From assembly GCA_963812015.1 (NCBI GenBank), contig CAWETI010000003.1, forward strand, positions 832,001 through 896,000: a stretch of DNA of 64,000 nt, read 5' to 3'. The position numbers and the translations under genes are program-made. Below, piece by piece: positions 1 to 64,000 of this stretch (its first letter is position 1; every line of letters begins with the position of its first letter). The notes under the pieces are model-generated. The model had not been told where the DNA came from, did not search any database, and was given only the letters and a program-made list of their open reading frames with translations. The stretch is from an uncultured delta proteobacterium (GTDB lineage Bacteria; Desulfobacterota; Desulfobaccia; Desulfobaccales; 0-14-0-80-60-11).

Positions 1-741
1 TACCTCAAGGAGGAACAGATTCTCTTCTCCAGCGACGCCTTTGGGGCCCACCTGGCCTCCAGTGAGCATTTTGACGACGGGTTGCCCGACTGCCCGTGTG
101 ATTACGTCCGCCAGCTGAAAAAGTACTACGCCAACATCCTCATGCCCTTCGGGAGCCTCATCACCCAGCTCTTCGCCAAGATCGCCCAACTGGGGCTGGA
201 GTTCAGAATCATCGCCCCGGACCACGGCCTGATCTACCGGAAGAACCCGGGCTGGGTGCTGGAGGCGTATCAGAGGTGGGCCGCGGGCGCCGTGGAACGC
301 AAAGCCCTGGTGATTTACGACACCATGTGGCACAGCACCGAACTGCTGGCGGAGGCCTTCATCGAGGGCCTGATGGACGCCGGCGTCGCGGCCCAGTTGC
401 ACCACCTGCGCCGGACCCATTACAGCGACATCGTGCCCGAGGTGCTGGACGCGGGCCTGCTCCTGTTCGGCTCCCCCACCCTCAACAACCAGATGTTCCC
501 CAGCATGGGGGAGTTTCTCACCTATCTGAAGGGCCTAGCGCCCAAAAACAAGGCGGCCGCGGCCTTCGGCTCCTTCGGCTGGAGCGGCCAGGCCGTGGGC
601 CTGATCAACCAGGAACTCCAGGCCATGAAACTCAACGTGGTCCACGAAGGCTTCAAGGTCAAATATATCCCCGACCCCGAGGAACTGGCCGCGGCCCGGG
701 CGTTGGGGGAGAAACTGGCGAGGGAGAATTTGAAAGGTTGA
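1..741 (+). CDS. fprA: Flavodiiron protein (A-type flavoprotein), 5'-truncated by window edge
   Basis: Frame open from base 1 (ILFSSDAFGAH); metallo-beta-lactamase IAPDHG motif and flavodoxin motifs (IYDTMWHSTE, GSPTLN, AFGSFGWSG). Confidence 0.9.
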   Translation, partial: YLKEEQILFSSDAFGAHLASSEHFDDGLPDCPCDYVRQLKKYYANILMPFGSLITQLFAKIAQLGLEFRIIAPDHGLIYRKNPGWVLEAYQRWAAGAVERKALVIYDTMWHSTELLAEAFIEGLMDAGVAAQLHHLRRTHYSDIVPEVLDAGLLLFGSPTLNNQMFPSMGEFLTYLKGLAPKNKAAAAFGSFGWSGQAVGLINQELQAMKLNVVHEGFKVKYIPDPEELAAARALGEKLARENLKG

Positions 742-779
742 TCTTTCAATTTCTGTCTGAAAATTAGGTGGGGCAAATT

Positions 780-1040
780 ATGAAAGATAAAGTAACAAAA
801 ATTCCCATCAGCGAGTACCAGCGTATTCGAAATATCCAGGGGGAATTTGCCGTTCCATGTGAAGTTTCGGAAAGATGGCTTTTATTCGGTCGCACTTCAT
901 CTAGGTTGCGAGAAGGCGAAGTTATAAGTGTAGACATTATGACAATGACTGAGAACAACAAGCCGAAAAAACTATGTGGGCTCTTTATAACAAGAGAGAA
1001 TATTATAGAGGTGCTATCAAAGATTAAAGTAAAAGAATAA
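780..1040 (+). CDS. Small hypothetical protein, AT-rich
   Basis: ORF from ATG 780 (track start 768); no recognisable motif. Confidence 0.5.
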   Translation: MKDKVTKIPISEYQRIRNIQGEFAVPCEVSERWLLFGRTSSRLREGEVISVDIMTMTENNKPKKLCGLFITRENIIEVLSKIKVKE

Positions 1041-1190
1041 ACTATATTGTGAAGAATACAACGTCTTCTGGTTCCCGATCTCCCGCTTTGGAATGATTTG
1101 GGTGCGAAGGCCTGCTTTGCTTAAAAATCCTTCCTGGGGTCCCGGGGCCTCTTCACCCACTCCCCTCATTGACGCACCCAAAACGACGTC

Positions 1191-1219
1191 TTGACGTCTT
1201 AGCGTTAAGAGGTTAAAAT
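1191..1219 (+). promoter_or_regulatory. sigma70 promoter of TA operon with overlapping GACGTC repeats
   Basis: TTGACG-17bp-TAAAAT; GACGTC at 1185 and 1193. Confidence 0.6.
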
Positions 1220-1225
1220 GCCGAC

Positions 1226-1459
1226 ATGAAAACCTCGCAGAAAAGAGCCACGATTTACTTCGATCCGGACCTTCACCGGGCTTTGCGGCTTAAGGCCGCG
1301 GAGACGGACCAGTCGGTTTCCGATCTGGTCAATAACGCGGTAAAGCTCAGTCTGGCTGAGGATGTGGAAGACCTGGCCGCCTTCGAGGCGCGGACGCACG
1401 AACCCAACCTGCCTTTTGAGGAAGTCCTGAAAGACCTGAGGCAGCGTGGCAAGATATAG
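1226..1459 (+). CDS. CopG/ribbon-helix-helix antitoxin
   Basis: RATIYFDPDLHRALRLKAAETDQSVSDLVN RHH pattern, acidic C-terminus, overlaps toxin gene. Confidence 0.85.
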   Translation: MKTSQKRATIYFDPDLHRALRLKAAETDQSVSDLVNNAVKLSLAEDVEDLAAFEARTHEPNLPFEEVLKDLRQRGKI

Positions 1460-1706
1460 GCTGCTGATCAAGCCTTCGGCGGTCAAAGAAATCGAAGCCA
1501 TCCCGTTGAAGCGGGATCGTCAGCGGGTGGTTGAACGTATCGGCAAGCTTGCAGAGGACCCTCGTCCATTCGGAGGCGAGAAAATATCAGGGCAGGATAA
1601 GTACCGGGTGAGACAAGGACGTTACCGAATTCTCTATGCCATCGAAGATCAGGACCTGATCGTGCAGGTAGTCAAGGTTGGCCATCGGAAGGATGTCTAC
1701 CGATAA
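1446..1706 (+). CDS. RelE/ParE-family toxin
   Basis: YRVRQGRYRILY...VVKVGHRKDVY RelE signature. Confidence 0.9.
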   Translation: MARYRLLIKPSAVKEIEAIPLKRDRQRVVERIGKLAEDPRPFGGEKISGQDKYRVRQGRYRILYAIEDQDLIVQVVKVGHRKDVYR

Positions 1707-1808
1707 GCCTTACAAGGGTAGCCGTTGGCCAGGCCGACCATTATCTCGTTTCCCAGTTCCCGCCAGGCTGCGCCTCGCGGCTCGCACCGAGGTGCGGAAG
1801 GAACCACG

Positions 1809-2300
1809 ATGACCCAGGAAAGCGCTCCCATGAGTCCAGCGATCAAATGCATCACCGGGCTGGTTCTGGCGATGACCGTGGTGATCCTCATTGCTGCGGT
1901 AAAAGTCTGCGCTCTGCTGTTGGGGGGTGGGGTGCTGGCGGCGGTCACCTTGTTTTGCTATCTTTATGCCCCCATTGCCTATGAGCTCACGGGCGATCAG
2001 TTGACGGTCCAGTTTCGGGTGGGCCAGAAGGTTTTCCCTGGGGTAACCCGGTGCGAAACCCTCACCGCCCGCCCCGCCATGGGGTTGCGGCTCTGGGGCA
2101 ATGGCGGGCTGTTTGCCGCCACGGGGATTTTTTGGAACAAGGCGTACGGGGTGTACCGGGCCTATGTGACGAGCGCCCGATATCAGGATTATGTCCTGGT
2201 GGAGACGCGGGCCCAAAAAATCCTGATCAGCCCGGAAAACCCCGAGGCCTTTGTTAACGCCTGGGTGTCATCCGCCCCTGCTGCGCCGGCGCCAGGCTGA
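1809..2300 (+). CDS. Bacterial PH-domain membrane protein
   Basis: Two TM segments then RLWGNGGLF...ILISPENPEAF pattern. Confidence 0.7.
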   Translation: MTQESAPMSPAIKCITGLVLAMTVVILIAAVKVCALLLGGGVLAAVTLFCYLYAPIAYELTGDQLTVQFRVGQKVFPGVTRCETLTARPAMGLRLWGNGGLFAATGIFWNKAYGVYRAYVTSARYQDYVLVETRAQKILISPENPEAFVNAWVSSAPAAPAPG

Positions 2301-2356
2301 CCGCGTGCCTGCTGTCTCCGAATTCCTGGCGGGGAACCGGCAAAACCAAGCCGAGT

Positions 2357-3016
2357 ATGACTGAATTGTGGCTCAACCTCCCTGAAGCCGCGGCGGACTT
2401 CCGCTATCTCCTGGCCCGGGGCTATCCCCGGAAGAACGCCCTGGCCCTGGTGGGGAACCGCTACGGCCTGGATGAAACCGGTCGCCGGCTCCTGCACCGG
2501 GGAGTTTTCGCCCCGGTGGTGGCGGGGGCTCGCCGGGCCAGACTGCGGCGGCTCCGGGACCTGCTGGGCCAAGCCCTGGCCCTAGACGGCCACAACGTCC
2601 TCATCACCCTGGAATGCGCCGCCCGCCACCTTCCCCTGGTGGCGGCAGACGACGGTTTTATCCGGGACGTGGGCGAGATTTCCCGGGCCTTTAAGGTCTC
2701 GGAGGCCACCGACCGGGCCCTCACCCTTCTGGCCGATTACCTGGCCGGGAACGGGGCCGGGGCCATCCAGGTCTTCTACGACGCCCCCCTGAGCTTAAGC
2801 GGCGAACTGGCCCGGCGCACCCGGGAGATCTTCGCCTCCCGGGGCCTGACGGTTAAGGCCGCGGCGGTGCCGGTGCCGGAGCGGGAGCTGGCGGCCTTGC
2901 CGGGGCCCATCGCCACCAGCGACACCGCGTTAATCGACGCCCATCCGGTGATCGTGGACCTGGCGGGAGAAATCATTACGCCGGAGTTAACCGGCGAGAT
3001 AATTCACCTACTTTAA
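2357..3016 (+). CDS. DUF434-family (PIN-like) protein
   Basis: YLLARGYPRKNALALVGNRYGL, LDGHNVLITLE, DDGFIRD, IATSDTALID. Confidence 0.8.
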   Translation: MTELWLNLPEAAADFRYLLARGYPRKNALALVGNRYGLDETGRRLLHRGVFAPVVAGARRARLRRLRDLLGQALALDGHNVLITLECAARHLPLVAADDGFIRDVGEISRAFKVSEATDRALTLLADYLAGNGAGAIQVFYDAPLSLSGELARRTREIFASRGLTVKAAAVPVPERELAALPGPIATSDTALIDAHPVIVDLAGEIITPELTGEIIHLL

Positions 3017-3273
3017 GGTTTAACATAAGGGGTAAAGTTCTCATCGAGGGACCGGAATTCAGGAGGTGCATTTCGCCAAGTCCAGCCTGGGCTGGAGCAC
3101 CTATCTGAACGGCCTGCAGTTCGACCTGGATCAATGCAAAGGAGAAGTCCGGCAGGTCTGCGATTAGGCGCATTCTTGGCGAGCCTCCCGACCTTAACCG
3201 CAAAGATGTTTTCTGATAAACTAAGAACTTGTCAAACAGCGTTTTTTTGATATAAGATAACCCTATCAAGCAC

Positions 3274-3348
3274 GGGCGGTTAACTCAGCGGTAGAGTGCC
3301 ATCCTCACACGGTGGAAGTCACTGGTTCAAATCCAGTACCGCCTACCA
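3274..3348 (+). tRNA. tRNA-Val(CAC); probable attB/attL of the island
   Basis: Cloverleaf: GGGCGGT/ACCGCCT acceptor, anticodon loop CTCACAC, TTCAAAT T-loop, encoded CCA. Confidence 0.95.
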
Positions 3349-3354
3349 GCAAAT

Positions 3355-4500
3355 TCAAGGGGTTACGGACTTTAATCGTAACCCCGTTTCCTTTTTGGTG
3401 CCTAAATGGTGCCCAACCGCTCCAAAAACCGCATTTTCCAGCCGGCAGGCAGCTTGGGGGTTCTGATCTTTCATTAGGTGGGCATAGACATTAAGGGTCA
3501 CCGTGGGGCTGGAATGTCCAAGCTGGCTTTGGATATATTTGATATTCTCGCCTTGCTCAAACAAGAGGCTCGCAAAGGTGTGGCGGAGATCGTGGAATCT
3601 GATCCGGGGCAAGTCCGCCGCTTTGAGGGCTGGAAGGAAATGACGTTGAACCATGTTGCTGCAGTTCATCGGCCTCCCGGCCTCATTCGGAAAAATCAGG
3701 TCCAGGTCGTTGGCGGTACAGGCAATCCGCCATTTTTTTAGCTCCCGGATAACGGTCGGAGCCAGGTCGATCTTACGCCGTGAACCCTTGGTCTTGGGGG
3801 TAAAGAACCTGCCTTTGTTGAAAGTTCGCTGAATGTAAACCTGCTTGATCTCCCAGTCGAGGTCTCCCCACTTCAAGCCCACAAGCTCCCCCTGCCGCGC
3901 CCCGGTCATAATCGCCGTCAAGAAAAAGGTATGATACTTCTGATCCTGGACCTGCTCCAACAAGGCCGTGATCTGGCCAGGAGTGAGGATGGCGAACTTA
4001 TTCTCTTCTTCATGCCCGTTGGCCTGCTCCCTGGGTCTCTCCGCTTCCCTCAAAGGATTGTGGTCGATGTATTTGTGCCGGACCGCATAACTCAATATCT
4101 GACCAAGGCTTACCAGGATTTTGCGAAGAGTACCGATGTTCATTCCCTGGACCTGCCTGCCGGTGATGAGTTTCTCCAACGTGGCGATGGTGATCCGGTT
4201 GATCTTGAGATCGTTGAGTTCATTGAAATGATTCCTGACATGACCATCATAGACCTCCCAGGTCGTCTCCCGAAGATTGAGCCTCTTATGCTCGACCCAC
4301 TCGCGGGCCACCTCTGCAAATTTGGGAACCTCCTTGGCCGGGAGAAAAGTTCCCTTGGATACCATTTCCTCGCAGGCACGAAGCTGATCTTTAGCCTGGG
4401 CCTTCGTTGCACCACTCGGCATGAGATGCCTCTGCCTTTGGCCATACTGGTCATAGAAATCCAGAAAATACCGGTCACCGCGTTTCCTTACTGTTCCCAT
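3355..4500 (-). CDS. Tyrosine recombinase / phage-type integrase
   Basis: Catalytic R (TGARQGE), K (KTK), HDLRH, LGHS...TLNVYAH; N-terminal arm-binding and SAM-like domains. Confidence 0.95.
   Translation of the reverse strand: MGTVRKRGDRYFLDFYDQYGQRQRHLMPSGATKAQAKDQLRACEEMVSKGTFLPAKEVPKFAEVAREWVEHKRLNLRETTWEVYDGHVRNHFNELNDLKINRITIATLEKLITGRQVQGMNIGTLRKILVSLGQILSYAVRHKYIDHNPLREAERPREQANGHEEENKFAILTPGQITALLEQVQDQKYHTFFLTAIMTGARQGELVGLKWGDLDWEIKQVYIQRTFNKGRFFTPKTKGSRRKIDLAPTVIRELKKWRIACTANDLDLIFPNEAGRPMNCSNMVQRHFLPALKAADLPRIRFHDLRHTFASLLFEQGENIKYIQSQLGHSSPTVTLNVYAHLMKDQNPQAACRLENAVFGAVGHHLGTKKETGLRLKSVTP
3359..3396 (+). terminator. Hairpin terminator after tRNA-Val, overlapping integrase 3' end
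   Basis: GGGGTTACG-9nt-CGTAACCCC followed by T-rich tract. Confidence 0.6.
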
Positions 4501-4701
4501 TTAGCCAACCTCCTTATCCTGCTTCGTAATTGTTAACCGATGCTCCAGGCCCTCTAAAGCCAAGGGTAGAAGGAAGGGTATCTTCCTGGTTCCCGTCTCC
4601 CACCTGGCAATGGTCACCTGGTAGGTGCCCAGCATCTTGGCCAGGTCCACTTGGGTAATCGACCATCTCTTCCGCCACATTTTTAAATCACTTCCGGTCA
4701 T
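4501..4701 (-). CDS. XRE-family HTH regulator directly upstream of integrase
   Basis: ITQVDLAKMLGTYQVTIARWETG; upstream TTGACA and near-palindrome TAACCAATGGTAA. Confidence 0.8.
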   Translation of the reverse strand: MTGSDLKMWRKRWSITQVDLAKMLGTYQVTIARWETGTRKIPFLLPLALEGLEHRLTITKQDKEVG

Positions 4702-4793
4702 GATTTTAATAATATTACCATTGGTTATATAATGTCAAGAAAAAAATTAGGGATTAATCCCTATCGATCGTTGCGAATAGGATGGTACCCCCC

Positions 4794-4819
4794 CCCGCTA
4801 AAGTCGCTAATCTCGCTAA
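4794..4819 (+). repeat. Three CGCTAA repeats with 9-bp period (iteron-like)
   Basis: CGCTAA-AGT-CGCTAA-TCT-CGCTAA; 17 nt identical to the reverse complement of 62344-62360. Confidence 0.6.
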
Positions 4820-5915
4820 TTTTTCGGCCGCTTGGAGGCTTCCCCGGGGGTCATGGTGGGGGCTGGCCTATAGGCCGGGGGGGGTCTATGGTGCCCCCTT
4901 ATCGCCTCTCCTTGCGCTTCTCATGCGGCCGTTTTGGGTGGGGGGCCTAACCATCAGCGAAACCCGAGAGGGGGGTAACCCCCAGCTAGGGGGGAGAAGT
5001 CCTCGTGGCGGGAAGAAAAAGGCAACTTAAGTTGGTGTTTTTGAGAAAATAAACGGGGGCTATGACCTACTTTTTCTTGTCGCCGCTAAAAATGCTTCTC
5101 AGGTAATCCCTGTAGCCGTCCACCACCTGCTCCTATGGTGCGCCGGCAACCTCGTCGCGGCGCCGACACGGTCACCCCAGCCCCCTCCCCTCGGCTCCCC
5201 CCGGTCCCCCCGGGTTCACCACCACCGCCACCGTCGCCCCACCCCTGGTCCACCATGCCTATCATCCCTCAATCGCTCACCAGGCAGCCCCCAGGCCCAC
5301 CCCAAGGCCCACCAGTTTTCGGCCCCAGAAGGCAATGTCGGGGACCAAAACCTTACCCCCCCTGTCATTTAAAGGGTGGTACGGAGATTTTTTCAAAAAT
5401 ATAGCTGCTTAATGGTGTTAAGTACGGGTGCAGGTGATCAGGTCGATTTCGTGAGGTTGTGTTGGAGAATTTTTTTCTATCTGCGATGATCCACCATGTG
5501 ATGGCCCCCCCCTTTTATGGGACCCATGCCAAGATATTTTTAACCGATTTTCAGCCGGACGCGCTCCTGGCCATCCCGAAGCACGTCTCCAGGATGCCAT
5601 TACAAATGCGTCTGGGCATTGGTGAGGCATGATTTGGGGTGGATCAAGGGGGGAAAGGAGGAGAGGTAAGCGGTGAGCGTGCCCCCGGCGGGCAGGTTTG
5701 GCCAGGAGCAGAGGCAAGAAACACCGTGCAGATTTCTTCCCGCCTGCTGCTTCCGGTGTCAGCACCTTCCAGTCCTGCGCCCCTGCCCTTGGTCTGAGTC
5801 AAAAACCGGAACACCTCGGGACAACCCTCCCCCCCGAAGTCAAGTGATCTCCAATCCCCTTTGCAAGGGTTCAAATATACGAACCATAACGATAAATTAG
5901 CGAAGGGGCGAATAA

Positions 5916-6016
5916 TGGCAAGTTATGCGGCGGTCCCACCTTCATGGGGAATCACGCATAGGAGACTTGTTTGGATTCTCATCGGACCCGCTCCATCTTG
6001 ACTTTGCCCATAGGAG
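5916..6016 (+). repeat. Orphan IS1111-type right end (bridge-RNA-like module), copy A
   Basis: GGTCCCACC...GGGGAATCACGCATAGGAG...GGATTCT...CTTGACTTTGCCCATAGGAG, similar to 55900-56173. Confidence 0.7.
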
Positions 6017-6047
6017 ATAGCCGCGATTGCAAAAATATCGTCCAATA

Positions 6048-7056
6048 TATACTGCTCCCCTTGGCGCTGAGACATGAAGCTAAGCGAGCATAATGTCTCA
6101 GGGGGTAAGGATGAAACGCCGTAAGATTGATCCGGAGACCAAGGTAGTGGCGGTCCTGGAAGGGCCCAGAGGCGAGAGCTCCATTGGAGATATCTGCCAC
6201 AAATACCAGATCAGCGAGAGTCTGTACTATCGCTGGCGGGACAAGTTCTTGGCCGGCGGAAGCCAGGCCTTGAGTTCCCGGAATGGTTCGGGTCCCCAGG
6301 CTGCCGTGAAGGCCAGGATTTCTCAGTTGGAAAGGATTACCGGGAAGCAAATCGTCCAGATCAAGATTTTAAAAAAAATTTCTCAGTAAGGCCGGGAGTA
6401 GTCTCCTTGCCGGCTGGCTGAAGGACTCCGGTTATCCCGTCACCGCGCTTTGTACCACCTTGGGATGGCATCGAGCCACCTTTTATCGGCGGGCCCAGGC
6501 GGGGCAGGGGTCCGGCTCCCCAGCCCTCAAATTGCTGGGGAGCCGAGACCCCGTGGGTGATACCAAGATTTTAGCAAGCATCAAAGAGATCAAACAGGGC
6601 CATCCGTTTTGGGGCTATCGCCGGGTTCGGGCCCGGCTGAAATATCGGGAAGGTCTGCCGGTGGGGTACAAAAAAGTCTATCGGCTGATGAAAGAAAACG
6701 CACTTCTGGTGCCACAGAAAAGATACCGGGTTAACCGTCAGCCGACGTGCCGCAAGCCTCAAGCCAACTGGCCGAACCAGTTCTGGGGCATAGATATGAC
6801 CAAGTTTATCGTTCCGGGTCTGGGCTGGGTCTGCCTAGTAGTAGTCCTGGATTGGTTCAGCCGGAAGGTGGCAGACTGGCAGTTGTCCTTGAGATGCAGA
6901 ACCCAAGAGTGGCGAGAAGCCCTGGAAGGAGCCGAGTTACAGGAATTTCCCTACGGATTGTGGGAGAAGGGACTGAAGCTGAGAAGATTTGAATAATGCG
7001 GCTTGATACGACACAAAATGGCCTTTAAAATATATCGACTTTTGGGGAGCATTACA
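6048..7056 (+). mobile_element. IS3-family element, degenerate (orfA 6093-6389, truncated orfB 6460-6996)
   Basis: HTH_Tnp_1-like orfA, orfB with WGIDMT...VVLDWFSRK; imperfect IRs containing TGCTCCCC/GGGGAGCA. Confidence 0.8.
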
Positions 7057-7101
7057 AATGCCATCTCCCAATCAGCCCGCATAGCGAAATTTTTTTGGTG
7101 C

Positions 7102-7162
7102 GTGATCAAAATGATCATATCAAAATGGTCATTCCGTTTATTGCGAAATTAGGGATTTCCTA
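7102..7162 (+). promoter_or_regulatory. Repeated operator motif (TGRYCA x3 + TYCCGYTTAT) followed by TAGGG-N3-YYCTA box
   Basis: Same spacing as 12358-12399 and 51519-51583 (reverse). Confidence 0.55.
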
Positions 7163-7719
7163 ATTTATGTAATTTTGGTAACTGCTAAATTATTAAGCAA
7201 TAATTCAGGAATTTTCCGTTCGAGCCGAGGAACTTTGCTCAAGGCAATCCAAAATCGAACCGGACGATGACCAATTTCGCCAAGGACGGCCCATTGGTCC
7301 CAATCAGTGAGAAAAGGAAAATGATGAAAAGGATGATTTGGGCCGCAATGGCTAAGGGTGCCGCATAATATGCCATATAATAATTATAGCAACTGAAAAG
7401 GAGGACAGCATGGAGTAGGAAAGGGTATCTCCGGAATTAGCCAAAGTAATTATAAGAACAGTGATAGACACCGTTTAATAAGTAAAAGAACAAAGAAGGC
7501 AGGGCAACCATGGACTCTTGGCTATTAATACACGCATTTTGGGGACCTGTAAGGGATCTGATAACCTTTCATTCTCTCCTGATTAAGGGAATTATTGGAG
7601 GAACGCTGTTTTTTTGGGTTCTTAATAAAGCATAGCATCCCAACCTGTTTCAGACCATAGCGCTTCCTACTCATCTCCCTGCTCCTTTGGTCCACCACTC
7701 CAACATAAATTGTAGGTCA

Positions 7720-7740
7720 CAGTTTTCGGGGGGCAGGTCA
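7720..7740 (-). repeat. IS3-type terminal IR remnant
   Basis: CAGTTTTCGGGGGGCAGGTCA, similar to 15476 and 46643 ends. Confidence 0.55.
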
Positions 7741-7830
7741 CTATAACTCGGGAAATACCAGGAATCAAAAAACTTCCTATATCCAGACCATATCTTCAAT
7801 TTTCCTCACTCTAACGATAAGTCCCATTCG

Positions 7831-7946
7831 TGGCAAGTTATTTAACGGTCCCAACTTGGCTGGGTAACCACGAATATGAAATTGGCTTGGATTCTCAATG
7901 AAAACGGATACTGGACCTCTTTTCAACTTGACTTTGCACATAGGAG
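7831..7946 (+). repeat. Orphan IS1111-type right end, copy B
   Basis: TGGCAAGTT...GGTCCCA...AACCACGAATA...GGATTCT...CTTGACTTTGCACATAGGAG. Confidence 0.7.
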
Positions 7947-8119
7947 TTGGTTGCCTTTCTTAATATCCTGAGTAAATTTCCCCGCGTCCAGCCGTGCGCC
8001 GTGGCAAAGGCGCCTTTTGATGGGAGAGATGGAATATCAAGGCCTATTATGGTATAATAAAATTAAAGTCCCCCCAGGACCAAGCGCAGTAGTAGGGATT
8101 CTCTATCGGAGGGAATCAG

Positions 8120-8806
8120 ATGCGGCGAATACCCCAATACAAGGAATCTTTGAAAATTGTGCGGTCCGCCCTCGAGGCGGAGACCCGTGACGTTGTCCAG
8201 GTATCAAACCGCCTCAACGAAAATTTAGTGGAAGCCGACAGAAAAATTTGGCGACAGACTCTGTTCATTTGGGCTGTGGTCATCCTTTCAACCATTTTAT
8301 ATTTCTTATTTCTCCATAATACGATAACAACCACAAGTAAGAAGGAACAAATAGCTCCGCAAACTCTTAGCTCACCTCAGGTTATAACAAGCCCGTCACA
8401 ATCTTCCCTACCCCGTTCAGAGAATCAACCTTTGGCTCCACCAATTCCCGAAAAGGAAGATTTACTCAAGTTGATCAATCAAATTCGAGAGGCCCAATCA
8501 AAGAAAGATATCCGTTTGTTTATAGATGCTTATTCTCCCACCTTCCCCAATTTAGCCAAAAAAAGAAGGCTAACTTTAAATATTTGGCAGAGGTATGATT
8601 ATATTGAGTCTGAATTCCAGATTAACGACATCAAGCTAGAAAATACCTCTTTGATCTTTGGAAGAATCGATTGGAATATCAAAGCTCGAGATCGAAAGAC
8701 TCGTGTAATTAAAATATTTTCAAAATCTTACGATGTTAATTTTTCTAAACAATCGGGAAAATGGTTGATCCAAGGATTAGAGCCGGTTAAGGTCAATAAA
8801 GAATAA
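8120..8806 (+). CDS. Single-TM protein with C-terminal NTF2/SnoaL-like domain
   Basis: TM helix, S/P-rich linker, KDIRLFIDAYS...GKWLI pattern. Confidence 0.6.
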   Translation: MRRIPQYKESLKIVRSALEAETRDVVQVSNRLNENLVEADRKIWRQTLFIWAVVILSTILYFLFLHNTITTTSKKEQIAPQTLSSPQVITSPSQSSLPRSENQPLAPPIPEKEDLLKLINQIREAQSKKDIRLFIDAYSPTFPNLAKKRRLTLNIWQRYDYIESEFQINDIKLENTSLIFGRIDWNIKARDRKTRVIKIFSKSYDVNFSKQSGKWLIQGLEPVKVNKE

Positions 8807-8880
8807 TATAATTCATCATATTGGCGCCGAGCAAGAGTCAAAAATTGCGTTATGGTTTATCATAACAAATTTATGGTGAT

Positions 8881-9753
8881 GTGTTAATGTGGCTACATAT
8901 TAAAAGTTATTATATTTGCATTCTACTGCTATCATTAATATTATTAAATTCGTGCGTAATTAATAATAAGGTAGATTCGTTTTATAGTATTCCAACTATT
9001 AGCTATATTCGGGAAAGCCCTAATTATGATTCTCGAGTGGTGACAGAGCTATATAATGCTGATAAGGTAAAGCTTCTGGAAATAAACGACAATGGCTGGT
9101 GGCAAGTTCAATCCTTACGCAACGAGCAAGTTGGTTGGACTCAACGTGATTTATTAAGTGAAACTCCCATAATTGCTAAAATCTATTATATAATGGCTGA
9201 CAGCCTGCCATTGCGAAATTCTCCCCGGCAAGACGTCATTTCTCGTAATCTGTTGGATTACGGCGATACGGTAAAGAAAATCGATGAAAACGAAAGCTGG
9301 TGGCGCGTATTAGTGGAAAAAGACAAGTCCATTGGGTGGATCCCGGCCAAGATGGTATCTGAAAATCCACTCGAGCAAGCTGAGGGGGAAAAACCTGAAA
9401 TTCTTGAGTCGGAGAAGACTGGCCAAGATTCTCTTACAACCCAGCCTGCCTCTAAAGTTGCTTATTACTTTGTTGCAGCCGGAAGTCTAAATTTGTACAT
9501 AATCCCCTCGATTCCCTCTCAAGTGGTTAAATTATTGAAATTAAACGATAAGGTTGAAAAAATATCTCAGTCAGGCCGCGATTGGTTCAAAGTAAGATAT
9601 CTCGATACTGGTGCTGAAGGATGGACACTCTCTCAATACCTTAGAAGTTCTCCGGTGACAGACAAAGCTCAGATTGTGACGCCCAAGAAGAAATCTCAGA
9701 AAAAGGTTACGATGCCAAAGAAACAGATAACCTTAGAACCCGAAGGGATGTGA
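8881..9753 (+). CDS. Probable lipoprotein with three SH3b domains
   Basis: Hydrophobic leader ending LNSC; three repeats ending WWQV..GW, WWRV..GW, WFKV..GW. Confidence 0.8.
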   Translation: MLMWLHIKSYYICILLLSLILLNSCVINNKVDSFYSIPTISYIRESPNYDSRVVTELYNADKVKLLEINDNGWWQVQSLRNEQVGWTQRDLLSETPIIAKIYYIMADSLPLRNSPRQDVISRNLLDYGDTVKKIDENESWWRVLVEKDKSIGWIPAKMVSENPLEQAEGEKPEILESEKTGQDSLTTQPASKVAYYFVAAGSLNLYIIPSIPSQVVKLLKLNDKVEKISQSGRDWFKVRYLDTGAEGWTLSQYLRSSPVTDKAQIVTPKKKSQKKVTMPKKQITLEPEGM

Positions 9754-10047
9754 GAGCATTTCCTCAATCAGTAAGGAGGTTACTTCTGGGTTTTTCCGAT
9801 AAAGTTGTTTCATTAATTACTTTTCTAAAAGTAAAGGCATCGTTTTCTGCTTTTATGCATCCTCCGAAAGCCAGGTCCGGTAGGGTACCGGCCACACCGT
9901 CTGACTCCAAACGCGGCAACTTTCTCCGCTTCCTATCTGAAGTCACCCCAGAACCCTGGGCAGGGGGTACCCAATTCTTGCACCGAACCCCCGGGCGATC
10001 GCGGCGGCGACCGACTCGGATGTTATCGGGGAGAATGGGGAAAATAT

Positions 10048-11334
10048 ATGGATAACCCTCAAACCATCATTACTGTCGCGATCATGGTGATCTTTCTCAT
10101 CGCCACCTGGTGGTACGCGCATTCAACAAGTCGCATCCTGAGACAGTCACAAGATCAAGTTGCAGCCATACAGAGCCAGGCGATCAACAAAATCGAAGAG
10201 CTCCAATTGTCCTACACGCAAATTCTGAAGGAAATCGAAGAACGCCAGCAGGCGGAAGACAAGCTGCAGGAAAGCGAGGTGCGCTTCGCCGCCTTCATGC
10301 GGCATCTACCCGGCACTGCAACCATGCGGGATACTCATGGGCGCTACCTGTTTGTCAATGAAACCTGGGAAAAAGTTTTTAGGCGAAAGAGGGGTGATTG
10401 GTGGGGCAAATCTCTGCAAGAGGTATGGCCCCCAGACCTTGCCAGTCACTTTAGGGAGCTGGATCAGCAGGTGATAAAAGGGGGGCAACCCCTGGAAAGC
10501 ATTGAGACCCAGGACCAGAATGGCCCAACGAATTTCTGGCTGATTAACCGATTTCCCATCCTGAACCAAGATCACCAAGCCGTCATGGTGGGAGCCATCG
10601 GGATCGACATAACCGCGCGACGACAGGTTGAGGAGGCTTTGAGATACTCGGAGCAGAAACTCCGATCCCTAACGGCGCAACTTCTTACGGCCCAAGAAAT
10701 CGAGCGCAAGCGTCTGGCTATGGAGTTGCATGATGAGTTGGGTCATTCGCTATTGGTGCTCAAGCTTACCTTGGAATCTTTGGAGGAGCAGCTGCAGCCC
10801 CAACAAGTTTCTTTGCAAAACGAGGTAAAGAATATTCTCCGAATTATCAGTATGACCATCGGGGAGGTGCGTCGTCTTTATTTAGATTTAAGTCCTGGCG
10901 ATTTAGAAGATATTGGATTGACGGCCGCCTTACACTCTTTGATCGATAATTTTGTCGCTTTAAAAAAGAACATAAAATGGACCATTAAACTGGATAACCT
11001 CGATGGCCTTTTTCCCTTGCCGATCCAGACCGCTATCTATCGGGTCATACAGGAAGCCTTGACCAATATCGGCAAGCATGCTCACCCTAACCAGGTATCC
11101 CTGGAAATAAAAAAAGAAAATGAGTGTGTCGCTTTTACCGTCAACGACAATGGTAAGGGCTTTGATAGGAACAAAATTCTCACCGAGAAGAAAACCTTGG
11201 GCTTGCTTTCTATGGAGGAGCGCGTCAAGATGCTGGGGGGGGCTTTTGAACTCTGGAGCCAGAAAAACCGGGGCACCAGAATCTCTTTCACTATTCCACT
11301 TCCAAGAGAGGAAGCAACGGATGAGTCCTTATAA
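10048..11334 (+). CDS. PAS-domain sensor histidine kinase (HisKA_3, NarX/UhpB-like)
   Basis: ERKRLAMELHDELG, QEALTNIGKHA, DNGKGF, LGLLSMEERV. Confidence 0.9.
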   Translation: MDNPQTIITVAIMVIFLIATWWYAHSTSRILRQSQDQVAAIQSQAINKIEELQLSYTQILKEIEERQQAEDKLQESEVRFAAFMRHLPGTATMRDTHGRYLFVNETWEKVFRRKRGDWWGKSLQEVWPPDLASHFRELDQQVIKGGQPLESIETQDQNGPTNFWLINRFPILNQDHQAVMVGAIGIDITARRQVEEALRYSEQKLRSLTAQLLTAQEIERKRLAMELHDELGHSLLVLKLTLESLEEQLQPQQVSLQNEVKNILRIISMTIGEVRRLYLDLSPGDLEDIGLTAALHSLIDNFVALKKNIKWTIKLDNLDGLFPLPIQTAIYRVIQEALTNIGKHAHPNQVSLEIKKENECVAFTVNDNGKGFDRNKILTEKKTLGLLSMEERVKMLGGAFELWSQKNRGTRISFTIPLPREEATDESL

Positions 11335-11956
11335 CATTGTCCTAGCCGATGATCATGCGATGTTCCGCGAAGGCATCCGAAGAATGATCGAGCGGATCGA
11401 GGATGTCGTAGTCAGCGGTGAAGTCAACGATGGTCTCGAATTGCTGGCCATGTTGAAAAGTTCTTGCCCCGATCTCGTTATCCTTGACATTTCCATGCCA
11501 AATCTGCGTGGTTTGGAGGCGATTAGAGAAATCAAAAAGCTTTATCCGCAAGTGAAAGTCCTGGTTTTGACCATGCACCGGAAAAAGGAGTTTATTCACA
11601 GGGCGCTGGCAGATGGCGCAGATGGATTTCTGCTTAAAGAAGACCCAAGCGATGAGCTGATTCGGGCGGTGCAAACGATTAAGAGAGGGGAGAAGTATCT
11701 CTCTCCGCTCATTTCTGATGCTTTGGTAAGCTTGACCCTGGCGCCAGACGAAACCGATCTCCTGAGTATGCGGGAAAGAGAGGTTCTGAAACTCCTGGCG
11801 GAGGGCAAGAAATCCCATGAGATCGCCGAGATGCTCTTTATCAGTGTCAATACCGTGCGCCGGCACCGTCACAATATCATGGAAAAGCTGCACGTCAATA
11901 ACCTGGCCGATTTAGTTAAGTATGCGATCTCCCGTCACTATATTCCCGACTTCTAG
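11321..11956 (+). CDS. NarL/LuxR-family response regulator
   Basis: LADDH, ILDISMP, VLTMH, LSMREREVLKLLAEG...TVRRHRHNIMEKL. Confidence 0.92.
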   Translation: MSPYNIVLADDHAMFREGIRRMIERIEDVVVSGEVNDGLELLAMLKSSCPDLVILDISMPNLRGLEAIREIKKLYPQVKVLVLTMHRKKEFIHRALADGADGFLLKEDPSDELIRAVQTIKRGEKYLSPLISDALVSLTLAPDETDLLSMREREVLKLLAEGKKSHEIAEMLFISVNTVRRHRHNIMEKLHVNNLADLVKYAISRHYIPDF

Positions 11957-12357
11957 TACCCCGATTTTCCTGTGATCACAATGGGTTGAATGATCAGCTC
12001 AGTTATAGGCCAGTGCCTTGCAGGGAATAACCAAGCTCCGAAACCCTCCCTCCGGTGATACATCCCTCTCCGAAAGGTGGAAAACAGGTTCTCTAAGGAC
12101 GGGGCAGAGCCAAGTCCTGCCGCACTTGCACCATTATTTTGCCATGCTTCCTGTAAATACCTTCCTCATTCAGGGTTTTTGCTTGAAAGGGAATTTATGC
12201 CTGCTTTGTAAAAAGATCTAACTGTCCAACATTATGAGTTGAAACGTGATTATAGGGTTTCTCTATTGTGCCCGGGTTCAACTATTGCCATGTCTGATCA
12301 GAGCCGGCCGTAGAATTTTGGAACTTTTTGAACTTATCAAAATCTTATCTGGTTCAA

Positions 12358-12399
12358 ATGGTCAAAATGACCATTTGAAAATGGTCATCCCGCTTATCG
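12358..12399 (+). promoter_or_regulatory. Repeated operator motif, copy 2
   Basis: ATGGTCAAAATGACCATTTGAAAATGGTCATCCCGCTTATCG. Confidence 0.55.
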
Positions 12400-12537
12400 A
12401 CTTCCACTCTTTTCCAACATATAAGAAAGGTACAGCTTGGAGGAAGTAGGGAATTATTGGAGATTAGCTTCGAGAATGCTTCATGGGCACTAATTTTACC
12501 GACTTTTGCTGGTCTAGTCGGTTAAGGAGATACGAAA

Positions 12538-12729
12538 ATGTTAAAGATTATTGACCTTGGATGCGACCAACATCATATCCGTGAACTAGCCATCAGCTCC
12601 GCTGAAGCCGGGTTGATGCAGGATCTGTTCTTCAATCTCCCGCGAGAGGGAGAGTTTCACACCTTCATCTGTGAGCACGGCCAAACGCATTACATTAATC
12701 TCCAGATGCGGGTACTGAAAGTCGCATGA
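12538..12729 (+). CDS. Small hypothetical protein
   Basis: AAGGAG RBS before ATG; downstream of the operator motif. Confidence 0.45.
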   Translation: MLKIIDLGCDQHHIRELAISSAEAGLMQDLFFNLPREGEFHTFICEHGQTHYINLQMRVLKVA

Positions 12730-13262
12730 TTTTGGCGTGATACCAGGCTTAATAGCCGATGGTTGCTCTCGCAGAAGTTATTCCGACCATCGCGGATGGA
12801 AGAATTAACCTGGAAGACATCAAAATCATTCTTTAGGATGAGTTTGACCTGGAAGGAGATATTAAGCTTGAAATTGGGGCCATTCCTGTCTTCAGGCTCC
12901 ATAGCCTACCCCCAGTAATTGTGTCAAGTTGTAAGTTAGGATGGGGTCAAGTCAAGCCAAAGACCATGGTGGAGCACAGCGTAGCCAGGATGCCGGGGCA
13001 TCACCTGTATGGCCCCGGGTATGGGTGTCCTATAACCCGAAGCACGGTGAGGCCTGACTTGCCGTATTGTATTCTTGCCACCAGCACTCTATCAGGATCT
13101 GGGCCTCCTTCATGCGAATAAAGGTACTTAACAACTAGATGGAATTGATTCTATCCAATGAAAAGGTAAGGTGAGATTGAAAATCACTGCCTGATTAGAC
13201 AATTATCAAGCGGCAGAAAATGTGCCGGCAGGTCTGCACTTGCTTTACCCGCCCTGGGGCTG

Positions 13263-13377
13263 GCCTGTCCTGTCAGTGTTGCAATAAACCGGGTGGGTCA
13301 ATTTTGAATGGCCATTACTGGTCCCATATTGCTTTTCCATTCACCCATACCCTAAAATTTTTTTGTTAAGTGGTTAA
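13263..13377 (+). repeat. ~115-bp segment duplicated in inverted orientation at 51577-51685
   Basis: Direct comparison: GTGTTGCAATAAACCGGGTGGGTC.ATTTTGAATGGCCATTACTGGT...TTGTTAAGTGGTTAA. Confidence 0.85.
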
Positions 13378-13567
13378 CGGCTCTAATGCCGGATTATTTC
13401 AATCTTAACGATCCAAACTCGCCTCTATGATGTGCGGTACCCTCATCCCCCTCACCAAGGAAATTTCTTGACCATATTCCATAGCAAACTCCCGGCCAGA
13501 CCTACGGCCAGGGCCGCAGCCAATAAGATCAGGCAAAGTCTTAGGTTGCCCCGCTTGCGGGGCGTCG

Positions 13568-13846
13568 TCAAGGGACTGCTCGACCCTCCGAGGTGGTGGT
13601 GGAACCGGCAGCCGGAGAGGTTCTGGTAGGGGTTGCGACTTTGAACCCCATCAGCCCCAACGCCGCCTTCTCAGCATTGGTCAACTTTGCCAGGGCACCC
13701 TGACGCACCTTCTCCAGCTTGGCGTCGTTGAGCTCGGCCAAGTCCTCATAGCAATTGATCTGAATGGCCCTTGTCCCTGCCTCCTCGGCAGTATGAAAAC
13801 CCACCCACCCCAATTCCGGGTCTTCCACAGCAAAAATCATCTTCAT
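13568..13846 (-). CDS. Small hypothetical protein
   Basis: GGAGG upstream; ends in phage-like ALAKLTNAEKAALGL. Confidence 0.45.
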   Translation of the reverse strand: MKMIFAVEDPELGWVGFHTAEEAGTRAIQINCYEDLAELNDAKLEKVRQGALAKLTNAEKAALGLMGFKVATPTRTSPAAGSTTTSEGRAVP

Positions 13847-14278
13847 TTTATTCTCTTAACCTCCCTTGGTTATGGGCCTGGACGGTAACTGCCAACCCCA
13901 CCTACATCAACTGCCCAGATTAGTTCCTGCGCGCCAATATTCGCCAAATATATTCGGCCTTTTCCAAGATTCCATAAAATTCAGAATTTCTTTCTCTGAC
14001 TTACCGGCCTCTCTCAACTCCCTGGCTTTTTAAAGGGCGCGCCCCAAATCATAGATTTTATCTGAGATTATGCGGCAGCCTGGGCTGCCGCGTTGAAAAT
14101 TGGTTTTGGAACCTGTCGTCCGGGGAGAATATCCCGAAGAAGTTCCCCTTTTTGTGGCCCATTGGTCCTCTTGAACGCAAGATAGCACAAATTTTCCTTA
14201 AACTAAATCCTTTCTGTAGATTTTGAAGATACCACTCCGCTGGTTTGCAGTCTCTTGCGGGGTGACGGTCTAAGAACC

Positions 14279-15475
14279 TCAAATTAGCACCGCCCGGTAA
14301 TGACGCGCTGGGGGGAAAGCCGAGGCTACATGCACATACCACCGCCGGGCGTGGTAAGAAACTCTGACCCCCATTTTGATCAGGCGTTTGATGAGCCAGT
14401 CCATGGAACGCTTAACCTCTTCGCCCCAGACATAGAACTGCCGGATTATATGCAGGAGGTTGTAAGCCAGAACCCCCATCTTCAGCCGCGCCTGATTGGC
14501 CTCGAAACGTTGGCAGCTGGTCTTGTCCGAGCGCAGGGGGTTTTTGCCCTCCTTGATCCGGTTTTCCACATTGCCTCTGCCAGTATAGACCTTGACCACT
14601 TTGCCGGCCGGGAGTCTGGAGTTGGTCACCACAAAACCGATGCGGGGGAAAAGCTCGCCCCGGTACCACTCGATTTTGGCTACCACCCGGCGGGGCTTAT
14701 GCCAGCTCTTCGCTTGGTACTGCAAGTGCATTACTTTTACCTGCATCCCACTCTTAGGCGGTAGGCCCACCGGACGACCGAGGTGAGGCGCTACCAGCTT
14801 ATCCAGGTTCTCGTTAGCCGGTAACCGGATGAAGTAGGTGACGCGTTGTTCCTCGCAATACCAGTAGATTTCAGGTTTGGCAAAGGCAGCGTCCCCACGA
14901 AACCAGAAAAGCTTGAACCAAGCCCGATAGCGCTCTACCATAGGCTTGATGAACTCAAGGGCGCCATAAGCGGAATGGACGTTACTCGGTCTCAGCTTGG
15001 CCCCCAGACAGTCGCCCTCGCTGGTGAAGCCAAAAAGCGGATGGAAGCAGTTCTTGGCAAAATGGCCATTGTAAGCAACTCCCTCCTGATTGCCGCGGGC
15101 CGGGTCCTCGGTGGAATCCAGATCAATGGTGAGTCGGTTTTTGTTCTTTCTTCTCAACAGGGTATCCGTGGACCGGGTCAGGGCGGCGTCCAAAGCGCTT
15201 AACCCCATGACATTACCCAGGACGTCATTCTCCAACCGGGAGAGCATGGACTGGCTGACGCCGGCCTCATGATCCTTATTGATGGCCAGCCTAAGCGCGG
15301 GGTCTATCCGCAGATAATCGGCGTCGTTGCAATCTTCATAGCCGGCGGCAATCTGATAGACTCGTTGACGAATCATCTGGACCAATGAGTGTTTCCTATG
15401 GGCAGGTGACCGTAAGTCTTCCAGGAAATCCTTCATGGGGTCAATTATCTTCAAACGGTCATCTATCTCTCGCCC
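14279..15475 (-). pseudogene. IS1380-family transposase, 5'-truncated by IS3-type end
   Basis: QRVYQIAAGYEDCND, IDLDSTED, YNGHF..CFHPL, RGDAAF, RGNVENRIKEGK. Confidence 0.85.
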
Positions 15476-15521
15476 TGACCTGCCCCCCAAAAACTGATCC
15501 ACATGTTAAGTTAGGGGGGTG
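15476..15521 (+). repeat. 46-bp IS3-type end (left copy)
   Basis: TGACCTGCCCCCCAAAAACTGATCCACATGTTAAGTTAGGGGGGTG; 45/46 identical to rc of 46598-46643. Confidence 0.85.
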
Positions 15522-15732
15522 GATCTGTGGACTTGCCGGTTGAGACTGAACATCACATCCCGCAGACTTTTACGGCTCTCCACTGGCCAAAGAGCATGAC
15601 TCCCAGGTGCAACCAATAGGTGAATTTCCTGGGGTTCGGCCCTCGCCAGGCAAGGGTGTCCGCCAGATGATCGAAAAAATTTCTCGGTATGAGTTTTTGC
15701 AATTAACCCATGAGTGTGCTACATTGCACCAT
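15522..15732 (-). pseudogene. IS4-family transposase N-terminal (DUF4372-like) remnant
   Basis: Frameshifted LIPR..F, RKFTYWLHLGVMLFGQ, KSLRDVMFSLNRQ. Confidence 0.6.
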
Positions 15733-16060
15733 AAGCCCCATAATTCCCTCCAATGCTTAGGTTTTCGGTGAACCCATTATAGCATTGATTGGCTACTATG
15801 TGGCTGTTATACTTGCGATCTCAAGTAAATTCTACCGGATATCAGTGATATTTTGAGGGAATATTGCGCTATCATTCATTCACCAAGCAATTTGGCCATA
15901 ATAAGACGAACTTCTCCGAGATAAAACCCCGGATTGAAGGTTAAAAAACCAATTGTCAATTGTGGGTGCTATGGCAGTGGCATAATATCAAATTATACTT
16001 GATATTTGCTCAAGCAATGGTTCTGACTAAATCATTAATTATGGAGATATTATTATAACT

Positions 16061-17794
16061 ATGCTTTTAACAAATTCATCAGAACATATTAAACCTAAAT
16101 CTAAAAAGAGATTATTGCATATTGGATTGTTGGTTGACAGTAAGTTAGTAAGTAAGTATGTTTATAATCTTGCTAAATGGGCAAATAAAAAAGACGATGT
16201 TTATATATCTTATTTAGTTATTCATGCCCCACAAAATGTTTCCAATATAAGCCAATTTTCTAAAATCCTTATACACTTTTGTGCGAATGGCTTGTATAAG
16301 ATATTTTGTTTAATTTGTTTTAAAATACTATATAGAGTCGAAAGTTATTTTTTATCACGCCATTTAATATTTAAAGATCATTTAAAAATGTTTGACCTTA
16401 GTGAATTTGTAAAGGATTCATTTCACATATCCCCGACAATTTCAAAATCAGGTTATGTATATTGTTTTGATCCAGATGACATCCGTAAAATACGAGAACA
16501 AGAGTTCGATATATTAATCCGGTGTGGCACTGGAATATTACGGGGAGATATCCTCAAAGCAGCACGATTCGGCGTTGTTTCTATTCATCACGCAGATAGT
16601 AGAATAAATCGCGGTGGACCACCTGGATTTTGGGAGGTTTATTATAAAAAAGATAAAACTGGTTTTATTATTCAACAATTAACTGAGGAATTGGACGGTG
16701 GGAACATTATCAGACGAGGCTGCTACCCAACTCAGCATTATTTTCTTTTAAATCAGGCTTTTCTTTATGAGAAATCAAATATTCAATTAATAAAATTAAT
16801 TGAATGGATTGCAGGGAATGACTCTTTGCCCTCTTTTGAAGTTCACGTTCCTTATTCTTTCCCATTATATAATTCTCCAACCCCATTTCAGGTTTTAAGA
16901 TATTGTTTTTATGTGTCAACTAAGTTAATTTTCTCAGGATTTCGAAGTATTCTTAATATCAGGGATGACTTTTGGGAGGTGTCATTTATTAATTCTGATT
17001 GGAAATCGGCGGAATTATGGCGGGGTATAACAATTAAGAATCCGGAAGGTCATTTTTTAGCCGATCCATTTGTAATATCTAAAAATAGTCGAACTTATTG
17101 CTTTGTTGAAGAATTTGTCTATAGCGTCAACAAAGGGCACATTAGCGTATATGAACTTATTAGCGGCAGAGCTAAACATTTGGGATCGGCCTTAATTGAG
17201 CCATTCCATTTATCTTTTCCTTTCCTATTTCAATACAATGGTGAAATATATATGTGTCCCGAGTCTTGTGAGAAGCGAGGTATAAGAATTTATAAGTGCA
17301 AGAATTTTCCGCTCGAATGGGAGCTATTTCAAATAATTTTGAGAGATGTAAATGCTGCCGATACCATGATCTTTGAAAAGAATGGGAAATGGTGGTTACT
17401 AACAACTATTGATCTCTCTGGCATTGGTGACTATAGCTCCGAGCTTTATCTTTATTATGCAGAATCACCTCTTAGTGAAATATGGGCTTCCCATACGAAC
17501 AATCCTGTCTATATTGATTCAGAATTTGCGCGTAATGGCGGATTGTTGCGCGATGGGAATAATATTTATAGAGTGGGGCAATCACAAGGATTTTGTTGTT
17601 ATGGTAATAAATCAAATATTCTCAAAATAGAAGAAATTTCTGATGATTTGTATAGCGAAAGATTAATTGCCCAAATACACCCCAAATTTTTTAAAGGAAT
17701 TAAAGGTACACACCATATACATAGTAACTCTTATGTGACAGTTTTCGACCATGTACGTCGATCGCGCTTAAAATTAACTTCAATGATATCCTGA
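16061..17794 (+). CDS. Formyltransferase-like + GH43/GINT1-like beta-propeller protein
   Basis: SIHHA...RGGPPGFWEV...LTEELDGG; FLADPF, HLSFPFLF, MCPES, ARNGG; very AT-rich. Confidence 0.7.
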   Translation: MLLTNSSEHIKPKSKKRLLHIGLLVDSKLVSKYVYNLAKWANKKDDVYISYLVIHAPQNVSNISQFSKILIHFCANGLYKIFCLICFKILYRVESYFLSRHLIFKDHLKMFDLSEFVKDSFHISPTISKSGYVYCFDPDDIRKIREQEFDILIRCGTGILRGDILKAARFGVVSIHHADSRINRGGPPGFWEVYYKKDKTGFIIQQLTEELDGGNIIRRGCYPTQHYFLLNQAFLYEKSNIQLIKLIEWIAGNDSLPSFEVHVPYSFPLYNSPTPFQVLRYCFYVSTKLIFSGFRSILNIRDDFWEVSFINSDWKSAELWRGITIKNPEGHFLADPFVISKNSRTYCFVEEFVYSVNKGHISVYELISGRAKHLGSALIEPFHLSFPFLFQYNGEIYMCPESCEKRGIRIYKCKNFPLEWELFQIILRDVNAADTMIFEKNGKWWLLTTIDLSGIGDYSSELYLYYAESPLSEIWASHTNNPVYIDSEFARNGGLLRDGNNIYRVGQSQGFCCYGNKSNILKIEEISDDLYSERLIAQIHPKFFKGIKGTHHIHSNSYVTVFDHVRRSRLKLTSMIS

Positions 17795-17845
17795 AGTATA
17801 ACAATATAAATAGATGCAGATATACAACGTTATATAGAAATATCT

Positions 17846-18822
17846 TTATTGTTTTAGCTCCGGTCAATTTGCTATGATTAACTATAATAAGTAGCAATTG
17901 TGAGTTAATTCATGCAACAGAAACCTTGCAGTCTGCTGAAATTTCAAAAGAAGTTTGGTACCGAAAAGGCTTGTCAGAAACAATCGTTCCGGTTGCGTTG
18001 GCCCTAAGGCTTCAAGTGCCCTCGCTGTGGTCATGCTGAAGCCTATTTCCCCAGCAGGCGCCACCTATATCAGTGCAAATCCTGCGGTTACCAAGCTTCA
18101 TTGACCGCAGGCACAGTGTTTCACAAGACCAGGACCCCATTAACCAAATGGTTTTGGCTGATCTGGGTCATGGGACGCCAGAAAAGCGGCATTTCCATGC
18201 TGTCGCTGCAACGGATGTTGGAGATCAAGAGTTATAATACCTTGTGGACCATGGGCCACAAGATTCGCAAAGCCATGACCGACCGGGATGCTAATTATAA
18301 ACTCACTGGCATGATTGAGATGGACGACATTTACTTCGGGACCCCCAAACCTGGGAAGCGGGTCCGTGGTGCCGCCTGTAAAGCTAAAGTGTTTGTGGCA
18401 GTGGAAACTCCGGGAAATAAGCCCAGATTTGCCGCTATGCGCATGGTCCCCAGATTCAACGGCGAAGAGATTCAGGGCCTGGTACGTGAGCGTCTGGAGG
18501 GAGAAGTGGTGGTCAAAACCGCCGGTAGGCAAGGATATAGCTTCCTGGATGGTTCGCCCCGCCACCATGAATGGCTCGTTCCCGGTTCGGGAAAAGAGGC
18601 CGCGAAGGTCCTGCCTTGGGTCCATACCTTGACCGTCAATATCAAAGGCAATATTCGTGGCGTCCATCATGGCGTCAGCCCAAAGCACCTGCACCGTTAC
18701 CTGGCGGAATTCTGCTACCGTTTCAACCGACGTTTTTGGGAACCCCAAATGTTCAACCGGCTGCTTCATGCTTGCCTGAACTCTTCAACCATTACTTCCT
18801 CGGAACTAAGGGTATAATCGGT
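17846..18822 (+). pseudogene. IS1595-family element, frameshifted / internal stop
   Basis: Homologous to 48875-49850; TAA in WP*GFKCPRCG and frameshift near start. Confidence 0.85.
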
Positions 18823-18926
18823 TTTATATAAATAAATTATAGAAATTTTTTGTTGATAATTTATCATCATTATGATTATTATAAAAATTCGAAGCCCAAA
18901 GTAACCTTCAGGGGGAGGGTGTAGGG

Positions 18927-19562
18927 TTGAAAAAGTTCCGAGCGCAGGGCAATTGGAAATGGGTGATGGGCAGCGTGGGGCTGGTGTTCTGCCTGGTGGT
19001 GATGTGCAGCTGTACCCCTTCGGTGAGTCATCTCACCGAGGCCCAGGGCGCGGCCGCAGCGGTGGCCACTGTCGATCAGGACAAGTATCCTTTGGGACCG
19101 GAAGATTCCATTGAAATTTCCGTCTGGAAAGAGCCCGAGCTGACCAAGCAACTGGTGGTGCGGCCAGACGGGAAGATTACCTACCCCTTAATCGGGGAGG
19201 TGCAGGCCTCCGGGCAGACTGTCAAGCAGCTCCAGGCAGAAATCTTACAACGTCTGGAGAAGTATGTGACGGACGCCCATGTCACCGTCATCCTGCTGAA
19301 GGCTCAGAATTATAAGATCTATGTCACCGGTAGGGTCAACAAGCCGGGCGAATTCGTCATCGGCAAACCCGTCAACGTGATGCAGGCCATCTCCATGGCC
19401 GGGGGCCTGACGCCTTTTGCCGCTCCTGGGTCCATCACGGTCTTGCGTAGTCTGGGGGGCAAAGAAGAGGTGTTTTCCTTCAATTACAAGGACGTGGCTA
19501 AAGGCCAATTCTTGGAGCAAAACCGGACGTTGTTACCGGGGGATGTGGTGGTAGTGCCTTAA
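18927..19562 (+). CDS. Polysaccharide export protein (short OPX/Wza-type lipoprotein)
   Basis: LGPEDSIEISVW, VRPDGKITYPLIG, VTGRVNKPG, AISMAGGLT, LLPGDVVVVP. Confidence 0.9.
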   Translation: MKKFRAQGNWKWVMGSVGLVFCLVVMCSCTPSVSHLTEAQGAAAAVATVDQDKYPLGPEDSIEISVWKEPELTKQLVVRPDGKITYPLIGEVQASGQTVKQLQAEILQRLEKYVTDAHVTVILLKAQNYKIYVTGRVNKPGEFVIGKPVNVMQAISMAGGLTPFAAPGSITVLRSLGGKEEVFSFNYKDVAKGQFLEQNRTLLPGDVVVVP

Positions 19563-19586
19563 GGAAAAGGGGAAAGTCAGGGGGGT

Positions 19587-20792
19587 ATGGGCACGAGAAC
19601 CTGGGTAGCGGTTGTGGTATGTATGTGCTTAGGGGCGGTCAATCTGGCGGTGGCCGCGGACTGGTCTGTGGTGCCGTCGGTGACCCAGAGATCTGAGTTT
19701 AACAGCAACCTGAATTTAGCGTATACCCACCCGGTCAGCGACTACATTTTTTCCTTTCAGCCAACCGTGGATTTCAATTACACCTCGGAAATCAGTCAGT
19801 TGCAGGGGCATATGGGTTTGCTCGGTCTGCATTACATCACCAATAGCAATCTCGACCACATTGACCAGAATTACCAGATCAATGGGAAATACCAGATAGC
19901 TCCCCGGGTCAATCTTATCCTGAACTCAGCCTATACCAGCGATACCACCCTGGCCCAGGAATTGCTGGCTTCCGGATTGGTTGCCAGCCGCAGCCCCCGT
20001 CAATCCTTCCAGGTAGGACCAGGGGTCACCTACAATCTGACGGAGAAGCTTTTGGGCACGGTGAACTATAATTTTAATCGGGTGATCTACCAATCTCCCC
20101 AGTACACCGATTATACCAGTCAACAAGCGGGGTTGAACTTCACCTATTTACTCAAAAATGAGAAGACCTCCCTGGTTAGCAATAATATCGTCCGGGATAC
20201 CCTCTACGCCGGGGGGAACGATTTCAAATCCTTAGGGCTTTATGGGGGAGTGACCCATAAGTTCACCGAAAGATGGGATGCTAGCCTGATGTCAGGGGCG
20301 AATATCTCCTTTTTCAGTACTGATACCGAGGCGCTGGGTTCGTCCCAGTTTAACAACTTTACTTATGTTAAGACGAAGGAGAATAAAAGTTCCAATGTGA
20401 CCCCATATGTGAATATCTCCACCACCTACCGTTGGACCAATCTATTGCTCAATGGCGGTTATAGCCGCGATCTCTCTCCTGGAGAGAATGGGGTCATATA
20501 TGAGTTTAACCGCTTATACCTCACCTGTGGATATAATATTACTGAGAGATTAAGTGGCACCTTGAACGGCAGTTATTCCCTGAGTGATCAAACTAGTCAG
20601 AATATCTCCAGCAAATATAATTACTATAACGTCGGCCCCCAGCTCTCCTATAAGATTACGGAAAAATTTTCCGTGTCCACAGGCTATAGTTATTCCGGAT
20701 CAGGCAATTTGGTCGCCCCCGGCGGCTCCGGTCATGTCCATCAGGCCTGGGTAGAATTCGCCTATGCCTACCCCCTGCATTATCAGAAGTGA
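19587..20792 (+). CDS. Outer-membrane beta-barrel of EPS export system
   Basis: Signal peptide, alternating Y/N/S/T-rich beta-strands, position after short OPX. Confidence 0.7.
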   Translation: MGTRTWVAVVVCMCLGAVNLAVAADWSVVPSVTQRSEFNSNLNLAYTHPVSDYIFSFQPTVDFNYTSEISQLQGHMGLLGLHYITNSNLDHIDQNYQINGKYQIAPRVNLILNSAYTSDTTLAQELLASGLVASRSPRQSFQVGPGVTYNLTEKLLGTVNYNFNRVIYQSPQYTDYTSQQAGLNFTYLLKNEKTSLVSNNIVRDTLYAGGNDFKSLGLYGGVTHKFTERWDASLMSGANISFFSTDTEALGSSQFNNFTYVKTKENKSSNVTPYVNISTTYRWTNLLLNGGYSRDLSPGENGVIYEFNRLYLTCGYNITERLSGTLNGSYSLSDQTSQNISSKYNYYNVGPQLSYKITEKFSVSTGYSYSGSGNLVAPGGSGHVHQAWVEFAYAYPLHYQK

Positions 20793-20967
20793 CAGGTTTT
20801 GCCCTTTGGGAGGCTATGATAAACCTAATAACGATCGAGAGGCGGAACTTACGTGAGTCTTTAGTAGCTAAAATGCCTTCCTCGCAGTATCAATCGGAGT
20901 TAATCTAATCGGGGAATGAACGCAACGAACTCAAAGTGGATAATTCAATAGCCAAGAAGGCCAAGCT

Positions 20968-22677
20968 ATGATGCCCAATGAAACTGAAGATTTTAAATAC
21001 TATCTCACGGTTCTCAAAAGCCGTAAAAGTTACTTCATCGTTCCGGCCGTGGTGGTCATGGTGGTGGCTCTTTTGATCGCTCGGCTGCTACCGTCCATTT
21101 ATGAATCGACTTCCACCATCTTAATCGAGGAGCAGCAGATCCCCGAGGAATTTGTCAAATCTACGGTCACCGGCTTTGCGGATCAGCGTATCAAGACTTT
21201 AACTCAACTGATCCTCTCCCGGGTCAAGCTCGGGGAAATTATCCAGCAATTCAACCTCTACCCCGAACTCCAGGGAAAACTGACCCGGGAAGATATCGCC
21301 GAGATGATGCGGAAGGACATCAGGCTGGATACCATCAGCGCCGAGGTGACCCCGGAGCAACAGATAAAGCGCAAAAGTAGTGAGCCAGAGGTGACCATCG
21401 CCTTTTCCATCGCCTATCGCGGCAAAAATCCGGAGACGGTGCAGAAGGTGGCAGGCACCTTGGCCTCCCTTTATTTAGAACAGAATCTCAAGACCCGGGA
21501 AGCCCAGGCCCATTCCACCACTGTATTTTTGGAAGCGGAATTAAAGGAATTGCAGGACCGAGTTAAAGTCCTGGGAGATAAGATCACCGCCTTCAAAGAG
21601 ACGCATGAGGGGTTGCTCCCAGAACAACAGGAGTTTCACCGGCAGCAAACGGCCGGCCTGGAGATAGACCTCAAACAACTGGATGCGTCCATCCGGAGCG
21701 CGGCTGATCGCAAAAACTATATCGAGGGGCAACTGGCCAGTGTTAAGCCAGATAGCCCCCTCATTGGCACCACCGGCGAGCGGGTTATGGCACCGAGAGA
21801 CCGGCTCAAGGCCCTGGAAGTGCAACTGGCCGACCTCCAGTCCAAGTTTTCCGAAGAGCACCCGGATGTCCGCAAGGCCCGTCGGGAGATCGCCGAACTC
21901 AAGAAATTGGGGGGGCAAACTGGTGGCGACGCCGCCCTCCGCCGGCAAAAGCTCACCCAGCTTCAGGCGGAATTAGCCGAACAAAAGGGGAAATATTCCG
22001 ACCAGCACCCGGAAATTAAAAAGCTGAAAGCCGAGATCGTCCGCATGGAGGAAACCCCGGCAGCGGCAAGCCCCACTAGGCCGGTCACGGAACCGGAAAA
22101 TCCGGCGTACATCAGTCTCACCAGCCAAATCAAGGGCGCGGAGACGGAAATCGCCTCCCTCCGGACTCAGCAGGCCGGTTTGCGCGAGAAACTGCAGTTG
22201 TATAGAAAGCGCCTGGAAGAGGCTCCCAAGGTGGAGCAGGTTTACCTGGGGTTGATGCGGGATTATCAGAACGCCTCCACCAAGCAGCAGGAGGTCATGA
22301 ACAAGATCCTGGAGGCCCGCATCTCCGAAGGCATGGAAAAACATCAAAGAGGGGATAAGTTCACCCTCATCGAGCCCGCCAGTTTTCCCGAAAAACCGGT
22401 GTCCCCCAAACGGCGTTTAATCCTGCTGGCCGGGTTGATCATGAGCCTGGGGGCGGGTTTTGGGATGGTGGCTCTGGCGGAGCATTTGGACCACTCGGTG
22501 AAAACAAGTGACGAACTGGCCCGACTCACGGGCCTGCCGGTCCTGGGCTCCATCAGGCTAATTCAGACCAGGGAAGATATTCTCCAGGCCCAATGGAGAC
22601 GGCGCTTGCCCTGGGTGGTAATGGCCAAGTTCCTGGTCAGGTCCGATAAAACACCTGAGCCGCGAGTTAAGCCGTGA
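20968..22677 (+). CDS. Polysaccharide co-polymerase (Wzc/GumC N-terminal part)
   Basis: TM-LPSIYESTSTILIE, long coiled coil with duplicated HPD/HPE repeats, P-rich PEKPVSP-TM. Confidence 0.9.
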   Translation: MMPNETEDFKYYLTVLKSRKSYFIVPAVVVMVVALLIARLLPSIYESTSTILIEEQQIPEEFVKSTVTGFADQRIKTLTQLILSRVKLGEIIQQFNLYPELQGKLTREDIAEMMRKDIRLDTISAEVTPEQQIKRKSSEPEVTIAFSIAYRGKNPETVQKVAGTLASLYLEQNLKTREAQAHSTTVFLEAELKELQDRVKVLGDKITAFKETHEGLLPEQQEFHRQQTAGLEIDLKQLDASIRSAADRKNYIEGQLASVKPDSPLIGTTGERVMAPRDRLKALEVQLADLQSKFSEEHPDVRKARREIAELKKLGGQTGGDAALRRQKLTQLQAELAEQKGKYSDQHPEIKKLKAEIVRMEETPAAASPTRPVTEPENPAYISLTSQIKGAETEIASLRTQQAGLREKLQLYRKRLEEAPKVEQVYLGLMRDYQNASTKQQEVMNKILEARISEGMEKHQRGDKFTLIEPASFPEKPVSPKRRLILLAGLIMSLGAGFGMVALAEHLDHSVKTSDELARLTGLPVLGSIRLIQTREDILQAQWRRRLPWVVMAKFLVRSDKTPEPRVKP

Positions 22678-22727
22678 ACCCGGCTGATGCTTGATTTAAC
22701 CAATTATCCCAAAAGGACGCCAACCTA

Positions 22728-23627
22728 TTGAGTTTCATCACTAAAGCCATAGCAAAAGCCAAAGCCGCGAGGCCGCCCAAGGTGCAGCCGGCCTCCTCTC
22801 CCCGTTCAACCCCATTCCAGGAGCCGGAGGTGGAGGTGACGACTGGCTTTGTGGAGACTCCCGGGGAGATCCACTACACCCACACTCGCACGGTGGCGGT
22901 AGATATGGAGAAGCTTCGTCGACAGCGCTTGATGGTGGCCGGCAGTGATGAGAGCCTGGGGGAAGCCTATAAGCTGCTCCGGACCCAAGTTTTGTCCCGC
23001 ACCAAGCCCGAGGGCCGGAACACCTTGATGGTTACCGGCCCCCTGCCCAACGAAGGCAAAACCCTCACCAGCATCAATCTGGCCATCGCCATTTCCAAGA
23101 AAATCGGTCAGACGGTGCTCTTGGTAGATGGGGACCTGCGCATCCCCTCCATCCACCGCTGCCTGGATCTGCCCGCGGGACCGGGGCTGGTGGATTATTT
23201 AACCTCGGGCTATCCAATTGCCGACTCCCTGGTGCACCCCGAGGGTCTGGCCAATCTGGTGGTGCTTCCCGCGGGCAACATCACCAGGCAATCCCACGAA
23301 CTCCTCAGTTCCCCAGTCATGGTGGATCTGGTGCGGGAATTGAAGCATTTTTATCCCGACCGTTACGTGCTCTTTGATTTGCCCCCCTTAGTCTATGCAG
23401 ACCCCCTGGCCTTTGCCCCCCTGATGGACGGCATTATTCTGGTAGCCGCGGCCGGCAGCACCCCTAAGGAGGAAATCACCCGGTCTTTAGCGATGCTCAA
23501 AGAGTTTCCGGTTCTGGGGTTTGTGCTGAATAAGGTAGACTCCACGGTATCGTCAAGATATTATTATGAGAAGTATTATCCGGAGCGAGACTCTGAGCGT
23601 AAATTTAAACTGCCCTGGCGCAAGTAA
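22728..23627 (+). CDS. BY-kinase (CpsD/CapB-type tyrosine kinase)
   Basis: EAYKLLRT, PNEGKT, LVDGDLRIP, FDLPP, C-terminal YYYEKYY. Confidence 0.9.
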   Translation: MSFITKAIAKAKAARPPKVQPASSPRSTPFQEPEVEVTTGFVETPGEIHYTHTRTVAVDMEKLRRQRLMVAGSDESLGEAYKLLRTQVLSRTKPEGRNTLMVTGPLPNEGKTLTSINLAIAISKKIGQTVLLVDGDLRIPSIHRCLDLPAGPGLVDYLTSGYPIADSLVHPEGLANLVVLPAGNITRQSHELLSSPVMVDLVRELKHFYPDRYVLFDLPPLVYADPLAFAPLMDGIILVAAAGSTPKEEITRSLAMLKEFPVLGFVLNKVDSTVSSRYYYEKYYPERDSERKFKLPWRK

Positions 23628-23630
23628 GCT

Positions 23631-24770
23631 ATGTACGAAGATTTTTACGGGCTAAAAGAACGCCCCTTTACCCTGGTGCCAGACCCGGATTATTTGTTTC
23701 TGGCATCCCAGCACAAGTTGGCCCGGGCCTACCTGGAATACGGCATCAAAGAGCGGGTGGGGTTTGTGGTGCTCACCGGAGAGGTAGGTACCGGCAAGAC
23801 CACTTTGATAAAATGTCTCTTACGAGAAAAAGAAGCCACCCAGCGTCTGGGCGTCCTCTATCAGACTTCCGTGGAAGCTGAAGATCTCCTGGATCTGCTG
23901 CTCAAAGAATTTCAAATTCGTGGCCATTTTGGTGGCAGTCGGGCGGCCCGTCTCGGGGCGTTTAATCAGTTCCTGATATCGGCCTATGGCCGGGGCGAAC
24001 ACGTGGTGCTGGTGGTGGATGAGGCCCAGAACCTGGGCCCCAAAGCCTTGGAGGAATTGCGGTTGTTATCCAACCTCCAAACCGATAAGGAACCGCTCTT
24101 ACAGGTAATCTTGGTAGGGCAACCCGGACTGAGGGCGCGGTTGCGGCACCCGGCCCTCCGGCAATTGGCCCAGCGGGTAACTATACACTACCATTTAAGA
24201 CCCCTGGACCATGATGAAACCAAGGAATATATACGTTTCCGCCTGGCCCGGGCCGGCGGCAGCGGGATTTTTACCACCTCGGCTTTAGATAAACTCTATG
24301 AATATACCCAGGGGGTTCCCCGGCGGATAAATGCCTGGTGTGACTTGGCCCTGGTGGCTGGCTTCGCTGAGGGCCGGTATGAGATAGACGCAGAATTTAT
24401 CGATCTCGTCATTGCGGCCCAAGGGGGGAGCTTGGAAGGCGTCGAGGGTGAAGAGTCCTCAATTTCTGAAGACCAGGGGCCCTTGCCGGATTCCTTGGGC
24501 AGCCGCCTTCAAACCTCTGACAACGGCCTGGAGGTAGCGTTGCAAGAGTTGTCGGCTAGATTGACCCGGTTGGAGGGAATAGTGCTGGAAATGACCAGCC
24601 AATTGGTTCCAGTCCTGGCGAATTACCTATCAAAACAGTCAGTTGAATCAGCGAGCCCATCAGTATGCCTTCCTATCCCGGACACTTCCATTAGGGTAGA
24701 CTCACCCGACTTGGAGAATCCGCCACGCCCGCAGAAAAGTCGCTGGTCCAGATTTTGGAATCATGGCTAA
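23631..24770 (+). CDS. ExeA-like AAA ATPase (PEP-CTERM/EPS-associated)
   Basis: YEDFYGLKERPF, GEVGTGKTT, VVDEAQNL, LVGQPGL. Confidence 0.85.
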   Translation: MYEDFYGLKERPFTLVPDPDYLFLASQHKLARAYLEYGIKERVGFVVLTGEVGTGKTTLIKCLLREKEATQRLGVLYQTSVEAEDLLDLLLKEFQIRGHFGGSRAARLGAFNQFLISAYGRGEHVVLVVDEAQNLGPKALEELRLLSNLQTDKEPLLQVILVGQPGLRARLRHPALRQLAQRVTIHYHLRPLDHDETKEYIRFRLARAGGSGIFTTSALDKLYEYTQGVPRRINAWCDLALVAGFAEGRYEIDAEFIDLVIAAQGGSLEGVEGEESSISEDQGPLPDSLGSRLQTSDNGLEVALQELSARLTRLEGIVLEMTSQLVPVLANYLSKQSVESASPSVCLPIPDTSIRVDSPDLENPPRPQKSRWSRFWNHG

Positions 24771-24989
24771 CCTGTGGGACCGCATTCTAGGCCAAATGAA
24801 AGACTGTATTGATGAAATTTATGGTCGCCATGAATAAATTATAAGGTTATCCGGCTTCCTTCTATTATTATCGCCCTCTGGCAGCTTGGTGGGGCGCCTG
24901 CCAGCCAATATCGGATGATTAAGTCCAATAAAGAGGTGTTAATACCATGGTCTGAACTTCAAGAATAACTCACGACTGATAACGGTCAT

Positions 24990-25325
24990 ATTCAGCATCG
25001 CCCTGGTAGTCGCTCTATTTTGGGCCTACTGGCCGGTATTAAATAATTTGACAAGTGCGCTTCTAAGGGATGAGGATAACTCCTTCGGGCTGTTACTGCC
25101 TGTAGTGGGTGGCTACAGCGTCTATCTTAAATGGCCGCAAATTAATCGTACATCAGGGCAACCGACCTGGATGGGGTTATTTGTTATAACCATAGAAATG
25201 CTCCTTTATATTTTCGGTGAATTGTCCACCGATATTTATACCCCTGCCTAATCCTTTGTGGTGTCGCTCGGCGGCATAGTGTTTCTGTTAGGGGGCCGGA
25301 AACTCGTCCGTCTCTTAGGGTTTAT
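24990..25325 (+). pseudogene. Exosortase (EpsH/XrtA-type) N-terminal fragment
   Basis: WAYWPVL..L...L.DEDNSFGLLLP...YLKW...IYTPA*SFVVSLGGIVFLLGG; in-frame stop, catalytic part absent. Confidence 0.65.
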
Positions 25326-25486
25326 AGTCCCCGTGCTCCCCCAGTTCATCAAAAAGTAATTATAGATACCGTTAGCTTTAACGTTATGTAGGTGCGAGGT
25401 TTGCAGTATTTGTCAAATTCGGAAAAAGGAAGCAGAAATGCTAAGCACTCTATGAACTATTGGAAAATGTTGAGGGCCCTGACTAT

Positions 25487-27268
25487 ATGAAAGGTTTGGT
25501 GACATTACTACGGATTAAGCTATTATTGATAGTTGTCCTATGCTGTTTGGAGTGCACGGTTTATGGAAGTGAGCTACGCACGCAGGTCCTTTCTCCGATG
25601 CAGCGGGTTTTCTACTCTACGCCGGTGGTTGAAGAAAACGATCAGAAGATCGAACTGTGGGCCGCGCGGAATGAAGATGAATCTACCCAAGTAGCTTTAT
25701 TTTCAGAGCAAGCGATAACAGTCGAAAAAGTCGAAGCTACTGATTTACTCAATGGGGCAAGCGGCAAAGTTTTAGCAGCGAGCAATTTTTCTTACCGTTT
25801 CCCGGCATATGTTTTCGTGGAAAAACACACTGGGCAGACCCCTGATTCGGAGTTGGATGGGAAGGCACCTGGGTGGTTTCCGGATCCTTTCGAGGAAGGT
25901 CAGAGACTATCTTTTAGCGGTACCCGCTCCTTGTACGGCACCTGGTATGTGCCACCGGACACGCCACCAGGGAACTATAGGGGTGCACTGGTAATCTACC
26001 ACAGTTCCGGCAGGCGCCGATTGCCGGTGCTGTTGCAGGTGTGGAATTTCACCCTGCCCACAAGACCTTCTCTATATGTCACCAACTGGTTGTATATTTC
26101 AGCAATTGAATCTAATTATCAGGTTAAACGGGGAACCGGAGAGTTTTGGCGGGTTATTGAAAAGATTGCTCAGGACATGGCGGCGCACCGGCAGAGCGTC
26201 ATATATACGCAGCTTAATCTGATCCGTTCCACGCAAATGCCGGACGGCAGCTACAATTTTGATTTCCGCGATTATGAGCACTGGGTGAATATCTTTCTAA
26301 GCCAGGGCTTTCAGGCGTTTGAGGGGTCGCACCTTTTCCCTGGAATTGTGGATTCATTCAATATTCAGCGTTTCATTGGATCTGGAACAGTCGAATTCGG
26401 TGAAACACAACTCGCAACTCCGGAGGGCCAGCAGTATCTGATAAAACTATTGCAGGCTTTGCACCGCGAAAACCAGAAACTGGGCATACAAGACAAATAC
26501 TTGCAACACATTCGCGATGAGGCAGGTGCTAAAGATATACCGCTTTATCGCCAGATTGCCGCCATAGTCCGAACCACCATGCCGGGAATTCCCATTATTG
26601 ACGCCACGGAACTCCCGGCAGACAAACGTTCAGGCATGATGGATATTCCGGTCACAAAGCTGGGAAAGCCGCTCAGCAACCCAAACGAAGAGGGGATGGG
26701 AGGTGCAGATAGGAAGTGGGGCAAGTGGTGGTATACCTCGAATAACGTTACGGGTCGGTTTCTCAATCGTTTCATCGATTATCCTTTAGTGAAAATGCGC
26801 CTGATTCCCTGGTTATCGTGGCGCACCGGCATGTCCGGCTATTTGCATTATGGTTATAATTGTTGGGATGGCCCGGAAAAATCGCCTTGGGAGCATGTCG
26901 GTCGGGGCGGCAATAATCCGCCGGGGGACCCATTTGTGGTCTACCCGCCTCGCGCCAACCGAACCGGCGGCCCCGTCTCCTCGCTGCGCTGGGAAGCCTT
27001 CCGCGACGGGATGCAGGATTATGAGTATTTGAATTTGCTGGAGCGATGGGTGAAACAACTGCCACAGATTAAAGCGAAGGGTGATAATGCTTTATGCAAA
27101 GGGGTACGAGAACAGGCGGAAAAGGTACTTCAAGAAATCAGAACAGTCATGGCAAGTCCGGAAGAATATTTCAGAGACCCACGGGCAGTGGAAAGTCTGA
27201 GGAGACGCATAGGAGAAGTGCTCGATAAGATAGCCAGTTGCATGGGCGGCGACATGTCAAGGCCATGA
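25487..27268 (+). CDS. DUF4091 / GH123-like glycoside hydrolase
   Basis: AARNE, PDP, VPPDTPPGNYRG, LQVWNFTLP, DE dyad, GYLHYG, GDPFVVYP, SSLRWEAFRDGMQDYEY. Confidence 0.75.
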   Translation: MKGLVTLLRIKLLLIVVLCCLECTVYGSELRTQVLSPMQRVFYSTPVVEENDQKIELWAARNEDESTQVALFSEQAITVEKVEATDLLNGASGKVLAASNFSYRFPAYVFVEKHTGQTPDSELDGKAPGWFPDPFEEGQRLSFSGTRSLYGTWYVPPDTPPGNYRGALVIYHSSGRRRLPVLLQVWNFTLPTRPSLYVTNWLYISAIESNYQVKRGTGEFWRVIEKIAQDMAAHRQSVIYTQLNLIRSTQMPDGSYNFDFRDYEHWVNIFLSQGFQAFEGSHLFPGIVDSFNIQRFIGSGTVEFGETQLATPEGQQYLIKLLQALHRENQKLGIQDKYLQHIRDEAGAKDIPLYRQIAAIVRTTMPGIPIIDATELPADKRSGMMDIPVTKLGKPLSNPNEEGMGGADRKWGKWWYTSNNVTGRFLNRFIDYPLVKMRLIPWLSWRTGMSGYLHYGYNCWDGPEKSPWEHVGRGGNNPPGDPFVVYPPRANRTGGPVSSLRWEAFRDGMQDYEYLNLLERWVKQLPQIKAKGDNALCKGVREQAEKVLQEIRTVMASPEEYFRDPRAVESLRRRIGEVLDKIASCMGGDMSRP

Positions 27269-28677
27269 GCGAAGCCCGACGTGTTGGCCTAAACACCATC
27301 TTCAATACCATCGGCGGGGTATCGGTCCAGTTATTAACTCTCGTCACCGGTGTTTTCGTGGCCCGCCATTTTGGCGCGGAGAGTTTCGGACAGCTCACCC
27401 TGGCGGCTACGATCACGGGGTATTTTACCCTGGTGACCGAATTTGGCCTGTCGACTATAGCCATCCAGGTGGTGGCGCGCACCGATGAGCCGGAGCGCTA
27501 CATCTGTTCTTATCTGGTTGCCAGACTTTGTCTGTCTCTGCTGGCACTGATCGTACTGGCCGGGATCATGCTCATGGTTCCATTTCCCCGTGATATCATC
27601 TGGCTCTTATTGGCTTATGCCGCCACGATTCCCTTGCAGATACTGAAACTGAACTGGGTGTTTTATGCCCGGCAGCAGATGGGTCAAGATAATGTGCTTC
27701 AGGTCACCGAAAAGGTGGCCTATGCGATCTGCCTGTTCGGCCTGGTGTTTGTGGTCAAATGGATAATTATAGTGCCGGTGGCCATGGTCCTCAGCACCTT
27801 ATTCGTGGGGGCCTTGGGCTGGGCCATGTTTCTACGCCAGGCTGAACAGCCAGTGGTCTGGAGACTGGACCGCGGTTTCATTCGGGAAATTATCACCCAA
27901 GGCTGGCCGGTGGGGGTGGGGGGGGCGGCGCTGCGAGTAAACACCAATGCGGATTCTCTGTTTGTCAACGCCTATCACGGCGACCTGCAAACGGGTCTCT
28001 ATGGTGCGGCCTACCGGCTGATCAACGCCATGATCACGGCAGGGACGTTTTTTACCAATGCAGTCTTCCCATTATGCTGCAAGCGCTACCATGAATCGGT
28101 CCCAGCGCTGGCTGATTTCATTGGCTATGCCTCGAAGCTGCTGCTGCTGGTCACGGTGCCGGGCGTCATGCTGTTGAGCGTGATGAGCGAGGAAATCATA
28201 GGACTGGTCTTCGGCCCAGGCTATGCCGAGGCGGCGCTGCCCTTTCGCCTGCTGGTCTGGGCCGCGGGCCTGGCCATCATTTGCCGGCTCTACCATAACA
28301 CCCTGGTGGCCTGCGACCGCCAGCAGAGCTACATGAAAATCATCCTGTCCTCGGCGGTCTTCAATATCATCTGTAATTTCCTGCTGATTCCCCCTTATGG
28401 CATGGTGGGGGCGGCCGTGGCCACTGTCCTGACAGAGCTGCTATTTCTGGTGCTGGCCTATGCTGTCCTGTCCCGAGTTTTCCATTTCCGGATATGGTCC
28501 ACCATCGGCTCTGTAGGCGGATGTGCCGGGTTAGCGTCAGCCGCTTTCCTACTACCCCTGCCCCTGTTCACCAAGCCGCCCCTGTTCCTGGCGGCGTACC
28601 TCCTCGCCATCTTCGTCTTCCGGGTGTGGGGAGCGCGGGAATGGCAGTTAGTACAGGTCATGTTGGGGAAGGCCTGA
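27265..28677 (+). CDS. wzx: Wzx-type flippase
   Basis: ARHFGAESFG, GLYGAAYRL, LIPPYGMVGAAVAT; many TM segments. Confidence 0.88.
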   Translation: MSEARRVGLNTIFNTIGGVSVQLLTLVTGVFVARHFGAESFGQLTLAATITGYFTLVTEFGLSTIAIQVVARTDEPERYICSYLVARLCLSLLALIVLAGIMLMVPFPRDIIWLLLAYAATIPLQILKLNWVFYARQQMGQDNVLQVTEKVAYAICLFGLVFVVKWIIIVPVAMVLSTLFVGALGWAMFLRQAEQPVVWRLDRGFIREIITQGWPVGVGGAALRVNTNADSLFVNAYHGDLQTGLYGAAYRLINAMITAGTFFTNAVFPLCCKRYHESVPALADFIGYASKLLLLVTVPGVMLLSVMSEEIIGLVFGPGYAEAALPFRLLVWAAGLAIICRLYHNTLVACDRQQSYMKIILSSAVFNIICNFLLIPPYGMVGAAVATVLTELLFLVLAYAVLSRVFHFRIWSTIGSVGGCAGLASAAFLLPLPLFTKPPLFLAAYLLAIFVFRVWGAREWQLVQVMLGKA

Positions 28678-28799
28678 TCAGGGTATAATCTTACAAGAAG
28701 AGAGATGGTTTAGAGGATTGGACTTGCAAAAAAGGTCACAAATACCATTATGGAACAATAGCAAAGTGAAACTGCCGCATAATCTCTCGGAGAAGAATA

Positions 28800-29651
28800 A
28801 TGAAAAAAGATTATAAGAATATTTATAGCAACAGACTTCTTTCTGCAGGCTATCCAGACTTAGAAAAGCTGGCGGTTGAGTACAAGACCGCAGAGGGGTC
28901 ACATTCTGGGGCCGCAGAGGAATCGCATGTTAATATTAACCAGCTAATGCGATGCCTCGAAAAATTGGTAGATATTTCCCAAGGTTTACGAACAGTTCTC
29001 GTCATCGGCTGCGGTCCGATTCCTTGGACAATTAAGACAATGCTTGATCGTGGTTATGAGGTAGTGGGCATAGAACCCGTGGCGATGAGTGCTGCCGCGG
29101 CCAGAGAGTTTCTCGGTGATCCATCCCGTATTTGTCAAGCCGGTGCGGAATCCCTACCCTTCGATTCCGGATCGCAAAGATTTGTCTTGATGGAAGGCGT
29201 ACTGGAACATGTTGATTCACCAATCCTGAGCCTATCAGAAGCATATCGAGTGTTGACGCCCGGGGGGGTGCTGTATGTGGGCACTACCAATAAGCTGCAA
29301 TTCTCCATAACCGGCAGAAGCTGGGAATATAACGTCAAGTTTTACAACTGGCTCCCCGATCTTGTTAAGGAATGTTATATACATCAACATTTACATTATG
29401 ATCCAACCCTGGCCAATTACTCCGTAAGGCCAGCAGTCCACTGGTTTACATTTGCCGGTTTGTGTAAACTTGGCAGACAGGTAGGATTTGCAAAATTCTA
29501 TTCTAGAATTGACCTAATTGATGCATCCAGTAGGAGCAAGAGCGCAATAAAACGATGGATCTTCGATAAGGCTAAATACAATCCATGGCTCAGGGCAATG
29601 GCTTTGACGCAAATCGAAGGCATCATATTCATGGTGAAGAGAGCGGAATAA
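28800..29651 (+). CDS. Class I SAM-dependent methyltransferase
   Basis: VLVIGCGP, AESLPFDSGS, VLEHV, RVLTPGG. Confidence 0.85.
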   Translation: MKKDYKNIYSNRLLSAGYPDLEKLAVEYKTAEGSHSGAAEESHVNINQLMRCLEKLVDISQGLRTVLVIGCGPIPWTIKTMLDRGYEVVGIEPVAMSAAAAREFLGDPSRICQAGAESLPFDSGSQRFVLMEGVLEHVDSPILSLSEAYRVLTPGGVLYVGTTNKLQFSITGRSWEYNVKFYNWLPDLVKECYIHQHLHYDPTLANYSVRPAVHWFTFAGLCKLGRQVGFAKFYSRIDLIDASSRSKSAIKRWIFDKAKYNPWLRAMALTQIEGIIFMVKRAE

Positions 29652-29747
29652 TTTTTTCCCCCTCGTCTTCCAGGTGTGGGGAAGGCGCGAATGGCAATTA
29701 GTGCGGGTCATGAGAGGAAAGGCTTGCTTTGCCATGATGAGTCAGCG

Positions 29748-30896
29748 ATGCAGGAAATAGCTAAAACCGTTATTCAAGTTTACGGGGGATCGCCGAAAAA
29801 GCGCGGCTCCCTGGAAGAGTATTTTTTTTGGCTGACCCGTCGTCTCCGTGACCGCGGCTGGCGGTCGTTGTTCTGCTATGATCTTCTGCCTACCGGGGAA
29901 CTGTTCAATGCTTTCACGGATAGTGGCGCAGAGTTTCAGGTCATACGCACCACCAGATCGCGCCTGGACTTTCCTTTAATCAGGGATTTTCTGGGCCTAT
30001 TTCGACGAGAGCGGCCGGCGGTAGTGAACGTACACTTCGGCGCCCCTGGCATTAACGCCCTGATTGCAGCCCGGCTGGCCGGAATCAAGAAACGGGTCTG
30101 GACCAAACATTCCTTAGACGCCGTTTCCTACCGGGGGGACCTGCCCGGGTACAAACGGCTGCTGCATACCATCAACTACGAGGCGCTCTGGGCCACCGAC
30201 ATCGTCGCGGTTTCCCGGGCCGTGCAAAATGAGCTTGCTAACCATTTTATCACCGCCAAGGTGCAGCAAGTCTACCTCGGCATCGATCGGCGGCGTTTTG
30301 CCTCGGGCCGGGATGATCCCGGCAAACGCCGGGATCTCGGAGTCCCGACAGGCCGGCCCGTGGTGGCCTGTATCAGCCAGGCCAGACCGGAAAAGGGGGT
30401 CGAGTTCCTGGTGCGAGCCCTGGCCAAGTTAAAGGATGAGCCTTACTGCCCTTATGTTTTGATCGTCGGCGGCGGCCCCCTCACCGGAGAACTGGAGAAG
30501 CTGGCTGAGGCTCTGGGGGTCTTATCCCTCCTTAATTTCTGCGGCGTGCGCAATGACGTGGAAGACCTCCTGGCCATGGCTAACTTCACGGTGCTCCCCT
30601 CCCTCGAAGAGGCGGCTGGGCTGGCACTCCTAGAGTCATTGGCAGCCGGCAGACCGGTCATCGCCTCCCGGGTCGGCGGCGTTCCGGAATTTATTCACGA
30701 CGGCGTAAACGGTGTCCTGGTTGAGCCGGGTGACGCGGCCGGATTGGCGGTGGCTATGGCCGGCCTGTGCACCAACCCGAAACGGCTGTCCCACCTGAGT
30801 GGCCGCGCCACCACCAGCGCGGCGCAATACGATATAACCCGGGGCGTGGAAAAAACTATGGCCCTCTATCTTGGAGAAAGCAATAGTGGTAATTAA
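29748..30896 (+). CDS. Glycosyltransferase family 4
   Basis: PEKG, PSLEEAAGLALLESLAAGRPVIAS; track start 29676 lies inside a duplicated wzx tail. Confidence 0.88.
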   Translation: MQEIAKTVIQVYGGSPKKRGSLEEYFFWLTRRLRDRGWRSLFCYDLLPTGELFNAFTDSGAEFQVIRTTRSRLDFPLIRDFLGLFRRERPAVVNVHFGAPGINALIAARLAGIKKRVWTKHSLDAVSYRGDLPGYKRLLHTINYEALWATDIVAVSRAVQNELANHFITAKVQQVYLGIDRRRFASGRDDPGKRRDLGVPTGRPVVACISQARPEKGVEFLVRALAKLKDEPYCPYVLIVGGGPLTGELEKLAEALGVLSLLNFCGVRNDVEDLLAMANFTVLPSLEEAAGLALLESLAAGRPVIASRVGGVPEFIHDGVNGVLVEPGDAAGLAVAMAGLCTNPKRLSHLSGRATTSAAQYDITRGVEKTMALYLGESNSGN

Positions 30897-31959
30897 GATT
30901 GAGGTAGTACAGACCTTGTCCGGCCTGGCGGCCGTCCGCCACGAATGGGACAGGCTATGGCAAGAACTGGGGCAGCCCTCCCCTTATACGAGCTGGACCT
31001 GGCTCTGTGCCTGGGGGGAGGCCAACCGGATAGAACGGCGCCTGTTTATCCTGCTGGCCCGGGACGATGGCGGCACCCTGGTGGGCATCGCTCCCCTGCA
31101 ACGGGTTCCCCTGCCTATCCCAGGTCTCGGCGTCCTCACCTTCATCGGCCAGGAAACTTCGCTGAGCCCAGATTTTCTGGTCCAGGTGGGACGGGAGCGG
31201 GAGTTCTGCGAAGCGGTTTTACGGTATGTCTCCGGCAGGCGAAGCATCACAGGGGTGGTGCTAAAGATGGCCCAGCCATTGGGCGGGGCCGTCCCTTTGC
31301 TGGAGCAGTCCTTTGCTGAAAGATTTGGAGATGCGCTCATCGAGCAGTATTCCGTGCGGTCCATCGTGAAACTGCCGGAGAGCTACGAAGCCTTTCTGCA
31401 GACGCTCAGCCACGACATGCGCTTTAAGCTGCGCAAAGCCCGGAGAAAGCTGGCAGAAAAACATGCCCTGGAATTTCAGCACGATGGCGGAGAAGGAGAT
31501 TTCAACAACCGCCTAAATGAACTCTTTACCCTAAATGACCTACGCTGGGCTCAAAGCGGCGGCCGCAGGATATATGAAAGCCTCTACCCGCGCCTCCATG
31601 ATGCCGGCCTGATGAAGGTATTCTCGCTGAACGCCGATGGACGCCCGGCGGCGGGGCTGGGTGCGTTGATAACAAATAATAGTGTGCATGCGGAACTGGC
31701 CGGATTCGACTATGAGGTGGATGCTCGTCACTTGGGTAAGTGCTTTTACGGTCTGGTCATCGAATGGGCCATCCTGAACAACTACCGGTTTTTCGATTTC
31801 TCCAGCGGCAGCGAAGCATACAAGCTCTATTATAAACCACAGATTTTCCCAAAGTACCGAGTTACCATTACCAGTTCGGCTCTCGGGGCGTTCTTACTGA
31901 AAAAATTTCGGAGTCTGGGAAGGCGGATCAGGTGGTGGCGGGAGCCGGCCCTTTTATGA
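30871..31959 (+). CDS. GNAT-family acyltransferase (CelD/BcsL, Acetyltransf_6-like)
   Basis: EWDRL...SWTWL, LVGIAPL, YEAFLQTLS, FDFSSGSEAYK; start may be GTG 30886. Confidence 0.8.
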   Translation: MEKAIVVIKIEVVQTLSGLAAVRHEWDRLWQELGQPSPYTSWTWLCAWGEANRIERRLFILLARDDGGTLVGIAPLQRVPLPIPGLGVLTFIGQETSLSPDFLVQVGREREFCEAVLRYVSGRRSITGVVLKMAQPLGGAVPLLEQSFAERFGDALIEQYSVRSIVKLPESYEAFLQTLSHDMRFKLRKARRKLAEKHALEFQHDGGEGDFNNRLNELFTLNDLRWAQSGGRRIYESLYPRLHDAGLMKVFSLNADGRPAAGLGALITNNSVHAELAGFDYEVDARHLGKCFYGLVIEWAILNNYRFFDFSSGSEAYKLYYKPQIFPKYRVTITSSALGAFLLKKFRSLGRRIRWWREPALL

Positions 31960-33785
31960 CTTCACGAGTGAACCTCCTGCGCCCGGGAACCGCGACTTCC
32001 GAACTGCGAGTGCTGCTTCGCCAGCTATCGCTCCTCTGGAAGTTCGAGCTGAGGGAGCTGGCGCCGGAAGAAAGCACACTGCCAACTGAAGATAGGAGTC
32101 TCCTCATAGTCGACCTCGGTTCGGCGCCTGCCTTCTACCAGGAGGAGGTGGCCCGTCACGTGAAGGCCAGCTCGGCGCGGTCGCTGCTGTTTGCCACGCA
32201 GGCCGTTACCTTACAGCCGGCCCTGAAGGAGCTGTCCGGGGTGAACGCCGTGGTCTGGCAGGGCTATGATATCGACCTGAACGTGAGTATAGCGAGTAAT
32301 GATCCCCTGCTGCACGGCCTCGATGGGTCGTTGCGCCTTCTCAGGTTCAATAACGGTGCCGTTGGCGCCATCGAAACCGACAACGCCGCGATTTTACTAC
32401 GCGCCGACAACGGCATGAACCTGTTAACCCGACGGAGCGCCTGCTACACGGTGGCTTTGCCTGTCTGGCAATTTGGCGTGGTTTCCTTCCCCGCCTGGTT
32501 CAGGATAATGGAGAACGCTCTGTTTTTCAGCGACGGCGTGCCGCACACAGCCCCGGGACCTTACGTGGCCTTCCGTATCGACGATCTGCCCCTTACTGGA
32601 GAATCGTTTTTGAAGCAAGGTTATGCCGAGGCCAGGGCCTGTGGGGAAATCCGGGAAATCCAGGCCGGGCACCGCCTTTATGGGGCCAAAATGGAGTACA
32701 TGGTTTCATCTCATGCCATGACGTCCGAGGGGAAGCTCATAAATGCCACGGAACTGGCGCCCAAGGCATTCGGGTTGCTGCGGGAGCTCTATCAGCGGGG
32801 GGAGATCAACATCGGGGCGCACGGCCGCGCCCATCTAGATGTTTCAGAGTATCGCCGGACCCGCAAGTTAGTGCCCTACGAATTCGACGCCCTGGATAAG
32901 ACAGAGACGCGTGAAACTCTGAAGGGGTTAAAACAATGGCTCTCTGAGATGTTTGCGAAAACAAGGCAGGGTTTTGTGGCCCCGGCGTGGGGGTATAAAG
33001 AGGATGTGACTAAGCCCGAGGCAGCCAGCTTGTTCAGTTACATTGCCGACAGCAACCAGCATTTGCAACAGTCGGATTGCCAGGACCTATTCGGGACAAT
33101 ACGGACCGGCTGCGTGAGCCTGTTTGAAACCTGGCGCTCCGGGATGTCTGGCATCAGGATGACGGATAGTGACCTGTTCCGCGCCTACCTGGGGGCTGGT
33201 CTGCCGATTCATCTGATGCTGCATGGGCCTTTTTCACGAGACCCGCTGACCCGCGGACATAAAATTGTATTTCTGGGGTTTGCCTTCCTCTTTTTTGTGA
33301 CCCTGGATTTCTGGTTAGGATACAATTTTAATAGCAAATTGTTGCTGGTCTCTCTGTTACTACAGGTCGCGGCAATTCTTGTGGCACATGGAAACCGGCG
33401 TAATCTGGGATGGTGGCTGAGGTTAGCAATTTCACGTCTCGGCTTTGGCGAACCCTTGCGGCATCTGGCAAGGGTGGCATCTCAAGCAGGAGCAGAATGG
33501 ATTTTTTTGCAAGAGCTGGCCGACCACATGGCTGAATATGAGGCGCTGTCGGTACAGCCCATCACCGTAAAAGAAAATCACTCGAAGATTCGGCTCGTTT
33601 GTACCAGCCGGATTGCCCGGCCGGTGTCAATTCATTTTCCTGGCGCCGTGGCGCAGATAGCCGTCCAGCCCGAAGTCCCTATCCTGTCGATTACAGATAG
33701 CTTGGTGCGTCTGGGCCCGCTGGCAATTGGGACCTACGAGCTGTCAGCAGCCATGGAGGGAAGACCTCGTGCCGGCATATATTAA
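31956..33785 (+). CDS. Polysaccharide-deacetylase-like (DUF2334) protein with internal TM hairpin
   Basis: FRIDD, IGAHGRAH, YEF, GFVAPAW, LMLHG then two hydrophobic helices. Confidence 0.6.
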   Translation: MTSRVNLLRPGTATSELRVLLRQLSLLWKFELRELAPEESTLPTEDRSLLIVDLGSAPAFYQEEVARHVKASSARSLLFATQAVTLQPALKELSGVNAVVWQGYDIDLNVSIASNDPLLHGLDGSLRLLRFNNGAVGAIETDNAAILLRADNGMNLLTRRSACYTVALPVWQFGVVSFPAWFRIMENALFFSDGVPHTAPGPYVAFRIDDLPLTGESFLKQGYAEARACGEIREIQAGHRLYGAKMEYMVSSHAMTSEGKLINATELAPKAFGLLRELYQRGEINIGAHGRAHLDVSEYRRTRKLVPYEFDALDKTETRETLKGLKQWLSEMFAKTRQGFVAPAWGYKEDVTKPEAASLFSYIADSNQHLQQSDCQDLFGTIRTGCVSLFETWRSGMSGIRMTDSDLFRAYLGAGLPIHLMLHGPFSRDPLTRGHKIVFLGFAFLFFVTLDFWLGYNFNSKLLLVSLLLQVAAILVAHGNRRNLGWWLRLAISRLGFGEPLRHLARVASQAGAEWIFLQELADHMAEYEALSVQPITVKENHSKIRLVCTSRIARPVSIHFPGAVAQIAVQPEVPILSITDSLVRLGPLAIGTYELSAAMEGRPRAGIY

Positions 33786-34992
33786 TAATCCATATTTCAT
33801 CCTATTGTTGGCGGTCCTCGTCGCGGGCCTGAGCTATGTCATCCTGCGGCCCGAAGCCATCCCTGCCTTTCTTTTCCTGCTGCTTTCAGGCCTCGATGTG
33901 TTTTTAATTGAAGCGACCAATATCCAGCAGGTGCCACTCCTCAAGGCTATCATCCTGCCCGGACTGATGGTGGTGTTGCTGCTGCGTAAAATACAGTCCG
34001 GTGAAAAAATGCCCCTGGCTGGCTTTGTCTGGGTGATTAGCTACACTGCTTTTGTAATTTTTTCCTGTCTGATCAACGGGGCAGACATAAACAAGTACCG
34101 GTCTGCGTTCTCCGTCCTACTTCTCCCGCTAGTGGTGGCGCTATGTCCCAATAACGAAAAGACGGTGAAATATCTAACTATCGCCTTTGCAGTTTGGGGA
34201 CTTGCCAACTTTCTTACCATTCTGGCTACCTTGGCGGGACTTGGCTGGGCCAGGGGCCTGGTTACCGATGTTGACCTCGTGACCATCCGGCCGCATGGGT
34301 TGGAGAGACACTCGACAATAATGGGGATGTATTTTGTCATTTGCCTGAACGCAGTACATGTGCTCTTTTACCAAGCCAGAACTAGGTTCAGACACCTATT
34401 GCTGTTCGCCTTGGGAGCCTGTCTGGCCGTGGGACTATTTGCCACTATATCGGTCGCGGCATTGGCCAGCTGGGTGTGTTCATTTCTATTCATCCAGTAC
34501 CGGTTGCGCGGCATCAGATTGAACACTTTGATCGGCGTCGGAGCATGCGCGGTCGTCGTCTTCGGACTGATAGCTTTACCGAACCTGGATGCTTTGCTGG
34601 GGCGTATGACTTCATTGTTAACCGACGGGTCGGCCCGGGCGCGTGTGCCACTGCTGCAAATGGGAATGAGACTTTTCCTCACCAGTCCACTAGTAGGAGT
34701 AAGCCTGGGACAGGGGGGTAGGATGCACCTGGAAGCGCACAATACTTACATGCAGGTGCTGATGGAGGACGGTATCATCGGCTTCCTGCTGTTTGCCGGG
34801 GTGCTTTGGAAAGGGCTGAGCGGGCTGCGCCGGAGGGCCGGCCAGGACGAGCCCGCGGCGGTCTCCCCGGAAGCGGCCTATTATGTCGGCCTCGTCGGCA
34901 CGATGTTAGCGATTATGATAAATGGCCTGGCCCACTGCAATGACTATCTGATGCCGCTCTGGTTGATCCTGGGCATCGGTTTTATGGTATAA
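33769..34992 (+). CDS. O-antigen ligase / Wzy-like polymerase
   Basis: Multi-TM, SARAR, PLVGV, AHNTYMQVLMEDGIIG; GGAGG RBS before GTG. Confidence 0.8.
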   Translation: MPAYINNPYFILLLAVLVAGLSYVILRPEAIPAFLFLLLSGLDVFLIEATNIQQVPLLKAIILPGLMVVLLLRKIQSGEKMPLAGFVWVISYTAFVIFSCLINGADINKYRSAFSVLLLPLVVALCPNNEKTVKYLTIAFAVWGLANFLTILATLAGLGWARGLVTDVDLVTIRPHGLERHSTIMGMYFVICLNAVHVLFYQARTRFRHLLLFALGACLAVGLFATISVAALASWVCSFLFIQYRLRGIRLNTLIGVGACAVVVFGLIALPNLDALLGRMTSLLTDGSARARVPLLQMGMRLFLTSPLVGVSLGQGGRMHLEAHNTYMQVLMEDGIIGFLLFAGVLWKGLSGLRRRAGQDEPAAVSPEAAYYVGLVGTMLAIMINGLAHCNDYLMPLWLILGIGFMV

Positions 34993-34994
34993 CA

Positions 34995-36113
34995 ATGCCA
35001 CTCAGCGTCTGTTTCCTCTCAATGGGCGCCTACCCCACCTTGGTCGGGACTCTGCAGCCCTACGTGGGCGGCGCCGAGGTGCAGCAGGTCCTGATAGCCT
35101 GGTACCTGGCGCGGCGCGGTTATCAGGTGGCGTTCGTGACCCTGGACTTCGGCCAACCCGAGACGACAAAGGTTGACGGGATAACATGCTACAAGGCCTA
35201 TCGAACCGAGGCAGGTATTCCTTATCTGCGATTTTTCTACCCGCGTTGGACCAGCATCTGGGGCGCCTTACGCCGGGCCGATGCCGACATCTACTACCAG
35301 CGTTGCGCCGGCATGGAAACCGGCCTCCTAGCCGCCTTCTGTCGCCGCCATCACCGGAAGTTCGTGTTTGCTGCCGGTTCAGACACCGATTTCGACCTAA
35401 AGCGGGCCATGATCCCGACCTGGCGCGACCGACTGCTCTATATGTATGGCCTGCACGGCGCCGACGCCATCGTCACCCAAACCGAAAGGCAACGTGCCCT
35501 GTTGCGGCAAAACTTCGGACTCGAAGCGCAGCTGATCCCCAACTGCTGGGCCGAGGAGCTGACAGCCCCCAAAACGCTTGACGAACAGGACTGCGTACTG
35601 TGGGTGAGCACAGTGCGCATCTGGAAACGCCCGGGGCTATTCCTCGATCTGGCGGAGTGCCTGCCGAAGGTCCGATTTGTCATGGTGGGCGGTCCAGCAT
35701 TTGGAGAAGCTGTTCTATACGAACATATTGAGCAACGGGCCCGGAGAATCCCTAACCTGTCCTTTGTGGGGTTCGTGCCGTTCTACGAAGTCAGTCGTTA
35801 TTTTGACCGGGCGGCCCTGGTGGTCAATACTTCGGAACCCAAAGAAGGCTTCCCCAACACCTTTCTGCAGGCGTGGTGCCGCGGACTCCCGGTGGTGAGC
35901 TTCTTCGACCCCGACGGGATTATCCAACGGCAGCAGCTGGGGTTTGCCGTTAACAGCCTGGATACCATGCGTCATGGAGTGCTGAAGCTTTTGAACGACA
36001 CAGACCTATATGGGCAAATACAACGAAACGTCCTAAAGTATTTTCAAGCCAATCATCGCATTGAAAGGCTCGGACCGCGTTATGAAGCATTATTCAACGG
36101 ATTAATGAGATGA
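34995..36113 (+). CDS. Glycosyltransferase family 4
   Basis: GGAEVQ, WKRP, EGFPNTFLQAW. Confidence 0.88.
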   Translation: MPLSVCFLSMGAYPTLVGTLQPYVGGAEVQQVLIAWYLARRGYQVAFVTLDFGQPETTKVDGITCYKAYRTEAGIPYLRFFYPRWTSIWGALRRADADIYYQRCAGMETGLLAAFCRRHHRKFVFAAGSDTDFDLKRAMIPTWRDRLLYMYGLHGADAIVTQTERQRALLRQNFGLEAQLIPNCWAEELTAPKTLDEQDCVLWVSTVRIWKRPGLFLDLAECLPKVRFVMVGGPAFGEAVLYEHIEQRARRIPNLSFVGFVPFYEVSRYFDRAALVVNTSEPKEGFPNTFLQAWCRGLPVVSFFDPDGIIQRQQLGFAVNSLDTMRHGVLKLLNDTDLYGQIQRNVLKYFQANHRIERLGPRYEALFNGLMR

Positions 36114-37267
36114 AAAAGTCCCAACGGATCAGGGTGTTGCATCTGGTTCCTTCACTGGCGACGGGTGGAGCGGAAACCAACCTCCTCGCCCTACTGCGCC
36201 ACTTCGACCATGAGCGGTTTGAACACGCCGTGGGGTTCGGTGGTGGCGGGGTGCTGGAAACGGAATTCTCCAGGACCGACGGGCAAATGTTGCGGCTGTG
36301 GCCGCGGCTTATAGATCTGCGTTCGCTGCTGGCGCTACCCCTAATACTCAGGCGGATTGAAGGGTTTGTTCCTGACCTCATCCATTCTCACCTGGATATG
36401 ACCAGCTTACTGGGGTTGGCCGCCAAGTCTAGGCTGAAGTGCGGGCTGGTGCTCCATTTTCATGCATTTGGGATTGTACCTCAAAGAGACATGCCAGGCA
36501 GGAGCCCGAATTATTTGATCTGGAGATTACTAACCCGCACTTTTCGCTTTTGCGACCGGGCCATTGCCATCTGCTCTTATCAATTACCTTACCTTGACAG
36601 GCTGGGGATGCGCGGTGAACAGGTTGCCCTGATTCCCAACGGCATCACCCTGGAAGGCGCGTCAGAGACTGCAGCCAAAAAAATTGATGGTTACCAATTC
36701 GTTCACGTGGCCCGCTTTTCACCGGAAAAAGACCATAACTTGCTGGTAAGGGCATTCCACCGGGTCAGCCGCGAGCTACCCGAGGCCCGCCTGGTGCTGG
36801 TGGGTGACGGGCCGTTACACGTCGCCGTCGAACAGCAGGTGCAGGCGCTGGATTTGGCAGATAAGGTAACGTTCATGGGACTGCGGCGGGACGTACCGGA
36901 AATTCTGGCCGCCAGTCACTGTTTCGTACTGAGCTCCCGCTGGGAGCTGCAGCCGATAACCATACTCGAGGCCATGCGCGCCGGCCTGCCGGTGATCGCC
37001 ACCGCGGTGGGCGGCGTCGCCGATACGGTGGCAGACGGGCTCAGCGGCCTGCTGGTCAAGCCGGGCGACGAGGCCGGCCTGGCCGACGCCATGCTGGCCC
37101 TATGCACTCACCCGGAGCAAGGCATGGCTATGGGCGCCCACGGCCTACGCCTGGCCCGGGAAAAGTTTTCGAACACCCTCGTGGCAAAAAGAATCGAGGC
37201 TGAATATCTGAATATCTTGGGATTAGCCTCCCATGAAGAAACACGTCCTATCATCAAGCTGTCTTAG
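36110..37267 (+). CDS. Glycosyltransferase family 4
   Basis: GGAE, ARFSPEKD, SSRWELQPITILEAMRAGLPV. Confidence 0.9.
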   Translation: MKKSQRIRVLHLVPSLATGGAETNLLALLRHFDHERFEHAVGFGGGGVLETEFSRTDGQMLRLWPRLIDLRSLLALPLILRRIEGFVPDLIHSHLDMTSLLGLAAKSRLKCGLVLHFHAFGIVPQRDMPGRSPNYLIWRLLTRTFRFCDRAIAICSYQLPYLDRLGMRGEQVALIPNGITLEGASETAAKKIDGYQFVHVARFSPEKDHNLLVRAFHRVSRELPEARLVLVGDGPLHVAVEQQVQALDLADKVTFMGLRRDVPEILAASHCFVLSSRWELQPITILEAMRAGLPVIATAVGGVADTVADGLSGLLVKPGDEAGLADAMLALCTHPEQGMAMGAHGLRLAREKFSNTLVAKRIEAEYLNILGLASHEETRPIIKLS

Positions 37268-37287
37268 TCAGGATAACCGGAGGGGAA

Positions 37288-37520
37288 ATGGCAAGTAGAA
37301 AATTATCAGGACTGCTCGTAGTTTTTTCCGGTGCTTTTGCGGCTAGTCTTCTTTTCAACATCCTTTATGTGTCACCCGAAATAACTGGGGACGCCAAGGA
37401 TTACATCTTAATAGCCAATGGTCTCGCAAAAAATGGTTCCTGGCTCACTTTCGGGAGACCGCCGCTATTCCCCGTTGTATTGGCGATCTTGTCCAAACTC
37501 GGGTTCGGCTTATTTCAAAC
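37288..37520 (+). pseudogene. GT-C-type membrane protein N-terminus truncated by IS5-family element
   Basis: TM-GDAKDY..IANGL...RPPLFP pattern, broken at the IS end. Confidence 0.55.
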
Positions 37521-38878
37521 TAGCAGGATGTTGAAAAACCAAGGTAATTCAGCGGTGTCTCCTGTTTCGGGGCGGCTTTGGGACCCTTATGACGGGCAAA
37601 TTCGCTAATAAATCTGGGCCGTTTGCTCCTTCGATTGCCGCTTGCCGGGAGAATCGCCGTATTCTCAGTGTCTGTTTTGATTCAGGGAGAAACCGCCGCC
37701 GTCAGGGTGCGTATTCGCACCAGATTGTACGCCGCGGCCGTGAGGGTGAATACCCAGGCCACCCGCTCGGTTCCTCGGTGTGGGGTTTTCCTGAGATTGC
37801 CGACGGTTTTCATCCAGCCGAAGATTTCCTCCACCCGTTTGCGCAGGCGCTGACTGATGGCGTAGCCCGGGTGGCGGGTGGTGCGGCCGTCGATGGCCGA
37901 GTTCCTGCTCTTGCAGTTTTGGGCCACATGCGGCGCGGCATTCAGGACACGCAGCGATTGGACAAACTCCTGAGTATCATAAGCTTTATCACCGCCCACC
38001 GTAATGCGATGCCAGCCGGGAAAGTCGCCAACCATGCCCTCTGCCGCGTCCCGCTCGGCGGTGCCGGTAGCCGCAGTGAGGCGGGGAGTGATGATCAGGC
38101 CGTGACGGTTCTCCATCAGCACATGCCCCATGAAGCAGAGCTTGGCTTCTTTGCCTTTGCCCTTGCGGAAAAGCCGCGCCTCCGGGTCGGTGGTGGAGGC
38201 GTGGGTTTGGTTCAGGCGCCGTTCTCCATGAAAATCCACTTCCGGGTTGCGACCGCCGCCGCCCTCGGGAGGCGGGGCGTCCTTGGGGCGAAAACTCTTC
38301 AGGGAAGCCCAGGCCTCAATGAGGGTGCCGTCCACGGTGAAATGGTCGTCCGACAGCAGTCCGGCTTGGGCGGCTTGCGCTTTGATGCGCCCGAAAAAGG
38401 CCGCTGCCAGGTCCGAACCGAGAAAGCGCTCTTGATTCTTGGAAAAGACGGAATGGTCCCAGACCTTGTCGTCCATGGATAGACCAACAAACCAGCGAAA
38501 CAGGAGATTGTAATCCAACTGCTCCATCAACAGTCGTTCGCTGCGGATGGTGTAAAGGACTTGCAGCAACAAGGCGCGCAGCAGCTTCTCCGGCGGGATG
38601 GAGGGCCGTCCCTCGCTGGAATACATGGCCTGAAAATCACGGGACAAGTCAGCTAAGGCCTGGTTCACCATTTTCCGGATTGGCCGGAGAGGATGATCCT
38701 GAGGCACACGAGCTTCGGGGGAAAGGTAGCTGAACATGGCTTCCTGCTGCACATCGTCACCGCGCATAATCGCTGCCTCCGGATAACATATTGTTATCTT
38801 TAACTAAAACACTTTTTCGGCCTTATCGGCAGCGATTTTTGGGGTTCTCAAGAAAAGGGTTTTTCAACAGCCTGTTAA
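37521..38878 (-). mobile_element. IS5-family element, transposase 37682-38767
   Basis: GRPSIPPE, FRWFVG, TVDGTLI, GGDKAYD, RKRVEEIFGW; IRs TAGCAGGATGTTGAAAAACC / GGTTTTTCAACAGCCTGTTA. Confidence 0.9.
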
Positions 38879-39102
38879 AGCCGGGAGGAAAAGCTATTTT
38901 TCGAGGTGTAATAAAAATAAATATATTCTTACAATTGTTCCCAAACGTTACCCCAATGTGGCGAACTCCTGATGAGCATCCATTAACTAAGGATGATATA
39001 AAGATATTAGCAAATAATAAACACATTGTACCGCAACGGAAGAATTCACGAAAGAAACAAGTGGGTCTGCTCTTTTTAGGGAAAAGGCAAATATACTCAT
39101 GA
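38879..39102 (+). pseudogene. Methyltransferase C-terminal remnant
   Basis: LKPGGKAIF...RTPDEHPL. Confidence 0.45.
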
Positions 39103-40268
39103 GCGAGTGTCTATTCGTCGAGGCGTGTGATTTCATATCATATCCCCCAGGAGGCCAGCTTTCTTTTGCCCGCCAGATGATGTCTGCCTTCGGCAACAGG
39201 CTGGCTTTAGTCGGTATCAGTATAGATCAAACACCTTGTGGGCAATGGATAAAAAAGAGAATCGATGGAGTTGAATATGATTTCTTCGCGATAGGAAAAA
39301 GAGCGCCAATTACCAGGAGGCCGGTTATTCCACGCAGGCTCAGCGCTTTTCTGCAGCTCAAACTAAATAAGAAAAGTATACTCAGTCGTAGTCACAAAAA
39401 GGTTTTCATCAACTCTCCTGAAGCCGCTTTAGCCATGGTAGAATGGAGTTTTGAACAATCTTGCTACTGCTTTCACGGTGTAGAGAATCCGTTAGTTTTT
39501 TCCAGGTATAAAGTGGGGAGATTATTCGGTTCAGTATTTGAGCGGCTCCTTTTCAAAGCGGTTCTCAAAGCCGGTGTCGTTTTAGCATGCTCAGACGACA
39601 CGGAAGTGGCAACCCTGGTCGAGCGAAGCAAGGGAGTATTTACACAGGGCTCAATTGTTCCGTTCCCCACGAGGGTGGACACCTCGGTTTTTAGGCCTTT
39701 TGATATTAGCGAAGCTAGGGCCCGCCTGGGAATCACCATGCAAGAACCTGTGTTCGTGGTTTCCGGCAGATTGAATACCTACAAAGGGTGGCGTCTGGTA
39801 CTGGATGCTTTTGCTCTGTTTATTAAGCGGAAGAGGCATGGCCGGCTCATATTTGTAGGAGATGGAGAAGATCGTCACCTCTTAGAAGCTCAAATAGCCA
39901 TGATGGAACTCAAAGACCGAGTCAGGATAACAGGATTCGTGCCGCCATCAGAGGTCGTATGGTATCTGAATGCCGCAGATATATATGTGGTTGGCTCATT
40001 GAGGGAGGGCTGGTCTGTCGCCATGCTGGAAGCTTTAGCATGCGGCAAGATTATTGTCTCAACTGATGTGAGTGGAGCCAAAGAGATGGTGAGAGAGGGA
40101 GAGAACGGCCTGGTTATTCGCCAACGGGACCCTCATGCTTTTGCGCTCGGTATGGAGAAAGCGCTCATGCTGCCAGACGCGCAGAAAACCTCATTTTCAA
40201 TCGCTCATAAGTATTCCTTGGATGGTCTGAGGGCAGACATGGTAAAAGTTTGGCCCGCCTTGAGTTAG
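39099..40268 (+). CDS. Glycosyltransferase family 4
   Basis: GRLNTYKG, VGDGE, SLREGWSVAMLEALACG. Confidence 0.88.
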   Translation: MSECLFVEACDFISYPPGGQLSFARQMMSAFGNRLALVGISIDQTPCGQWIKKRIDGVEYDFFAIGKRAPITRRPVIPRRLSAFLQLKLNKKSILSRSHKKVFINSPEAALAMVEWSFEQSCYCFHGVENPLVFSRYKVGRLFGSVFERLLFKAVLKAGVVLACSDDTEVATLVERSKGVFTQGSIVPFPTRVDTSVFRPFDISEARARLGITMQEPVFVVSGRLNTYKGWRLVLDAFALFIKRKRHGRLIFVGDGEDRHLLEAQIAMMELKDRVRITGFVPPSEVVWYLNAADIYVVGSLREGWSVAMLEALACGKIIVSTDVSGAKEMVREGENGLVIRQRDPHAFALGMEKALMLPDAQKTSFSIAHKYSLDGLRADMVKVWPALS

Positions 40269-40294
40269 AGGAAAAGTGTTCCTAACAGGGCGCT

Positions 40295-41569
40295 ATGAAG
40301 GTTATCCTGGCTCACAACTACTATGGCTCCTCAGCCCCTAGCGGCGAGAACATGGTCTTCGAAGCAGAAGCTCAATTGCTACGCCAGCGGGGCCATACCG
40401 TGATTGAGTTAATCCGGCACAGCGACGAGATCCGTAGTCAGGGGGCGTGGGGAAGCATTCGAGGAGCCTTCAGCACACCCTGGAACCCCTTTAGTAAGCG
40501 GGAGGCAGAGAGGCTGATCAGGCGGGTGGCGCCGGATATTTTCCATGTGCATAACAGCTTTCCGCTTTTCTCACCCTCGGTGTTCTATGCTGCGAGGACG
40601 TCAGGAACCGCGAAGGTTTTGACCTTACACAACTTCCGGACTTATTGCGCCGCAGGCATACCGATGCGGGGCGAGAAGCCCTGCACGGATTGTATGGACA
40701 ATCGCAGTGTAAGACCAGCTCTCCGCCACCGGTGTTATCGGGGAAGCCTGGCGGCCACTCTCCCGATTGCGGCCATGATATGGCTGCACCGGCGACTGAA
40801 AACCTGGGAGTTGCAGATCGACGCTTTTATTGCGCTGACGGAGTTCCAGAAGAATATCCTTTGTGGCACCGGGCTCCCAAGAGAGCGGGTCTTCGTGAAG
40901 CCCAATTTCTACCCGAATCCTCCCGAACCCCTGCCCTGGAACGAGAGGGAGGCTAAGGTCATATTCATCGGGCGACTCGGTACCGAGAAAGGATGCCATA
41001 TTCTGATAGAGGCTTGGCGCCGCTGGGGGCCGGAGGCACCGCGGCTCGAGGTGATCGGTGATGGACCTGAGCGGCTGAGACTTGAGGAATTTGCAGCTGG
41101 GACCGGCTTATCTGAGAGAGTTGCTTTTCGGGGCCAGTTATCCTTAGAGGAAGTCCAGGAAAGTTTGGGAAGGGCGCGGCTGCTCGTCTTCCCGTCACTC
41201 TGGTTTGAGGGTTTCCCCATGGTTATCCTAGAGGCTTTTGCGCTCGGAGTTCCGGTGGCCGCTTCCAGGCTCGGCTCAATGCCCTGTTTGATTGACGAAG
41301 CAGTCTCAGGAACGCTTTTCGAGGCTGGAAACGCCGACGAACTCTTGCATAAAGTAAAAAAAGCCTGGGAGGTGCCCCAGAGGCTTGGAGCCTGGGGAGC
41401 GGCGGCGCGGAGGGAGTTTGAACGGAAGTTTACCGCCGAGGCCAACTACCAACTCCTCATACAGATCTATGAAGCAGCCATCGAGCACAAGAAGAAAAAG
41501 CTCTCCATGAGGAACTCTAAATATAGAGATAGCTCTTTGGTTGCATTCTATAACGGAAATGATTTATAA
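40295..41569 (+). CDS. Glycosyltransferase family 4
   Basis: HVHNSFP, TLHNFRTYC, GRLGTEKG, PSLWFEGFPMVILEAFALG. Confidence 0.9.
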   Translation: MKVILAHNYYGSSAPSGENMVFEAEAQLLRQRGHTVIELIRHSDEIRSQGAWGSIRGAFSTPWNPFSKREAERLIRRVAPDIFHVHNSFPLFSPSVFYAARTSGTAKVLTLHNFRTYCAAGIPMRGEKPCTDCMDNRSVRPALRHRCYRGSLAATLPIAAMIWLHRRLKTWELQIDAFIALTEFQKNILCGTGLPRERVFVKPNFYPNPPEPLPWNEREAKVIFIGRLGTEKGCHILIEAWRRWGPEAPRLEVIGDGPERLRLEEFAAGTGLSERVAFRGQLSLEEVQESLGRARLLVFPSLWFEGFPMVILEAFALGVPVAASRLGSMPCLIDEAVSGTLFEAGNADELLHKVKKAWEVPQRLGAWGAAARREFERKFTAEANYQLLIQIYEAAIEHKKKKLSMRNSKYRDSSLVAFYNGNDL

Positions 41570-41604
41570 AAATATCCACTGGCGAATACGGAGGTAACAG
41601 AAGA

Positions 41605-42363
41605 TTGTCCCAAGGGGAAGCAAATGTTTTTGGGTACCAGATTAGTGGCAGGGGGCTCGATGGCGATGTCGCACTGGCCTGCAATTTAATCACGTCAGGA
41701 CAGCATGGCCGCTATTTGGCGTGCGCCAACCCACATTCTCTGGTGATCGCTTCCCGTGACCTGGCTTTTGCTAAAGCTTTAAAGCAGTCGGATATCCTTC
41801 TCCCTGATGGGAAAGGAATATTGATAGCTGCCCGGGCTTTAGACCTGCCGATCAAACAGCAGGTTACAGGTTCAGATTTTTTCCGCGGTCTAACCACGGC
41901 ACTTTCAAAAGAAGGGGGAGCACGCTACTTTTTTTTAGGGTCTACCAACCGCGTGCTTACGCTTATAACGGAGCGGATGAGAAAGGAATTTCCCAATATC
42001 GAAGTTTGTGGAACGCTGTCGCCACCATTTAAGGTAGAATTCAGCAATGAGAATAATCGCGAAATGGTGGCGGCGGTAAATGCGGCACAGCCAGATGTTC
42101 TGTGGGTGGGCATGACGGCGCCAAAGCAGGAGAAATGGATTTGCGAAAACCGGGATAAGCTGCAGGTGCCTCTAATTGGTGCAATTGGCGCGGTATTCGA
42201 CTTCTATGCTGGAACGAAGAAGAGATCACGGGTATTTTGGCAAAGGTTGGGACTCGAATGGCTACCAAGATTTTTACGCGAACCAAAGAGGCTTTGGGAG
42301 CGGAATCTGAAATCCACTCCGATATTCTTGTATTGGATTGCCAAAAAGATGATAAGAAAATGA
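41605..42363 (+). CDS. WecB/TagA/CpsF-family glycosyltransferase (GT26)
   Basis: ANPHS, LPDG, VGMTAPKQEKW, GAVFDFYAG, LEWLPR..EPKRLW. Confidence 0.92.
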   Translation: MSQGEANVFGYQISGRGLDGDVALACNLITSGQHGRYLACANPHSLVIASRDLAFAKALKQSDILLPDGKGILIAARALDLPIKQQVTGSDFFRGLTTALSKEGGARYFFLGSTNRVLTLITERMRKEFPNIEVCGTLSPPFKVEFSNENNREMVAAVNAAQPDVLWVGMTAPKQEKWICENRDKLQVPLIGAIGAVFDFYAGTKKRSRVFWQRLGLEWLPRFLREPKRLWERNLKSTPIFLYWIAKKMIRK

Positions 42364-42571
42364 ACAAAATAGTTCGGGTAAAAATTTTTTCAATATTTTT
42401 TCGGATAAGCTCTCCCATAGCTCTCCCCCGATTTAGTTGCCAGGCCTTCGACGCCCACGAAATCAGCAACGATTTTCTTGATGGTTATTTGGCCTAAAAA
42501 CTGCTAAAAAATTATAGCATCAACGTTCCTTGCGGCAGATTGGATGGATTGGCTATTTTCAGGGAAGGGCA

Positions 42572-44038
42572 ATGATCAATATTCTCGGCCTACAATTTTC
42601 CAGATGGGCGCTAATCCTGCTTTTGGGGGATATTGTCACTTTTTGTTTAGCTATACTTGTGGGCATAATCGCGATTGCCAGATGGAACCAGGACCTCTGG
42701 TTCCATTGGAATCAATACCGAATCCCGATGGTGCTGGTGGCGCTGACCTACATTCTGATCTTCTATATTGCCAACCTTTATGACCACTACCTTGACTTCC
42801 GCCGCCGGGAAAATATTAGCCGGGTTATTTTGACCAGCCTGATGGGGACGCTGGCGGCGGTGCTCCTGTTTTGTCTGCCCTCATGGCAGATCATCCCTCG
42901 CATCTTTGTCGAGTGGCATGCAGTGGTTTTTGTTTGTCTGGCCATCTTTTGGCGGTATAGCTTTTCGGCTGTAGCGTTACCCGTAAGGCTACAAAAGAGG
43001 GTGTTGGTCCTGGGGGCTGGGAGGGCGGGACGCTGGATTGCCCAAATCATCATGCAACACCCTAATTGTGGCTTGGTGGTAATAGGTTTCATAGATGACA
43101 ACCCCCAAAAAGTGGGGGCTACCATCGACGGGCTAAAAATTCTTGGCCAATCAGGGATGCTGGACGAATTGATTAGGCAGGAAAAGGCTAGCCTAGTGGT
43201 GTTGGCCATCAGCCATGAAAAAGTTGGAGCTTTGTTAGCGAGCTTGAGCCAGGCTATTGTGCATGACTGTCAGTTAATAGATGTTCCAACCCTCAATGAG
43301 TATATAACCGGGAAAATCCCTGTGGATTATATCTCAGATGTTTGGCTTTACTTTAACAATATGGCTTATCCTAAGTTATATCATCATAAGATTAAGCGGA
43401 TGATAGATTTGATATTGTCCAGCTTGGGACTGTCAATAGCTTTGCCAATATCCATTATCATCGCTTTGGCCATCAAACTGGAAACTCCTGGGCCGATACT
43501 ATTTAAACAACGCCGAATGGGTTATAATAATAAACCTTTCCAAATCTTAAAATTCCGGACTATGATTAAGGATAATAATGAAGGAATGCCTAAATGGACA
43601 TTCCACAATGATAGTCGTATAACCAGGGTCGGTTCCTATCTGAGAAAGATCCATTTAGACGAATTACCACAGTTGATCAATATATTAAAAGGGGAGATGA
43701 GCCTGGTGGGGCCCAGAGCCGAATGGGATTTTTTTGCTCAAAAATCCCAAGAGCTGGTGCCGGAGTGGCGGCCAGGTCGCCGGGCTAAGGACCCACCAGG
43801 CTACAAAGTCATTACCCATCATAGGGAGAAAGTACGTTTCTATAGTCATCGTCTGTTAGTAAGGCCTGGCGTTACGGGCTGGGCTCAGGTGATGTTTCCC
43901 CGCGCCGGCTCTTCCATGAAAGATCTAAAAGAGAAATTGGAATATGATTTATATTATATAAAACATATGGGTGTTCTTTTGGACATTGCTATCCTCTTGA
44001 AAACTATTCGGATTGTGCTTTTCGGACACGGGAAATAA
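42572..44038 (+). CDS. Priming undecaprenyl-phosphate sugar phosphotransferase (WcaJ-like)
   Basis: 4 TM, VLGAG, KFRTM, DSRITRVG, DELPQL, GEMSLVGPR, PGVTGWAQV, DLYY. Confidence 0.93.
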   Translation: MINILGLQFSRWALILLLGDIVTFCLAILVGIIAIARWNQDLWFHWNQYRIPMVLVALTYILIFYIANLYDHYLDFRRRENISRVILTSLMGTLAAVLLFCLPSWQIIPRIFVEWHAVVFVCLAIFWRYSFSAVALPVRLQKRVLVLGAGRAGRWIAQIIMQHPNCGLVVIGFIDDNPQKVGATIDGLKILGQSGMLDELIRQEKASLVVLAISHEKVGALLASLSQAIVHDCQLIDVPTLNEYITGKIPVDYISDVWLYFNNMAYPKLYHHKIKRMIDLILSSLGLSIALPISIIIALAIKLETPGPILFKQRRMGYNNKPFQILKFRTMIKDNNEGMPKWTFHNDSRITRVGSYLRKIHLDELPQLINILKGEMSLVGPRAEWDFFAQKSQELVPEWRPGRRAKDPPGYKVITHHREKVRFYSHRLLVRPGVTGWAQVMFPRAGSSMKDLKEKLEYDLYYIKHMGVLLDIAILLKTIRIVLFGHGK

Positions 44039-44083
44039 CCAAGATAATATTAAACATCGTTTAAAGCCGCGGCAAAATAAACT

Positions 44084-45883
44084 ATGATCGAGGATTTTTC
44101 TATAATGTACAACGCATATTTTGGCTTTTTTGACTCTCCCTTCGAGAATAATCTTGACCAGAGATTTTTGTTCCTGAGCGAAGACCACCGAGAGATATTG
44201 GCAGCCCTCCTTTATTTTGCGGAAACCAAAAAGGGGTTTGCCATCGTTTGCGGCGATGTGGGTACCGGCAAGAGCATGCTGATTAATGCCTTTTTGGACA
44301 GGTTGCCGGAATCGGCCCACCCCATTATCATACTGAACCCGTTCGTTAGCTCTCTGGACATCTTAATCCATATAGCTAAAGCCTTAAAAATCAGAACCAC
44401 TGGCAATGAAAGTGTGCTGGATCTCACCGAAAAGGTAAAAAAAGCCTTAACCTCGGCGAAGCTCCAGGAGAAAAGCTTCGTCTTGATCGTCGATGAGGCC
44501 CATCTACTCTCCGATCAGGCCCTGGAAGAAATCCGGCTGCTTTTCAACATTGAAACCCCTGCCCAGAAGCTCCTGCAAATTTTGCTGGTGGGGCAGTACG
44601 AGCTCAGTCATAAACTGGATCGCCCGGAGATGCGTCATCTGCGCCAGCGTATCAATGTCAACCGCTTCTTATCCCCCTTGAATCCTGAGGAAAGCATCCA
44701 ATATGTTGACCACCGTTTAAGACAGGTGGGTTCGAGTTTTGCGGCGGTTTTCGAGGACCAATGCCGCCGCTGGATTTTTAGGCTGACCGAGGGTTGTCCC
44801 CGCCTGATTAACCAGCTGTGCGATAATGCCCTGCTCATTTGTATGACCGAGGGTCGGCGTAAGGTCAACCGCAAGGTCTTGGAAAAAGCGCATGAGGCTT
44901 GGCAAACTGACCTGGTTTTTACCCCCGAATCTTCCCGGGCCCGAACCTACCGTGGTAGGGCAGCCATCAAGCCCCTCGTGGTCGTGGCGGGCAGTGTGGT
45001 GATGGTATTGCTGGGTATTATGGCCATTAGGGGTGGGTGGGGGGTGGTTAACATTCAGAGTGTGTTCCAGAAAATCCGTGCCGCCATCCCAACCGCCTCC
45101 GAGCCCCAAGCAACCTCGGTGACGAAAAGTAAAGACCAGGGCAAACCCGAGAAGGAATCTCCTCCATTGAAGAAGCCCAGGGAACCCGAGGGAGCACCTG
45201 CAGCATCCCTTAAGCCTTCCGGGTCCGCGCCTAAAGCCGCGCCCCTGCCGGAAGGTTTTGGGCGTATGGAAATAAAAGAGCCAAGCTCCCCGGTCGAGCC
45301 GCCAGCCTTGTCCCCCCCTGGGCCAAGCGAAATGCAACCCGGAACCCCCGGGGAGCTGGAACAAGCAGTCGAGACAGCCCCTAAAAAAGCAGACCCGGCA
45401 GAGCCCCAAGGGGCCCCATCTGAGCTGGGAGGAACACCCCAACCTTCATCCGAACCCGGTCCCGCCCCTCCTGTCTTCGAACAATTAGTGGCCCGGGGAG
45501 GGGAGTCTCTTACCAGGATTGCCTCCCAGCACTACCCAAATGACCCCGGATTGGGCATCGCCGCCCTTATTCTCCAAAATCCTGGTGTTACTAAAGTAGA
45601 TGTCATAAAATCAGGAGAGGTATTGTACCTCCCCAAGATCAATTTTGAAAATCGCACGATTCAATTGAAAGATAATCTCTGGTATGCCTTTTATGGCCGT
45701 TACCCTTCGCCAGAAAGAGCCAACAAAATCGCATTTTGGTTTAACACCATGAAAATTAAATTTTTGGAAAGGGATATCAAAAGTGGAGATGGTACCACAA
45801 TCAAGCGGATTTTTATTGGTGGCTATGCCGCTGAAGAAGAACTAACCCAGGCCCTGAAAAGCTTAAGCACCAGAAAGCAATGA
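44084..45883 (+). CDS. ExeA-like AAA ATPase with TM, Pro-rich linker and LysM-like domain
   Basis: GDVGTGKS, IVDEAHLL; GESLTRIASQHY...NP...IKSGEVLYLP. Confidence 0.85.
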   Translation: MIEDFSIMYNAYFGFFDSPFENNLDQRFLFLSEDHREILAALLYFAETKKGFAIVCGDVGTGKSMLINAFLDRLPESAHPIIILNPFVSSLDILIHIAKALKIRTTGNESVLDLTEKVKKALTSAKLQEKSFVLIVDEAHLLSDQALEEIRLLFNIETPAQKLLQILLVGQYELSHKLDRPEMRHLRQRINVNRFLSPLNPEESIQYVDHRLRQVGSSFAAVFEDQCRRWIFRLTEGCPRLINQLCDNALLICMTEGRRKVNRKVLEKAHEAWQTDLVFTPESSRARTYRGRAAIKPLVVVAGSVVMVLLGIMAIRGGWGVVNIQSVFQKIRAAIPTASEPQATSVTKSKDQGKPEKESPPLKKPREPEGAPAASLKPSGSAPKAAPLPEGFGRMEIKEPSSPVEPPALSPPGPSEMQPGTPGELEQAVETAPKKADPAEPQGAPSELGGTPQPSSEPGPAPPVFEQLVARGGESLTRIASQHYPNDPGLGIAALILQNPGVTKVDVIKSGEVLYLPKINFENRTIQLKDNLWYAFYGRYPSPERANKIAFWFNTMKIKFLERDIKSGDGTTIKRIFIGGYAAEEELTQALKSLSTRKQ

Positions 45884-46597
45884 AGATTCAATTTTATTTC
45901 CCAGACAAACTGAAACGCCGGCAAAGACTCGTTTACTCTTTATTGGAGGAGCTCAAGATCGGACTAGCGGAGGAAATGACCCCTCCGGATCCCCCTGCGC
46001 CTGCTCGGATAAAGGCGGAACTTGACCCGGAAGGCACCGTGGCAGCGGCGGCCCCGGCCCCAGGCTGGGGCAATGCGACGGAGGCTTCCTTTCCTCCCCC
46101 GAGAGGCGTCGAGAAGGATTTTATAGCGGCTGCCCTTGCCAAAAAAGAGATTTCGCTCTCCCCTCCCGAGATCGTCAGGTTATCCGCTGAATCCCACGAT
46201 TATGGCCCCATTTTACTGGGTAACTCCCAAGATTGGGTCTTGGTCATCCATAACGATGGGGGGCGGGAGGGCACTATTTTAACCCTGGAGGGATTACCGG
46301 CCCAGGGCTTTAGCTTGCCCGATCCCCCCGTGCTGCTCCAGATGATTCCTCCCCAGGGGTCCCAGGCCCTGGCCATCCGTTTTGCCCCGGTTTCCGTTGG
46401 GGAAAAGGCCGCCACTTTGACCATGACGGTCTTGGTCCAGGATGAGCAGATCCTGGAAGTGCCTCTACGCGGCATGGGTATTACAACTATCCAGACGTCG
46501 GCATGAGTCTACCGCTCCCACGTTGCCAACTCTTTGGGCATGGCTTTGGTCTATATTGCTCCCGGCACTTTCAGTATGGGCAGTCCAAAAAATGAGT
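45880..46597 (+). pseudogene. Ig-like (ASH/choice-of-anchor-D-like) + FGE-sulfatase-domain gene, with in-frame TGA and truncation
   Basis: ORF to 46506; frame continues after TGA as NSLGMALVYIAPGTFSMGSP until the IS3-type end. Confidence 0.6.
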
Positions 46598-46643
46598 CAC
46601 CCCTCTAACTTAACATGTGGATCAGTTTTTGGGGGGCAGGTCA
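46598..46643 (-). repeat. 46-bp IS3-type end (right copy)
   Basis: Reverse complement of 15476-15521 with one mismatch. Confidence 0.85.
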
Positions 46644-46836
46644 CAACTCTTTGAGATTTTTCAGAGGTTTCGTTGGTTTCAGGATATATGCCAACTGGCA
46701 AGGTCCTTAGGTTTTTCAAAAGGGCTGTTGAGAAGGGAGGCTCATGTCCGCTATCCTCACTTAACTGGAAAAAGAATCTGCGGCGGTGGATGGGCCGCAG
46801 CCAGACTACCCCAATGCCGGGCACGCTGCCAAAGGA

Positions 46837-47697
46837 TTAGAAAGGGCGCAGGGTTACTTTCCAGAGAGGGGGGGTAAGCTTGGCGCGCGGTTGTGCAATT
46901 CTCCATTGGGGCAGGGGTATCTTCCATGCTAATCCCCTGGCCCCGGGGGTGTCGGGAACCTCTTCGTCCACCCCCGGACTTGAGCTGATCAGCCCAAAGT
47001 CTTTTCGAATCGTCTGCCCCGCATAGGCCTGGAGGATGGTCGCAACATAATGCCGCGTCTCTGGAAACGGGGGGCATCCCTGGTATTTAACCACATTCTC
47101 AGACCCGGCATTATATGCGGCCAGGGCCAGGCAAACATCCTGGTTAAATTGGCTAAGGCACCGTTCAAGATATTTAATCCCGCCGGCAATATTCTGCTCC
47201 ACGTCAAAGGCGTCGGATACCCCCATCAGGGCCGCGGTCCCCGGCATCAGCTGCATGAGTCCCATGGCGCCCTTAGGGGATACGGCATCGGGATTAAACC
47301 CGGACTCCTGGCGAATGACGGCCCACACCAGGTCTTCATCCACGCCATACCGCCGGGCGTATTTCTCAATCACCCTTGCCAGGTTTTGGCGTTTGACCAG
47401 GTTGACAATCTGGGCCGGCAACCGGGCAGAACGACCGGATGGCCCCCTGACCGTTGCAGACCAGGTCTCGCCGGGGTGGTTGGGCTGACTCCCCGGCTGA
47501 GGCAACTCGGCCAGGGGCGATGGACCCGCATCATCCTCTGACGCTGTTTTGGGAGCCACGGCCGCGGGATTTGCCACCCTGGCGCTCTCCCCCCCCTCTC
47601 CCGGAGGGTGCTCTCCCAGAGGGCCAGAGAAAAGACCCAGCATAAATCCGGTTAATCCAACCACCAGGGCGACCTGTAGGCCACGCATCATCACCAA
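46837..47697 (-). CDS. Lytic transglycosylase (SLT domain)
   Basis: AVIRQESGF, GAMGLMQLMP, ALAAYNAG, PFPETRHYV. Confidence 0.92.
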   Translation of the reverse strand: MVMMRGLQVALVVGLTGFMLGLFSGPLGEHPPGEGGESARVANPAAVAPKTASEDDAGPSPLAELPQPGSQPNHPGETWSATVRGPSGRSARLPAQIVNLVKRQNLARVIEKYARRYGVDEDLVWAVIRQESGFNPDAVSPKGAMGLMQLMPGTAALMGVSDAFDVEQNIAGGIKYLERCLSQFNQDVCLALAAYNAGSENVVKYQGCPPFPETRHYVATILQAYAGQTIRKDFGLISSSPGVDEEVPDTPGARGLAWKIPLPQWRIAQPRAKLTPPLWKVTLRPF

Positions 47698-47764
47698 CCC
47701 AAGCCCAACTTTTGAATAATACTATAATCCGAGATTATGCCGCATCCATAGCTATTTCTGATCC

Positions 47765-48025
47765 TCACAATATCATTGCCAGGTCGCCTATCTCCGTTAA
47801 GGGTCTGCCAATATGCTGGCTAATGGTGCGATATAGGGATTTAAGGTGCCGGGAGTTTCCAAGCGTTGTTATGCCGCGCAGTTTATGACCTGCGTCGTCG
47901 GCTTCGATATAAATGTATTCCAGGAGCCCGTCCTTGTGAAGCTTGACCGTCATCAAGACCCCTGCTTCACCGGCTCCCTCGTCTGTCACGGCCGATTGAG
48001 TGGCCAGACGGGAAGTTGCATCCAT
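47765..48025 (-). CDS. Small hypothetical protein
   Basis: ORF with natural-looking composition, co-oriented with neighbours. Confidence 0.5.
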   Translation of the reverse strand: MDATSRLATQSAVTDEGAGEAGVLMTVKLHKDGLLEYIYIEADDAGHKLRGITTLGNSRHLKSLYRTISQHIGRPLTEIGDLAMIL

Positions 48026-48111
48026 GTCAATTCTCGTAGGGGCTTTATAATACTCCCTTAATGCGGTGGGTTAATTGAGTTGAGGCAAAATAAGACCCTT
48101 ATACAAGCAAC

Positions 48112-48420
48112 TCACTCTCCATTGTCAGAATCACCTGACTGACCTCGCGCTTCAAGCCTCAGCTTCAGCTCTGCCATGTTTTCCGGCCCGGGATTTGCAA
48201 CTGGGCAGATGGGATAGAATGTGCACCAATGCCCCTCACAGTAACCAAAGCACCTCAAGGAGCAGTCAGGGTTCCCCTCCCTGATTTGCTGTTTACGAAA
48301 AGCAGACGCAAAGGCCAACCTTGCGTGAGCAGAACGTAACCCATGACTGTAACCGCTAATCCCAGGCTCTGGCTCACCCTAGACTTTATCGCACCCATGG
48401 CAAATGCATTTGTATATCAT
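48112..48420 (-). pseudogene. Cys-rich small protein with in-frame TAG at codon 14
   Basis: GGGAG RBS, MIYKCICHGCDKV*GE...QIREGNPDC...CFGYC...C..C. Confidence 0.55.
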
Positions 48421-48474
48421 GGCCGTCTCCCTCAGCCCGGATCCAGAACTAATTCGTCAACGGATTTGACCTTC

Positions 48475-48590
48475 ATACCAAGTTGCCGTCATAAAGGTAA
48501 TTCTGGTTTTATGATAGCAACCCCTGTAGGGGCGGTTCGCGAAACACCTCTACAATTCAGATTATTACACGTTTGACGGCAACTTGGTAT
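48475..48590. mobile_element. 116-bp MITE-like element with internal GTAG REP
   Basis: Perfect 17-bp IRs ATACCAAGTTGCCGTCA/TGACGGCAACTTGGTAT; REP GTAGGGGCGGTTCGCGAAACACCTCTAC at 48526-48553. Confidence 0.7.
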
Positions 48591-48646
48591 CAGAGAAACT
48601 CTCGGACCCCACCGCTTTTTTGAGATTCCCCCCTCAGCCATTATTG

Positions 48647-48690
48647 AAAAAAAAAGCCGCATTGCCTGTCCTCATCAAGGCAACCCGGCT
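48647..48690 (-). terminator. Intrinsic terminator / expression platform of riboswitch
   Basis: GCCGGGTTGCCT...AGGCAATGCGGC followed by T9; overlaps aptamer 3' end. Confidence 0.7.
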
Positions 48691-48755
48691 ATCTCTTCAA
48701 TGAGACCCGCGGCTTTCCGTCCCCGCCTCGCGACGGGTTTGGCTTTGTCTGCTAC
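48677..48755 (-). ncRNA. c-di-GMP-I (GEMM-I) riboswitch
   Basis: AAAGCCAAACCCGTC-GCGA-GGCGGGGACGGAAAGCCGCGGGTCTC...GAGATAGCCGGGTTGCC. Confidence 0.88.
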
Positions 48756-48874
48756 CGACAATTAATGCAAAAATTATGCTACCGGCTTACCCTAAAATAT
48801 CAATAAATGATTTTGTTAATTAAGTTACGCCGTTTATTTATTTATCAATCTGAATATACCATTTAATTTATATG

Positions 48875-49850
48875 CTTATTGCTTTTGCTCCGGTCCATAT
48901 GCTATAATTAACTAGAATAAATAGCAAATTTGAGCAAAATCATGCAACAGAAAACTCTCAGTCTGCTGCAATTTCAGAAAAAGTTTGGTACTGGGAAAGC
49001 CTGTCAGAAACAATTGTTTCGGTTGCGTTGGCCCGAAGGCTTCAAGTGCCCTCGCTGTGGTCAAGCGGAAGCTTATTTTCACAGTAAGCGCCACTTATAT
49101 CAGTGCAAATCCTGCGGTTACCAAGCTTCATTGACCGCAGGCACAGTGTTTCACAAGACCAGAACCCCCTTAACCAAATGGTTTTGGCTGATCTGGCTGA
49201 TGGGACGCCAGAAAAGCGGCATCTCCATGCTGTCGATGCAACGGATGTTGGAGATCAAGACCTACAAAACCGTGTGGACCATGGGCCACAAGATTCGCAA
49301 AGCCCTGGCCGACCGGGATGCTAATTATAAACTCGCCGGCTTAATTGAGATGGACGACACTTACTTCGGGGCTCCCAAGACCGGGAAGCGCGGCCGCGGC
49401 GCCGCCGGCAAGGCCAAAGTGGTAGTGGCGGTGGAAACCCCGAAAAATAAGCCCAGATTTGCCGTTATGCACATCGTCCCGAGAGTCAGCGCCCAGGAGA
49501 TTCAGGCCCTGGTAAGGGAGCGTCTGGTGGAAGAAGTGGTGGTCAAAACCGACGGTTGGCAAGGATATAGCTTTCTGGATGCTTTGCCCTACCGCCATGA
49601 GTGGCTCGTTCCCGGTTCGGGGAAAGAAGCGCCGAAGGTCCTGCCCTGGGTCCACACCTTGATCGCCAATATCAAAGGCAATATCCGCGGGGTCCATCAC
49701 GGCGTCAGCCAAAAGCATCTGCCCCGTTACCTGGCGGAATTCTGTTACCGCTTCAACCGGCGCTTCTGGGAACCGCAAATGTTTAACCGCATGCTTCATG
49801 CTTGCGTGAATACCTCGGGCATTACATTCTCGGAGCTAAGGCAATAAGCG
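48875..49850 (+). mobile_element. IS1595-family element, intact transposase 48930-49847
   Basis: Zn ribbon CPRC/CKSC, IEMDD, KTDG, YLAEFCYRFNRR; IRs GCTTATTGC.TT.GCTCCG. Confidence 0.9.
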
Positions 49851-49857
49851 TATTAAT

Positions 49858-50007
49858 TTATTAAAGATAAACCCTGATCAACAAAATTTCCCCCACCAAG
49901 CCAAAAAAGATAAATAGGGTGCCTGGCCCTGATTGTTTGCTAATCTGAACATACAGTTTATTTTATTAAACATAAATCCTGATCAACAAAATGTCCCCTC
50001 CTAGCCA
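49858..50007. repeat. Two ~45-bp direct repeats, 105-bp period
   Basis: TTATTAAA.ATAAA.CCTGATCAACAAAAT.TCCCC...AGCCA twice. Confidence 0.7.
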
Positions 50008-50281
50008 CTTGACCAGGGAGATCAAGGAGTTCTTGGTCCCTCGAAGATTGATATATGTCAGAGAGGAGAAAGTGTGTCTCGGTTTGAACAACCAGAGATA
50101 GGAAAAGAACAGGCCAGTGTGGTAGATTTTATTCCCGTAAGATTGTTAGGTACTGCTTCTATAATCAGAACATTTATCACAGAGCCAAAAACCTTCCATA
50201 TCCAGTTAATATCAATCATTTTTCCCACCCAAGCGATAATTAACGATCCTGGCAAGTAATTAATTACTTTCAATCGGCCAC

Positions 50282-50311
50282 AAAAAAGGCAGGGCCATGG
50301 CTGACCCTGCC
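50282..50311 (-). terminator. Intrinsic terminator after tRNA-Cys
   Basis: GGCAGGGTCA-gcca-TGGCCCTGCC-TTTTTT. Confidence 0.8.
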
Positions 50312-50329
50312 AGTTTTATACTTCTTAAA

Positions 50330-50404
50330 TGGAGGCGGCATCCGGAGTCGAACCGGATAAATACGGCCTTGCAAACCGTCGCCTTGCCTCTTGGCTATGC
50401 CGCC
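50330..50404 (-). tRNA. tRNA-Cys(GCA)
   Basis: GGCGGCA/TGCCGCC acceptor, anticodon loop TTGCAAG, TCCGG-TTCGACT-CCGGA, U73, CCA. Confidence 0.9.
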
Positions 50405-50476
50405 CCATAAAGCGGAAAATCTAAAGACCCGTGGCTTTTCGTCCCCGCCTCACAGCGCGTTTGGCTTTTTCTGTAG
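50405..50476 (-). ncRNA. GEMM-I-like (degenerate or overlapping) aptamer forming the 5' leader of tRNA-Cys
   Basis: AAAGCCAAACGCGCT-GTGA-GGCGGGGACGAAAAGCCACGGGTCT, colinear with 48677-48755. Confidence 0.65.
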
Positions 50477-50481
50477 GATGC

Positions 50482-50510
50482 ATTATAGCATGATGGCAGT
50501 TTCCCGTCAA
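50482..50510 (-). promoter_or_regulatory. Near-consensus sigma70 promoter for the GEMM-tRNA unit
   Basis: TTGACG-17bp-TATAAT with extended TGn. Confidence 0.8.
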
Positions 50511-50667
50511 GTTCTTTTGGTGAGAACGTAAATTTTTCCCAAGAGATTGTGAGCGGCACATGACGACTCCACCTTGAACAGGGAGGAGCTCCCTTAAGCT
50601 GATCGGTGTCCCCCCATAACTTTCAGATGAAAGTTAATGGGGAAAAATCTCCTGGGCCTGGGGACCG

Positions 50668-51267
50668 TCACCCGGGGAAATCGGTGTTGGAGATGGTAGC
50701 CGCCAAGTGGGCTGGCAGGTCTTGCACATAGAGTTTCAGGCATGTTTCCACGACGGCCGCATCGTAGAGAATCCCTCTGTTCCTGGTGAGTTCATCCAGG
50801 GTTTCTGCCAGGCCCAGGGAGGCGCGGTAAGGACGATGGGAGCACATGGACTCCATCACATCGGCCACGCCCAGGATTCTGGCTTCCAGAAGGATTTCCT
50901 CCCCTCTCAGGCCCTGGGGATAGCCGGAGCCATTCACCCGTTCGTGATGTTGCAGAATAATCATGGCAGTGTGGCCCGGCAGGGTGATAGGTTCCAGAAT
51001 GTTGAAGGCTACCTCAGGATGGGTTTTAAGCAGGGCGAACTCCAGGGGAGTGAGTTTCCCTGACTTGGAAAGCAGTTCAGTAGGGATGGCGATCTTGCCC
51101 AGGTCGTGAAGCATGCCGGCCATCCGCAGATCACGGAGGCGGTCCTCGGACAGTCTCATCTTCCTGCCGATGTTACAGGCTATCTGGCTTACCCGCCGTT
51201 GATGCCCAACCGTATATGGGTCCCGGGCCGCCATCGTGGACTCCAGCACCTGAATGAGCGCCTCCAT
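50668..51267 (-). CDS. Stand-alone HD-GYP phosphodiesterase
   Basis: GHQRRV, LHDLGK, HHERVNGSGYP, ARILGVAD, RPYR. Confidence 0.9.
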   Translation of the reverse strand: MEALIQVLESTMAARDPYTVGHQRRVSQIACNIGRKMRLSEDRLRDLRMAGMLHDLGKIAIPTELLSKSGKLTPLEFALLKTHPEVAFNILEPITLPGHTAMIILQHHERVNGSGYPQGLRGEEILLEARILGVADVMESMCSHRPYRASLGLAETLDELTRNRGILYDAAVVETCLKLYVQDLPAHLAATISNTDFPG

Positions 51268-51518
51268 GCCATCTCCTTTTCCACCAGCGTTTCGCCCCTC
51301 CAGCCTTTAGGTCGTCAACCGCATTAACCTCGTGCCGGTGAGGTTACCGATAAGCTGCAGGCGATCCATGCCCCGGCATTTAGGGTTTTCCTAATTTATT
51401 GATTCCAAAGTTGCCAATTTTTGTTTCCTAATGTGGTCAGCACTCTTTCCACATACCGCATTTTGCTGGGGAACATGAATGGTACATATGGTATTTTAAT
51501 TGCGGAAAGGTTAGGAAG

Positions 51519-51583
51519 CGATAAACGGGATGACTATTTCTATATGACCATTTTGACCATTTTCGTATGATCATTTTAACCAC
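51519..51583 (-). promoter_or_regulatory. Repeated operator motif, copy 3 (23-bp unit doubled), upstream of HD-GYP
   Basis: rc GTGGTTAAAATGATCATACGAAAATGGTCAAAATGGTCATATAGAAATAGTCATCCCGTTTATCG. Confidence 0.55.
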
Positions 51584-51684
51584 TTAACAAAAAAATTTGG
51601 GTATTGAATGGAAAAGCAATATGATACCAGTAATGGCCATTCAAAATGGACCCACCCGGTTTATTGCAACACCGAGAGGACAGG

Positions 51685-51845
51685 CTTGACTTTGCACAAA
51701 GGAGATAGTGCGCATGGACCTCCCTCCTAAACCCCCGATTACTCACTCACGTTCCCACCCGAACTGGAAACTACGAATAGGAAACGGACTAGAATTATAG
51801 CCAAATACCGATACACCTGAACAATCTTGACTTTGCACATAAAAG
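51685..51845 (+). repeat. Tandem orphan IS1111-type right ends (stub + full module)
   Basis: CTTGACTTTGCACAAAGGAG ... CCCCGATTACT...CCCACC...ACGAATAGG...CTTGACTTTGCACATAAAAG. Confidence 0.7.
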
Positions 51846-52327
51846 ATCGACTGACCTCTTGCAGCCAAAACCGAATAGTTGAGCTTGGCAAGACTATGAT
51901 CCAGACAGCCTCGGCTGGCCTTGCCATGGCTGGTGTTACCCGCCGACCTCCTTACAAATACAGACATCCCCCCATTAAAAACCCGGTAATCCCCAGACCA
52001 AAATCCGGTTAATTACTTATTTTCAGATTGGCACTGGTCAGACATAGTGCAATCAACCTAAGAATTATTATGGCCAAGACTAAACGAGCCTCTTAGGCTA
52101 GGTCAAGCCAAATAATTTCATGATCGAAGAGGGCGCATGGTCATAATCCTTTCCATTCGTTTTTAAGACATGGTGCAAATCATTCAGTCGGTAGGCGAGG
52201 ATTTTTTAGTGTCTAACCGTTCCCGACCTCGGGTTCCTTACAGGCGGCGCGCAAGGATTACGCATCAGATGATGCCACTGCTTAATGTCGCACCATACTT
52301 ATACAAGGATCAAGGGTTCAACCTATC

Positions 52328-53122
52328 ATGAATCAGCACGTTGCCCGCTCCAGAGAGGTCTCCCGCCTCAATTACTATGCCTGGGCGCTCCTGGCCTTGT
52401 GGACCGTAGTGGTGGCGATATCCTTTTGGTGGAACCTGGCCCAGCAGCGGCCGGAGACTATCGTGGACCTCTGGTTGGTGCATGGTCTCTTGTGGCTTCT
52501 GGGCTCTGGGGGGATCATTTTTTGTTTCAACCGCCTGCGGATATCTCATGAGCGCATCATTACTTTGATGTATACCGACTCGTTGACTGGCGTCGCCAAC
52601 CGACGCATCTTCCTGGAGAGCCTGGGCGGCGCCATCTCCTTTGCTCAGAGGCACCAGACTCCCCTGTCCATCATCATGGCCGACCTGGACGACTTCAAGT
52701 CCATCAACGATACTTTTGGTCATAACGAGGGGGACCAGGTGCTCCAGGCTTTTGCCATACTCTTGATGGAAGATAGCCGGCAGGAGGACTTGATCGCGCG
52801 CTGGGGCGGAGAAGAATTTATTATGATGCTCCCAGGCATCAGCGCCAAGGAAGCAGCCATTTTTGCTGAGCGTCTCCGGCATCGTTTGGAGGAGATAACC
52901 TTCCCTGACCCCGACACCAGGTTGACCGCCAGTTTCGGCGTGTCCGAATTTCAGCCAGGAGATACCAGCACCAGTTTTATCGAAAGGGCAGATCAGGCGT
53001 TATACGAGGCCAAGAGGTTGGGAAAGAATCAGGTCACTTTCCTGGAAAACGAGGCAAAGCAGGTTGCGGAGGAAAAGCAAAGGTTACTCGATTTTGTGAG
53101 TCACTTGGCCCGTGACGTTTAG
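52328..53122 (+). CDS. Membrane-anchored diguanylate cyclase
   Basis: 2 TM, DSLTG, DLDDFKSINDTFGHNEGD, RQED I-site, GGEEF. Confidence 0.92.
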   Translation: MNQHVARSREVSRLNYYAWALLALWTVVVAISFWWNLAQQRPETIVDLWLVHGLLWLLGSGGIIFCFNRLRISHERIITLMYTDSLTGVANRRIFLESLGGAISFAQRHQTPLSIIMADLDDFKSINDTFGHNEGDQVLQAFAILLMEDSRQEDLIARWGGEEFIMMLPGISAKEAAIFAERLRHRLEEITFPDPDTRLTASFGVSEFQPGDTSTSFIERADQALYEAKRLGKNQVTFLENEAKQVAEEKQRLLDFVSHLARDV

Positions 53123-53254
53123 GAAAAATGGCTAACGGTTACGAGGGGGCAAAGAGCCCCAAATGAAGAAGTCCAGTTTAAGGATGGCCTTATCAAGGTG
53201 GATGGACTCCTGCCCCGGGGCCTCTTTTTCATTTTATGACTAAATTGTAACTAT

Positions 53255-53476
53255 CTGCTTCTACGTGAATTCCTTTTGTCAAGCCTTTTTGTCCTCCAAG
53301 TAGTTAAACCTCCCATCCCTGAGCCTGAGGTTAACAGGCCATCCCTTTGCCGTCGGCCTGCTTCCCAACCAGCATGACCCCGGAAGAGGTGTCAAGGTCG
53401 CGCAGCGCCATAGGGAAACCTTGACACCACGACGGGGCATGCTATTAACTCCTGGCCGAGGCGGATCGCCCAGTAC
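53255..53476 (-). repeat. Orphan IS110 right-end structured region, homologous to 58471-58680
   Basis: Colinear ~210-bp match including GGTGTCAAGGT...ACCTTGACACC hairpin. Confidence 0.85.
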
Positions 53477-53480
53477 TCAC

Positions 53481-54859
53481 TGGTTTGGTCTACAATTCCC
53501 TTGGACACCGATTTGGGTAAAATAAGCTCATCCCAGGAGGTGTCGCAATGGATCAGAATAATGGTTCGCAGCCAGGACCATCGGCCGGAGCCCGTAGGGC
53601 GACCGGAGATGGCCCTGGCCAGAGGGAACAAAAACGTTTTTCCACCCGGCGTAAAGTTGAAATCGTCTTGCGGTTGCTGCGAGGTGAAGATCTGGAACTA
53701 CTTTCCCGGGAACTGGGCGTGACCGCGGCCAGACTCTCCCTTTGGCGAGAGCAATTCCTGACCGCCGGACGGACAGTGCTGAAGAAACCTCCCCAGGACG
53801 CCCGAGACCCGGAGATCGCCCGGCTGCAACAAAAGCTGGGCGAAGTCACCATGGATAACGAGTTCCTCCAGAAGAAGATTGAGCACCTGGAGGACGGCCG
53901 CCCTTTACCGCGGCGGAGGTTGAGGAGATGAGCCGGACCACCTCGCCCTCCACGCAGAAACCTTATTCCCTGGTCCGGGTTTGTCGGGTCTGGCGCCTGG
54001 GACGCTCCACCGTGTACTGGCAGCGCCTCCCAAAGACGCAGGCCGCCACCCGCCCAGGACCGCGGGGACCCTGTGCCGATGATGACTTGGCGCAGCATAT
54101 CAGAACCATCCTGGCCGGCTCCCCCTTCCATGGCGAAGGATACCGCAAGGTATGGGCCAGACAGCGCTATGCCGGCCTCAGGACCTCGAAAAGACGGGTT
54201 TTGCGTCTGATGCGAGAGTGCCAGCTCCTGGCTCCCCACCGTCGGGGATGCTCCCCCGGACCCCGGGTCCATGACGGCACCATCACCACCACCCGGGTCA
54301 ATGACATGTGGGGCACCGATATGACCTCTACCTTTACTGCTGAAGAAGGCCAGGCGGCAATCTTCTTCGCAGTAGATCATTGCTCCATGGAATGCACCGG
54401 CATCCACGCGGCCAAGCGCGGGACCCGCTTCGAGGCCCTGGAACCCCTCAGGCAAGGGGTCAAAGAATACTTCGGCCACTTCGCACCCAACGCCGCCCAG
54501 GGCCTGACCCTGCGGCATGACCACGGCAGCCAGTATCTATCCCATGACTTTCAGACGGAAATCGCTTTCCTGGGCATCGAAAGCTCACCGGCATTTGTCA
54601 GGGCTCCCGAAGGCAACGGTTGCGCCGAACGCTTTGTCCGCCTCCCCAAGGAAAACCTGCTCTGGGTGAGGACTTTCGCCACCGTGGAGGAACTGCGCCT
54701 GGCCCTCCTGGACTTTAAGCGGACCTACAACGAAAACTGGATCATCCAGCGCCATGGCTACAAAACCCCGGCCCAGGTGCGCCGGGGACAATCTCAGGTG
54801 TTGCCCCTGGCCGCCTGATTTAACCCTTTACTGTGTCCAATAAATTGTGGACCGTTACA
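53481..54859 (+). mobile_element. IS3-family element (orfA 53548-53931, orfB 53928-54818), TSD TCAC
   Basis: WGTDMT, HDHGSQY, GNGCAERF; TG...CA imperfect IRs; TCAC at 53477 and 54860. Confidence 0.9.
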
Positions 54860-55025
54860 TCACAAGCAATTTTTTTCAACCTGATGGCCCCTGCCTTTCC
54901 CGCCAGTATCCCGATCTTCTTCTATCTTCGCTGCCTAAAATCATCCTCCCCACAAGGGCCACTGTAGGATATGGAGGTCATATCCGCAGCTTTTGCTTAT
55001 TTTTTGATAAGTGAAGGGTTTGGCA

Positions 55026-56173
55026 AGTAACTATGATGCAAAGGAAGGCCCTGTCTGCCCTATCGCTTGGTGGCATGCTGGGATCCAGGCCGGTCTAACC
55101 AATCAAGGAGGAGACTGAGAATGAGACGCCCCAAGCATCAGGTTACAAGCGAAGCGGATTTATTTGTCGGAATCGACCTGCATAAAAACAGGTGGCACGT
55201 AACCATTCGGACGGTGGACCTGGAGTTGTTCAGCGCCACCATTCCAGGGACCTGGGAATCTTTGCACCGAGTTTTAGCTCGCCCGGCCATTCCCACCAAG
55301 CGGTCTATGAAGCCGGATAGTTTGGATTCCGGCTTCATGACCGGCTGGTGGATCATTGCATCCCCTGCCTGGTTACTCCTACGAGTCTGGTTCCCAAGGA
55401 GTACGGCAACCGGGTCAAGACCGATCGGCGGGACAGCAGTAAACTGGCGCATCTTTTGGCCAAAGGGATGCTGAAGCGGGTGTGGGGGCCCAGTGAAGGG
55501 GAACGTTATCACCGCCAGGTCATCCGCGCCGCCGGCAGTTAGTCAGGGATCTTACGTGGGCATAACCCCATCCCAATACTCCAGTGCGGATAAGGGGCGC
55601 ATGGGCCGCATCACCGGCATCGGCAAGAATACCCTGAGGGCCATCGTGGTAGAAGCCTCATGGAAACTGATCACCAAGGATCAGGTGATGCGCGAGAAAT
55701 ACGACAGGATCAAAATCCGTTCAGGAGGAAAGCGCGCCATTGTGGCCATTGCCCGCACCCTACTACTACGCATGATAAGAATGTTACTGGATAAACAGGC
55801 ATATGCGCTACAGCTGGCACCTTAGAAAACATGAGAATCTAAAACCGGTTTAGGGTATGGCGAGCTGATTGCTGTGTGTGCTTATAGCCTGCAACCACGT
55901 TGGCAAGTTTGTCAGCCCTATTTGAATACCCCGGATTACTTACTTGCGGTCCCACCTGAAGGGGAACCACGAATAAGAGACTGGCTTGGATTCTAACCGG
56001 ATACCGCAACACCTTTGGAACTTGACTTTGCACATAGGAGTATGTCAGCCTTGTTGAATACCCCGGATTACTTACTTGGGGTCCCACCTAAGCGGGGAAC
56101 CACGAATAGGAGACTGGTTTGGATTCTAAAAGAACACCGGGGCACCTTGCCTGCTTGACTTTGCACATAGGAG
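55026..56173 (+). mobile_element. IS110/IS1111-group element with decayed transposase (55121-55825) and doubled right end
   Basis: FVGIDLHK, KTDRRDS, GITPSQYSS; sub-terminal IRs CTATG(A)TGCAAAG / CTTTGCACATAG; AG core at ends. Confidence 0.85.
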
Positions 56174-56281
56174 TTATCCGCTATTCTTACTTCTCCTCTC
56201 CTTCTGCCCTGACCAGTCCTAATTAATTGGCGACCCCGCTCTATCAAAGTGGGACTTCCGAAATCTTAACTAAACGAATAT

Positions 56282-56338
56282 TAGGGATTCCGAAGGTCAA
56301 ATATAGGGAATTAACCAAATGTTATTAGGGAAACCCTA
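56282..56338 (+). promoter_or_regulatory. Three TAGGGA sites at 22-bp spacing, last one palindromic
   Basis: TAGGGA at 56282, 56304, 56326 (TAGGGAAACCCTA). Confidence 0.5.
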
Positions 56339-56403
56339 ATTATCCTGAATTATGGAGGTTAATATAATAAAAAATTTGCCTCATTTCGGATAGGAGTGGA
56401 ATA

Positions 56404-57399
56404 ATGTTATCCCATAGTTATCAAATGGTTAAGTTCTCCCTGAGCCTAAGCAAATTTATGCAAATGAGATTGAACAGCTTTCTGTTCCGTTTCCTCCCCT
56501 TCTCCGTCTCCCGATGGTACCTTATGGTCATGGGAAGGCTTTACTATCTTCTGAACTGTACGGAGAAAACCCTGATCCGGAAAACCATTCACCATGTTTT
56601 TCAAAGAAAATTTCCCGCTCCATTCTTGAATCGGAAGATCAAAGCGGTTTTCACTGGAATCTTCAACCATTACCATGAGAAGCTGTTCGTTGCTTATTCT
56701 AATTTTCCCAGGCTGGTGAAATTCTTGAAATCCCGGGTCAGGTTTACCGGGGAGGAGGGTCTTCAGGCGGCGTTGCAGGCTGGCAAGGGGGTTATCCTGG
56801 TCACCGGTCACTTCGGTGCGGTGGAGTTCCTGCCTGGCGCCCTGGCGTTGAATGGCTACCCCACTTCCATGATCTGTCGTTTCCAAACCAACCGCCTACG
56901 GGAATCCATGGGGGAACGGGCGGAAGCGGTCGGCCTGCACCTTATTGATGCGGACGAGGGCAACATCATTCTGTCAGCAATGCAGGCTCTGAAGAAAGGC
57001 GGCATCCTCATCACCGAATGTGACGAGTTTGATGAGTGGCGGCCTGATCCGAAGCGGGATGGTTCCTTTCTCAAATGCAAGCTGCCTTCAGACCGAACTT
57101 TGGAGCTTTTACAGAAACGCTCGGGTGCCCAGGTCATCACGGCCCTGGTACAAAGGCAAGGGAAGAAACACTATGCCTGCAACTTGACGGCCGTCGGCAA
57201 CGAGGCCTTCCCAGCGAACCCACCCATAAGCGAGCAGTGCTTATTGGTGTTGGAAAAGGCAGTTGAAAATTGCCCAGAGCAGTGGTACCAATGGAAGAAG
57301 TTTGGTGCTATGATCAAACCGCAATTGGAGATCGAGCCTGATCGGTATGCAGCTGGATATCTGCCTGATATTGGGTTTCCAATCCCCGATCAAGTATAA
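56404..57399 (+). CDS. Lipid A/lysophospholipid acyltransferase-family protein
   Basis: GKGVILVTGHFGAVE, PEQWYQW. Confidence 0.75.
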   Translation: MLSHSYQMVKFSLSLSKFMQMRLNSFLFRFLPFSVSRWYLMVMGRLYYLLNCTEKTLIRKTIHHVFQRKFPAPFLNRKIKAVFTGIFNHYHEKLFVAYSNFPRLVKFLKSRVRFTGEEGLQAALQAGKGVILVTGHFGAVEFLPGALALNGYPTSMICRFQTNRLRESMGERAEAVGLHLIDADEGNIILSAMQALKKGGILITECDEFDEWRPDPKRDGSFLKCKLPSDRTLELLQKRSGAQVITALVQRQGKKHYACNLTAVGNEAFPANPPISEQCLLVLEKAVENCPEQWYQWKKFGAMIKPQLEIEPDRYAAGYLPDIGFPIPDQV

Positions 57400-57586
57400 T
57401 CTGGCTGCTAATGAAGGCATCAGATGGGAGCTGGGCTGCCCCGCCTTCCCTGGTTGTCCCTCTACGTCACTTAAAAGGCCCGTGTCAGTCTGATATATTA
57501 GTTGCATATTGGGGAGTCATTTTGTTGCTTACCAAAGGAACTCGAGCAATATAATCATTTATTTCCATTTATAATAGAAGTAACCT

Positions 57587-58282
57587 ATGAGTAACAAAGT
57601 GTTCTTGGTTAAATATTTTCTGACCTATGATGTTATCAATGAAGCAATTCCCTATCAAAAATTTATGGAAGGTCTCATTAGAGCATGTGAGGCAAAAAAG
57701 GGAGATTTCATCATTGACGCCGGTTTGTGAACTGGTAATGTATGTATAAGATTAAAAGAGTCTGGATCAAAGCCAGTCAGATTCGATTTTTCTGAGAAGG
57801 CTATAAAGATTCATATGGTTAAAGACCAAGATGCAGAAGCAAATATTGGTTACCTTACGAATACGTTATCTTTTCAAAATAATTCTTTTGATAAAGTGGT
57901 TTCATAAAAATTTTATATACTATTAAAAAGAGTATCATGGTAGATGTTAGGAAATAAGGATATTAAAATATAATAGCAAATGCATTGTTGCTAATGTTTA
58001 TAACGGTTTTAATCCTCTATTGATTCTTTACGACCATTTAAACAGTAAATAAAAGCAAAAATGGTATTTAGAACAGCAAGAGAATTGCCACGAAATGTTT
58101 GCGCTATTGGCAAAATGTTTTATTATAGCTATTGTTTAATTAGGAAAGAAAGAAATGGCAAATATGCATGTATGCAAGAAGGCGATCAGAGAAACTTATT
58201 ATTGCAGAATTATTTTAGAAATATCACAAGTGCAATAAAAATCTATTCGAATCAAAGTTATTTTGATATAGGAATTAAATAA
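57587..58282 (+). pseudogene. Degraded SAM methyltransferase, AT-rich
   Basis: YDVINEAIPYQ...IIDAG(fs)TGN, LSFQNNSFDKVV; multiple stops. Confidence 0.55.
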
Positions 58283-58749
58283 TCATTAGCCATTCTTAAT
58301 GCATAACCCCACCTGAACGCATGCATTTCCACTGTTGCGGAAGGAAATCATAAAAATGGGGGCTAAAGCACAGGCTCTACAGGCTGCTTGTCCGGCGGTT
58401 CGGGCCACAGAAACCCACCCTTGATTTTGGTCCGGGCTCATTTTTCACGGAGAGGGATAATTCAAGGTTACTGCTTCTATGTGGGTTCCTCTTGTCAAGC
58501 CTTTTTTGTCTTCCGGGCAGTTAAACCTCCATCCCTGAGCCCGAGGTCAAAAGGCCATCCCTTCGCCGTCGGCCTGCTTCCCCAGCCGCATGCCCAGGAA
58601 GAGGTGTCAAGGTCGCAGGGCGCCGCAGGGAAACCTTGACACCTCGACGGGGCATGCTAAAAACCTCAGACCGAGGCGAAGAGAGCTATCCTCCTAGGCA
58701 ATTTTTGTTAGAGACCTGTGAGCCGTTTTGGTTGGTTGGTTCCGGTAAA

Positions 58750-58945
58750 TCGATGGGGCCAAAGCCCCCATCAAGCTTCTATCCGTGCTGACTCTTAGTC
58801 AGGCACCGCATGCTGCATGCGCGGGGTTGCGCTGCGGGGAACCGATTGCTGAAGCGCCCACTCTATGAAAACGGTGACTCAAGAGCACCCAGCAGTTACA
58901 CGGGCGACTTCACCAACCAAAACTTCTACATCAACTCCGTATTCT
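58750..58945 (-). ncRNA. Predicted bridge/seek RNA of IS110
   Basis: Segments matching target flanks (58926-58932, 58891-58899) and right-end terminus (58776-58782); boundaries approximate. Confidence 0.6.
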
Positions 58946-58948
58946 GGG

Positions 58949-60100
58949 TTAAATTGCCAGTGGCCTTACCTGGGCTCCTTCCGGGACCACCCCGTACTCC
59001 AGAAAACGCCACAGATCGATGAGCAGCCGCCGGGCCAGGGCCACGATGCCGATGCGTCGCATGCGGCTCCCGCCAGCGGCAAACCTTTCCAGGAACCACC
59101 GGCTTAACTTGCTTCGGGGTTGAAACCGCAGCCAGGCCCAGGCGATCTCAATGGCCAGGGTGCGCACCCTCCGGTTACCCGCTTTACTGATCCCTTGTTC
59201 TCGCAACCTCTTGCCGCTGTCGTAAGGGGTAGAGGTCAGGCCCGCCAGGGCGGCCACTTCCCGGCGGTTCCGAAAACGGCGCCAGCCGAAAAACTCCATG
59301 ACGAAGGTCCAGGAACTTACCGGGCCGATCCCGGGCAGCCTCAGGAGCTGGGCCACTTGCGCCATCCTGGCGTTCTCTACTTTAAGAAGCTGCGTTTTCT
59401 CTTTTGCCAGGCCGCTGATCTGCTCCTCCACCATGCGTAGCCGTTCATGCACCCGTACCAGCCGCACCTTCATCTCGGCTGGCAATTCCCGGCCTTCCCA
59501 GGTGCGCATGAGTTCCAACTCCTTGACAAACTTTTTCGTGCTCGGGTTGCTGACACGCAGCCCTTGTTGAATCAAAATCCCATGGATCCGGTTGCGGTGC
59601 CGGGTCCGCTCGCTCTTCAAGGCCTCCAATTCCCGGTGTAAATGCCTGGCGTCCTCATCCTCCCGGCTCGGCACCCGCACCACCCGCCACAGGTGCTTCT
59701 CCCCGCCGTGATAGCGGAGCAGCATGCTCAATAGTTTCCCCGCATCGACCCGGTCGGTTTTCGCCCTCCGCAACCGCCGGTTCACTTCCAGGCTGGCAGA
59801 GTCCACCACCACATTGTCTATCCCGCAGCTGTGCAAATACCGGTGCAGCCAAAAACCGTCACGTCCGGCCTCATAACAGCTCACCGTGTGCACCTTGTCC
59901 CCCATACCGAAATGCCGCTTGGCTCCGATAATCGCTCTTTGGACTTGGGCCAGGTCCCCAGCAGTCACGGTGAGATGCCGCAACTTGCTGCCATCGGTGC
60001 ACGCCATCTTCCAGGTGCTGTTAGCCAGTTCGAAGGCGACGTACAAAACCGGCACCTGGGCGCTCTGTTCTCGACCCTGGTTTCCCTGCTTGTGGTCCAT
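58949..60100 (-). CDS. IS110-family transposase/recombinase
   Basis: AFELA, CYEAG, KTDRVDA (E-E-D-D variant of DEDD), LPGIGP, PYDSG, ISKAGN. Confidence 0.93.
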   Translation of the reverse strand: MDHKQGNQGREQSAQVPVLYVAFELANSTWKMACTDGSKLRHLTVTAGDLAQVQRAIIGAKRHFGMGDKVHTVSCYEAGRDGFWLHRYLHSCGIDNVVVDSASLEVNRRLRRAKTDRVDAGKLLSMLLRYHGGEKHLWRVVRVPSREDEDARHLHRELEALKSERTRHRNRIHGILIQQGLRVSNPSTKKFVKELELMRTWEGRELPAEMKVRLVRVHERLRMVEEQISGLAKEKTQLLKVENARMAQVAQLLRLPGIGPVSSWTFVMEFFGWRRFRNRREVAALAGLTSTPYDSGKRLREQGISKAGNRRVRTLAIEIAWAWLRFQPRSKLSRWFLERFAAGGSRMRRIGIVALARRLLIDLWRFLEYGVVPEGAQVRPLAI

Positions 60101-61122
60101 GGTAAGCCTCCTTTTCCTGTTTTTTTCTTGAGGAACTCCACTTTTATACCAAGAGGCTTACTTAAGGAACCTTTCATAGCATCTATATCTCCGCTCCTTT
60201 GGGTCCTGCCAAAATGCTACGATAGTCTATCCATATATGCTCTTTTTTGGCTGGCCCAGCCGCTTTCTCTGTCGCTTATCGACTTCCGTTGTCCCACGCC
60301 TATGGGGAGTAAAGTAAAGGAGTCAGAGGTTACCCCTGAGCGTTCACCTATGGCCATCTCAGGCGCTTTCCAGGGCGGCTGTGGGGTGTTCTGGGCCTGC
60401 ACCTAGTGAGGGTCTCCGCCGTTTGGCATCTATGATCCGGGCCACGGTCGGGCATGGGGGGGCAACAGGATATGGCGCTAAAGGAGTGGATAGTGGGGCT
60501 GATGCCGGGGGTCTGCAAAAAGCCGGTATCACGTCTCAAAAGGGAGATGGGTGGCCGGGTCAAATGCCCAGCCTCTTTACAAGGATAGGCGCCACCTCAG
60601 GCGCCACTTTTCGGTAAGGGGATTTGAATAACTCTTTTTGGGGGGTGTGGGCCGGCTAATTTCACTGTCGGCGATGGCTATAGGGACACCGGAGACAGGA
60701 GACGGTGTCTGGGTATGGCCGGGAGTCGATAAACTTCGAAAAGATATTGGACAAATGAGGGGGAGGATTCTATAAAAAATATGACTTATATGCAGAAAAT
60801 AGATAGAAAATCTTGCAAATCTGGATATTAAACCAATTTATTCAATAAATCACTGTCTGATTTTCTAATAAAATCAATTAGTTATTATATATTATTTTTG
60901 AGGTAATTAATTAATAAAATAATTTTAATAATTCAATAAAAAAGTTGGCCATAATCATAATAACGTATTGTATTAATTTGTAAATAATGGCTCTCCTGAT
61001 AGATATACGGGATGTGCAAAAAATATTCAAAAACCATAAATTAATCATAAAATTCTTATTCGCTCATGACGGCCCTGGCTCTGGCCAGGAGACGCCCAAC
61101 CGCTTCAAGATTTTTCCTCTTC

Positions 61123-61455
61123 CTACAAAATTTCCCGGGCCACCTCTGCTCCGCCGCTTGTTAGGGCTACCACCGTCGTGGCGCGCCCGGCCACGCTCAC
61201 GCCCTTGTACGTCTGCACCAGGTGCCGACGCCGCAGCCCCCTTAGGCTCCTGGAGAGGCCGGCGTAGGCCTTGTTATATCCTGCCTCTGCGAATAATCTT
61301 TCTAAGATACCCTTAATTCTCAACATCCCCCCGCCATCCATGAGCGCCTGCAAAATACGCATTTGCGATCGTCCAATCCCTCTACTCACGCCAGCCCCCC
61401 CGTTACCCTTTATGTTAATACCACCAGGACGAAACCAATTGCGCTTCATTAACAC
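61123..61455 (-). CDS. Small winged-helix-like protein
   Basis: SQMRILQAL...GLSRSLRGLRRRHLV...LTSGG; true start may be ~61390. Confidence 0.5.
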   Translation of the reverse strand: MLMKRNWFRPGGINIKGNGGAGVSRGIGRSQMRILQALMDGGGMLRIKGILERLFAEAGYNKAYAGLSRSLRGLRRRHLVQTYKGVSVAGRATTVVALTSGGAEVAREIL

Positions 61456-61682
61456 TTATTCTAAGCGACCACTTTGTTACCACAAACATTATCCGAAGCG
61501 GAGAGAGAAAAACTTTGAGCCCCTATGAAGGGGAAGTTGCGAAGCCTTTAAAAAACGCTTTCCACGGTGAAGAAAGTTTGTGCTTAATTAACCTTTAAAA
61601 AGGTATGGTCTATCCCTGGGGATCGAGGTCCCCCCCGGCCCTTGCAAAGTCAGGGGGGACGACCTATTGCCGACTACAGGGA

Positions 61683-62051
61683 TTAAGTGTTTTTAGCTTT
61701 TCTCATCTCGAAATAGGCCTTTTCATCGAGGTTGACGCATTCAAAGCATTCCATACTTCCATGCATATTGGGTGAAGTGTAGTTACGACTAATCATTTCG
61801 GAAGCCTTGTCTTCCCCATACTTCTGGGTAAGCCGCTCCCTAACTTTTTTAAACCGCTTCTCAGCTTTTTGGTAAGCACCCCTGCATTCCTCGATAAGCC
61901 TGATGTCTTCCTCATCGGAAGGAGTATCAGGTCTCCAAAAGCCAAACAAACGAGCTTCATAGGTTCGGTCTTCATCGGTGAAGATTCGGAGCTCCTCCCA
62001 AGCTTTGCCGCAACAATCGCATCCCCAATACTTTTTTTCCTGTATTTCCAT
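61683..62051 (-). CDS. Hypothetical protein with two CxxC motifs
   Basis: GGAG RBS; CDCC and CFEC. Confidence 0.55.
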   Translation of the reverse strand: MEIQEKKYWGCDCCGKAWEELRIFTDEDRTYEARLFGFWRPDTPSDEEDIRLIEECRGAYQKAEKRFKKVRERLTQKYGEDKASEMISRNYTSPNMHGSMECFECVNLDEKAYFEMRKAKNT

Positions 62052-62156
62052 GATATTACTCCTTTTAAAGTGGTTTGAAAGCCTGAACTCCTAAATGGCG
62101 GGCCATTGAGAAAAGCCAGCCACATCCAACCCAGCATCTTTTCCCTCTAAGCTCCA

Positions 62157-62411
62157 TTACCCATCCCCGCGGCGAAATTCTTCGCAGGTCGGACTACCCA
62201 CCACCAAGTGCTCCATCTGGCGATGGCACCATGCGCCAAAGTCGGGGTCATGGTTACATGGATTCGATGCATACCAATGGCACGCCGCCGCACAGCTCAC
62301 CGGGCGCGACGGAGGGCTGGCCTGGGGCCCCCTGGAATAATGTTTAGCGACTTTAGCGGGTTTAGCAGGGGGTGGGTCCTCAAAATCAAATTTCGGCACC
62401 CTGGAAGACAT
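62157..62411 (-). CDS. Hypothetical ORF overlapping iteron-like repeats
   Basis: PAKPAKVAK encoded by GCTAA repeats; Cys-containing tail. Confidence 0.4.
   Translation of the reverse strand: MSSRVPKFDFEDPPPAKPAKVAKHYSRGPQASPPSRPVSCAAACHWYASNPCNHDPDFGAWCHRQMEHLVVGSPTCEEFRRGDG
62344..62367 (-). repeat. Three GCTAA repeats, 9-bp period (putative ori iterons)
   Basis: TTAGC at 62344, 62353, 62362, just after the DUF3987 gene. Confidence 0.6.
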
Positions 62412-64000
62412 AGGGGCTCACCTCCCAGACTTGGCGGCGCTTTTTGCCGCCGACTTCCGCGCCACCCTCTACCGGCTTAACCCATAGGTGGTCGCTGAGA
62501 ATTTGCATAACCTTAATGGCGGTGGCCTTATCCCGCACAGCATTCGGCCCCATCTGGTAAATGTCCGGCAGAGAAATCAAGCTCTTTTCAGATCCTTCAC
62601 GGGTCCGAAGCCATGCTAATGCCTTCTCGGCAACCAATAAATCAGGGTTGGTCTTAGCAGTATGGAATATTCGCAGGGCTTCGGTGAGATAGAACTGGGC
62701 CAGGATAATGCCATTCTTCAGGTGTTGGAGGGTAATAGCTGGGCCATTCAGGTCATCCACCAAGGCCAGCGTACCGGCTAATCTCAATGCGTGTTCTGCG
62801 GCTTTGGCGGCGATACTGGATATGGGCCGGAACATGCCATCGGGGCGCAGGTGCTCTTGAATCCAATCATGGAAACGAACCCATACAGCTTTTGCTTCCG
62901 GGGCCACCGGAAGGTGCCGAGGCGTCAGCTCGTTAGTCGGCTGCCCGGTAACCGGATCGGTCTTGCGGGGAAGCGAAGTTTGGATGATGGTGGTGATTTG
63001 GGTACAATACCGCCCGTAGGCCGGTTCCCGAGTCAGGTCTTGGGAAGAGTATGTCTGCTCTCCAAGCATACTCTCTGGGATGACAATGTGGCACCGTGAC
63101 AAAAAGCCTTGCTCATGTGCCAAAGGGTCCGCCAGAATGGTCTCCGCCACCACGGGTTGCATGAGCAGGTGGGCGCTCAGCCGGCGGCTATAGAGGGTGA
63201 AGGATTTATCCCCGGAGCGGGTCCGGATTATAGGGCAGCCATCCCAAATTTCGGAGAGTCCAGCCAGAGTCTTAAGGCGGTGGTCCTGTGACATGGCGAA
63301 CCCGCCGAAAAATCGACCGCCCTCTGAAGAGAACAGCCCCACTGAGGGCCAGCCAATATCAAACAATTTGGCCAGCCCCTCGTAGGTGGGTTCTTGGGTT
63401 GTAAGTTGTGGGATGAGTGGCACCGTGGGGGGGGATGGCAATGCCTCCACCGCTTCCCTGCGGGCCTCCGTCCCTTTGGTCCTCAAAGCCGTGGAGCGAA
63501 AGCTCTCCCAGAGCCCAGCCTCTGACTCGTATTTGGCCAGCTCGATTTTATATGACTCGTTCAGCTCCCGTTGGTGCGCGTCCACCGGCACCAGGGCCGC
63601 CCGGTCTGCGGCGGTCTTGCGATCGCCGGAGAGTGCGATGGACAGAAAATATTCAGCGACAGGGAAGGTCCGGCCGTCAATCGTCACATCGGCGAATCCC
63701 TGGACTGCCAGGTTGGCAGTGGCTAAAACCGATTGTCCGCATACCGCCAGGGGGGCTTTGATGTTCAGGTGCATAGCCTTGGCAGCTTCTCCCAGGATCA
63801 TCCCCAAGGCCTCCACCGGGAAGGGTTCCCCGGGTTCCTGTTTGCGACGCAGTGGTTCGGGTTCAGGCCAATCCCCACCGGACGCCCCAGGTTCTCCGTA
63901 ACCCTCCTTCCACAGTTCCCGGGCGGCGGCTGAGTAATCTCCGGCGTGCTCCAATAGCCCATAGACACTAAAGGGTGAGTAGGCTTTGCCGGCCTCAAAC
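62386..64000 (-). CDS. DUF3987 (YfjI-like) replication protein, 5' part beyond window
   Basis: WPEPEPL, FPVEAL, SGDRKT, PTYEGL, SSEGG, WDG, QGFLSR, ALRLAG; upstream YSPFSVYGLLEHAGDYSAAAREL primase-type tail. Confidence 0.85.
   Translation of the reverse strand, partial: FEAGKAYSPFSVYGLLEHAGDYSAAARELWKEGYGEPGASGGDWPEPEPLRRKQEPGEPFPVEALGMILGEAAKAMHLNIKAPLAVCGQSVLATANLAVQGFADVTIDGRTFPVAEYFLSIALSGDRKTAADRAALVPVDAHQRELNESYKIELAKYESEAGLWESFRSTALRTKGTEARREAVEALPSPPTVPLIPQLTTQEPTYEGLAKLFDIGWPSVGLFSSEGGRFFGGFAMSQDHRLKTLAGLSEIWDGCPIIRTRSGDKSFTLYSRRLSAHLLMQPVVAETILADPLAHEQGFLSRCHIVIPESMLGEQTYSSQDLTREPAYGRYCTQITTIIQTSLPRKTDPVTGQPTNELTPRHLPVAPEAKAVWVRFHDWIQEHLRPDGMFRPISSIAAKAAEHALRLAGTLALVDDLNGPAITLQHLKNGIILAQFYLTEALRIFHTAKTNPDLLVAEKALAWLRTREGSEKSLISLPDIYQMGPNAVRDKATAIKVMQILSDHLWVKPVEGGAEVGGKKRRQVWEVSPYVFQGAEI

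What the first reader, a model, noticed from the sequence alone, without database searches (positions are those of the whole stretch)
55020..56180. IS1111 element whose guide predicts its target and which appears to have inserted into its own guide
Seen: flanks rebuild the target TTGGCA-AG-TTATCCG. The right end contains TTGGCAAG (55900-55907, 8/8 to the left flank) and, 24 nt later, CGGATTACT (rc AGTAATCCG, 8/9 to the right flank). The end is doubled: after the first terminus (AG, 56040) the second module resumes at TATGTCAGCC, exactly where the first module continues after its TTGGCAAG. Established: bridge RNAs carry left and right target guides around a hairpin. Inference: because the guide DNA is a half-target, an incoming copy inserted at the guide's AG core and later collapse left stacked ends. 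This is a route to tandem guide-RNA arrays and to inactivation of a resident guide.
Basis: partly seen in the sequence, partly recalled or inferred. Interest (0 to 1): 0.75.

Follow-up and report, generated by a model that had tools for sequence, protein, structure and literature searches.

The report
Jumping gene recombined at own guide
A decayed RNA-guided jumping gene carries a second, partial right end from a different relative, joined exactly at the letters that encode its targeting guide, which suggests such elements can mistake their own guide gene for an insertion site.

Summary
The sequence features are real. This is a decayed IS1111 (broken transposase) inserted at the AG end of a multi-copy intergenic repeat. 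One guide was misread. CGGATTACT is nearly invariant in the family and does not track right flanks (45 of 105 matches, chance 45.7). The right-flank guide lies upstream, at 55865-55873 (84 of 105, chance 51.9), the published IS1111 order. So the second module has no target loop, only a donor loop and end; it is not a guide array. The core inference gains support. Module 2 starts exactly after the guide's AG. It is 96% like relative L046, as are the left end and 5' transposase (93%), while module 1 is 95% like L038. This A-B-A pattern fits recombinase exchange at the guide DNA plus homologous recombination in the transposase; the order of steps is unresolved. It is a single event: no second case in 83 genomes and no intermediate found. 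Tandem non-coding ends and half-match recombination are published for IS110; use of the guide gene as a site was not found in my searches. The scan noted readable IS1111 guides before in other genomes, but my look-ups showed no guide-core stack.

The parts
54880..55027 (+). Remnant of the multi-copy intergenic repeat whose right end (TGGCAAG) is the target; an IS3-type element lies directly to its left
   Evidence: 48 nhmmer hits in the genome; bounded 217-219 or 99-101 bp units in many copies; paralogous empty site C3:1008037; rve and HTH_Tnp_1 ORFs at 53548-54818
55026..55120 (+). Left end: core AG, 7-bp extension AGTAACT, subterminal inverted repeat 55033-55043
   Evidence: the 7 bp/3 bp extension rule is from PMC11187229
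55121..55825 (+). IS110-family transposase pseudogene (two frameshifts, 349-nt deletion); 5' part closest to lineage L046
   Evidence: PF02371 in 55493-55822; intact 352-aa homolog at C2:800151 with PF01548 and PF02371; lesions; ancestry
55850..55921 (+). Predicted target-binding loop of the bridge/seek RNA
   Evidence: RNAalifold consensus of 14 copies; pair counts
55865..55873 (+).
   Evidence: 84 of 105 matches to right flanks in 15 relatives, permuted mean 51.9; position
55900..55907 (+). Left-flank target guide TTGGCAAG; as DNA it is a half-target identical to the left junction
   Evidence: invariant column block in 14 copies
55924..55993 (+).
   Evidence: guide assignment is inference from match to the donor junction
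56026..56040 (+). First right terminus: inverted repeat, AGG extension, core AG
56041..56173 (+). Module 2: everything 3' of the guide's AG from a second lineage (donor loop plus terminus; no target guides)
   Evidence: 96.2% to L046, 83.6% to module 1; first base in register
56174..56180 (+). Right flank TTATCCG (right half of the outer target)

Best explanation
An IS1111 of lineage A inserted at the repeat end TTGGCA-AG-TTATCCG. A second copy, lineage B, became joined to it by two steps. (1) A recombinase-made exchange at the AG core, between B's donor end (CATAGG-AG) and the DNA that encodes A's left-flank guide (TTGGCA-AG), which is a perfect half-target. (2) Homologous recombination between the two transposase genes. 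The other order is integration of a B circle by homology, then a donor-by-guide deletion inside the dimer. A's target loop was cut off, so module 2 is a donor-loop remnant. Shown: anatomy, guide map, two ancestries, core-exact junction. Inferred: that the recombinase made the junction, and the order.
For: The junction is core to core: GCACATAGGAG followed by the first base after the guide's AG. Module 2 is 96.2% like L046 and 83.6% like module 1; module 1 is 94.8% like L038 and 85.1% like L046. Left end to 55700 is 0.93 to L046 and 0.84 to L038. Informative sites switch from 71:7 to 7:23 near 55735-55744; max chi-square 49.5, 0 of 5000 permutations, the largest among 8 elements tested. Module 1's upstream guide predicts CAATCAG and mismatches the outer flank at positions 1 and 2, which match in 13 and 15 of 15 relatives, so B probably did not choose the outer site. 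A single half-site is enough for IS621 insertion in vitro (bioRxiv 2026.08.31.748434, section 8).
Against: One case only: 1 of 110 termini and 1 real match in 83 genomes. No uncollapsed intermediate: 0 in genome contigs, 2 chance hits in metagenomes, 0 of 22 left junctions. The family is mosaic in general (max chi-square 18-28 for most other members). The C2 copy L019 is 0.92 like the window over 55231-55700 and 0.90 like module 1, so the crossover could lie as early as about 55230 and B's true parent is not sampled. Module 1's guide may simply have decayed. Half-match data come from IS621, not an IS1111. No listed contig bridged 56040/56041.
Confidence: 0.6

Rival explanations
1. A partial circle excised from an A-lineage copy, between its guide AG (which mimics the left junction) and its right end, then inserted at the right junction of a resident B element by a left-donor half-match. 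This also uses the guide DNA as a site, but for excision.
For: Partial circles that reuse a terminus, and tandem non-coding units with left-donor-only boundaries (n=468), are reported for IS110 (bioRxiv 2026.08.14.744561, sections 8-9). MITEPpu9 stacks behind ISPpu9 at AG (PMC12288879, Discussion). Guide DNA TTGGCAAG-TA equals the left junction TTGGCAAG-TA in TA-type copies.
Against: No free module of this type at a host site among 110 termini. It does not explain why the left end and 5' transposase share module 2's lineage or why module 1's guide fits the outer flank poorly.
Confidence: 0.22
2. A tandem dimer formed by homology and was then shortened by ordinary microhomology deletion at the shared AGTA, with no recombinase at the junction.
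For: Donor junction and TA-type guide share AGTA across the core. The locus has suffered another deletion, of 349 nt.
Against: Both breakpoints would have to fall on recombination cores by chance in about 1.3 kb of possible positions (my reasoning, not simulated).
Confidence: 0.07
3. In-place tandem duplication of 133 bp followed by decay, or an assembly artefact.
For: 133-bp period. No listed contig bridges the junction.
Against: The modules are only 83.6% alike and each is about 95-96% like a different element in another genome. Run X1 contigs match 56100-56283 and 54850-55485 with 0 differences (X1 may be the source sample).
Confidence: 0.04

Closest known systems
IS1111-family elements with seekRNA (ISEc11, ISPa11, ISKpn4; Siddiquee et al. 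2024, PMC11187229; abstract and passages seen)
   Same: DEDD transposase, subterminal inverted repeats with 7 bp and 3 bp extensions, downstream non-coding region, top-strand guide placed 5' of the bottom-strand guide, natural reprogramming.
   Different: This copy is a pseudogene, is chimeric, and has a second partial end joined at the guide core. Its RNA is predicted, not sequenced.
Bridge RNA of IS621 (Durrant et al. 2024, PMC11208160, passages; Nature 2026, PMC13626964, passages)
   Same: Two internal loops, one for target and one for donor, each with two guides around a hairpin; 2-bp core (AG here, CT on the other strand).
   Different: RNA lies in the right end and reads its sites in the opposite orientation to the transposase.
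ISPpu9 and MITEPpu9/ssr9 (PMC12288879; abstract and Discussion part 1)
   Same: A second module stacked behind the element at an AG core, free copies of modules elsewhere, insertion into a genomic repeat.
   Different: MITEPpu9 has its own copies of both ends. Module 2 has no left end, starts inside the guide, and no free copy of it was found.
Expanded IS110 loci and half-match recombination (bioRxiv 10.64898/2026.08.14.744561, abstract, sections 8-9, passages; bioRxiv 10.64898/2026.08.31.748434, abstract, sections 8-9)
   Same: Tandem non-coding units next to the transposase, left-donor-only boundaries, no target immunity, one-sided matches sufficient.
   Different: The sections I read do not identify the guide-encoding DNA as the other partner. 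Their supplements were not seen and may show such boundaries.

Membership tests
IS1111 family | DEDD (PF01548) plus PF02371 transposase | tested here: met
   PF02371 in the window remnant; both domains in the intact C2 homolog, 86-87% identical in DNA over the aligned pieces
IS1111 family | Subterminal inverted repeats with 7 bp left and 3 bp right extensions | tested here: met
   AGTAACT then ATGATGCAAAG; CTTTGCACAT then AGG (rule); repeat is imperfect by one gap
IS1111 family | Long non-coding region downstream of the transposase | tested here: met
   215 bp, 55826-56040, against a 95-bp left end
IS1111 family | Specific target, no target-site duplication beyond the core | tested here: met
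   Empty paralog C3:1008037; TGGCA left flank in all 4 distinct full elements not selected by that motif
IS1111 family | Circular intermediate with junction promoter; mobility | not testable with these tools
   No experiment; this copy's transposase is broken
Bridge/seek RNA | Target guides covary with flanks, top-strand guide first | tested here: met
   Upstream guide 84 of 105 against 51.9 permuted; one copy per guide 65 of 84 against 41.7; 0 of 100000 permutations each. The left-flank guide is invariant, so it could not be tested for covariation. Kin are not independent.
Bridge/seek RNA | Two-loop secondary structure | tested here: inconclusive
   Consensus fold has both loops; 97% of cells paired but only 2 of 35 pairs change on both sides; the single-sequence fold has z=0.27
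Bridge/seek RNA | Donor guides match the circle junction | tested here: inconclusive
   TTACTTACT 7/9 to AG-TAACTAT; AATAGGAG 7/8 to CATAGGAG; donor is invariant, so no covariation test
Bridge/seek RNA | Expressed RNA bound by the transposase | not testable with these tools
   Only contigs of relatives in one RNA run
Tandem guide-RNA array | Repeated units each carrying a target guide | tested here: not met
   Module 2 lacks both target guides
MITE of the MITEPpu9 kind | Both ends present and free copies elsewhere | tested here: not met
   No left inverted repeat in module 2; 0 free copies among 110 termini

The most novel reading that the evidence does not exclude
The DNA that encodes a bridge RNA is itself a recombination substrate, because every guide is a half-site with a core. 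IS1111 elements would then knock out or swap parts of their own and each other's guide genes. This locus would be a fossil of self-targeting at the target loop. A second IS1111 family in relatives has a guide variant that fits the donor loop of this family, and 4 of its 30 left junctions examined lie exactly there.
Probability: 0.35. Interest if true: 0.7.

Novelty: new variant of a known kind. Interest (0 to 1): 0.45.

Why it matters
If the recombinase can use its own guide-encoding DNA as a half-target, bridge systems have a built-in self-damage pathway. That matters for how these elements die, how chimeric guide RNAs and extra ends arise, and for editing constructs that carry the guide gene on DNA beside the donor. 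It is cheap to test with an intact homolog. The family is also a clean natural reprogramming series: one guide fixed on a repeat end, the other tracking 12 variants of the flank. Against high interest: guides predicting targets, stacked non-coding units and half-match recombination are all published, and this is one decayed locus.

Tried and rejected
CGGATTACT as right-target guide: rejected (p=0.87 by permutation). Against 45 repeat ends in this genome it matches mostly 3-4 of 7, and 6 of 7 once. Search for the uncollapsed intermediate (guide followed by left end): 0 in genome contigs; 2 hits in metagenome contigs, both without an inverted repeat or transposase. Search for the same junction in the order: 9 of 83 genomes matched at up to 1 mismatch, only the window is real. 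Right terminus in viral contigs: 0. Distant homologs for a left-guide covariation test: 2 of 401 genomes at E<=1e-60, one being G000; too strict to be useful. Rfam: 3 weak hits far below gathering scores. Single-strand fold of module 1 alone was no better than shuffles. Reads: only contigs; no listed piece bridged 56040/56041, and 133 pieces were not shown; small-share runs are no evidence of habitat or expression. The full recombinase-bearing form of the target repeat was not found in this genome or my loci. My first classification of mini-modules over-called one class and was redone. Literature searches for self-targeting: plus 0 occurrences of 'self-target' in PMC11208160 and 0 of 'self' in PMC13626964; listings only for most papers.

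Full report
Observation. The element runs from the AG at 55026-55027 to a first terminus at 56040, and a 133-bp second module ends at 56173. The transposase (55121-55825) is a pseudogene: it lacks 4 nt after 55281, 1 nt after 55526 and 349 nt after 55550 relative to seven relatives. An intact 352-aa homolog with both IS110 domains lies at C2:800151. The ends fit the IS1111 rule of subterminal inverted repeats with 7 bp and 3 bp extensions (PMC11187229, passages).

Target. The left flank is a multi-copy intergenic repeat ending in TGGCAAG, with 48 profile hits in this genome. A paralog at C3:1008037 has both of the window's flanks side by side, so the empty site is real. Many copies are bounded units of 217-219 or about 100 bp. 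Earlier scan notes call what appears by position to be the same repeat a mini form of an Xer-like recombinase transposon; I did not find the full form. Targeting a repeat or another element's end is usual for this family (ISPpu9 and REP; IS4321 and Tn21 ends, reference title only).

Guide map, corrected. I gathered related loci from 83 genomes of the order and from named records and found 110 distinct right termini. Fifteen relatives have an intact guide region and a readable right flank; I left out the window itself and L041, whose end is interrupted. A 7-mer upstream of TTGGCAAG, at 55865-55871 and followed by CT, matches 84 of 105 (permuted mean 51.9, 0 of 100000). With one copy per distinct guide it is 65 of 84 against 41.7. 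For example, four copies with CGTACAG sit before CTGTATG, CTGTAGA, CTGTACG and CTGTACG. Kin are not independent, so the p-values overstate, but the contrast is plain. This is the published IS1111 order, top-strand guide first. The consensus fold of 14 copies places the upstream guide and TTGGCAAG in one internal loop and a second loop downstream; compensatory change is scarce, 2 of 35 pairs. In the second loop TTACTTACT matches the donor AG-TAACTAT at 7 of 9 and AATAGGAG matches CATAGGAG at 7 of 8. Its 8/9 match to this flank has p about 0.05 in a shuffled end.

The stacked end. Module 2 begins at the first base after the guide's AG, in register with L046 from its first letter. It therefore holds no target guide, only the donor loop and terminus. 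It is not a recent duplicate: it is 83.6% like module 1, 96.2% like L046, while module 1 is 94.8% like L038. In a tree of this segment module 2 groups with L046, L043 and L137 (bootstrap 81). The window's left end and transposase up to 55700 are also closest to L046 (0.93, against 0.84 for L038). Sites that tell L046 from L038 switch from 71:7 to 7:23 near 55735-55744 (max chi-square 49.5, 0 of 5000 permutations). This is the strongest signal among the 8 elements tested; the next, 39.9, has the window as a parent, and the others reach 18-28, so the family is mosaic in general. The C2 copy is nearly as close over 55231-55700 (0.92 against 0.93), so the crossover is not well placed. Module 1's upstream guide predicts CAATCAG, which mismatches the outer flank at the two positions next to the core that match in 13 and 15 of 15 relatives; this suggests, weakly, that lineage A chose the outer site.

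Mechanism. The same product follows if a B circle first integrates by homology and the recombinase then deletes from the donor junction to the guide site; the sequence cannot tell these apart, and I give them 0.6 together. A partial circle cut out at the guide and re-inserted at B's right junction gets 0.22. About 0.8 in all goes to the recombinase using guide DNA as a site. Plain microhomology deletion (0.07) and duplication or artefact (0.04) fit poorly. Support from print is indirect: one half-site suffices for IS621 in vitro, and tandem non-coding units with left-donor boundaries are common in expanded IS110 loci.

Generality. It is rare. Of 110 termini, 16 follow an intact guide, 1 is the window's module 2, 36 long-type and 26 short-type mini-modules follow a host TGGCAAG (one long-type call, L058, is short by length, and one short-type call, L074, was mislabelled as following a guide), 5 are very short, 2 long-type modules follow another terminus, and 24 are unclassified. 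Complete stacks number 3: the window's, L141, and L160, which also lies in this window. Only the window's starts at the native guide continuation. The exact junction occurs once in 83 genomes, and no uncollapsed intermediate was found. These exact-pattern scans would miss variants. Contigs of run X1, possibly the source sample, match 54850-55485, 55457-55681 and 56100-56283 without a difference, but no listed piece bridges 56040/56041.

Comparison and verdict. The element is an IS1111 member by every sequence feature tested. Guide-predicted targets, stacked modules (ISPpu9) and half-match recombination are known. I did not find the guide-encoding DNA named as a recombination partner in three library searches or in the sections read; most listed papers I saw only as listings, and bioRxiv supplements were closed. 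Verdict: new variant of a known kind, interest 0.45. It is one well-documented fossil with a directly testable prediction, not a guide array.

Noticed in passing
window 51685-51845 (L160): A second stacked end in this window: a short terminus remnant ending at 51704, followed at once by a 141-bp long-type module with a decayed terminus at 51845.
   Followed up: partly
window 5923-6016 and 7838-7946; also G000 C3:448511-448615 and C3:804357-804494: Gene-less right-end modules sitting directly after TGGCAAG. Across relatives two fixed types recur, about 104 bp and about 141 bp. Their first four bases (ATAT, TTAT, CTAG, ATAG) look like right flanks, so the left junction resembles a regenerated target, which may allow stacking. 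Their origin is unexplained.
   Followed up: partly
L134, L135, L169, L178 (same sites as L187, L193): A second IS1111 family (left end AG-ACATAATGG) is inserted at the AG inside the donor-loop guide (CACGAAT-AG-GAGAC) of this family in 4 of 30 left junctions examined, in two genomes. Its predicted guides, read by eye, vary with its flanks in three copies. The target is short, so part of this may be chance.
   Followed up: partly
window 54880-55027 and 47 other profile hits in G000: The target repeat is a 217-219 or about 100 bp unit with loosely inverted ends and NTAT/NTAG flanks on both sides, consistent with a miniature mobile element.
   Followed up: partly
window 53500-54860: IS3-type element (HTH_Tnp_1 and rve ORFs) directly left of the target repeat, whose left part is missing here.
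   Followed up: no
window 58949-60100, minus strand: A separate, apparently intact IS110-family transposase of 383 aa (PF01548, PF02371); it gave no blastn or tblastn hit to the studied element.
   Followed up: no
L083; G000 C3:121130-121195: L083 is a classical internal-deletion derivative (left end fused to the donor loop). C3:121130 is a lone left end of about 66 bp.
   Followed up: no
L033, L049, L112: The right-flank sequence CTGTACGTAATA, matched by the CGTACAG guide variant, looks like the end of an element carrying two tyrosine recombinase genes that also sits after TGGCAAG.
   Followed up: no
window 55932-55940: The invariant CGGATTA resembles the commonest right flank (NTATCCG) at its distal five bases, so the donor loop might also recognise the right junction during excision. 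Speculation only.
   Followed up: no
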